DNA from: a virus
Direction: 5' to 3' (one strand)
UHGV virus genome: UHGV-0355102
DNA length: 11,853 nucleotides
In this document: positions 1 to 11,853 of the stretch, piece after piece
How positions within the stretch are numbered: position 1 is the stretch's first letter
Layout of the letters: each line of letters opens with the position of its first letter
Translations under genes and position numbers: made by a program
The notes under the pieces: generated by a model
Databases searched by the model: none
What the model saw: only the letters and a program-made list of their open reading frames with translations
What the model was told of the DNA's origin: nothing

Positions 1-599
1 GCCACTCTGGCGGTTTCAGCATGTTGTCTGGCATCATTCGCGTCTGCTGCCGCGGCCTTTTCAGATTCGCATGCCCGGGTCGCCGCTTCTGCAGCTTCAC
101 TGGCTTTTTGTCCGGCTTCAGCCGCCCTGCTGGTTGCCGTCTTTGCACTGTCAGATGCACTCTTCGCACTGGCTGCTGCACTGTCTTTTGACTGTGTGGC
201 CTGAGTGTTTTTTGTCGCCGTGTCTTCATTCAGGCGACGAATAGTGGCAAGGTCATCAGCCACATTATTCTGTATCTGCCGGAAATCTGTCAGCAGTTCT
301 CCGGGTATGCTCACCTCAACAAGACTGCGGCGTAACAGCATATTGAGCGTCACCGTACTTTCGGTCCCCTCAATACGCACACGTCCGTAGACAGCAGTCT
401 TCCCTTTCACCGTCACCGAAACCGCATACTCCCCCGGATCCATCGTCATTCCGTAATATCCACCTTCACGGGTCACTGCCGACGCACTGGTGCCGCTGAG
501 CGCATCCGGTGAAACTGTCAGCGCCGTCAGGGTAATATTTGCTCCTGATATCGCCTCACCATCAGGAGATTTCAGCGTCCCCGAAACAACAACACTCAC
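1..599 (-). CDS. Tail fibre protein, N-terminal part (partial; continues beyond the left edge of the window)
   Basis: The minus-strand frame is open from 599 down to position 1; I checked every in-frame triplet and found no stop. GTG start at 597-599 overlaps the TGA stop of the upstream gene (GTGA), with a GGAGG Shine-Dalgarno 6 nt upstream. The translation begins MSVVVSGTLKSPDGEAISGANITL..., a beta-rich domain of about 90 aa followed by Ala/Ser/Lys-rich repeats (DSAAASAKSASDSAKTATSRAAEAGQKASEAAEAA), which matches from memory the N-terminal architecture of enterobacterial prophage tail fibres. Not in the ORF track because it has a GTG start and no stop inside the window. Confidence 0.6.
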   Translation of the reverse strand, partial: MSVVVSGTLKSPDGEAISGANITLTALTVSPDALSGTSASAVTREGGYYGMTMDPGEYAVSVTVKGKTAVYGRVRIEGTESTVTLNMLLRRSLVEVSIPGELLTDFRQIQNNVADDLATIRRLNEDTATKNTQATQSKDSAAASAKSASDSAKTATSRAAEAGQKASEAAEAATRACESEKAAAADANDARQHAETARV

Positions 600-1246
600 A
601 CTCCACCTCCGTTAAACACTTTTTTACGGGCAGACAATGCACTGTCTGCCCCCTGTTTGATCCCAAGTTGCTCAACAAAACTCTGATAATGCTGCGCAGC
701 CAGCCCCGATTCTGCGCCACCGGCAGCATCCTTACTGAAAGCGCGAAACAACATCCAGTCCACCAGTGGGTTAACATAAGCATCTTCCAGTGGAACTGGC
801 GTATCATCGTCCTGCGTCAGAACATACACTGCCTCCGGTATCCGGCTTACCACTGCATCAATACTTATCTCTTTGTCAGGAGCAGGAAACAGCCAGAATA
901 CGCGCGGGGACAGGTCGTTGCTGATAAAACATTCAGGAATGCCCTTCATTGTGAGCCACTCAGGATACTGCGCATCCAGCACCTCCCGGGATAATGGTCT
1001 GACTGCACTACCGTCACTGAGGCATATCACGTCAAGAAGTTGTATTACACCATCGGGCAAAACCTGACGGGCGCCCGGAACACAACTGATTGTTTCCAGG
1101 CTTGCGCCAGCATCCGGTCTCGCCAGAATCACTGCCCTCACAGCATCATTGTAATAATCGCACAATTCCTGCAGGGGCCAGCGAACCATCATCGGGTCAA
1201 CCAGTTGTGTATTCACACGTCCGATGATTTCTGTAATCGTCGTCAT
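596..1246 (-). CDS. Hypothetical virion/morphogenesis protein (216 aa)
   Basis: 216-aa ORF in the same orientation as the structural operon, with its ATG overlapping the stop of the upstream gene at 1246 and its stop overlapping the tail fibre start. No family recognised from sequence alone. Confidence 0.55.
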   Translation of the reverse strand: MTTITEIIGRVNTQLVDPMMVRWPLQELCDYYNDAVRAVILARPDAGASLETISCVPGARQVLPDGVIQLLDVICLSDGSAVRPLSREVLDAQYPEWLTMKGIPECFISNDLSPRVFWLFPAPDKEISIDAVVSRIPEAVYVLTQDDDTPVPLEDAYVNPLVDWMLFRAFSKDAAGGAESGLAAQHYQSFVEQLGIKQGADSALSARKKVFNGGGV

Positions 1247-1809
1247 CAGTAAAACCTTTGTCTGCGGACAGGATTGCGGTATGAGGAGTACGGACTTGTC
1301 GTCAGTGTGTCGCGATATGCCCGACGGATACCCTCAGAAAACAGCACAGAGAAATACTGTGCGCGCGACGGGTCTGACCATGAAACCCCGGTCTGCATGA
1401 ACAACCGTTCAAGCGCCCCTGCTGCCACTTCTTCAGACCATGCCCGCAGTTCATCCTGCACCTGACGGCTCCCTGCTTTCGGAGCAACGGCATAAAGCAC
1501 ACTCACCTCTCCGGGCGAACAGGCAAAATGCATTACCCGCCCCGGGCGGATTTCTACATCATGACCGGCAAAAAGCTCACGCCCGTCAGCGAGGATACGA
1601 ATAATATGTACGCACTCTTCATTCTCCGCGTCATATGGCAGCACACAGTCCTCTCCAGCTGACGGTGACAGCGTGGCTTCACGGCGGCACAACAGGGACT
1701 GACGGCAGAATGCCACTGCCGACATGGATAACGCATCCGTCATCATAATGTTCAGCGGACCACTGATATGGCGACGGACATACGGTAAAAAATCAGTCAG
1801 TTCCGCCAT
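1246..1809 (-). CDS. Hypothetical virion/morphogenesis protein (about 187 aa)
   Basis: The six-frame ORF runs 1246..1869, but the ATG at 1807-1809 (MAELTDFLPYV...) is preceded by GGAGA about 8 nt upstream and gives only a 17-nt overlap with the upstream gene, so I prefer it. Function unknown. Confidence 0.5.
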   Translation of the reverse strand: MAELTDFLPYVRRHISGPLNIMMTDALSMSAVAFCRQSLLCRREATLSPSAGEDCVLPYDAENEECVHIIRILADGRELFAGHDVEIRPGRVMHFACSPGEVSVLYAVAPKAGSRQVQDELRAWSEEVAAGALERLFMQTGVSWSDPSRAQYFSVLFSEGIRRAYRDTLTTSPYSSYRNPVRRQRFY

Positions 1810-2254
1810 GCTGTTCAGTCTCCGCAACACGACGGCGAAATGCCTCACGCACACGGATACGGAATGCATCAGCCGTTTCTTTCGGGTCTTTGTGAATATT
1901 CAGCTCTTCTGCCTCACACAACGTTGCCAGCCGTGCGGACGTGAGTTTGCTCAAATCCACATCCTGACCACCAACGCTAACCACAAAACTGTTCTCCGCT
2001 TCTGCAAGAGCAACCTGTTCTCTTTCCTGCGCCTGCTGTGCCTGCCGCAACTGCTCATCCTGTTGTTGCTTTTTCAGTACGCCATCAAGCTCTTCATGAC
2101 GAACCCAGACGTCAGAAAAGGCCAGCAACTGCCAAGCAAACGCATTGTCAACATGCACCGGCTCAAGACGCGGGAACAGTGTACGACTCCCGGTAAGGGT
2201 ATCCTTTTTCACGGGTTTGGGGCCGATATAGACAACGGCAATTTTTTCGCTCAT
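1793..2254 (-). CDS. Hypothetical protein (153 aa) in the head/neck module
   Basis: ORF with GGGGAA Shine-Dalgarno upstream of the ATG at 2252-2254; central Gln/Glu-rich predicted helical segment. Function unknown. Confidence 0.5.
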   Translation of the reverse strand: MSEKIAVVYIGPKPVKKDTLTGSRTLFPRLEPVHVDNAFAWQLLAFSDVWVRHEELDGVLKKQQQDEQLRQAQQAQEREQVALAEAENSFVVSVGGQDVDLSKLTSARLATLCEAEELNIHKDPKETADAFRIRVREAFRRRVAETEQHGGTD

Positions 2255-2268
2255 ATAATTCCCCGGGT

Positions 2269-2291
2269 AAAAAAGCCCGCATGACGCGGGC
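2269..2291 (-). terminator. Intrinsic terminator-like hairpin (minus strand) downstream of the 129-aa gene
   Basis: On the minus strand: GCCCGC - 5-nt loop - GCGGGC (plus coordinates 2275-2291) followed directly by TTTTTT (plus-strand A-run 2269-2274). Confidence 0.45.
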
Positions 2292-2304
2292 CAGAAGGTT
2301 TATA

Positions 2305-2694
2305 TCAGTAACCCACCACGGTATAACGCAGCAGAACATTCAGGGTGCCGGTTGCAGCGGCAGTCTTAATGGTGACAGTAACCAGCTCCCCGTCACGCAG
2401 TGTGGTGTACGGCTCCACGGGCACATATCTGGCAAATTTTGCAGAAACAGCTTCGCTGTTATCGATGAGAACATGCTCACCGGACTTAATGCTGACGGTT
2501 GCAGTACCCAGACCGCCCGTTGAAACCAGTTGCAGTGAGTTGATACGGATACCAACTGGCAGTGAAAGAAGATGAATAACACTGTCCGCTTCCGCAGCGT
2601 TCACTGTAAACACACCTTCTGCCACCGACTCATTACCGTGCGTACCTGAATAAATCCGCTCACTCAGTGATGGAGCAAGGATAGTCTTTGCCAT
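2305..2694 (-). CDS. Hypothetical small virion protein (129 aa), possibly a capsid-associated/decoration protein
   Basis: ORF immediately downstream of the major capsid gene with AGGAG upstream; predicted beta-rich; bracketed by hairpin plus T-run elements on both sides. Functional assignment is a guess from position only. Confidence 0.5.
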   Translation of the reverse strand: MAKTILAPSLSERIYSGTHGNESVAEGVFTVNAAEADSVIHLLSLPVGIRINSLQLVSTGGLGTATVSIKSGEHVLIDNSEAVSAKFARYVPVEPYTTLRDGELVTVTIKTAAATGTLNVLLRYTVVGY

Positions 2695-2709
2695 AATTAA
2701 TGACTCCTG

Positions 2710-2732
2710 AAAAAGCCGGGCGATAACCCGGC
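2710..2732 (-). terminator. Terminator/attenuator-like hairpin after the capsid gene (minus strand)
   Basis: On the minus strand: GCCGGG - TTATCG loop - CCCGGC (plus 2715-2732) followed by TTTTT (plus-strand A-run 2710-2714), just downstream of the capsid stop at 2749. Confidence 0.4.
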
Positions 2733-2748
2733 ATGGGGAAAGGAAAAA

Positions 2749-3963
2749 TCACAGCTTCACTGCGGTATCAATGGCAATCACGCCGTGATCCTGCATCTTG
2801 CCGCTCTTCTCGGGGAAACGGATTTTTTTCAGACCGTTGATCCAGCTGATTGCTATCTCAGTACGGTTATCCATATCCGTTTTCTTCTCAACCATGTTGA
2901 AGTGACCGCCGCCCTTCTGACCGTACGCATTCGCCAGCGCCTGAGCCCCCAGCAGCATGGCACGGTCGATGTTGGTTGCAGCAGCCTTTTCTGCCATCGT
3001 TGCCGTAAGGTCATTGTTCGACACCATAACCTTTGACCCCTGATAGAAACGGATCGGCATCCCCGCATACTTACGGACCAGAATATTGCGCCACATCGCA
3101 CATTCGCCTTTGAACAGCGGATGGTTAAAACCTTTTGAGCGGTTTACGGCACGCGTCATCATCTGGTTCCAGTCCTTGCCGGACGTGGAGGTGTACCAGT
3201 CATTCCACTGACGCGGCGTGACGTAGAGGACGTAATACGGATCTTCGCCATACAATTCATCACCGGACAGGCGTACCGGTTGTAACGGATGAGCCATCTC
3301 GTCAATAAACAACGAGAGATTATCGACCAGCGCAAGGGTGAACAGGTCAGACTGGTCAATACTCTCAAAACTCGTCGCATCCCCACCGAAAAAATGACGA
3401 TCATGCGTCGGCGGCAGTACGTCGTTGATCATGATTTTTTTGAATTCAGGGTGATCTGCCGTTGGCAGAATGGTGTCATCAGCAACAAAATCACCGCGGG
3501 CACCGGCAAGATGCACTATCGCACACTGGTCTTGCAGGTCGTTAAAGTACGTACCCAGCAGCGTTCTGGCAGAGGATGCCAGGTTGAACTTCGTACGCTG
3601 CTGGCTCATACGTCCGCCCGCATCCACCAGGTGACGGCCCTGATTAATTTTCAGGGAAAAATCAGCATGGCTGAGGTCTTCACCACGGCCTTCAACGCGC
3701 TCATCCCCCATCGTCGGACGTTTAGAGAGTTTGTGCATGATGCTGAACGTCACTTCATCACCGGCCTGTTTGTTGAGGTCCGTGATTCGCACAACCGGTG
3801 CACCTGCACTGGTCTGCTTCGTGCTTTTCTTGTCAGGCGAAACTGCTTTTGGTGCATCCTGCTGTTCAGTGAGAATATTCACCATCGAGCGGTTTCGGTT
3901 GGCAGCCGTGAAAAGCGCCACCTGATACAGCTTATTCGCCTGGGCTGTTGTTACTGTGGTCAT
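2749..3963 (-). CDS. Major capsid (coat) protein, putative
   Basis: 404-aa ORF with a strong GAAGGAG Shine-Dalgarno, directly downstream of an acidic scaffold-like gene in a terminase-portal-scaffold-capsid order. Size is consistent with a capsid protein. Assignment is by position and size, not a verified alignment. Confidence 0.7.
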   Translation of the reverse strand: MTTVTTAQANKLYQVALFTAANRNRSMVNILTEQQDAPKAVSPDKKSTKQTSAGAPVVRITDLNKQAGDEVTFSIMHKLSKRPTMGDERVEGRGEDLSHADFSLKINQGRHLVDAGGRMSQQRTKFNLASSARTLLGTYFNDLQDQCAIVHLAGARGDFVADDTILPTADHPEFKKIMINDVLPPTHDRHFFGGDATSFESIDQSDLFTLALVDNLSLFIDEMAHPLQPVRLSGDELYGEDPYYVLYVTPRQWNDWYTSTSGKDWNQMMTRAVNRSKGFNHPLFKGECAMWRNILVRKYAGMPIRFYQGSKVMVSNNDLTATMAEKAAATNIDRAMLLGAQALANAYGQKGGGHFNMVEKKTDMDNRTEIAISWINGLKKIRFPEKSGKMQDHGVIAIDTAVKL

Positions 3964-3985
3964 TACGTCAGTACTCCTTCAGTGG

Positions 3986-4993
3986 TTACCCGAGTTTTTC
4001 CAGAATCGCGTCAATTTCAGCGTCCGTCATGCCTCGCATGGCTGCTTCAATTTCGGTATGGGAAGCACCAAGTAACCGTTCAAAATTATCACCGGTTCCG
4101 ACGGAAGCCGTGTTGCCAAGCTCTGACGGGGAAGCAGGCACTGCCATCTCCCGTTCAGCGGCTTTCACTTTTTCTTCTGCCGTTTTCCGGATATCAGTGT
4201 TGTCTGCCTTGTCATTAGAAGGCGGCTCACTGGCTTCACCGAAAGCGAGCTGCGTACGGCGGGCCACTTCGGCGAAACGTTCAGTGAGCGGTTTGTCTTT
4301 CCATACGGGGTCATTCTGGAGCTTCCCGTCGATGGATACGGCAACCGAGAAGCGATCCGGATCGGAGTTCTGCCACGTTTTCAGCACCGGCACGTCATTC
4401 ATTGCATCAAGAACCGGTGATAAATCCTCACCACCATGACCTTCTGCCTGCTGTGCTGATTGCTGAACACGGGACTGGAGATAGTTATTTTTACGGATAA
4501 GCGAAGCCACCGCGTCACCAATTTCCGGATACATCTCCCTGATACGGGCAATCTTCTCATCAGAGATTTTTTCGTTTTCCGGTAACGGTGCGGGTTTCAT
4601 ACCGGCCTGGTGAATCTGAGACGTCAGCAGTTCAACCAGGCGTTTTTCTTCGGCTATCTGTCCCCGAAGAAGTGCGGCTTCCTGTTCGGCCCGCTGCTTA
4701 CCGGAACGTTCAGCCTCAAGGACTTCATAGGGAATGACGTGTTTACCATCGCGGGTGAGCACACCCTTCGCCTCCGGCTCCTTCACGTCCTGCGTCTGCT
4801 CAGCACTGGCATCCGGCGTCGGTGCCGCAGTGTTATCGCCCGTCTGTGTCTGTGCTGCCTCATCCGCATGATTTTCTGTGGCGGCCTCTGTCACGCCGTC
4901 CTGTTCGTGACCGTCAATATCCACATCCCCAAGTCCTTCCAGCATTTTTTCCAGTTGTTCCGGGGTTTCTTCACCCGTAAATTCAAAATCCAT
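3986..4993 (-). CDS. Scaffolding protein, putative
   Basis: 335-aa ORF between portal and capsid genes; highly acidic, Ala/Glu/Gln-rich, with a low-complexity predicted helical composition typical of phage scaffold proteins; GGAG Shine-Dalgarno 7 nt upstream of the ATG. Confidence 0.55.
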   Translation of the reverse strand: MDFEFTGEETPEQLEKMLEGLGDVDIDGHEQDGVTEAATENHADEAAQTQTGDNTAAPTPDASAEQTQDVKEPEAKGVLTRDGKHVIPYEVLEAERSGKQRAEQEAALLRGQIAEEKRLVELLTSQIHQAGMKPAPLPENEKISDEKIARIREMYPEIGDAVASLIRKNNYLQSRVQQSAQQAEGHGGEDLSPVLDAMNDVPVLKTWQNSDPDRFSVAVSIDGKLQNDPVWKDKPLTERFAEVARRTQLAFGEASEPPSNDKADNTDIRKTAEEKVKAAEREMAVPASPSELGNTASVGTGDNFERLLGASHTEIEAAMRGMTDAEIDAILEKLG

Positions 4994-5106
4994 AAATAAC
5001 TCCGCATGGTCTGTTTATCGGACAGATCCGAATGGTTGAGTAAATAAGGCTTATCGCTGCCCCCGCGAATAAGCGCACCGCTCCCGGGACGCTTATCTCC
5101 GGAAAC

Positions 5107-5130
5107 AAAAAACCCCGTACGATGACGGGG
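5107..5130 (-). terminator. Intrinsic terminator-like hairpin between the portal and scaffold genes (minus strand)
   Basis: On the minus strand: CCCCGT - 6-nt loop - ACGGGG (plus 5113-5130) followed by TTTTTT (plus-strand A-run 5107-5112), immediately after the portal stop at 5151-5153. Confidence 0.5.
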
Positions 5131-5656
5131 TTCCGTTAAGTTCAGGATATTCATAGCGGCAATTCATGCATCCGCTGTTGTAGTGTATGTAGCATCTGTT
5201 GCTGAAGAGCTTCCTGCTCCTGTTCCATATTCTGTATGCCGGTAATGATTTCTGCCGTATGCGCCTGGTTGAGCGCATCCACATAACGCTGTCCCTGTGC
5301 CGCGGCGACATCCCGTTGTGCGCCAGCATTATCCCGTTGCGCAGCTGCCTGTGCCCTGGCAGCTTCTGCTTCCAGTTTAGCCACCCGGCCTGCCATTTCG
5401 CGCATCTGCAGTTCCTGTTGTTGCTGCTCCTGGGCCTGTTGCTGCTGAGCGGCCTGCTGCTCTTCCGGGGTCATCTCATCCGGTGATTTTGGTGTCCCCA
5501 GCGCCGCACGAATACGTTCGACAAATTCCTGTTTCTGCGGCACATCCAGAAGGTTAACCCACAGGTCGAGCACGACGGCCTGCACCTGAGGTGGCAGCCC
5601 CTGAATAACCTCTGACATTCGCTGTGCAAGCTGTGCCTTAAACGCCGGTGTCTGCT

Positions 5657-5830
5657 GAACAGGAGCCAGCGCAATATGTGTATTTAACCTTGAAATATCA
5701 TTGGTCAGTTCACCATTATCACCTTCAGCATTGAGAACAATGGGATGTTTTCCGGGTTGAACAGGATTTTCAGGTTGCCAGCCAGCAGTTTCAGGTCATG
5801 CAGGAGTCGGAAAAACTTATCCAGGACACG
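5657..5830. repeat. Left 174-bp repeat block: two adjacent 87-bp units (5657-5743 and 5744-5830)
   Basis: 5657-5743 is the exact reverse complement of 6060-6146, and 5744-5830 is the exact reverse complement of 6147-6233. Both checked base by base at 87/87 identity. Confidence 0.9.
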
Positions 5831-6059
5831 ATGGGGGTTTATTCCGCATTTCTCGGGCAGGATTCAAATGCATCGTCCGGCGTGGCGATCAGCAACCTGG
5901 TGGAGCAGGGAGCCACAACCCTTGCCGAAATCAACGATAACTACCAGTTTGCCTGCCAGCAGGTGGGAAGGCTGTTGCTCGCTTATCTTCTCGATGGCCT
6001 GAAAAAGCGGCGTAATCATGCGGTGGTGATTAATCGTGATGATCGCCAGCGTCGCCAGA

Positions 6060-6233
6060 CCATTGTTCTCAATGCTGAAGGTGATAATGGTGAACTGACC
6101 AATGATATTTCAAGGTTAAATACACATATTGCGCTGGCTCCTGTTCCGTGTCCTGGATAAGTTTTTCCGACTCCTGCATGACCTGAAACTGCTGGCTGGC
6201 AACCTGAAAATCCTGTTCAACCCGGAAAACATC
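6060..6233. repeat. Right 174-bp repeat block: two adjacent 87-bp units (6060-6146 and 6147-6233)
   Basis: Inverted partners of the left block; the pairs are interleaved rather than nested (left = X'Y, right = XY'), so the region is not a simple inverted repeat. All four units are portal coding sequence. Confidence 0.9.
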
Positions 6234-7468
6234 AGCAACGCTTTTCTGATTTTTTCGGGCCGGATTCAGTTTAATAATGCCATCCGGGCGCTCGATCTGC
6301 TCCATCAGCTCGTTGTCTGACAACTGGGTGGCATCCTCGTCCATAATCACGCGTTTGGCCTGAAGCAACCACGTCAGTTTTATACGACGAAAATTCACCT
6401 CATCCTGTGCCGGAATGGCCCGGGAAATCAGCCCGTAAGGCTCCCCGGTTTTATCCTTCCGGTATCCCCAGAAGGGAACCAGCGGGAACATCCCCTGCGG
6501 CGCACTGCAGGGGCGATCCACAATAAAGTGCGGTCCCACAAACCAGGCTTCACGAATACGACTTACCCGCCCGACTCTCACCTGCACCCGCCCGGATGCC
6601 ACAGCCACCGCATGCATCAGATTATTTTTATCAAAGGCCACCACCCGTCCATTACTGAGTTCAATCACCGGAAGACGCTCGAATGTACGGTAATAAACCA
6701 CCTGAAGCAGCACACGACGGCGTTCACGCTGAAGCCATTCGTTCTCCTTACGATCCCATGACTGATACTCTTCCCATGCACTCATCAACGGACTGGGCTG
6801 GCCTTCAGTAACCGTGGTATCGACAAAACCACGCCAGTCATCAATGGCATAATCGATAACCTGAGCCATTCCCGGGAATGTGGCTTTTGCCTCATCGGTA
6901 TCCATCCAGCGGCGGCGCATCAGCCAGCGGCAGTCACTTAAATCAGCTTCCCGGCTGAGCCAGTCCCAGAACACTTCATTCCGGCTGACAGTAGACACCT
7001 TAAACTCAGGCCCGAACGGATCGCTGTTCCGTCTGACCTCCACCCAGCTGAGCCCCGCCTTGATTTGTTCCGCATAGGCATCAGAGCGGGCTTTATTCAT
7101 ATTGCCAAGGCGGCATGCATCGGCAAATTCAGCATTAATAGCTTCAGCCAGTTTTTCAGTTTCATCATCTGGCTCGTCTGACATCACCACCAGATCAGTC
7201 CGTGTTTTGGCCTCCATTCCCAGAACACCATCAACGGTAGGCGCGATGAGGTTATGGATAGTCATCGGCTGACCGCGATCTTTCAGTACCTGAAGAACTT
7301 CTGGTGGCAACTGGTCACCATCGTAATACGCACAGGCCTTGTTTGCGGCATCGCGCCATTTAGGCTGACTGTCAATATCAGAACAAAGCGCCTGTAACTG
7401 GCGCTGAGAAAAACGCGGCGTGGCTCCGTTGTCGTTTTTCGTCGCCATGGTATTAGTTTCATTTTTCA

Positions 7469-9175
7469 TCAGTGAGCCATCCAGTGTGTGGTTCTGCGTT
7501 TATCCGTTTTCTGTCTTACCCTCACCGGCATTCTGGCGCGCATCTCCTGGGCAATCATGTAGCTCATAAGCTGATCATCAAAACAGCCTTCCTGTGCATT
7601 CATGGAGCCTTTCGCGTCATAAACGTAGGTGTTCATTTCTGATAATGTGCCCGTCCAGCGGATCCCCGACAGGCCGTTATTCAGCAGCGTTTTCATTCCC
7701 TCAGTCAGGACCGGTTTACTCTGGCGGGTTGTCAGCCAGCCAAGACGGGGCGTATCGTCGTCATATGCCTGGTCAAGGTGCTGTTCGTTGTAGATATAAC
7801 GCGTCGGATAGAGTTCCCGGAGTTTCAGGATAACGGCATGTCCGTGATTGTTACGCTCCGGCCCCACAAACGCGTTGTTGTACATACGGCAGACCTGCGC
7901 AATGAGATGAGCGAAAAGCTCCGCATCGAGATGACCAAACCAGTGGGCTACCTGCTCACCATTACTACATCTGATGATATCCAGCGATGAGCGGTCTCCG
8001 TGCTCCAGCCCCTCAGCGGTATCCGCTCCGCATACATACTCTTCATCCGGATCCGGTAGCTCCCAGACCAGCAGATAATTCATCAGCGTCCGGTGCTGTT
8101 CGGCTTTATTCCCGTCACGCAGAGACTGCGCTTTGGTCTTCGTTCCTGTAACCGGTTCAATGTCATAAACAATCAGCGGTGGCGAACAGAATGACTCTGC
8201 CTGCAGCGTGCTTTCCGCACTGAACACCCGTCGTCCGGACGTCAGAAACGCCTCCTGTGGTGTTGAGGGAAACTCCTGCTTCATTTCCTCACGCTGTTCA
8301 GTTTCCTTGCAGATGTACCAGTGTTTCTGCTCATCGGTAAGCGTGATGTTCATTGCTTTTTCAACCGCAGAAAAATACGCTGTTTTTTCCCGTGACAGCT
8401 TAAGTCCGCTTTCCGGCACTCTGGCGCTGTATTTGAGATCCTGCCACCAGGCGTAAAAATGGAATTTATAATCCTGTGGCGTCAGCGCCAGCCCTGATGC
8501 AGTGATTTCCTGTGCCCGGTTACTCATCTCGTAAAAATCGCCACCCACACCTTCAGCAGTGGATTCATCAAAAATAATGCACTCATCAGAGACGGCATTA
8601 AGTGTACCGGTTCGCAGCTCTTTCGCCTTAGCCGGATATTTTGCGCAAATTTTGCCGTGCTCTGAGATATGCAGGCGCTGCACCGTACCTGAACGGAATG
8701 AGGTTGCCACCTGGATACTCGAGCCGTGCCCAAACAGGATATAGCCACCGCTGGCTCCGCTACGACGTTCAACGATGGTGAATGAGGCTCTCAGCCAGTC
8801 AGGAAGATGATCAAACGGTACAGCAATTTTGGTGCGGAAAATTTCACTGGCAGCCTGTTTATCCTGAGCGACAATCCCGCATTTGAGATGCGGTATGAAT
8901 AATGCCTGGTCGAGAAGATAAATATCAATGGCCGTGGAAAACCCCAGCTGGCGTGCTTTCAGGATAATATTTTTATTGTGCATGCTCCGGAACAACTGGC
9001 GCTGCGCCGGTCGCATTCTGAAGGTGACCAGCTCACCTTTTTCGTTCTGTATCTTGTAGAGATGATTGAGCCGCCACCAGGGATTGCTCAGTTTAGTCAT
9101 GATGAACAGACGTTGTTCGGCCTCTGTCATTTCTGACGGTTCATCACATCGCGGTTCATTCTTCCGGAATGTCAT
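7469..9175 (-). CDS. Terminase large subunit
   Basis: 568-aa ORF between the small terminase and portal genes; GGGGAG Shine-Dalgarno 5 nt upstream of the ATG at 9173-9175; stop overlaps the portal ATG (ATGA). Size and position are typical of a terminase large subunit; a possible Walker-A-like segment lies near the N-terminus. Confidence 0.8.
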   Translation of the reverse strand: MTFRKNEPRCDEPSEMTEAEQRLFIMTKLSNPWWRLNHLYKIQNEKGELVTFRMRPAQRQLFRSMHNKNIILKARQLGFSTAIDIYLLDQALFIPHLKCGIVAQDKQAASEIFRTKIAVPFDHLPDWLRASFTIVERRSGASGGYILFGHGSSIQVATSFRSGTVQRLHISEHGKICAKYPAKAKELRTGTLNAVSDECIIFDESTAEGVGGDFYEMSNRAQEITASGLALTPQDYKFHFYAWWQDLKYSARVPESGLKLSREKTAYFSAVEKAMNITLTDEQKHWYICKETEQREEMKQEFPSTPQEAFLTSGRRVFSAESTLQAESFCSPPLIVYDIEPVTGTKTKAQSLRDGNKAEQHRTLMNYLLVWELPDPDEEYVCGADTAEGLEHGDRSSLDIIRCSNGEQVAHWFGHLDAELFAHLIAQVCRMYNNAFVGPERNNHGHAVILKLRELYPTRYIYNEQHLDQAYDDDTPRLGWLTTRQSKPVLTEGMKTLLNNGLSGIRWTGTLSEMNTYVYDAKGSMNAQEGCFDDQLMSYMIAQEMRARMPVRVRQKTDKRRTTHWMAH

Positions 9176-9971
9176 CCAGTCTCCCCGAATTACTCATTTC
9201 ATGCAGCGATGACACGATGTCACTGACAGGCGTAACAACGCCCCGACGCTGGCTGGTCAGAATATCGGTTTCCGCTCTGAGTTTATCTCTGGCAGCGTTG
9301 GTTCTTTCCCGGTCAGCACGAAGTTTTGGTGCTGTTTCAGCCAGAACGTCCAGCGTCAGCAATGAGCGTTCAATTGACTCGATACGGGCAATATTCCGGT
9401 CAAGAGCCTGTTCAGCTTTGAGTATTTTGTCGTACAGAGCAACGCGGGTTTCCACGTCAGCCGCCTCTTTCAGGTCGGCGAACATTTTTTTCAGTGTTCC
9501 TGTTACTGAAAGTGCGCGGGCCCGGGTAAACACCAGTTCATCGGCAAGTTCCATTCCGACTGCATCATCTATGAGGTTATCTGCCTCGAGATACTTCGCG
9601 TATCCACGGTGTCTGACGGCGTGGGTGTTACGCTGAGAAAAAGCATTTGAAGGTGGCAAAAGTCTGGAACCACGAGTCCGTTTCGTTTCTGCCAAATTTG
9701 CGCATTTTTCATCACAACCATCATCGCCTGAAGGCTCGTCATGACTGGAGTTGCCGTCAGATTTCTGCGCACTTTTTTGATCATCAATTTGCGCATTTTT
9801 CTGCGCACTTTTCTCTGTATTTCTGGGGGAGTGTTTGCGCAGTTTAATGTACCGCCGAGCCGTGTCATAACTGATATTGTTCTGACGGCACCAGTCCTGA
9901 AGCTTTATGCCGGTTTTGACATGTTCGCGTCGAAATGCCTGCTCCAGCTTTTTCCAGTCCAGCTTTGCCAT
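9156..9971 (-). CDS. Terminase small subunit, putative (DNA-binding packaging protein)
   Basis: 271-aa ORF immediately upstream of, and overlapping by 20 nt, the large terminase gene; AAGGTG Shine-Dalgarno; basic N-terminus consistent with a DNA-binding domain; charged, predicted helical C-terminal half. Assignment is mainly positional. Confidence 0.55.
   Translation of the reverse strand: MAKLDWKKLEQAFRREHVKTGIKLQDWCRQNNISYDTARRYIKLRKHSPRNTEKSAQKNAQIDDQKSAQKSDGNSSHDEPSGDDGCDEKCANLAETKRTRGSRLLPPSNAFSQRNTHAVRHRGYAKYLEADNLIDDAVGMELADELVFTRARALSVTGTLKKMFADLKEAADVETRVALYDKILKAEQALDRNIARIESIERSLLTLDVLAETAPKLRADRERTNAARDKLRAETDILTSQRRGVVTPVSDIVSSLHEMSNSGRLDDIPEE
9695..9812. repeat. Cluster of short direct repeats inside the small terminase gene
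   Basis: AATTTGCGCATTTTT occurs at 9695-9709 and 9786-9800; TTTCTGCGCACTTTT occurs at 9762-9776 and 9798-9812; a related GTTTGCGCAG lies near 9833-9842. On the coding strand these give KSAQK/KNAQ peptide repeats. Confidence 0.6.
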
Positions 9972-10510
9972 GTCACCTTCTGACGTTCTCTGTTAAAAAC
10001 TGATGCACAATGACTGCTGTAAATTTTCAGATTTCACACAGCAGAGCCATGTCTGATTAATGTTTAACCTTATTTAGGTTATATCCGCTTCATTCCACTA
10101 CAGCACCAGATAGGCTGCCTCGCGGATAAATGCCAAAGTCTCCTGATATAGAAACCCGTCGCCACATCGAGCGCTGATCAACATTTGTATATTCACTGCG
10201 ACAGAAAGAATTTATTTTATTGAATAGTTAGAAATACAGAATTGCATGCTTTATAAGCATTGACGCACACTTCATTTTTAGCAATATATTCTGTTCTCAT
10301 AGACGATCAGCCCTGCATGCACTGCCGGACACCGTCGGCAATTTTACAGACCTAAGAGGCAATACCAAAAAGCTAACGCGCTTTATCAAGACTTGAACAA
10401 CCAACCAATAAAAAAAGCACCAGTACCGCTACCAATGCCCATTTCGTCGTTGTTCACAGCATTCTGTGTACCCACTGTATTTCGCGTCATATCACCACGT
10501 CAGACAATCC

Positions 10511-10539
10511 TTAAGGATTACATAAGATTTACGCATAAT
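10511..10539 (+). promoter_or_regulatory. Candidate sigma-70-like promoter for the cargo gene (weak)
   Basis: TTAAGG (10511-10516), 17-bp spacer, CATAAT (10534-10539), about 35 nt upstream of the ATG at 10574. An alternative is TTGACG at 10260-10265 with TATATT at 10285-10290 (19-bp spacer). Both are hexamer matches picked by eye only. Confidence 0.2.
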
Positions 10540-10573
10540 AATGCCCATTTTCAACACAGACAAGGGAATTTAT

Positions 10574-11155
10574 ATGTTAAATCAAACGCTAACAAAATCT
10601 CTTCTTATATTTTTACTTGTCATAATCGTTTCTGTATCCATCATATACATTGTAAGAACTCCAGTCAGACTTGATGTGAACGATGTCACTGAGATTAACC
10701 AGAAACATCCCATTATTTTTCTCATCCGGCATGGGGAAAGATGCGATCGCTCCCAAAGAATATGTCTTTCAGCACATGAGGGAATCACAGTAAACGGAGC
10801 TAACAAAGCTCAACAATATGGAGATAAATTCAGAAGAATGTTTCCATACTACAGTCTCTATTCTACAGACACACTCCGAACAATGCAGACAGCCACTTTT
10901 TTTTCGGGAGGTAAGACAGCAACTATTCCGGACATATCGACATGTGATGATAACGCAGTAAATAATATCCTTAAAATATCAAAATCAGATCATGTTACTG
11001 TGATTTTCACACATAATCACTGTCTGTCCAGAATTGCAAAAAAAATGAATGGATGGAGATTTAAACCTGATTATATGGGCACACTGGTTCTGCATCGGGA
11101 AAATCACAATCTGATTCTCGACGGACATTTAAAACCAAACGAGCTTACCCAGTGA
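10574..11155 (+). CDS. Ais/PmrG-family histidine phosphatase (LPS core heptose(II)-phosphate phosphatase-like), exported; prophage cargo gene
   Basis: 193-aa ORF from the ATG at 10574 with AAGGGA 7 nt upstream (the track ORF starts at an earlier ATG, 10541). Hydrophobic N-terminal signal/anchor, then an RHGERCDRS motif (histidine phosphatase RHG signature) and IFTHNHCL...FKPDY, which match my recollection of E. coli Ais across most of the length. Opposite strand to the phage genes and visibly AT-rich. Confidence 0.8.
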   Translation: MLNQTLTKSLLIFLLVIIVSVSIIYIVRTPVRLDVNDVTEINQKHPIIFLIRHGERCDRSQRICLSAHEGITVNGANKAQQYGDKFRRMFPYYSLYSTDTLRTMQTATFFSGGKTATIPDISTCDDNAVNNILKISKSDHVTVIFTHNHCLSRIAKKMNGWRFKPDYMGTLVLHRENHNLILDGHLKPNELTQ

Positions 11156-11206
11156 TCCATTTGTTGATAATGCACTGGCATTGATTCAGGTTATATCTCT
11201 CCTCAT

Positions 11207-11231
11207 AAAAAAGGCCAGCGATTGAGCTGGC
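11207..11231 (-). terminator. Intrinsic terminator after Rz/Rz1 (minus strand), possibly bidirectional
   Basis: GCCAGC - 6-nt loop - GCTGGC (11214-11231); on the minus strand the hairpin is followed by TTTTTT (plus-strand A-run 11207-11212). It sits between the convergent Rz stop (11236) and the cargo gene stop (11155). Confidence 0.5.
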
Positions 11232-11235
11232 TCTG

Positions 11236-11694
11236 TTAATCGAGGCATTGCATCCTGATGTACTCCTGCAGGTAGTTAACCTGCGCGGTTATCTTGTCGA
11301 TTCCACTTCGGAGACGGTAATAATTGAGTTCAGCATCTGCTGTAAGTCCTGAGCTTTCTCCATCGCCCATGCCGCTGGCTCCGGTCGTTGACTTTGCACA
11401 GGTGGCGGCGACTTGCAGGCGCTTACGCCCAGCAGAAACATCAGCACGGAGACTTTCAATAGTCGCGTTAGCATCAGCAAGCTCCCTGGTGTATCTGGCA
11501 TCGAGTGCAGCAACATCACGCTGGCGCTGCTGTATGTCAGCAATGGTGGCGTTCGCCTGGCTGAGTTTTGTCTTCGCATCATCTCGCTGCTCTTTGTAGG
11601 TGATGGCGTTATCACGGTAATGGTCTGTTGCCAGCCACAGCGATCCACAACCAAGCAGCAGGACAATAAGCACGCCATACAGCACACGATTCAT
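11236..11694 (-). CDS. Rz: Spanin, inner-membrane subunit (Rz, i-spanin)
   Basis: 152-aa protein from the ATG at 11692-11694 (MNRVLYGVLIVLLLGCGSLW...HYRDNAITYKEQRD...RQRDVAALDARYTRELADA...), closely resembling lambda Rz as I recall it: N-terminal transmembrane helix plus a periplasmic coiled coil. The track ORF starts 19 codons further upstream, which I do not accept. Confidence 0.9.
   Translation of the reverse strand: MNRVLYGVLIVLLLGCGSLWLATDHYRDNAITYKEQRDDAKTKLSQANATIADIQQRQRDVAALDARYTRELADANATIESLRADVSAGRKRLQVAATCAKSTTGASGMGDGESSGLTADAELNYYRLRSGIDKITAQVNYLQEYIRMQCLD
11289..11474 (-). CDS. Rz1: Spanin, outer-membrane lipoprotein subunit (Rz1, o-spanin), embedded in Rz in the +1 frame
   Basis: A 61-aa ORF lying entirely inside Rz in another frame: MLTRLLKVSVLMFLLGVSAC, a lipoprotein signal with a VSAC lipobox, followed by a proline-rich mature peptide KSPPPVQSQRPEPAAW. 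The exact start is uncertain; an alternative Met lies 11 codons downstream. Confidence 0.75.
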   Translation of the reverse strand: MLTRLLKVSVLMFLLGVSACKSPPPVQSQRPEPAAWAMEKAQDLQQMLNSIITVSEVESTR

Positions 11695-11695
11695 A

Positions 11696-11809
11696 TCACC
11701 ACCAACGGATTGCCCAGACCAGAACAGCAATTGCCACAATACGAATGGCAAAAGCTGCCGCTCTTGTTAAATCCAGACTTGCTGGCGTCTCCACCTCAAT
11801 GCCTTTCAT
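11696..11809 (-). CDS. Small single-pass membrane protein (37 aa), or the C-terminal end of a longer gene entering from beyond the right edge
   Basis: ATG at 11807-11809 with GAGG about 9 nt upstream; encodes MKGIEVETPASLDLTRAAAFAIRIVAIAVLVWAIRWW; stop 1 nt before the Rz ATG. The same frame is open to the window edge (11853), so it could instead be the tail of a longer upstream gene. The other two frames contain stops. Confidence 0.3.
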   Translation of the reverse strand: MKGIEVETPASLDLTRAAAFAIRIVAIAVLVWAIRWW

Positions 11810-11853
11810 AATGGACAACCTCAGAAAGAATCTTTTATACTTCCTCACAGGGA

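What the first reader, a model, noticed from the sequence alone, without database searches (positions are those of the whole stretch)
1..2694. Compact module: only four small genes separate the capsid gene from a tail fibre gene
After the capsid gene come ORFs of 129, 153, about 187 and 216 aa, and then directly a tail fibre gene. Within these 2.7 kb there is no tail tube, tape measure, sheath or baseplate gene, and no P22-like gp10 or needle-sized ORF. Either the tail machinery is minimal or encoded elsewhere, the four proteins are adaptor/neck components of a short-tailed virion, or the element is a satellite-like or defective prophage. The four proteins have no function I can assign from sequence.
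Basis: inference. Interest (0 to 1): 0.35.

Follow-up and report, generated by a model that had tools for sequence, protein, structure and literature searches.

The report
Stx-type podophage neck gene block
The four small genes between the capsid and tail-fibre genes are the standard head-to-tail joining block of 933W/phi24B-type short-tailed E. coli prophages (a capsid cement protein, one protein of unknown role, and two stacked adaptor rings), so the compactness is ordinary and already explained by a solved virion structure.

Summary
On the minus strand the capsid gene (2749-3963) is followed by ORFs of 129, 153, 187 and 216 aa, then the 5' end of a tail-fibre gene (599-1).

This is not a minimal, satellite or tail-less element. 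It is the conserved late module of 933W/phi24B-type short-tailed lambdoid phages (Sepvirinae): 186 phage records cover at least 80% of window 1-4000 at 90-95% identity.

By 80-99% identity to phi24B proteins placed by cryo-EM in a 2026 preprint, and by my own fold and profile searches:
- **p129** is the trimeric capsid cement protein.
- **p187** is the portal-proximal dodecameric "neck" adaptor.
- **p216** is the distal "tail" adaptor (Pfam SU10_adaptor), which carries the fibres.
- **The fibre** starts with the N-terminal domain that docks on that adaptor.

The rest of the tail (hexameric nozzle, needle, giant ejection protein) lies downstream of the fibre gene, beyond the left edge, in a 99.9%-identical complete genome.

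Only p153 remains unexplained. It is a conserved family of about 150 aa, was not detected in the phi24B virion proteome, and matches no known family or fold. I tentatively propose a lambda FI-like assembly or packaging chaperone.

Separately, the portal gene in this window carries a 403-bp flipped segment that looks like an assembly artefact.

The parts
2749..3963 (-). Major capsid protein (HK97 fold, N4-gp56/Phage_capsid_3 family; T=9 shell in phi24B)
   Evidence: Pfam PF13252 at 6.6e-88. PDB 8h89_A ("Major capsid protein") at 4.8e-40; I take this to be the GP4 capsid from memory, not from tool output. 94.6% identical to phi24B gp69. Role taken from preprint 10.64898/2026.04.10.717836.
2715..2732 (-). 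G+C-rich hairpin plus T5 in the 54-nt gap after the capsid gene (terminator-like or mRNA-stabilising element)
   Evidence: Found, sequence. The stem is conserved in phi24B with a loop substitution.
2305..2694 (-). p129: capsid cement protein; trimers at three-capsomer junctions, anchored by His19
   Evidence: 96.9% identical to phi24B gp67, whose role is described in the preprint. The Y15-G17-T18-H19-G20-N21 motif is invariant, including in Vibrio phage homologues. PHROG 486 virion structural protein at 1e-59. The best PDB profile hit is the Pam1 cement protein 7eel_H, weak at E=0.051.
2274..2292 (-). G+C-rich hairpin plus T6 in the 50-nt gap after the cement gene
   Evidence: Found, sequence. 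Identical stem in phi24B, and an analogous hairpin at the same position in Vibrio phage D70.
1793..2254 (-). p153: conserved protein of unknown function (PHROG 482). Small beta N-domain, charged helical linker, C-domain of a beta-hairpin plus two helices. Probably not a virion component.
   Evidence: PHROG 482 at 1e-84. 145 clusters at 50% identity in 1.84 billion proteins. Same position in Vibrio phages douglas 12A4 and D70. No Pfam or PDB hit. AF2 pLDDT 72, and no Foldseek hit with E below 0.1. The phi24B homologue gp65 is absent from the virion proteome tables although it has 10 usable tryptic peptides.
1246..1809 (-). p187: portal-proximal ('neck') head-to-tail adaptor, dodecameric ring
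   Evidence: 79.6% identical to phi24B gp64 (role). The family profile hits GP4 gp81 (8jov_G, 12 chains) at 4.7e-9. AF2 pLDDT 86.8, pTM 0.81. Foldseek top hit is 8jov_G at E=5e-10, TM 0.77. It is followed by chains of portal-tail, neck or connector complexes of KHP30, P1, Pa223, LME-1, B2, DEV, SU10, crAss001 and T7 gp11.
596..1246 (-). p216: distal ('tail') adaptor, a dodecameric ring that makes the C12-to-C6 transition to the nozzle and carries the lateral fibres
   Evidence: Pfam PF24175 SU10_adaptor at 4.2e-32, 112.6 bits against a cutoff of 27. PDB 8jov_2 (GP4 gp82, 12 chains) at 1.3e-23. 98.6% identical to phi24B gp62 (role). RefSeq annotates it as a DUF6682 family protein.
1..599 (-). 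5' part (199 codons) of the lateral tail-fibre gene; the N-terminal beta-sandwich docks on p216
   Evidence: GTG start overlaps the p216 stop by 4 nt. The first 131 aa are 100% identical to phi24B gp61, including Lys65 and Lys67, which the preprint names as adaptor contacts. Pfam CarboxypepD_reg at 3.2e-9 and phage_tail_N at 9e-6. The full gene in FORC_069 is 671 aa with collagen repeats and a Peptidase_S74 domain.

Best explanation
Window 1-2694 is the head-completion and neck block of a 933W/phi24B-type short-tailed lambdoid prophage (Sepvirinae, Traversvirus-like).

**Shown for phi24B by cryo-EM and transferred here by 80-99% identity:**
- p129 trimers cement the T=9 capsid at three-capsomer junctions.
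- After DNA packaging, twelve copies of p187 bind the portal.
- Twelve copies of p216 stack on that ring and adapt the 12-fold symmetry to the 6-fold nozzle.
- Six trimeric fibres dock by their N-terminal beta-sandwich on the C-terminal helical domain of p216.

**Shown in related genomes:** the hexameric nozzle, trimeric needle and about 2800-aa ejection protein are encoded downstream of the fibre gene, outside the window. The tail looks missing only because the window ends in the fibre gene and because a podovirus tail is built from adaptors plus a nozzle, not from tube, tape measure or baseplate.

**Inferred:** p153 is a non-virion morphogenesis factor. It overlaps the p187 gene by 17 nt, which suggests translational coupling. 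I consider a lambda gpFI-like packaging or assembly chaperone the most likely role. Hairpins after the two high-copy capsid genes probably help set the roughly 540:12 expression ratio between shell and neck proteins.
For: - **Module identity:** megablast found 192 phage records, 186 covering at least 80% at 90-95% identity, almost all Stx-converting podophages. Annotated layouts of AU5Stx1, PhiR5_2 and phi24B match the window gene for gene.
- **Identity to phi24B proteins:** p216 98.6%, p187 79.6%, p153 90.2%, p129 96.9%, MCP 94.6%, fibre residues 1-131 100%.
- **phi24B cryo-EM roles:** gp67 cement protein, gp64 and gp62 two dodecameric adaptor rings of common fold, gp57 nozzle, gp56 needle, gp61 fibres bound to gp62.
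- **Independent tests for p216:** PF24175 at 4e-32 and 8jov_2 at 1e-23.
- **Independent tests for p187:** profile against 8jov_G at 4.7e-9. A confident AF2 model whose Foldseek hits are led by portal-tail/neck complex chains.
- **Independent test for p129:** invariant His19 motif.
- **Rest of the tail:** in the 99.9%-identical FORC_069 prophage, the nozzle matches the hexameric GP4 chain 8jov_A at 3.4e-52. A Phage_Tail_Tip needle and an LPD38 giant protein lie downstream of the fibre.
- **p153:** conserved at the same position in Vibrio phages. Not found in the phi24B proteome despite 10 suitable tryptic peptides.
Against: - The roles rest on a preprint structure of a related phage, not on this element.
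- p187 is only 79.6% identical to phi24B gp64.
- A profile-profile comparison of the p187 and p216 families found no sequence similarity. Their common fold is supported only by structure: 8jov_2 appears at rank 12.
- The Ig-like fold of p129 was not modelled here, and its PDB profile hit is weak (E=0.051).
- For p153 there is no positive evidence of any function. It shows no similarity to lambda FI (hhalign probability 0.2%). The N-domain of the AF2 model is unreliable. Absence from one proteome does not exclude a low-copy virion role.
- The portal gene of this copy is interrupted, so this element as assembled could not make particles.
Confidence: 0.9

Rival explanations
1. The element is a satellite or a defective prophage remnant that has lost its tail genes and borrows them from a helper.
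For: No nozzle, needle or ejection-protein gene lies inside the window. The portal gene is split into three pieces by a 403-bp inverted segment.
Against: The same gene order occurs in plaque-forming phi24B, 933W and PhiR5_2. In seven complete E. coli genomes that match the window at 99.7-99.9% identity the portal match is annotated as a single feature, and in FORC_069 the portal CDS is intact (715 aa). In FORC_069 the nozzle, needle, Lom and giant ejection protein follow the fibre. No complete genome carries the portal junction. Its blunt ends with equal 87-nt overlaps look like a mis-oriented assembly node.
Confidence: 0.04
2. All four small proteins are stacked neck or adaptor rings, giving a three- or four-ring neck as in crAss-like phages.
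For: [quoted passage not shown]
Against: p129 is 96.9% identical to a protein resolved on the capsid surface as a trimer. The phi24B neck shows only two adaptor rings. The p153 homologue was not detected in virions, and its model has no adaptor fold.
Confidence: 0.03
3. p153 is a low-copy virion component, for example a plug or DNA-end-binding protein in the adaptor lumen that is ejected with the DNA, rather than a non-virion chaperone.
For: The phi24B map has diffuse unassigned density in the adaptor lumen that disappears on ejection. The gene overlaps the neck adaptor gene. The C-domain gives weak, non-significant resemblance to LEM/SAP/Rho_N-type DNA-binding helix pairs.
Against: It is absent from a proteome that detected trace contaminants such as terminase and lysozyme, although it has 10 good tryptic peptides. 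No fold match is significant.
Confidence: 0.2

Closest known systems
Escherichia phage phi24B (vB_EcoP_24B) virion: gp67 cement, gp65, gp64 neck adaptor, gp62 tail adaptor, gp61 fibre (bioRxiv 10.64898/2026.04.10.717836)
   Same: Same gene order and same proteins: 96.9%, 90.2%, 79.6% and 98.6% identity, and 100% over fibre residues 1-131. The His19 anchor and fibre Lys65/Lys67 are conserved. The hairpins after the MCP and cement genes are conserved.
   Different: The neck adaptor allele is divergent (79.6%) and closer to PhiR5_2 (98.9%). The fibre diverges after residue 131. The closest complete prophage has no stx genes and carries a phosphatase moron instead of bor. The portal is interrupted in this window.
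Ralstonia phage GP4 portal-tail complex (PDB 8JOV): gp82 and gp81 adaptors, hexameric nozzle
   Same: p216 matches gp82 (1e-23). p187 matches gp81 (profile 4.7e-9; Foldseek TM 0.77). The nozzle matches 8jov_A (3.4e-52). The MCP matches 8h89, which I take to be the GP4 capsid (4.8e-40)..
   Different: About 20-33% identity only. In the related Ralstonia phage Gerry the two adaptor genes are in the opposite order. Gerry and Bcep22-like phages have no p153 homologue; an unrelated PHROG 13934 protein sits at that position. The fibres are entirely different.
Kuravirus SU10 adaptor (Pfam PF24175; PDB 7Z47) and the T7 gp11-type head-to-tail adaptor fold
   Same: p216 is a sequence member of PF24175. 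The p187 model superposes on the SU10, DEV, Pa223, crAss001 and T7 gp11 tail-complex chains.
   Different: SU10 and T7 use one adaptor ring, whereas this module has two paralogous rings. p187 itself does not reach PF24175 by sequence.
Lambda gpFI DNA-packaging chaperone (Pfam PF14000): positional and architectural analogue proposed for p153
   Same: Both are about 130-150 aa. Both lie between the capsid/decoration genes and the first head-completion gene. By my reading of the sequences, both are two small domains joined by a charged linker. From my own knowledge of Popovic et al. 2012, gpFI is not a virion component.
   Different: No detectable sequence similarity. The apparent domain order is reversed. 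No structural comparison was possible.

Membership tests
SU10_adaptor / DUF6682 head-to-tail adaptor (Pfam PF24175), for p216 | Whole-protein score above the Pfam gathering threshold over the full domain | tested here: met
   112.6 bits against a cutoff of 27, E=4.2e-32, residues 2-203 on profile positions 1-190 of 194.
SU10_adaptor / DUF6682 head-to-tail adaptor (Pfam PF24175), for p216 | Homologue seen as a 12-copy ring in a solved virion | tested here: met
   8jov_2 has 12 chains, E=1.3e-23. phi24B gp62 is a dodecamer at 98.6% identity.
Podophage head-to-tail adaptor fold (T7 gp11 / GP4 gp81 type), for p187 | Confident model whose best structural matches are adaptor subunits | tested here: met
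   pLDDT 86.8, pTM 0.81. 8jov_G at E=5.3e-10, TM 0.77/0.71. The next hits at probability 1.00 are mostly chains of podophage portal-tail or neck complexes (KHP30, Pa223, LME-1, B2, DEV, SU10, crAss001), with P1 and T5 connector/portal-complex chains among them.
Podophage head-to-tail adaptor fold (T7 gp11 / GP4 gp81 type), for p187 | Sequence membership of PF24175 | tested here: not met
   No Pfam hit for window p187. hhalign of the p187 and p216 families gives probability 0.4%. Only one 79%-identical relative, P0204, carries a precomputed PF24175 hit.
phi24B gp67 / Pam1 gp6-type trimeric capsid cement protein, for p129 | Conserved N-arm with the His19 anchor | tested here: met
   The Y15, G17, T18, H19, G20, N21 columns are invariant in E. 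coli and Vibrio phage homologues. 96.9% identical to gp67.
phi24B gp67 / Pam1 gp6-type trimeric capsid cement protein, for p129 | Ig-like 4+4 beta-sandwich fold and homology to a solved cement protein | tested here: inconclusive
   The best PDB profile hit is the Pam1 cement protein 7eel_H, but at E=0.051.
Lambda gpFI packaging chaperone (Pfam PF14000), for p153 | Sequence or profile similarity to FI | tested here: not met
   None of 49 family members hits PF14000 at E<=0.05. hhalign against lambda FI gives probability 0.2%.
Lambda gpFI packaging chaperone (Pfam PF14000), for p153 | Binds major capsid protein of proheads and stimulates packaging; absent from virions | not testable with these tools
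   Only indirect evidence: the phi24B homologue was not found in the virion proteome.
Sepvirinae (933W/phi24B-type) late module | Collinear terS-terL-portal-scaffold-MCP-cement-p153-adaptor-adaptor-fibre order at high nucleotide identity | tested here: met
   The portal is interrupted in this copy.

The most novel reading that the evidence does not exclude
p153 (PHROG 482; about 145 clusters at 50% identity; also fused behind a RyR domain in F116-like Pseudomonas phages) represents an uncharacterised class of non-virion morphogenesis chaperones of T=9 podophages. It would be functionally analogous to lambda gpFI, with one small domain binding the capsid or portal vertex and one helix-pair domain binding DNA or terminase. 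The unrelated PHROG 13934 proteins at the same position in GP4- and Bcep22-like phages would be a second solution to the same task.
Probability: 0.25. Interest if true: 0.35.

Novelty: already known. Interest (0 to 1): 0.12.

Why it matters
It matters little for discovery. The block is the standard neck of a medically important phage group, the Shiga-toxin converting podophages, and its architecture has just been solved.

The practical value is in annotation. In the RefSeq and GenBank records examined here three of the four genes are labelled "hypothetical protein" (p216 is DUF6682 family) or only generic "(virion) structural protein". They can now be named cement protein, neck adaptor and tail adaptor.

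The one open point is p153. It is a conserved protein, apparently not part of the virion, and its role in assembly of these phages has not been studied.

Tried and rejected
- **p153 against known families and structures:** Pfam (single protein and 49 members), PDB sequence search (single and profile), Foldseek against PDB and BFVD. Nothing was significant. The weak LEM/SAP/Rho_N-like hits (probability 0.15-0.4) are not evidence.
- **p153 family against other candidates:** hhalign against the position-equivalent PHROG 13934 proteins and against lambda FI were both negative.
- **Diverse FI profile:** the homologue search listed only close (at least 86% identical) relatives, so it was of no use.
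- **Multi-domain relatives of p153:** Pfam scan of P0128 and others gave only spurious low-complexity hits.
- **p187 against p216 families:** hhalign found no sequence signal. The shared fold is visible only structurally.
- **EHEC phage mass-spectrometry paper (PMC12502783):** the main text gives no per-protein list.
- **Satellite, defective-prophage and four-ring-neck readings:** rejected for the reasons given under the rival explanations.
Full report
**What is there**

All genes of the window's left 10 kb are on the minus strand:

| Feature | Coordinates | Size |
|---|---|---|
| terS | 9156-9971 | 271 aa |
| terL | 7469-9175 | 568 aa |
| portal (interrupted) | 5151-7469 | three pieces |
| scaffold-like protein | 3986-4993 | 335 aa |
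| major capsid protein | 2749-3963 | 404 aa |
| p129 | 2305-2694 | 129 aa |
| p153 | 1793-2254 | 153 aa |
| p187 | 1246-1809 | 187 aa |
| p216 | 596-1246 | 216 aa |
| tail fibre, 5' part | 599-1 | 199 codons, runs off the edge |

- The longest ATG ORF for p187 is 207 aa, but the PHROG alignment starts at residue 21 and most full-length homologues are 187 aa.
- The fibre frame starts at GTG 599.
- p153/p187, p187/p216 and p216/fibre overlap by 17, 1 and 4 nt.
- MCP/p129 and p129/p153 are separated by gaps of 54 and 50 nt.

**What it belongs to**

- Megablast of window 1-4000 found 192 phage records. Of these, 186 cover at least 80% at 90-95% identity, and nearly all are Stx-converting short-tailed phages such as 933W, VT2-Sakai, Min27 and phi24B.
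- The annotated layouts of AU5Stx1, PhiR5_2 and phi24B are collinear with the window.
- The whole window matches prophages in seven complete E. coli genomes (FORC_069, NCCP15648 and others) at 99.7-99.9% identity, six of them at 99.9%.
- In FORC_069 the fibre gene (671 aa, with collagen repeats and Peptidase_S74) is followed by:
  - a Gp38_N adhesin-like gene and cor;
  - a 541-aa gene that matches the hexameric GP4 nozzle chain 8jov_A at 3.4e-52;
  - a 424-aa Phage_Tail_Tip "needle";
  - lom;
  - a giant LPD38-domain protein whose annotated CDS spans 8,355 nt.

The tail is not missing. It continues past the left edge.

**Identities of the four proteins**

A 2026 preprint (doi 10.64898/2026.04.10.717836) reports the cryo-EM structure of phi24B:
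- a T=9 capsid of gp69, with trimers of the cement protein gp67 at three-capsomer junctions, anchored by His19;
- a portal dodecamer, gp72;
- two stacked dodecameric adaptor rings of common fold, gp64 ("neck") and gp62 ("tail");
- a hexameric nozzle gp57 and a trimeric needle gp56;
- six gp61 fibre trimers, whose N-terminal beta-sandwich binds the C-terminal helical domain of gp62 through Lys65 and Lys67.

Mapping the preprint's gp numbers onto the GenBank record is consistent at every named protein. It gives the following identities:

| Window protein | phi24B protein | Identity |
|---|---|---|
| p129 | gp67 | 96.9% |
| p153 | gp65 | 90.2% |
| p187 | gp64 | 79.6% |
| p216 | gp62 | 98.6% |
| fibre residues 1-131 | gp61 | 100% |

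Independent checks made here:
- **p216** hits Pfam PF24175 SU10_adaptor at 4.2e-32. It also hits the 12-copy GP4 chain 8jov_2 at 1.3e-23.
- **p187** as a family profile hits the 12-copy GP4 gp81 chain at 4.7e-9.
  - Its AlphaFold model is confident (pLDDT 86.8, pTM 0.81).
  - Foldseek returns GP4 gp81 first (E=5e-10, TM 0.77).
  - Chains of the portal-tail, neck or connector complexes of KHP30, P1, Pa223, LME-1, B2, DEV, SU10, crAss001, Moo19 and T7 gp11 follow.
- **p129** keeps the motif Y15-G17-T18-H19-G20-N21 invariantly, even in 25-34%-identical Vibrio phage homologues. Its best PDB profile hit, though weak (E=0.051), is the Pam1 cement protein, the relative named by the preprint.
- **The fibre fragment** carries Lys65 and Lys67 and the CarboxypepD_reg/phage_tail_N domain.

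**The remaining unknown, p153**

- It belongs to PHROG 482 (unknown function).
- An exhaustive HMMER search finds 145 clusters at 50% identity, nearly all about 140-160 aa.
- Homologues sit at exactly the same position in Vibrio phages douglas 12A4 and D70, between the cement and neck-adaptor genes.
- In the F116-like Pseudomonas phage PA8 the domain lies C-terminal to a RyR domain in a 290-aa protein at the same position.
- The Ralstonia phage Gerry and the Bcep22-like phages lack it. They have an unrelated PHROG 13934 protein there.
- No Pfam, PDB-sequence or Foldseek match is significant.
- The AF2 model (pLDDT 72) is poor for residues 1-60. It gives a long helix at 53-88, a beta-hairpin, and two helices.
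- The phi24B homologue gp65 is never mentioned in the preprint.
  - It is absent from the proteome tables, which list even trace terminase and lysozyme.
  - It would yield 10 tryptic peptides of 7-30 residues.

I therefore infer that p153 is a non-virion morphogenesis factor. Its size, its position between capsid/decoration genes and the first head-completion gene, and its two-domain-plus-charged-linker build recall lambda gpFI. There is no sequence similarity, and I could not test fold similarity. This remains a hypothesis, at about 0.25-0.3 probability.

**How the block works**

Steps taken from the phi24B structure and transferred by homology:
1. Shell proteins MCP and p129 are made in about 540 copies each.
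2. After packaging, 12 p187 subunits bind the portal clip and stem.
3. Twelve p216 subunits stack on that ring and adapt the symmetry to the 6-fold nozzle.
4. Six fibre trimers dock on p216.
5. The needle plugs the nozzle.
6. On receptor binding the needle leaves, and the giant ejection protein and DNA exit.

Two strong hairpin-plus-T-run elements lie exactly in the gaps after the MCP gene (2732-2715) and after the p129 gene (2292-2274).
- Their stems are conserved in phi24B, and analogous hairpins occur in the Vibrio phages.
- I infer that they attenuate or stabilise transcripts so that shell genes are expressed far above neck genes.
- Because Q-modified polymerase reads through terminators, an RNA-stability role is as likely as termination.

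**Verdict on the finding**

- The module is already known. It is ordinary for this phage group, and interest is low. Only p153 has residual interest.

**Things seen in passing**

1. **Portal gene rearranged.** Relative to FORC_069, window 5744-6146 is the exact reverse complement of a 403-bp stretch, and 87 bp are duplicated in inverted form at each side, a net gain of 174 bp.
   - The junctions are blunt, with no microhomology.
   - No complete E. coli genome contains the junction.
   - The pattern is what a mis-oriented 403-bp assembly-graph node with 87-bp overlaps would give. A real template-switch rearrangement cannot be excluded.
2. **Mosaic module.** MCP, p335, p153 and p187 are 97-99.8% identical to PhiR5_2. 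p129, p216 and the fibre N-domain are closest to phi24B. Two neck-adaptor alleles only about 80% identical therefore work with an almost invariant tail adaptor.
3. **Adaptor gene order reversed.** In the Ralstonia phage Gerry the p216 homologue is encoded before the p187 homologue.
4. **Different moron.** A low-GC gene for an LPS core heptose(II)-phosphate phosphatase lies between terS and Rz, where phi24B has bor.
5. **No stx genes.** The closest complete prophage lacks stx between Q and the SASA esterase gene.

Noticed in passing
window 5657-6233 (portal gene, minus strand 5151-7469): The portal gene is broken. Window 5744-6146 is the exact reverse complement of 403 bp of the intact FORC_069 portal gene, with 87 bp duplicated in inverted form on each side (+174 bp). 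The junctions are blunt with no microhomology, and no complete E. coli genome has the junction. It looks like a mis-oriented assembly node; otherwise it is an inactivating rearrangement.
   Followed up: yes
window 2715-2732 and 2274-2292 (minus strand): Strong G+C-rich hairpins followed by T runs lie exactly in the intergenic gaps after the capsid gene and after the cement gene. The stems are conserved in phi24B, and analogous hairpins occur at these positions in Vibrio phages D70 and douglas 12A4. They may set the high shell-to-neck expression ratio.
   Followed up: partly
window 596-4993 compared with L002 (PhiR5_2) and L003 (phi24B): The module is mosaic. MCP, p335, p153 and p187 are 97-99.8% identical to PhiR5_2 but only 80-95% to phi24B. 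p129, p216 and the fibre N-domain are 97-100% identical to phi24B and 82-92% to PhiR5_2. The neck adaptor therefore has two alleles about 80% identical that pair with a nearly invariant tail adaptor.
   Followed up: partly
L007 (Ralstonia phage Gerry) 8980-10259: In this Ralstonia phage the homologue of the distal adaptor p216 is encoded before the homologue of the proximal adaptor p187, the reverse of the E. coli and Vibrio phage order.
   Followed up: partly
L012 (Pseudomonas phage PA8) 7129-8001: In F116-like phages the p153-type domain lies C-terminal to a RyR domain (PF02026, 4e-11) in a 290-aa protein at the same position, between the cement-like gene and the adaptor gene.
   Followed up: partly
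window 10000-11853: This is a low-GC (39-45%) region. It holds a plus-strand moron (10541-11155, 204 aa) annotated in RefSeq as LPS core heptose(II)-phosphate phosphatase, between terS and the Rz-like lysis gene (11236-11751). phi24B carries bor at this place.
   Followed up: no
L004 (E. coli FORC_069) 31189-31955: The 99.9%-identical complete prophage has no stx genes between the Q antiterminator gene and the SASA esterase (capsid decoration) gene. It is an stx-negative member of the Stx-phage group.
   Followed up: no

What the first reader, a model, noticed from the sequence alone, without database searches (positions are those of the whole stretch)
5657..6233. Portal gene split by an inverted 403-bp core flanked by perfect interleaved 87-bp inverted duplications
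Call the four units X' (5657-5743), Y (5744-5830), X (6060-6146) and Y' (6147-6233), with M the 229 bp between Y and X (5831-6059). The plus strand reads C'-X'-Y-M-X-Y'-A'. A colinear portal would read C'-X'-M'-Y'-A', so the original 403-bp piece X'M'Y' is present as its reverse complement (YMX) while an extra copy of each 87-bp end is kept outside it, a net gain of 174 bp. The result is that the portal N-terminal ORF stops at 6069 after 25 junk codons, the middle 105 codons sit on the opposite strand (track ORF 5798..6160), and the C-terminal 168 codons form a separate ORF (5151..5618). Joining the pieces in the order A-Y-M-X-C restores one continuous frame of about 714 aa. The repeats are 100 percent identical and exactly equal in length, which points to a recent fold-back or template-switch inversion-duplication that inactivated a prophage, or to an assembly or construction artefact. 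It is not a classical invertase switch: no single inversion between either repeat pair restores an intact gene.
Basis: seen in the sequence. Interest (0 to 1): 0.8.

Follow-up and report, generated by a model that had tools for sequence, protein, structure and literature searches.

The report
Scrambled phage portal gene, probably artefact
A 403-bp piece of a prophage portal gene is flipped and bracketed by two perfect 87-bp inverted copies; a public genome identical at every other base has the gene intact, so this is most likely a sequence artefact or at best a one-off mutation.

Summary
Two interleaved, 100% complementary 87-nt inverted repeats (5657-5743/6060-6146 and 5744-5830/6147-6233) bracket a 403-bp core (5744-6146). 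That core is the reverse complement of the matching piece of a P22-type portal gene in a Stx-phage-like (POCJ13-like, Sepvirinae) E. coli prophage. Undoing the change removes 174 bp and restores a 714-aa portal.

The restored 11,679 bp are identical, with 0 mismatches and 0 gaps, to NCBI contig UGBV01000003.1 (GCA_900449035.1), where the portal is intact. The rearranged form was found nowhere else:
- 0 of 5,426 complete E. coli genomes and 0 of 50,697 phage records carry it.
- Neither junction occurs in IMG/VR, the GTDB representative genomes or JGI metagenomes.
- The truncated ORFs are not among 153 billion indexed gene positions.

Both junctions are blunt, with no microhomology and no filler, and the two duplications are exactly equal in length. 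No recombinase is annotated nearby, relatives have no repeats here, and neither possible inversion restores the gene.

The topology is the known "dupINVdup" or staggered-break signature. I judge it most likely non-biological (an in-silico edit or an assembly mis-join), less likely a single recent mutation, and not a programmed switch. Interest is low.

The parts
5151..5656 (-). Segment C: the native 3' end of the portal gene (168 codons plus stop). The ORF 5151-5618 (155 aa) lies inside it.
   Evidence: Colinear with the reference portal. The ORF hits PF16510 P22_portal at profile positions 507-594.
5657..5743 (-). X': 87 bp of portal sequence in its native position and orientation. It is one arm of inverted-repeat pair I2.
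   Evidence: I2, 100% complementary. Identity to FORC_069 runs up to 5743 and stops there.
5744..5830 (+). Y: the extra inverted copy of the 87 bp that natively lie at 6147-6233. It forms the left end of the flipped 403-bp core.
   Evidence: I1, 100% complementary; 5744-6146 matches POCJ13 on the opposite strand at 100%.
5831..6059 (+). M: 229 bp of single-copy portal sequence, present only in inverted orientation.
   Evidence: Flipping it back gives a sequence identical to UGBV01000003.1.
6060..6146 (+). X: the extra inverted copy of 5657-5743. It forms the right end of the flipped core and supplies the 25 junk codons and the stop (6069-6071) that truncate the N-terminal ORF.
6147..6233 (-). 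Y': 87 bp of portal sequence in its native position and orientation. It is the other arm of pair I1.
   Evidence: the right colinear block starts at 6147.
6234..7469 (-). Segment A: the native 5' part of the portal gene (412 codons). Together with Y' it forms the 441 native codons of ORF 6069-7469.
   Evidence: PF16510 profile positions 7-388, E = 1.2e-83. Reference annotation.
5743..5744 (.). Junction 1 (X'|Y): blunt, 0 bp microhomology, no inserted bases.
   Evidence: A 40-mer and a 24-mer spanning it are absent from viral contigs, genome contigs and metagenome contigs.
6146..6147 (.). Junction 2 (X|Y'): blunt, 0 bp microhomology, no inserted bases.
   Evidence: A 37-mer and a 24-mer spanning it are absent from the same three collections.

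Best explanation
This is not a biological device. It is a one-off scrambling of the portal gene of a Stx-phage-like (POCJ13-like, Sepvirinae) E. coli prophage, and it most likely arose in the sequence file rather than in a cell. The window equals the reverse complement of NCBI contig UGBV01000003.1, about 341,070-352,748 (GCA_900449035.1), except for one change. The 403-bp interval X'M'Y' (record positions about 346,690-347,092) was replaced by its reverse complement, while the outer 87 bp on each side were also kept in place. Written out, the result is [left piece ending in X'] + reverse complement of [X'M'Y'] + [right piece starting with Y']. Two non-biological routes give this. One is joining three pieces that overlap by a fixed 87 bases (such as assembly-graph segments) without trimming the overlaps and with the middle piece flipped. 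The other is a deliberate in-silico 'inversion with flanking duplications' edit that used a single length parameter. Shown here: the anatomy, the identity to the intact public record, and the absence of the structure elsewhere. Inferred: the non-biological origin. Whatever the origin, the consequence is a portal ORF truncated at 466 aa, so a prophage carrying it could not build a capsid portal.
For: 1. With the rearrangement undone, all 11,679 bases match UGBV01000003.1 with 0 mismatches and 0 gaps (L013 covers 1-11246, L006 covers 2295-11679). That record encodes an intact 714-aa PF16510 portal. The next-closest genomes differ by 4-7 SNPs, so the window tracks this one record exactly.
2. The truncated 466-aa ORF and the 120-aa opposite-strand ORF are not on record among 153 billion gene positions from NCBI, ENA, JGI and Logan. 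The C-terminal ORF occurs only on a 529-bp contig fragment.
3. Neither junction is found in IMG/VR, the GTDB representative genomes or JGI metagenomes. None of 422 matching E. coli complete genomes or 194 matching phage records has the arrangement.
4. Both junctions are blunt, with 0 bp microhomology and no filler, and the two duplications are exactly equal at 87 and 87 bp. This fits a single fixed overlap or length parameter. Natural staggered-break inversions have unequal duplications, for example 380 and 128 bp (PMC5080602).
5. The repeats are 100% identical, so nothing has diverged since the event.
Against: No reads are available, so a genuine mutation in a sub-clone or re-sequenced derivative of the same strain cannot be excluded. 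A very recent event would also leave every other base identical. The specific assembly-graph version has no positive support. The matching public assembly is colinear. No polymorphism among 22 related loci coincides with the core boundaries, so the core does not look like a collapsed repeat segment. 87 is not a default k of the assemblers I know of (my own knowledge, not tested). 'Not on record' does not prove absence, because the index keeps only called genes and not every assembly is included.
Confidence: 0.7

Rival explanations
1. A genuine, very recent mutation in one clone, produced in a single event. One route is repair of two staggered double-strand breaks with fill-in of 87-nt overhangs (the staggered-break model). 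The other is a replication template switch to the opposite strand and back (a four-point template-switch, dupINVdup-type event). Either would inactivate the prophage's portal gene.
For: The topology A-B-C to A-C'-B'-A'-C is exactly the described dupINVdup / staggered-break signature (PMC5338099; PMC5080602). The repeats are 100% identical and all flanking sequence is identical to a close relative, as expected for a recent event. Prophage structural genes are free to decay in a lysogen (established knowledge).
Against: Natural cases show unequal duplications, whereas these are exactly equal. Template switching is normally primed by microhomology (established knowledge, not checked in the papers read), and there is none at either junction. 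The structure is absent from every collection searched, including gene catalogues of NCBI assemblies. I found no bacterial or phage precedent in the three literature searches. 87-bp perfect repeats should recombine, so the structure would be unstable in a recA+ host (inference).
Confidence: 0.27
2. A programmed invertible segment: a site-specific invertase or phase-variation switch that toggles portal expression or creates alternative portal forms.
For: Only the bare presence of long perfect inverted repeats around a segment inside a gene.
Against: The repeats are not native. In all relatives each 87-bp unit is single-copy and the gene is colinear. No recombinase is annotated among the late genes that fill the window. 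Inversion at either pair still gives truncated products of 466 and 550 aa. Interleaved repeat pairs are not the architecture of known invertase systems (my own knowledge).
Confidence: 0.01
3. An IS- or transposon-mediated inversion (intramolecular replicative transposition).
For: Such events produce inversions with duplicated, inverted sequence at both ends (established knowledge).
Against: The duplicated units are portal coding sequence, not a mobile element. No transposase or IS ends lie in 5151-7469, because all of it aligns to the portal gene.
Confidence: 0.01

Closest known systems
dupINVdup complex structural variant (paired-duplication inversion; Brand et al. 2015, Collins et al. 2017, PMC5338099)
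   Same: The topology is identical. The reference order A-B-C becomes A-C'-B'-A'-C, an inverted middle with each flank present twice in opposite orientation.
   Different: The described cases are in human genomes, at kilobase-to-megabase scale as I recall them (only one 5.1-Mb example appears in the text I read). They are attributed to replication-based repair, and as far as I know their duplications differ in size. Here the scale is 403 bp with 87-bp flanks in a prophage gene, the duplication lengths are exactly equal, the junctions are blunt, and there is no evidence that the structure exists in DNA.
Staggered-break inversion signature in Drosophila (Ranz et al. 2007 model; PMC5080602, PMC3355041)
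   Same: Inverted duplications of sequence that is single-copy in the ancestral arrangement sit at both ends of an inversion.
   Different: The natural examples are chromosomal inversions with unequal duplications (for example 380 and 128 bp). They are fixed or polymorphic in populations. This one is unique to a single sequence.
Short-range template-switch mutations (four-point model, PMC7954356; quasipalindrome-associated template switching in E. coli)
   Same: One excursion of the nascent strand onto the opposite strand and back can produce an inversion with flanking duplication in a single event.
   Different: Those events are usually tens of bases long and are seeded by short complementarity (my own knowledge). 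Here the copied stretch is 403 bp and there is 0 bp of microhomology at either switch point.
P22-type portal protein (Pfam PF16510) of Sepvirinae / Stx-like prophages, e.g. Shigella phage POCJ13 gp49
   Same: The affected gene is this portal. The fragments cover profile positions 7-594 in colinear order, and the core is 100% identical to POCJ13 over its 403 bp.
   Different: In the window the gene is broken into three ORFs on two strands.

Membership tests
dupINVdup / staggered-break inversion signature | The central segment is inverted relative to the ancestral arrangement. | tested here: met
   5744-6146 matches POCJ13 on the opposite strand at 100%. Flipping it back gives 100% identity to UGBV01000003.1.
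dupINVdup / staggered-break inversion signature | [quoted passage not shown] | tested here: met
   Two 87-nt pairs at 100% complementarity. The reference intervals overlap by 87 bp on each side. References are 174 bp shorter.
dupINVdup / staggered-break inversion signature | The rearranged allele exists in the DNA of an organism (reads or PCR across both junctions). | not testable with these tools
   No read data. Junctions are absent from all collections and from 5,426 E. coli genomes.
Replication template-switch mutation | Microhomology at the switch points. | tested here: not met
   0 bp at all four comparisons for the two junctions.
Site-specific invertase switch (Hin/Gin/Cin, Fim-type, shufflon) | The inverted repeats are native recombination sites conserved in relatives. 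| tested here: not met
   Each unit is single-copy and the gene is colinear in 422 E. coli genomes, 194 phages and 20 fetched loci.
Site-specific invertase switch (Hin/Gin/Cin, Fim-type, shufflon) | A linked recombinase gene. | tested here: not met
   The reference annotation of the whole window lists tail fiber, structural proteins, capsid, portal, terminases, a phosphatase and lysis genes only. Sequence beyond the window was not examined.
Site-specific invertase switch (Hin/Gin/Cin, Fim-type, shufflon) | At least one orientation gives an intact product. | tested here: not met
   The present state gives 466 aa, the X'/X isomer 466 aa and the Y/Y' isomer 550 aa, against 714 aa for the wild type.
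P22-like portal protein (PF16510) | A match to the family profile above the gathering score. | tested here: met
   282.1, 75.1 and 46.7 bits for the three pieces against a cut-off of 26.1.
P22-like portal protein (PF16510) | A single uninterrupted reading frame. | tested here: not met
   Three ORFs on two strands. The frame is intact only after in-silico reconstruction.
Assembly-graph mis-join (segments overlapping by a fixed k, middle one flipped, overlaps untrimmed) | The two junction duplications have one and the same length. | tested here: met
   87 and 87 nt exactly.
Assembly-graph mis-join (segments overlapping by a fixed k, middle one flipped, overlaps untrimmed) | The segment boundaries coincide with branch points, that is, divergence from a paralogue or variant. 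| tested here: inconclusive
   Among 22 related loci, exact matches run well past both core boundaries and the nearest variant site is 54 bp outside. The rest of the source genome could not be examined.

The most novel reading that the evidence does not exclude
The structure is real DNA: a dupINVdup-type inversion inside a bacterial prophage gene. Its exactly equal 87-bp flanking duplications and blunt, homology-free junctions would then point to a defined-stagger breakage mechanism (paired nicks a fixed distance apart on opposite strands at two sites, filled in and rejoined end to end) rather than to the homology- or microhomology-driven routes known in bacteria. Its interleaved perfect repeats would also make it a metastable allele that can return to wild type by an inversion followed by a deletion.
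Probability: 0.06. Interest if true: 0.5.

Novelty: not a real feature. Interest (0 to 1): 0.1.

Why it matters
If it is an artefact, it matters only as quality control. A gene finder would report a pseudogenised portal and a defective prophage where the matching public record has an intact one. If it were real, it would be a cleanly resolved bacterial example of the inversion-with-paired-duplications class, which the papers I found describe only in humans and Drosophila. It would then raise the question of how two equal 87-nt staggers arise without homology. It has no bearing on phage biology beyond inactivating one prophage.

Tried and rejected
1. Programmed invertase switch. Rejected: the repeats are not native, no recombinase is annotated in the window, and both inversion isomers stay truncated.
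2. IS-mediated inversion. Rejected: every base of the structure is portal coding sequence.
3. Collapsed-repeat segment of a de Bruijn graph. I tested whether the 403-bp core is a maximal exact match to any related portal. It is not, because matches extend 54 bp to several kb beyond both ends. That specific version is unsupported, though the generic fixed-overlap mis-join remains possible.
4. Search for the rearranged allele in public data. I looked up the truncated ORFs, scanned three collections for junction k-mers, and ran megablast against E. coli genomes and phages. All were negative. The only hit for the C-terminal ORF is a 529-bp contig fragment that ends inside the gene, which is unrelated.
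5. Rfam and tRNA scans of the window found nothing.
6. Literature search for a bacterial precedent of an inversion with paired inverted duplications. The searches returned human, Drosophila and yeast work but no matching bacterial case.
7. Tandem-inversion-duplication (TID) remodelling. I considered this from my own knowledge. It would need two further deletions ending exactly at the ends of the inverted copy, which is not parsimonious.

Full report
**What is in the sequence**

The repeat finder reports two inverted-repeat pairs in the window that stand far above all others. They are 5657-5743 with 6060-6146, and 5744-5830 with 6147-6233. Each is 87 nt and 100% complementary, with 316 nt between the arms. 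The next best pair is 30 nt at 73%. A perfect 87-nt inverted pair is expected about 3e-45 times by chance in 11.8 kb.

**What the locus is**

- The window is the late-gene block of a Stx-phage-like prophage of E. coli. It is 99.9% identical to several complete E. coli genomes (FORC_069, NCCP15648 and others). The stretch around the portal (5300-6600) is 99.9% identical to Shigella phage POCJ13, a Sepvirinae, and POCJ13 is about 95% identical over most of the window.
- The reference annotation, mapped onto window coordinates, reads as follows:

| Window coordinates | Strand | Gene |
|---|---|---|
| 1-599 | - | tail fiber |
| 596-1246 | - | adaptor-like DUF6682 protein |
| 1246-2694 | - | three small structural genes |
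| 2749-3963 | - | N4-gp56-type major capsid protein |
| 3986-4993 | - | 335-aa protein |
| 5151-7469 | - | portal |
| 7469-9175 | - | large terminase |
| 9156-9971 | - | small terminase |
| 10574-11155 | + | histidine-phosphatase gene |
| 11236-11809 | - | lysis genes |

- The portal is 714 aa in every relative and belongs to Pfam PF16510, P22_portal.

**Anatomy relative to the intact gene**

- BLAST of the window against POCJ13 gives a left colinear block ending at 5743 and a right colinear block starting at 6147.
- It also gives a 403-bp block, 5744-6146, matching the opposite strand at 100%.
- The reference intervals of neighbouring blocks overlap by 87 bp on each side. The alignment to FORC_069 shows identity ending abruptly after 5743.
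- The window therefore reads [..C' X'] [Y M X] [Y' A'..], where the ancestral order is C' X' M' Y' A'. The middle piece is inverted and each 87-bp end is present twice, for a net gain of 174 bp. This agrees with 1301 against 1127 bp, and 11,853 against 11,679 bp, in every reference.
They hit consecutive parts of the P22_portal profile: positions 7-388, 378-490 and 507-594 of 594.
- The reconstruction translates to 714 aa with only a terminal stop.
- Small corrections: the core carries 134 portal codons, not 105, and the + strand ORF holds 116 of them plus 4 junk codons.

**Where the sequence comes from**

- After the rearrangement is undone, the 11,679 bases are identical to NCBI contig UGBV01000003.1 of assembly GCA_900449035.1, with no mismatch and no gap. 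L013 covers positions 1-11246 and L006 covers 2295-11679. By my arithmetic the window corresponds to the reverse strand of about 341,070-352,748 of that record.
- The next-closest genomes differ at 4-7 positions. One of these is a SNP at window 6288 that, among the 22 loci fetched, only the UGBV01000003.1 loci share.
- In UGBV01000003.1 the portal is a normal 714-aa gene.
- So the window tracks one public record base for base everywhere except for this rearrangement.

**Is the rearranged form seen anywhere else?**

No.
- None of the 422 complete E. coli genomes (of 5,426) or the 194 phage records (of 50,697) that match the region contains it. Each has the colinear gene.
- The 466-aa truncated ORF and the 120-aa opposite-strand ORF are not on record among 153 billion gene positions from NCBI, ENA, JGI and Logan assemblies.
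- The 155-aa C-terminal ORF is on record only because a 529-bp contig happens to end inside the gene.
- Junction-spanning 24- to 40-mers for both junctions are absent from IMG/VR, from the GTDB representative genomes and from JGI metagenomes.

**Junction details**

- Both junctions are blunt. There are no inserted bases, and there is no microhomology in any of the four possible comparisons.
- The two duplications are exactly the same length.
- The repeats have not diverged at all.

**Could it be a switch?**

- The window's annotation has no recombinase.
- The repeats are not native sites, because each unit is single-copy in all relatives.
- Inversion at X'/X still gives a 466-aa product, and inversion at Y/Y' a 550-aa product.
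- After either inversion, the other repeat pair becomes direct. A deletion between those direct copies then restores the wild-type sequence exactly. If the structure existed in a recombination-proficient cell, it would be unstable and could revert in two steps. That is a property of the topology, not evidence of function.

**Comparison with what is known**

- The topology A-B-C to A-C'-B'-A'-C is the "dupINVdup" class of complex structural variant catalogued in human genomes (PMC5338099, citing Brand et al. 2015).
[quoted passage not shown] That model is the only one of three inversion mechanisms that creates duplications at the breakpoints.
- It can also be written as a single four-point template-switch event (PMC7954356, listed).
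- Against a natural origin, reported staggered-break duplications are unequal (380 and 128 bp). Template switching is normally seeded by short complementarity, which is absent here.
- I found no bacterial or phage precedent in three literature searches.

**Weighing the explanations**

Three things fit a non-biological origin best. A fixed 87-base length occurs at both ends. The joins are blunt. Everything else is perfectly identical to a record whose gene is intact. The structure is what results when three pieces overlapping by 87 bases are concatenated without trimming and with the middle piece flipped. It is equally what a scripted "inversion with flanking duplications" edit would give.

I tested one concrete version of the assembly idea, that the 403-bp core is a collapsed repeat segment bounded by divergence from a related portal. 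I found no support: exact matches to 22 related loci run 54 bp to several kb past both ends. I therefore cannot say which non-biological route applies.

A genuine, very recent mutation in a clone of the same strain remains possible, because it too would leave the flanks identical. I give about 0.7 to a non-biological origin, about 0.27 to a real one-off mutation, and about 0.01 each to a programmed switch and an IS-mediated event.

**Verdict**

The feature is not a biological system. Interest is low (0.1). The only reading that would raise it is a real, defined-stagger inversion mechanism in bacteria, to which I give about 6%.

Noticed in passing
window 10574-11155 (+): A histidine-phosphatase-family gene sits on the opposite strand between the lysis genes and the terminase genes. 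It is annotated in relatives as 'lipopolysaccharide core heptose(II)-phosphate phosphatase' and has a weak Pfam His_Phos_1 hit. This is a moron-like position. It is present in some relatives and absent in others: POCJ13 and L003 lack it there.
   Followed up: no
window 9972-10573: About 600 bp without an annotated gene lie between the small terminase and the phosphatase gene. The region contains a terminator-like hairpin on the minus strand at 10440-10415. It is also where similarity to POCJ13 drops to 85% or is lost.
   Followed up: no
window 6288: Among the 22 loci fetched, a single-base difference in the portal gene (G here, A in FORC_069) is shared only with the two loci from UGBV01000003.1. 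Exact matches of 19 of the other 20 loci end just before it. It serves as a lineage marker tying the window to that record.
   Followed up: partly
window 5196-5226 and 5436-5466: CTG-rich direct repeats (81% identical) lie in the 3' part of the portal gene. They probably encode the Gln/Glu-rich C-terminal tail, as in P22-type portals. They are unrelated to the rearrangement.
   Followed up: no
window 9156-9175: The small and large terminase ORFs overlap by 20 bp. The large terminase and the portal share the base at 7469. This is tight translational coupling typical of this gene block.
   Followed up: no
L007 (CP017840.1): This related complete genome lacks gene calls for the portal, capsid and several other genes, and shows 13 gap openings relative to the window. 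It looks like an indel-rich assembly rather than real pseudogenes.
   Followed up: no
L014 and L022: In two related genomes an IS66-family element (TnpA/TnpB/DDE transposase) sits immediately upstream of, or truncating, the large terminase gene. This is a different and genuine way in which this prophage block gets inactivated.
   Followed up: no

What the first reader, a model, noticed from the sequence alone, without database searches (positions are those of the whole stretch)
9972..11235. AT-rich moron between lysis and packaging modules encodes an exported Ais/PmrG-like phosphatase
The only plus-strand gene (10574..11155) sits in a visibly AT-rich island flanked by about 600 bp of non-coding AT-rich DNA, convergent with Rz/Rz1 and sharing a terminator hairpin with them. 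Its product has the RHG histidine-phosphatase signature and, as far as I recall the sequence, Ais-like blocks (RHGERCDRS, IFTHNHCL, FKPDY) plus an N-terminal signal/anchor. Ais/PmrG dephosphorylates LPS core heptose(II). A phage-borne copy could remodel the host LPS core for lysogenic conversion: altered phage receptor, superinfection exclusion, or changed antimicrobial-peptide susceptibility. The protein looks divergent from chromosomal Ais rather than a copy of it.
Basis: partly seen in the sequence, partly recalled or inferred. Interest (0 to 1): 0.65.

Follow-up and report, generated by a model that had tools for sequence, protein, structure and literature searches.

The report
Prophage-borne Ais/PmrG-like LPS phosphatase moron
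A 1-kb AT-rich insert in a Shiga-toxin-type E. coli prophage carries a second, divergent copy of the host enzyme thought to remove a phosphate from the LPS core, and its promoter looks like those switched on by the host PmrA/BasR envelope-stress regulator.

Summary
ORF 10574-11155 (+, 193 aa) is the only real plus-strand gene. It lies in a 38% GC island (about 10147-11208; flanks 52%) between terS and Rz/Rz1 of a 933W-like (Sepvirinae) prophage.

The product has the histidine-phosphatase fold with all catalytic residues, and passes the NCBIfam Ais/PmrG subfamily cut-off. It fails the PmrG equivalog cut-off and is 43% identical to K-12 Ais. Its N-terminus looks like a membrane anchor rather than Ais's cleavable signal.

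RefSeq already names it (WP_000934362.1). It occurs in 43 of 5426 complete E. coli genomes, including O104:H4 outbreak strains. Divergent alleles (54-85% identical here, dN/dS about 0.2) occupy the same lysis-to-packaging slot in unrelated lambdoid prophages.

New here:
- A PmrA/BasR-box-like repeat, 10 nt, then a -10 hexamer is conserved upstream in five lineages, with the spacing of K-12 arnB, eptA and pmrR.
- The "non-coding" upstream DNA contains a decayed small-lipoprotein gene.
- The hairpin belongs to the Rz end.

Substrate, expression and phenotype remain inference. Verdict: a real, functional moron and a new mobile clade of a known enzyme family. Moderate interest.

The parts
9156..9971 (-). 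Terminase small subunit gene (terS). Left backbone neighbour of the island.
   Evidence: ORF. Annotated as terminase or DNA packaging protein.
9972..10146 (.). terS-upstream backbone DNA shared with Sepvirinae that lack the phosphatase gene. Not part of the moron.
   Evidence: blastn of window 9400-10125/10146 to P13374, PhiR12_3 and Stx2_EH0787 gives 77-80% identity; homology stops at 10125-10146. GC 0.417.
10147..11208 (.). The AT-rich island (moron cassette): lipoprotein-gene remnant, promoter region and phosphatase gene.
   Evidence: Boundaries come from comparison with phages lacking it. GC 0.383 against 0.52 in the flanks.
10307..10486 (-). Pseudogene of a small lipoprotein (phrog_7528 family), divergent from the phosphatase gene. 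It has three in-frame stops (10454-10456 TGA, 10373-10375 TAG, 10352-10354 TAG), no start codon, and a preserved lipobox LLVGC.
   Evidence: Frame translation. Intact 60-63 aa homologues are in L006 5569-5760 and L018 3644-3826. phrog_7528 E = 1.6e-35. DNA 10237-10498 is 74-79% identical across lineages.
10415..10440 (-). Terminator-like hairpin plus T-run on the minus strand, inside the lipoprotein remnant. Function unknown.
   Evidence: Scan. Fold dG -14.7 kcal/mol, z = -4.0.
10510..10526 (+). PmrA/BasR-box-like direct repeat CTTAAGgattaCATAAG (1 mismatch to YTTAAK-N5-YTTAAK).
   Evidence: It is the only site in the window, matching on both strands. It is conserved at -64 to -70 from the ATG in five divergent lineages. 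The geometry matches K-12 arnB, eptA and pmrR.
10537..10542 (+). Predicted -10 hexamer AATAAT, exactly 10 nt after the box. The predicted transcription start is about 10549-10551.
   Evidence: The 10-nt spacing and a -10-like hexamer (AATAAT, TATAAT or TATATT) are conserved in all box-bearing lineages. The three K-12 control promoters have the same spacing. This is an inferred promoter, not a mapped one.
10562..10567 (+). Shine-Dalgarno-like AAGGGA, 6 nt before the ATG.
   Evidence: Sequence. An AGGA/GGGA-type motif is conserved in homologues.
10574..11155 (+). Ais/PmrG-like histidine phosphatase gene, 193 aa (RefSeq WP_000934362.1).
   Evidence: dN/dS 0.13-0.27.
10577..10657 (+). N-terminal hydrophobic helix (residues 2-28). 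Probable uncleaved signal anchor.
   Evidence: A 19-residue uncharged run with mean KD 3.06 and no Ais-type c-region. AlphaFold predicts a helix at residues 2-28. This is inference; no trained signal-peptide predictor was available.
10727..10735 (+). Codons for R52-H53-G54, the RHG motif with the nucleophilic His.
   Evidence: R52 and H53 are invariant in 23- and 28-sequence alignments.
11012..11014 (+). Codon for H147, the second catalytic His, in THNHC.
   Evidence: Invariant column.
11214..11231 (-). G+C-rich hairpin with a T6 run on the minus strand. It is the terminator-like end of the Rz/Rz1 cassette and at most a weak bidirectional terminator for the phosphatase gene.
   Evidence: Conserved in Stx2_EH0787, which carries a Rha-like gene instead.
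11236..11694 (-). Rz (i-spanin) with embedded Rz1 (o-spanin, about 11289-11474). Right backbone neighbour.
   Evidence: ORFs. The 'lysis protein' annotation (L002 21265-21723) maps to these coordinates.

Best explanation
**What it is.** A moron: about 1.06 kb of foreign, AT-rich DNA inserted in the lysis-to-packaging junction of a 933W-like short-tailed lambdoid prophage. This is the slot where lambda carries bor. It is read against the late operon.

**The protein.** It encodes a catalytically intact histidine phosphatase of the Ais/PmrG subfamily. An N-terminal transmembrane helix probably holds the protein at the periplasmic face of the inner membrane.

**Expression (inferred).** Transcription comes from its own promoter, in which a PmrA/BasR box replaces the -35 element. 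The lysogen would then make the enzyme when the host PmrAB (BasSR) system is activated (Fe3+, Al3+, mild acid), together with arnB, eptA, pmrR and chromosomal ais.

**Activity (inferred).** The most likely substrate is the one assigned to PmrG: the phosphate on heptose II of the LPS inner core. Removing it lowers surface negative charge and changes the core epitope.

**Status of each step.**
- Shown here: insertion, composition, fold, catalytic residues, family membership at subfamily level, purifying selection, conservation of the box and its spacing.
- Inferred: membrane topology, PmrA dependence, substrate, phenotype.
For: **Insertion and composition**
- Relatives have this slot empty or filled with a Rha-like gene.
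- GC is 0.383 against 0.52 in the flanks.

**Enzyme**
- Pfam His_Phos_1 is above its gathering score. NCBIfam NF011945 scores 202 bits against a cut-off of 142.
- 43% identity to K-12 Ais across the catalytic domain.
- R52, H53, E55, R56, R59 and H147 are invariant; R102 is nearly invariant.
- AlphaFold model has pLDDT 91.4. Foldseek matches to histidine phosphatases (phosphoserine phosphatase, SixA, PGAM5) have probability 1.0.
- dN/dS is 0.13-0.27 between lineages.

**Export**
- 19-residue hydrophobic helix.
- Invariant Cys57, Cys64 and Cys150 fit an oxidising compartment.

**Regulation**
- CTTAAGgattaCATAAG is the only PmrA-box-like site in the window, matching on both strands.
- A box with 0-2 mismatches, exactly 10 nt and a -10-like hexamer sits at -64 to -70 in five lineages whose proteins are 54-76% identical to the window's in pairwise comparison. 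Some of their upstream DNA is otherwise not alignable.
- K-12 arnB, eptA and pmrR show the same box, 10 nt and hexamer layout.
- PMC10570014 states that the pmra-box replaces the -35 element. Its K. pneumoniae pbgP box has CCTAAG as second half-site, deviating at the same position as CATAAG here.

**Substrate**
- 'PmrG dephosphorylates Heptose II' is stated in PMC8129183, citing Nishino 2006.

**Mobility of the cassette**
- The same slot is used in prophages with lambda-type Nu1/gpA or Terminase_6 packaging modules and either GH108 or lysozyme lysis modules.
- 22 IMG/VR viral contigs carry it.
Against: - It fails the PmrG equivalog model (113 bits against 170) and is only 37-43% identical to chromosomal Ais/PmrG. 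The substrate could therefore differ.
- Even K-12 Ais is annotated only as 'putative'.
- The box has one mismatch here. It is degenerate (2 mismatches) in the L004-L007 lineage and lost in L021 (83% identical protein).
- No transcription start, expression or binding data exist. QseB or another OmpR-family regulator could use such a site.
- Chromosomal ais is present in 5413 of 5426 genomes, so a simple duplicate function would be redundant.
- Deleting pmrG in a PmrA-constitutive E. coli did not change polymyxin B resistance (PMC8129183), so any phenotype may be subtle.
- No trained signal-peptide predictor was available. Cleavage after S22 cannot be excluded.
Confidence: 0.55

Rival explanations
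1. Same enzyme fold and location, but a different substrate from PmrG. Candidates are another phosphorylated envelope molecule at the periplasmic face: heptose I phosphate or diphosphate, lipid A 1-diphosphate made by LpxT, undecaprenyl phosphates, or a phosphorylated sugar or protein. The LPS Hep(II) annotation would then be transferred wrongly.
For: - It fails the PmrG equivalog cut-off.
- Identity to Ais/PmrG is 37-43%.
- It has a different N-terminus, an anchor instead of a cleavable signal.
- The host already has ais, so a mobile copy is easier to explain if it does something different.
- The histidine phosphatase fold serves many substrates; Foldseek hits range from phosphoserine phosphatase to SixA and RosC.
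Against: - It passes the curated Ais/PmrG subfamily model with a wide margin (202 against 142).
- Family-specific blocks beyond the catalytic residues are invariant with Ais (ERCDRS, GIT, THNHC).
- The PmrA-type promoter places it in the same LPS-modification regulon.
Confidence: 0.25
2. The enzyme is as described, but the gene is not under PmrA/BasR control. The box-like repeat would be a conserved site for another factor (QseB, another OmpR-family regulator, H-NS or an anti-silencer), or simply part of a constitutive or silenced AT-rich promoter.
For: - The box has 1-2 mismatches in three lineages and is lost in L021.
- AT-rich DNA is enriched for such motifs.
- The scan tool found no canonical sigma-70 promoter upstream on the plus strand.
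- There is no experimental evidence.
Against: - Perfect boxes (0 mismatches) occur in the L018, L019 and L117 lineage.
- The 10-nt spacing to a -10-like hexamer is invariant across lineages and matches three K-12 promoters (arnB, eptA, pmrR) that are PmrA/BasR-dependent by established knowledge rather than by test here.
- The absence of a -35 element is what a PmrA-dependent promoter should look like (PMC10570014).
- The chance rate of the full motif in a 12-nt window of AT-rich DNA is about 0.004, and that figure is an overestimate.
Confidence: 0.3
3. The protein is a regulator rather than an enzyme, as suggested by the legacy name 'transcriptional activator AfrS' that one source gives to a truncated homologue, and by some copies lying next to fimbrial operons.
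For: - P0066 carries the name 'transcriptional activator AfrS'.
- A Salmonella allele (P0007) lies next to a CS1/Tcf-type fimbrial operon.
Against: - There is no DNA-binding domain. The only Pfam match above its cut-off is His_Phos_1.
- The complete catalytic set is invariant.
- The N-terminal membrane helix places the domain outside the cytoplasm.
- P0066 is a frameshifted or truncated 150-aa form.
Confidence: 0.03
4. It is ordinary chromosomal ais, or a decaying non-functional passenger, with no phage-related role.
For: - The adjacent lipoprotein gene is decayed.
- The portal gene in this window is broken, so this particular prophage copy may be defective.
Against: - Chromosomal ais is a separate locus next to arnB, present in 5413 of 5426 genomes at 95% identity or more. 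This gene is 43% identical to it and sits between Rz and terS.
- The ORF is intact, 99-100% conserved in 43 genomes, and under purifying selection across lineages.
Confidence: 0.04

Closest known systems
Ais (E. coli b2252) / PmrG (Salmonella): PmrA-regulated LPS core heptose(II)-phosphate phosphatase
   Same: - Same NCBIfam subfamily (NF011945, 202 bits).
- Same catalytic residues and family-specific blocks (RH[GA]ERCDRS, GIT, FTHNHC, KPDY).
- About the same length, with an N-terminal export segment.
- A promoter with PmrA-box architecture.
   Different: - 37-43% identity, and below the PmrG equivalog cut-off (113 against 170).
- Located in a prophage moron rather than next to the arn operon.
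- A 19-residue hydrophobic anchor followed by a conserved RTP, instead of a typical cleavable signal (…GLGTHA|AW).
- Found in about 1-1.5% of complete E. coli genomes, against more than 99% for ais.
IncI1 (R64-type) plasmid 'TraG' histidine-phosphatase protein
   Same: - Another mobile-element-borne Ais-like protein, about 45% identical over 75% of the query.
- Annotated as LPS core heptose(II)-phosphate phosphatase in the O104:H4 ESBL plasmid table, where it has a 0.79 share in the first of three score columns whose headings were not retrieved (PMC4288162).
   Different: - It lies inside the tra operon of conjugative plasmids (1440 PLSDB records), not in a phage moron.
- No evidence of its own PmrA-type promoter was sought here.
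- It forms a separate clade.
Lambda bor and other lysis-to-packaging junction morons (Rha-like genes in Stx2a phages)
   Same: - The same genomic slot, directly downstream of Rz/Rz1.
- Opposite orientation to the late operon, as for lambda bor (established knowledge).
- Envelope-directed cargo of the kind expressed from the prophage.
   Different: - Unrelated protein: Bor is an outer-membrane lipoprotein, whereas this is an enzyme.
- Stx2a phages carry a Rha-like gene on the late strand in this slot.
Phage-encoded LPS-modifying lysogenic-conversion enzymes (O-antigen acetylases, the Gtr glucosylation genes)
   Same: A prophage gene that chemically alters host LPS from the periplasmic face, with possible consequences for receptor use and immunity.
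   Different: - Those act on O-antigen by adding groups. This would remove a phosphate from the inner core.
- It appears wired to a host two-component system. No such phage case was found in the searchable literature.

Membership tests
Histidine phosphatase superfamily, branch 1 (PF00300) | RHG motif with the nucleophilic histidine | tested here: met
   R52-H53-G54 is present, and R52/H53 are invariant in 28 homologues.
Histidine phosphatase superfamily, branch 1 (PF00300) | Remaining catalytic set: additional Arg residues and the second His | tested here: met
   R56, R59 and H147 are invariant. R102, in the T-x-R-T-x-Q-T-A block, is conserved in at least 90% of sequences.
Histidine phosphatase superfamily, branch 1 (PF00300) | Score above the Pfam gathering threshold | tested here: met
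   28.9 bits against 21.7, although only profile positions 1-67 aligned.
Histidine phosphatase superfamily, branch 1 (PF00300) | Alpha/beta phosphoglycerate-mutase-like fold | tested here: met
   The model has pLDDT 91.4. All top Foldseek PDB hits are histidine phosphatases with probability 1.0 and TM-scores of 0.5-0.69.
Histidine phosphatase superfamily, branch 1 (PF00300) | Phosphatase activity | not testable with these tools
   Needs an enzyme assay with an H53A control.
Ais/PmrG LPS core heptose(II)-phosphate phosphatase | NCBIfam subfamily model NF011945 (PRK15416) cut-off | tested here: met
   202 bits against a cut-off of 142, with residues 10-187 aligned to profile positions 15-199 of 201.
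Ais/PmrG LPS core heptose(II)-phosphate phosphatase | NCBIfam equivalog model NF052369 (PmrG) cut-off | tested here: not met
   113.4 bits against a cut-off of 170. It is therefore a paralogue within the subfamily, not an equivalog.
Ais/PmrG LPS core heptose(II)-phosphate phosphatase | Export to the periplasmic side | tested here: inconclusive
   A strong N-terminal hydrophobic helix is present and Cys residues are invariant. Whether it is cleaved or acts as an anchor, and its topology, were not determined.
Ais/PmrG LPS core heptose(II)-phosphate phosphatase | PmrA/BasR-dependent transcription | tested here: inconclusive
   In silico only. The box, 10 nt and -10 layout is conserved in five lineages and matches K-12 arnB, eptA and pmrR. 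There are no binding or expression data.
Ais/PmrG LPS core heptose(II)-phosphate phosphatase | Chromosomal position divergent from arnB (pbgP) | tested here: not met
   It lies between Rz and terS of a prophage. Chromosomal ais sits next to arnB.
Ais/PmrG LPS core heptose(II)-phosphate phosphatase | Removes the Hep(II) phosphate of LPS core | not testable with these tools
   Needs core-oligosaccharide mass spectrometry.
Phage moron | Inserted between genes that are adjacent in related phages | tested here: met
   PhiR12_3 has terS and Rz separated only by about 300 bp. Homology to the window stops at 10146 and resumes in Rz.
Phage moron | Nucleotide composition distinct from the phage backbone | tested here: met
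   GC 0.383 against 0.52; the lowest comparable window elsewhere is 0.493.
Phage moron | Own promoter and terminator | tested here: inconclusive
   The promoter is inferred. The downstream hairpin has its T-run on the other strand and belongs to the backbone.
Phage moron | Expressed from the repressed prophage | not testable with these tools
   Needs lysogen RNA-seq or a reporter.
AfrS-type 'transcriptional activator' (a source's name for a homologue) | DNA-binding or regulatory domain | tested here: not met
   Only His_Phos_1 was found above its cut-off. The named protein P0066 is a truncated phosphatase homologue.

The most novel reading that the evidence does not exclude
Mobile elements of enterobacteria (lambdoid prophages here, IncI1 plasmids as 'TraG') carry their own membrane-anchored Ais paralogues. 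They use them to edit the phosphate pattern of the host LPS inner core on demand.

The prophage version has captured a host PmrA/BasR-dependent promoter, so the lysogen's surface is remodelled exactly when the envelope-stress regulon fires. The resulting core change would act as a conditional exclusion or masking device against LPS-core-dependent phages and IncI1 PilV-mediated mating, and not merely as extra metal or peptide tolerance.
Probability: 0.15. Interest if true: 0.75.

Novelty: new member of a known kind. Interest (0 to 1): 0.45.

Why it matters
If the model is right, a prophage found in the O104:H4 outbreak lineage and about 1% of complete E. coli genomes adds an LPS-core-editing enzyme to the host's PmrAB regulon. 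PmrAB is the same circuit that controls polymyxin, Fe3+ and antimicrobial-peptide tolerance.

That would be lysogenic conversion acting on the inner core rather than the O-antigen, and an instance of a moron plugged into a host two-component system.

It is directly testable with a reporter fusion, a BasR footprint and core-oligosaccharide mass spectrometry.

It also flags that the blanket RefSeq name 'LPS core heptose(II)-phosphate phosphatase' is applied to at least three distinct clades (chromosomal, prophage, IncI1 plasmid), of which only PmrG has biochemical support.

Tried and rejected
- **Rfam.** A search of 9800-11853 at E <= 1 gave no RNA family.
- **PADLOC.** No defence-system match for either protein.
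- **PHROGs.** No family for the phosphatase, so it is absent from the isolated-phage protein families. Only one GenBank phage record, GER2, carries it.
- **PDB sequence search.** No hit.
- **The 34-aa minus-strand ORF 10386-10490.** It looked conserved by tblastn. I rejected it as a gene. It is the alternative frame of the decayed phrog_7528 lipoprotein gene, whose real frame is intact in L006 and L018 and carries three stops here.
- **The 204-aa start at 10541.** Rejected: it has no Shine-Dalgarno sequence and overlaps the predicted -10 hexamer. RefSeq uses 10574.
- **A canonical sigma-70 promoter.** None was found upstream on the plus strand by the scan tool. This fits an activator-dependent promoter without a -35 element but does not prove one.
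- **Chromosomal ais upstream regions.** No proximal box on the ais strand at one mismatch or fewer, apart from the arnB-side box. Chromosomal ais therefore could not serve as a positive control, and arnB, eptA and pmrR were used instead.
- **Literature.** Searches for phage-borne Ais/PmrG, the locus tag and the WP accession found nothing relevant.
Full report
**1. The observation**

The window has one convincing plus-strand ORF, 10574-11155 (193 aa). An upstream in-frame ATG at 10541 would give 204 aa. Sliding GC falls to 0.37-0.42 across about 10050-11250, against about 0.50-0.55 elsewhere.

| Region | GC |
|---|---|
| Finding region 9972-11235 | 0.392 |
| CDS 10574-11155 | 0.375 |
| Left flank | 0.524 |
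| Right flank | 0.513 |
| Lowest equally long window elsewhere | 0.493 |

The gene is convergent with Rz/Rz1 (11236.., minus strand) and lies upstream of terS (9156-9971, minus strand).

**2. Where the DNA comes from**

The region 9972-11235 is 99-100% identical to 43 of 5426 complete E. coli genomes. These include the O104:H4 outbreak strains, strain ML35 and an O10:H32 water isolate. It also matches one deposited phage, GER2, an Stx1 phage of the Sepvirinae, genus Oslovirus.

[quoted passage not shown] It lies in a 933W-like prophage with this gene order: Q, SASA esterase, holin, lysozyme, Rz, this gene, terS, terL, portal, N4-gp56-type capsid. It is the only plus-strand CDS in that stretch. 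The identification as an Ais-like gene in a prophage is therefore already in public annotation. No paper dealing with it was found.

**3. It is an insertion, with definable edges**

Related Sepvirinae share the terS gene and about 155-175 bp upstream of it, up to window 10125-10146. They share Rz from 11243 onwards, or from 11209 including the hairpin.

Between those points the slot varies:
- PhiR12_3 has only about 125 bp.
- P13374 and the Stx2a phages have a Rha-like gene on the late strand.

The island is thus about 10147-11208 (1062 bp, GC 0.383). This is the slot where lambda carries bor, also antiparallel to the late operon (established knowledge).

The hairpin at 11214-11231 is real: dG is -18.5 kcal/mol on either strand. 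Its T6 run is on the minus strand, and it is conserved in phages without the moron (L014 3046-3105). It is the end of the lysis cassette, not a terminator that came with the moron. On the plus strand it is followed by UCUGUUAAUCG, so it is at most weak.

**4. The protein**

Family matches:
- Pfam His_Phos_1 scores 28.9 bits against a cut-off of 21.7, over the N-terminal third only.
- NCBIfam NF011945 (PRK15416), the Ais/PmrG subfamily, scores 202 bits against a cut-off of 142, nearly end to end.
- The PmrG equivalog model NF052369 scores 113 against a cut-off of 170, so it fails.
- BLASTP to K-12 Ais gives 43% identity over 158 residues.

In alignments of 23 and 28 homologues, R52, H53, E55, R56, C57, D58, R59, S60, C64, H147 and C150 are invariant and R102 is nearly so. 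The Arg/His catalytic set of the superfamily is complete.

The AlphaFold model is confident (pLDDT 91.4, pTM 0.85). It shows a long N-terminal helix at residues 2-28, then an alpha/beta domain. All top Foldseek PDB hits are histidine phosphatases: E. histolytica phosphoserine phosphatase, the histidine-phosphatase domain of MutT1, SixA and PGAM5. Their probability is 1.0, TM-scores are 0.5-0.69 and sequence identity is 13-17%. No solved structure is detectable by sequence.

The N-terminus differs from chromosomal Ais. The phage clade has a 19-residue uncharged segment with mean KD about 3.0, bracketed by K8 and R28 and followed by a conserved RTP. Ais/PmrG has a shorter core plus a polar c-region, …GLGTHA|AW. 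I read this as a probable uncleaved signal anchor. This is inference, because no trained predictor was available. The invariant cysteines fit a periplasmic domain.

**5. A diversified, mobile clade under selection**

The big-database search returns a graded series of E. coli and Salmonella proteins at 85, 83, 76, 72, 70 … 50% identity, before reaching chromosomal Ais at about 37-45%.

Contexts of the divergent alleles:
- P0006 (72%), P0020 (64%) and P0003 (83%) all sit convergent with the last lysis gene and before the packaging genes.
- The surrounding backbones differ: GH108 endolysin with ParB/TAGT/Terminase_6; GH108 with lambda Nu1/gpA; lysozyme/Rz1 with Nu1/gpA.
- 22 IMG/VR viral contigs carry alleles of 60-100% identity.

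Pairwise dN/dS among seven lineages is 0.13-0.27, with dS up to saturation. The gene is maintained by purifying selection.

In complete E. coli genomes, 83 of 5426 have a nucleotide-detectable allele. Chromosomal ais is present in 5413 of 5426. The phage gene is therefore an additional paralogue, not a replacement.

Other mobile homes:
- IncI1-type conjugative plasmids carry a homologue about 45% identical. There are 1440 PLSDB records, and it is annotated traG in some of them. In the O104:H4 ESBL plasmid study's table, TraG is labelled 'LPS core heptose(II)-phosphate phosphatase' (PMC4288162).
- A 43% identical copy lies next to an EAL gene and a SPATE autotransporter on plasmid-like contigs.
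- A Salmonella allele is flanked by IS elements beside a CS1/Tcf-type fimbrial operon.

No PHROG family covers the protein.

**6. The promoter, the main new point**

The pattern YTTAAK-N5-YTTAAK with at most one mismatch matches only one site in the 11.8-kb window, on both strands. That site is CTTAAGgattaCATAAG at 10510-10526, 64 nt before the ATG. Exactly 10 nt later lies AATAAT (10537-10542).

The same architecture recurs upstream of divergent alleles:

| Lineage | Protein identity to window | Box | Mismatches | -10-like hexamer after 10 nt |
|---|---|---|---|---|
| Window | - | CTTAAGgattaCATAAG | 1 | AATAAT |
| L114-L116 | 76% | same box as the window (L115 differs by one base in the N5 spacer) | 1 | AATAAT |
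| L018, L019, L117 | 64-67% | CTTAAGgatttTTTAAG/T, CTTAAGgattcCTTAAG | 0 | AATAAT |
| L004-L007 | 72% | ATTAATtgcctCATAAG | 2 | TATAAT |
| L120-L124 | 54% (60-61% by tblastn) | GTTAAGattttCTTAAT | 1 | TATATT |

The upstream DNA of L120-L124 is otherwise not alignable with the window.

Lineages without the motif:
- It is lost in L021 (83% identical protein).
- In L015 the upstream DNA is replaced by an IS element.
- It is absent from the plasmid copy L008.

Three K-12 promoters of the PmrA/BasR regulon (established knowledge) show the identical layout in the sequence fetched here:

| K-12 promoter | Box | Hexamer after 10 nt |
|---|---|---|
| arnB | CTTAAGGTTAAGTTAAT | TAAAAT |
| eptA | CTTAAGGTTGGCTTAAT | GAGCAT |
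| pmrR | CTTAAGGTTCACTTAAT | CATACT |

PMC10570014 states that the pmra-box (two hexamers separated by 5 nt) replaces the -35 element, and that PmrA contacts the repeated TAA bases. Its K. pneumoniae pbgP box has CCTAAG as second half-site. That is a deviation at the same position as CATAAG here, with TAA retained.

A generous background estimate for the full motif falling in a 12-nt window of AT-rich DNA is about 0.004.

I therefore propose that the moron is PmrA/BasR-activated, with a transcription start near 10549-10551 and a 5'UTR of about 24 nt carrying AAGGGA (10562-10567). This also disposes of the 10541 start codon. It remains an in-silico inference. QseB or another OmpR-family protein could use the site.

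**7. What else is in the 'non-coding' 600 bp**

DNA 10237-10498 is 74-79% identical across lineages. In L006 and L018 it encodes a 60-63-aa prelipoprotein on the minus strand (…LVPFLLVGC|VSLDKARQL…). This belongs to phrog_7528 (E = 1.6e-35, function unknown) and has no Pfam or NCBIfam match.

In the window the same frame reads REIQWVHRML*TTTKWALVAVLVLFLLVGCSSLDKAR*LFGIAS*VCKIADGVRQCMQG*. It has three in-frame stops at 10454-10456, 10373-10375 and 10352-10354, and no start codon. It is a pseudogene.

A 34-aa ORF (10386-10490) that looked conserved by tblastn is just its alternative frame. A terminator-like hairpin at 10415-10440 (minus strand) lies inside it.

**8. Mechanism and rivals**

Best model, overall confidence about 0.55:

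| Step | Confidence |
|---|---|
| It is a moron | 0.95 |
| Active periplasm-facing Ais-subfamily phosphatase | 0.85 |
| PmrA/BasR control | about 0.6 |
| Hep(II)-phosphate is the substrate | about 0.45 |

PmrG's Hep(II) dephosphorylation is taken from PMC8129183, citing Nishino 2006.

Main rivals:
- The same fold with another envelope substrate. Supporting this are the equivalog failure, the different N-terminus, and redundancy with the universal chromosomal ais.
- Regulation by something other than PmrA.
- A regulatory 'AfrS' role. This is rejected because there is no DNA-binding domain and the catalytic set is invariant.
- Ordinary chromosomal ais. This is refuted.

The expected phenotype may be subtle. 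Deleting pmrG did not change polymyxin B resistance in PmrA-constitutive E. coli (PMC8129183).

**9. Verdict**

It is not a discovery of an unknown gene, because RefSeq names it. It is a mobile, membrane-anchored clade of the Ais/PmrG subfamily, so I rate it a new member of a known kind.

The conserved PmrA-type promoter is the most interesting and most testable element. Interest 0.45.

Noticed in passing
window 5657-6233 (portal gene, minus strand, about 5325-7469): The portal gene is broken by a rearrangement.
- Segment 5744-6146 is the reverse complement of the reference order (100% identical to the O104:H4 prophage).
- It is flanked by two perfect 87-nt inverted-repeat pairs: 5657-5743 with 6060-6146, and 5744-5830 with 6147-6233.
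- This amounts to inversion of a 229-bp core plus an 87-bp duplication on each side, adding 174 bp.
- None of 5426 complete E. coli genomes has this arrangement.
- It is either an assembly fold-back artefact or a real lesion that inactivates the prophage.
   Followed up: partly
window 1-5743 versus 6147-11853: Mosaic identity to the O104:H4 2011C-3493 prophage. The capsid, tail-proximal and distal-portal part is 96.6% identical. The part from proximal portal through terminase, moron and Rz is 99.9% identical. The break coincides with the portal rearrangement.
   Followed up: no
window 10307-10486 (minus strand); L006 5569-5760; L018 3644-3826 and 4623-4805: A small lipoprotein gene (phrog_7528, function unknown, lipobox LLVGC, three Cys in the mature 30-aa part) lies next to the phosphatase gene in several prophage lineages. 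It is a three-stop pseudogene in the window and is duplicated in L018-L020.
   Followed up: yes
L001 (phage GER2, MG710528.1) 12603-13184: GER2's GenBank annotation calls only the C-terminal 90 codons of the phosphatase gene (12912-13184), plus a spurious antisense ORF. tblastn shows the full 193-aa frame intact at 99.5% identity. The deposited annotation is therefore truncated, not the gene.
   Followed up: partly
PLSDB plasmids (e.g. LC567080.1 traG; O3K_25647 of the O104:H4 ESBL plasmid): IncI1-type conjugative plasmids (1440 records) carry an Ais-like histidine phosphatase inside the tra region ('TraG'). In the TraDIS table of PMC4288162 its three score columns read 0.79, 0.21 and 0.00; the column headings were not retrieved. 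Its role is unclear. It may relate to PilV-LPS core recognition.
   Followed up: no
L008-L011 (plasmid-like contigs) 6001-6582; L015/L016 5001-5582: Further homes of the family. A 43% identical copy lies between an EAL-domain gene and hydrolases upstream of a SPATE autotransporter. A 70% identical Salmonella copy is flanked by IS elements next to a CS1/Tcf-type fimbrial operon. A truncated homologue bears the legacy name 'transcriptional activator AfrS'.
   Followed up: no
E. coli complete genomes, porcine ETEC strains (e.g. NZ_CP122604.1): The roughly 66% nucleotide-identity allele is concentrated in pig ETEC isolates, with up to three copies per genome.
   Followed up: no
Genome-contig loci L042-L102: Distant homologues (24-35% identity, RH[GA]ERCDR motif kept) are widespread in Pseudomonas chromosomes. 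The family is therefore not confined to Enterobacteriaceae.
   Followed up: no

Follow-up and report, generated by a model that had tools for sequence, protein, structure and literature searches.

The segment immediately upstream of the Rz gene in the virus genome UHGV-0355102 is almost certainly a separate, real membrane-protein gene and not the tail of an endolysin. Its product, encoded independently, is predicted to be a small tail-anchored inner-membrane protein, and it belongs to the uncharacterised phage family PHROG 4493, which is related to PHROG 1115 and 3246. Together with a terminator-type hairpin, the ORF forms a mobile cassette, which has been transferred among the late operons of phages from gamma- and beta-proteobacteria. 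As for its role, we tentatively propose a late-expressed, tail-anchored inner-membrane accessory of lysis, a reading to which we give slightly less than an even chance.

The open frame upstream of Rz

Coordinates of the features are collected in Table 1. In the window (the whole analysed stretch of 11,853 nt), the minus-strand frame is open from the last base (11853) to the TGA at 11698..11696, and a single spacer base (11695) separates it from the Rz ATG (11694..11692). A small membrane ORF ending 1 nt before Rz had been proposed in the first-pass annotation, and the arrangement is as described, including the ATG of the last 37 codons (11809..11807) and its own GAGG (11822..11819) 9 nt upstream. 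The description of the peptide was correct in its hydrophilic N-terminus, one hydrophobic C-terminal helix and RWW end (short form, MKGIEVETPASLDLTRAAAFAIRIVAIAVLVWAIRWW), but missed the longer 50-aa form starting from GTG 11848. The statement that only one open frame exists upstream of Rz does not hold either: the Rz frame itself can be read upstream as far as a TTG (11751), and on the plus strand a spurious ORF (11413..11811) overlaps the small ORF.

Table 1. Features at the Rz end of the window
Feature	Position	Strand	Remarks
Small membrane-protein gene, long form	11696..11848	-	GTG start, 50 aa + TGA; MRKYKRFFLRLSIMKGIEVETPASLDLTRAAAFAIRIVAIAVLVWAIRWW; PHROG 4493 match
Short form from internal ATG	11696..11809	-	37 aa; identical to RefSeq CDS WP_000675931.1
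GAGG Shine-Dalgarno of internal ATG	11819..11822	-	Within Leu-Arg codons of the long form
C-terminal transmembrane helix (predicted)	11699..11761	-	AAAFAIRIVAIAVLVWAIRWW; conserved internal Arg, terminal RWW
Trp-Trp-stop codons	11696..11703	-	GGTGGTGA; double as SD-like sequence 1-5 nt before Rz ATG
Rz (i-spanin)	11236..11694	-	152 aa; Pfam PF03245, E 7.8e-37; PHROG 13, E 7.7e-69
Rz1 (o-spanin lipoprotein)	11289..11474	-	+1 frame inside Rz; lipobox LLGVSAC; PHROG 3198 'Rz-like spanin', E 1.4e-28
Terminator-like hairpin between Rz and convergent phosphatase gene	11214..11231		L001 6623-6640; GCCAGC..GCTGGC, then T-run

The sequence beyond the window was read from 100%-identical E. coli prophage DNA (FORC_069), where an in-frame TAG (L001 5988-5990) closes the frame 10 nt past the window end. 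The endolysin, a GH24 lysozyme with a hydrophobic N-terminal segment (L001 5291-5824), ends 335 nt upstream of Rz. A gap of 220 nt, containing a terminator-like hairpin (L001 5915-5947), lies between the lysozyme end and the small-ORF ATG, and a class II holin is already present in the same lysis cassette. The extension past 11853 and annotation of the upstream genes, recommended in the first-pass annotation, thus bear out its view that the segment is not an endolysin C-terminus. Its other suggestion, that an unusual lysis gene upstream ends here in a membrane-anchored tail, fails on the in-frame stop and on the separate CDS that RefSeq annotates here as a 'hypothetical protein'. The underlying premise that the endolysin normally abuts Rz is also incorrect for this phage group, the R-Rz gap of H-19B being 297 nt. 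Within the window alone, where the frame is open to the last base, it could still have encoded the C-terminus of an endolysin, conventional or unusual, or of a different lysis gene located upstream, but the extension rules this out and leaves it a practically negligible probability. Indeed, the same ORF follows M15, GH108 and GH24 endolysins, each time after a gap, and the peptide gave no match to endolysin models in Pfam and PHROG.

Between lineages, the 37 codons have accumulated 18-20 synonymous vs. 3.5-6 non-synonymous changes, and the pN/pS values in this comparison are 0.04-0.18, with pS reaching 0.74. Such low pN/pS makes the ORF more than a chance frame and indicates strong purifying selection across gamma- and beta-proteobacteria. 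Alignments A3 and A4 show no variation at the residues F, I, R, R, W and W. Against PHROG 4493, the 50-aa form scores E 1.4e-24, its match spanning profile positions 1-54 of 56, and the 37-aa form scores E 5.5e-16. The entries for PHROG 4493, 1115 and 3246 carry no functional annotation, and nothing is described there on a dual start, a hairpin cassette or the distribution over modules. A word-index search returned 68 homologues, and 30 representatives were found in 1.84 billion proteins. Thousands of prophage contigs from E. coli, Citrobacter and Yersinia carry a member, among them a prophage of the O104:H4 outbreak lineage (99.9% identity). The genome-contig scan gave a single locus, in Silvimonas, whose protein used as a query recovered only itself; tblastn against the phage collection was hampered by low-complexity masking of the helix. 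Neither Pfam (E <= 1) nor NCBIfam and PADLOC gave a match for the protein, Rfam had no family match in the region, and a full-text literature search returned no paper naming the protein.

Membrane topology and the two starts

From the N- to the C-terminus, the protein consists of the basic stretch RKYKRFFLRLSI, an acidic conserved linker (KGIEVETP...) and a C-terminal helix with a buried Arg, followed by RWW. The topology check proposed at the outset yielded one predicted C-terminal transmembrane domain (TMD): the Kyte-Doolittle 15-residue means are 2.0-2.6, and the AF2 model is a single long helix with a pLDDT of 94-96 over the segment 11699..11761. The linker motif GLE(L/V)xAP, predicted to be cytoplasmic, is strongly conserved. 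Only three residues follow the TMD and there is no periplasmic domain; on this ground, a mini-spanin formed with the 60-aa lipoprotein that takes the place of Rz in M15-type cassettes was ruled out.

The N-terminal extension comprises 13 codons from GTG 11848 and has a net charge of +5. Its amino-acid sequence is conserved in Silvimonas, PhiR5_2, L105, L106, L110 and L114, five of these distant lineages having an ATG start at the long-form position, and the GTG is replaced by ATG in the enteric variants L060 and L101. In Silvimonas, KYKRFFLRL is conserved with synonymous changes (Arg AGA to CGC). A Shine-Dalgarno (SD) site for the long form, GGGAGG, lies just beyond the window end. We regard the 13 upstream codons as coding because distant homologues conserve the peptide and use ATG starts, GTG has been swapped for ATG, and the PHROG profile covers the extension. 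Our first view of the 37 nt before the ATG as a non-coding leader, near-invariant in enterics and frameshifted in Citrobacter, was dropped on this homologue evidence.

The internal start also bears marks of selection. Pairing of its SD with the anti-SD amounts to -6.3 kcal/mol, compared with a mean of about -0.5 for synonymous recodings, and only 0.2-3% of the recodings equal it in 8 of the 10 lineages with an internal Met, among them the independent L023, L106 and L110. Moreover, every lineage has AGG or AGA as the Arg codon at the internal SD, although CGN predominates among the remaining Arg codons of the GC-rich loci. The internal ATG 11809 thus keeps a selected SD site, and two isoforms, of 50 and 37 aa, are likely made. 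In the Citrobacter lineage, a 1-nt deletion removes the long frame and the short form is kept; the dual start is not shared by the whole family, as members from Pasteurellaceae have no internal Met. The enteric versions can form a small stem that sequesters the upstream SD.

Mobile cassette, genomic contexts and possible role

The hairpin lies 40-95 nt upstream of the small ORF and is flanked by T-runs in both directions, the antisense one often being the better. Seven of the 11 independent contexts of the 'hairpin + small ORF' unit are lysis cassettes, which comprise four endolysin families with the unit on either side of the endolysin. Its place in enterobacterial lambdoid prophages is between endolysin and Rz; members of the family lie between the endolysin and the next gene in M15 peptidase (E. 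coli), GH108 (Yersinia) and GH24 (E. coli, Citrobacter) cassettes, and after the endolysin in the GH24 locus of Silvimonas. Homologues adjoining Rz in other prophages, which the first-pass annotation advised looking for, were found, for example in a prophage remnant of three 4.5-4.7-Mb genomes where the family member is still attached to Rz. In L114, the ORF overlaps the start of a GH24 endolysin with an N-terminal TMD and no recognised holin adjoins it, and L105 has a paralogue with an ATGA overlap to a holin gene (PHROG 920), in an array that ends at an endolysin. Tandem duplicated units occur in family loci. The remaining four contexts are tail or head modules: between baseplate spike and wedge genes in L106, after the capsid genes in L110, and in the tail modules of Pasteurella Pmp2 and Aggregatibacter S1249. 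Many related Stx phages have no such ORF, or have this site occupied by different small ORFs or by longer inserts, and the ORF is therefore dispensable.

A sigma-70-like promoter on the sense strand was looked for between hairpin and ORF and none was found. Since a private lysogenic promoter would be lethal in the L105 and L114 arrangements, expression must be late, and we infer that the gene is transcribed with the late/lysis genes. The stop-to-start distance is only 0-3 nt before Rz, the 60-aa lipoprotein ORF, a PLD-like gene, a baseplate gene or an endolysin. The last codons, TGG TGG TGA, would thereby serve as the Rz ribosome-binding site and couple translation of Rz to the small ORF. Taken to its extreme, this would leave the peptide functionless and reduce the ORF to a leader whose translation holds the mRNA open and feeds ribosomes to Rz across the terminator-containing gap, for which the stop, 1 nt, ATG geometry with the SD-like GGTGGTGA and the recurrence of this geometry before unrelated downstream genes can be invoked. 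Such a leader is nevertheless highly improbable given the purifying selection on amino acids in gamma- and beta-proteobacteria and the invariant F, I, R and RWW. Moreover, RWW persists in L105 unit 1 and L110, which have no gene behind it, and must therefore be under protein-level selection as well. Coupling probably does take place, but as a secondary role.

The proposed role in lysis is favoured by the seven lysis cassettes among the 11 contexts, two of them with translational coupling to holin or endolysin, and by the probable dual start; the four tail/head contexts count against it. In this scheme, the protein would insert N-in/C-out in the cytoplasmic membrane late in infection, and the two isoforms may act as a holin/antiholin-type dual-start pair. 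No similarity to holin, antiholin, releasin or spanin models was found in Pfam, PHROGs, NCBIfam and PADLOC. A partner-specific antiholin is disfavoured because the family co-occurs with unrelated holins and four endolysin families, and a releasin-like role specific to SAR endolysins was ruled out, as the family also accompanies M15 and GH108 endolysins. A broader version is unlikely: hairpin and tail-anchored peptide would be an unrecognised class of mobile lysis-timing regulators with two isoforms from a dual start and a topology opposite to that of classical holins, which fits into any cassette, brings its own ribosome-binding site for the next gene, and could be a pinholin in L114-type cassettes. 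There, the ORF directly precedes a membrane-tethered endolysin, and its product would itself depolarise the membrane.

Two further explanations detach the peptide from lysis. It may be, although we consider this somewhat unlikely, a late-operon 'moron-like' membrane peptide with an unrelated function, the lysis-cassette sites being tolerated insertions. The peptide might, for instance, exclude superinfecting phages, or it might modulate some conserved inner-membrane protein of the host via GLE(L/V)xAP and the Arg helix; HK97 gp15 is a small inner-membrane moron product giving superinfection exclusion. The variable positions in baseplate, head, tail and lysis modules agree with this, yet most of the contexts are lysis cassettes; the cassette structure with a terminator-type hairpin and tandem duplicated units also agrees, but the hairpin is upstream of the ORF and classical morons have it downstream. 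Independence of holin and endolysin type and the known variability of the R-Rz gap, where other small ORFs are found too, are further points in favour, and the strong conservation of the cytoplasmic linker points to a specific partner and not to unspecific damage of the membrane. Set against these are the negative promoter search between hairpin and ORF and the translational coupling to holin or endolysin in L105 and L114, where private lysogenic expression would be lethal.

It is very unlikely that the unit is a selfish type-I-toxin-like module, with the hydrophobic peptide as a membrane toxin controlled by a cis-antisense RNA of ~95 nt. The RNA would start from a promoter in the 5' codons, end at the bidirectional hairpin and mask the long-form SD. 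The size and hydrophobicity do resemble Hok, Ldr and TisB-type toxins, and the module is mobile and tandemly duplicated, with hairpin T-runs that are often better in the antisense direction; Rfam, Pfam and PADLOC gave no toxin or RNA match, however, and being tightly coupled in translation to late genes downstream is not characteristic of toxin-antitoxin systems. The antisense promoter-like match (10/12; window plus strand, TGGACA 11812-11817 and TATACT 11836-11841, 18 nt apart) has similar counterparts in Silvimonas, L104, L106 and L114, but is absent in L105, L110 and L111. Promoter-like sites are not enriched in the region (4 found vs. 1.9 +/- 1.2 expected from shuffles). Moreover, 18-31% of synonymous recodings equal the match in the enteric lineages; the antisense promoter/sRNA reading was demoted because the match is no better than the amino-acid sequence itself predicts. 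Papers on prophage sRNAs (AgvB/AsxR, Pas sRNAs) concern other sites.

Significance and comparison with known systems

Gram-negative phage lysis is usually described in three parts: holin, endolysin and spanin. Mu releasin and LambdaSo Lcc6 show that lysis can depend on further small membrane proteins, which easily escape notice: Mu gp25 releasin (PMC9239132), a small single-TMD protein outside the triad, is reported to be required for lysis, and so is the 65-aa, single-TMD Lcc6 (bioRxiv 10.1101/2024.01.23.576932). The small ORF is a candidate for a new lysis accessory factor of this kind. If the family tunes lysis timing, burst size would be affected, and in Stx phages toxin release too; hairpin, dual start and a built-in ribosome-binding site for the next gene would be a compact way of inserting an accessory gene into an operon with no polar effect. 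Should the family have no part in lysis, it remains a widespread membrane peptide, expressed late, whose cytoplasmic motif is conserved and whose partner would be worth finding.

Compared with an i-spanin, which has an N-terminal TMD and a periplasmic coiled coil, the small protein has its TMD at the C-terminus, and Rz is the next gene. A moron in the Hendrix sense has a promoter upstream and a terminator downstream; here no sense promoter was found, the hairpin is upstream, and the downstream gene starts 1 nt after the small-ORF stop. The likeness to type I toxins (Hok, Ldr, TisB) and HK97 gp15 lies in the size of 30-60 aa, the single hydrophobic helix, the prophage location and mobility; the differences are that no homology, supported antisense RNA or private promoter was found and that the small ORF is translationally coupled to late genes.

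As in holins, this small protein, encoded in the lysis cassette between endolysin and Rz, has a predicted TMD. Classical holins, however, have a charged cytoplasmic C-terminal tail, whereas here RWW directly follows the TMD and the charged domain is N-terminal, the opposite layout. Like lambda S107/S105 and phage 21 S71/S68, it is a small lysis-cassette membrane protein with two conserved, putative in-frame starts, each with its own conserved SD, and the longer product would have extra N-terminal positive charge (+5). The SD-sequestering stem of the enteric versions is reminiscent of lambda sdi. In contrast to the lambda and phage 21 holins, with which it shares no sequence similarity, it has one C-terminal TMD and essentially no periplasmic or charged C-terminal domain, its starts are 13 codons apart and not 2-3, and its cassette already has a bona fide class II holin.

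Compared by description, Lcc6 is the reverse of the small protein, with the TMD at residues 5-22 and a cytoplasmic C-terminal part, and it is encoded far from the lysis genes, unlike the small ORF in lysis cassettes. Mu gp25 is a DUF2730 protein, a domain which the small protein does not have (no Pfam match, E <= 1), and in contrast to both settings the family also occurs with endolysins that have no hydrophobic N-terminal segment (M15, GH108). Nevertheless, Lcc6 and Mu releasin are likewise small single-pass inner-membrane proteins outside the triad that are reported to be needed for, or to modulate, the membrane step of lysis in SAR-endolysin systems, Lcc6 acting at the holin step of LambdaSo lysis, and the cassette studied here resembles their settings in combining a class II holin with a lysozyme that has a hydrophobic N-terminal segment.

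A separate gene directly upstream of Rz

The frame of the small ORF preceding Rz is open right up to the window end (see table). Its end 1 nt before Rz, the internal ATG with its GAGG and the 37-aa peptide MKGIEVETPASLDLTRAAAFAIRIVAIAVLVWAIRWW match the first-pass annotation exactly, and that observation is confirmed, although the GTG start and the 50-aa form had been overlooked. The accompanying statement that only one frame is open there does not hold, as the Rz frame is open too. Upstream Rz starts have been chosen in some annotations, e.g., the 168-aa and 192-aa versions (comparison loci L015/L018 and L003), and the small gene is then masked.

Over its last 754 nt, the window shows 100% identity with prophage DNA of E. 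coli FORC_069 (locus L001) and about 30 other complete genomes; identity is 99.9% with the O104:H4 outbreak lineage and 99.7% with the Stx1 phage GER2. Extension past position 11853 through the identical FORC_069 DNA revealed a separate 37-aa CDS, with the lysozyme gene further upstream, ending 335 nt before Rz. Because an in-frame TAG lies just beyond the window and the lysozyme ends so far away, the frame belongs to no upstream gene's end. It is thus not an endolysin C-terminus, as had been suspected, and the TAG excludes the tail of an unusual upstream lysis gene. The premise that the endolysin gene (R) abuts Rz as in lambda likewise fails for this phage group, as seen from the 297-nt R–Rz gap of H-19B. 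The first 156 nt past the lysozyme gene, hairpin included, are common to about 320 phage records, the majority from Stx phages, and diverge thereafter; the R–Rz junction is therefore a variable site here rather than a lambda-like overlap.

Homologues from E. coli, Citrobacter, Yersinia and Salmonella form 68 clusters, and several of these recur on hundreds to thousands of contigs. When 1.84 billion representative proteins were searched with a profile, only 30 matched. Over the 37 codons, comparison of three enterobacterial cassette types gave 18–20 synonymous vs. 3.5–6 non-synonymous changes (pS 0.67–0.74, pN 0.04–0.07, pN/pS 0.06–0.10), and pN/pS was 0.04–0.18 over all pairs compared. The small ORF is a separate gene under selection. 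Among PHROGs, its match is to 4493 ("unknown function"), with weaker ones to 1115 and 3246; no match was found in Pfam, NCBIfam, PADLOC or Rfam, and no mention of the protein in a full-text literature search. It is already catalogued (PHROG, RefSeq hypothetical protein) but uncharacterized.

The Ais/PmrG-like phosphatase gene is convergent with Rz and lies between the lysis and terminase genes, a position held in lambda by bor. It is likely a lysogenic-conversion gene, whose product could modify host LPS.

Coordinates of the small ORF, its neighbors and compared features
Feature	Locus	Position	Strand	Details
Rz	window	11694 (ATG) to 11236	-	152 aa; Pfam PF03245, E 7.8e-37; PHROG 13
Rz1	window	11474..11289	-	embedded in Rz; PHROG 3198, E 1.4e-28
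Small ORF, stop TGA	window	11698..11696	-	frame other than Rz; 1 base before Rz ATG
Small ORF, short-form start ATG	window	11809	-	preceded by GAGG at 11822..11819
Small ORF, long-form start GTG	window	11848	-	50-aa product
Rz frame upstream of ATG, to TTG 11751	window	11695-11751	-	19 open codons; overlaps small ORF in other frame
Antisense sigma-70-like match	window	TGGACA 11812-11817, TATACT 11836-11841	+	18 nt between; runs off window end
Ais/PmrG-like lipopolysaccharide core heptose(II)-phosphate phosphatase gene	window	10541-11155	+	204 aa; NCBIfam NF011945, E 7e-60
Class II holin	L001	5071-5286		
GH24 lysozyme	L001	5291-5824		hydrophobic N-terminal segment
Gap	L001	5825-6044		220 nt
Terminator-type hairpin	L001	5915-5947		in gap; 15-bp stem, A- and T-runs flanking
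In-frame TAG of small-ORF frame	L001	5988-5990		10 nt past window end
Candidate stem at long-form SD	L001	5991-6008		just past window end; 5-6 bp
37-aa CDS, "hypothetical protein"	L001	6045-6158		WP_000675931.1
Rz	L001	6160-6618		
Other small single-TMD ORFs in Stx/lambdoid R-Rz gaps	L006 (H-19B); L003; L104	2201-2296; 612-1175; 1435-1763		PHROG 6632, 4906, 1115
60-aa lipoprotein ORF	L007; L005	4116-4298; 2116-2298		E. coli M15-type cassettes
Three-hairpin array	L105 (metagenomic phage)	3437-4406		
Mini-island	L023 (Silvimonas terrae chromosome)	2122-3851		

Start sites and predicted topology of the product

A length of 50 aa is probable for the true product, alongside a 37-aa isoform from an internal start. 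The 37 nt before the ATG, nearly invariant and carrying a 1-nt deletion in Citrobacter, were at one point taken for a non-coding leader, a reading overturned by the peptide (K/N)YKRFF(L/M)RL(S/T)(I)M kept across several distant lineages. In Silvimonas terrae, this extension is conserved behind a TTG start, with CGC in place of the Arg codon AGA and the other Phe codon at both Phe positions; it is also conserved, each time with an ATG start, in phage PhiR5_2 (PHROG 1115 paralogue; MEKYKRILLRLTM...) and in four metagenomic phages (L105, L106, L110 and L114). Two enterobacterial variants have ATG instead of GTG at the long-form start. Moreover, the 50-aa form aligns from PHROG profile position 1 (E 1.4e-24 vs. 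5.5e-16 for the 37-aa form).

The internal Met is kept in most lineages, with GAGG or GAGA 7–9 nt 5′ of it, and is absent from Pasteurellaceae members. In all lineages, the Arg codon within this motif is AGG or AGA, while other Arg codons in GC-rich loci are mostly CGN. Pairing of the internal Shine-Dalgarno site (SD) with the anti-SD (−5.6 to −6.3 kcal/mol) is better than in 97–99.8% of synonymous recodings in 8 out of 10 lineages, the independent L023, L106 and L110 included. The Citrobacter lineage, owing to its deletion, keeps only the short form, still under purifying selection. Production of two isoforms is therefore considered likely. The long-form SD GGGAGG can pair with TCCCT directly before the GTG; shorter equivalent stems are present in the M15 and GH108 cassette versions. 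This is reminiscent of lambda sdi, a structure which sets the S107:S105 ratio.

The N-terminal extension MRKYKRFFLRLSI has a net charge of +5 and the linker MKGIEVETPASLDLTR, carrying the family motif G(L/I)E(L/V)xxP, of −1. The sole hydrophobic segment is formed by the last 21 residues (15-residue hydropathy means of 2.0–2.6), with an invariant internal Arg and the terminal RWW; (R/K)WW ends every full-length member retrieved. The AF2 model is one helix, with pLDDT of 94–96 within the hydrophobic part. By the positive-inside rule, the protein is predicted to be tail-anchored, with a cytoplasmic N-terminus and three residues at most in the periplasm, the reverse of a classical holin layout. 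With so little of it periplasmic, an i-spanin-like role is ruled out.

Genomic contexts and the hairpin–ORF cassette

The family adjoins Rz in Yersinia, E. coli and Citrobacter cassettes and in a prophage remnant (L111; three 4.5–4.7-Mb genomes) that kept the small ORF and Rz. The arrangement of the window (class II holin, GH24 lysozyme, hairpin, small ORF, Rz) occurs in E. coli and Citrobacter. In Yersinia, holin_8, holin_3_7 and a GH108 endolysin precede the hairpin and small ORF, followed by Rz/Rz1. In other E. coli, an M15 peptidase replaces the GH108 endolysin, and a 60-aa lipoprotein ORF stands in place of Rz. These M15 cassettes are very common; no recognizable spanin was found near two of them (L007 and L005), and the lipoprotein (PHROG 7528, "unknown function") has the lipobox LLVGC and three Cys in its 30-aa mature part. 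In L114, the small ORF takes the classical holin position, overlapping the start of a GH24 endolysin with an N-terminal transmembrane segment (TMD).

The metagenomic phage L105 carries three hairpin-led units after the capsid gene, followed by a GH24 endolysin. The hairpins are near-identical (CAAACGCCCCGGCAGTTnGCCGCTGCCGGGGCGTTCTG), each leading one or two small TMD ORFs: two family paralogues, a PHROG 920 holin (ATGA overlap with one of the two) and a 32-aa ORF ending in RWW. They are far more alike than the ORFs behind them, which suggests homogenization or a sequence-specific role. In Silvimonas, the hairpin and small ORF lie in an isolated mini-island between ordinary membrane-protein genes, preceded by genes for a 97-aa TMD/coiled-coil protein and a GH24 lysozyme and followed by one for a PLD-like protein; the island may be what is left of a prophage, or a lysis-type module that was domesticated.

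Outside lysis modules, the small ORF was found between baseplate spike and wedge genes (L106–L109), after capsid and Bbp16-like genes (L110), in the tail/baseplate module of Aggregatibacter phage S1249, and as a tandem pair with INAIRWW at both C-termini in the tail region of Pasteurella phage Pmp2.

A GC-rich hairpin lies 40–95 nt upstream of the long-form start in 9 of the 10 representative lineages folded, with differing stem sequences; the exception is the remnant, whose upstream flank is replaced by a chromosomal gene. By inspection, the hairpin appears present in two Pasteurellaceae loci too. The next gene, where present, begins 0–3 nt past the stop, and the codons TGG TGG TRR would serve as an SD-like element for it; RWW is retained even without a downstream gene. 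Before Rz, this stop–start spacing is conserved. Given this hairpin and stop–start geometry across sites, the unit appears to behave as a mobile cassette fitting late-operon intergenic sites without polar damage. New here are the longer product and its two probable starts, the pairing of hairpin and ORF in a cassette, the ribosome-binding site that the ORF would supply to the following gene, and the spread over lysis, tail and head modules of gamma- and beta-proteobacterial phages.

Other small membrane ORFs occupy the same gap. H-19B has a different 32-aa single-TMD ORF (MAEKLSTWKFILIWLVFVIMASGYFIGQIRWW; PHROG 6632), sharing with the small ORF only the C-terminal IRWW-stop-ATG(Rz) junction (IRWW-TGA-A-ATG), which looks like recombination within these tiny genes. 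In phages vB_EcoS-569R3 and PhiR5_2, the R–Rz gap houses two to four small ORFs with a TMD (PHROG 6632, 4906, 1115 and 4493, the latter in a 28-aa version), and the L105 array ends in a PHROG 6632-like ORF. This co-occurrence indicates that these small membrane proteins travel together.

Possible role of the small protein

Judging from context, the small protein would work in the lysis step, at the cytoplasmic membrane, and the lysis regulator guessed at in the first-pass annotation is plausible. An accessory or timing role in lysis is our tentative proposal, held with somewhat less than even confidence. The ORF is probably expressed late, because a private lysogenic promoter would drive holin or endolysin in L105 and L114; no sense-strand promoter was found between hairpin and ORF. 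A partner-specific antiholin is unlikely, given the unrelated holins and the four endolysin families with which the family occurs. Better-fitting options would be a generic influence on membrane energization or holin triggering, or binding of a conserved host membrane component by the conserved cytoplasmic motif.

A late membrane function unrelated to lysis is a less probable reading than the lysis role, while a pure translational-coupling leader is hardly credible. For a type-I-toxin-like module, one could point to the antisense sigma-70-like match, which aims at the bidirectional hairpin so that an RNA of ~95 nt would complement the long-form SD, and to comparable matches in several lineages. 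Yet three lineages lack such a match, and 18–31% of synonymous recodings of the peptide score as well in the enteric ones; it is what the peptide sequence itself would lead one to expect. The match is thus probably incidental, and such a module is very improbable.

The proposed lysis role has parallels among known phages. Without homology to either, the small protein would be of the same general kind as two small single-TMD factors required for lysis: the Mu releasin gp25 (DUF2730; reported in PMC9239132) and Lcc6 of the Shewanella phage LambdaSo (bioRxiv 10.1101/2024.01.23.576932).
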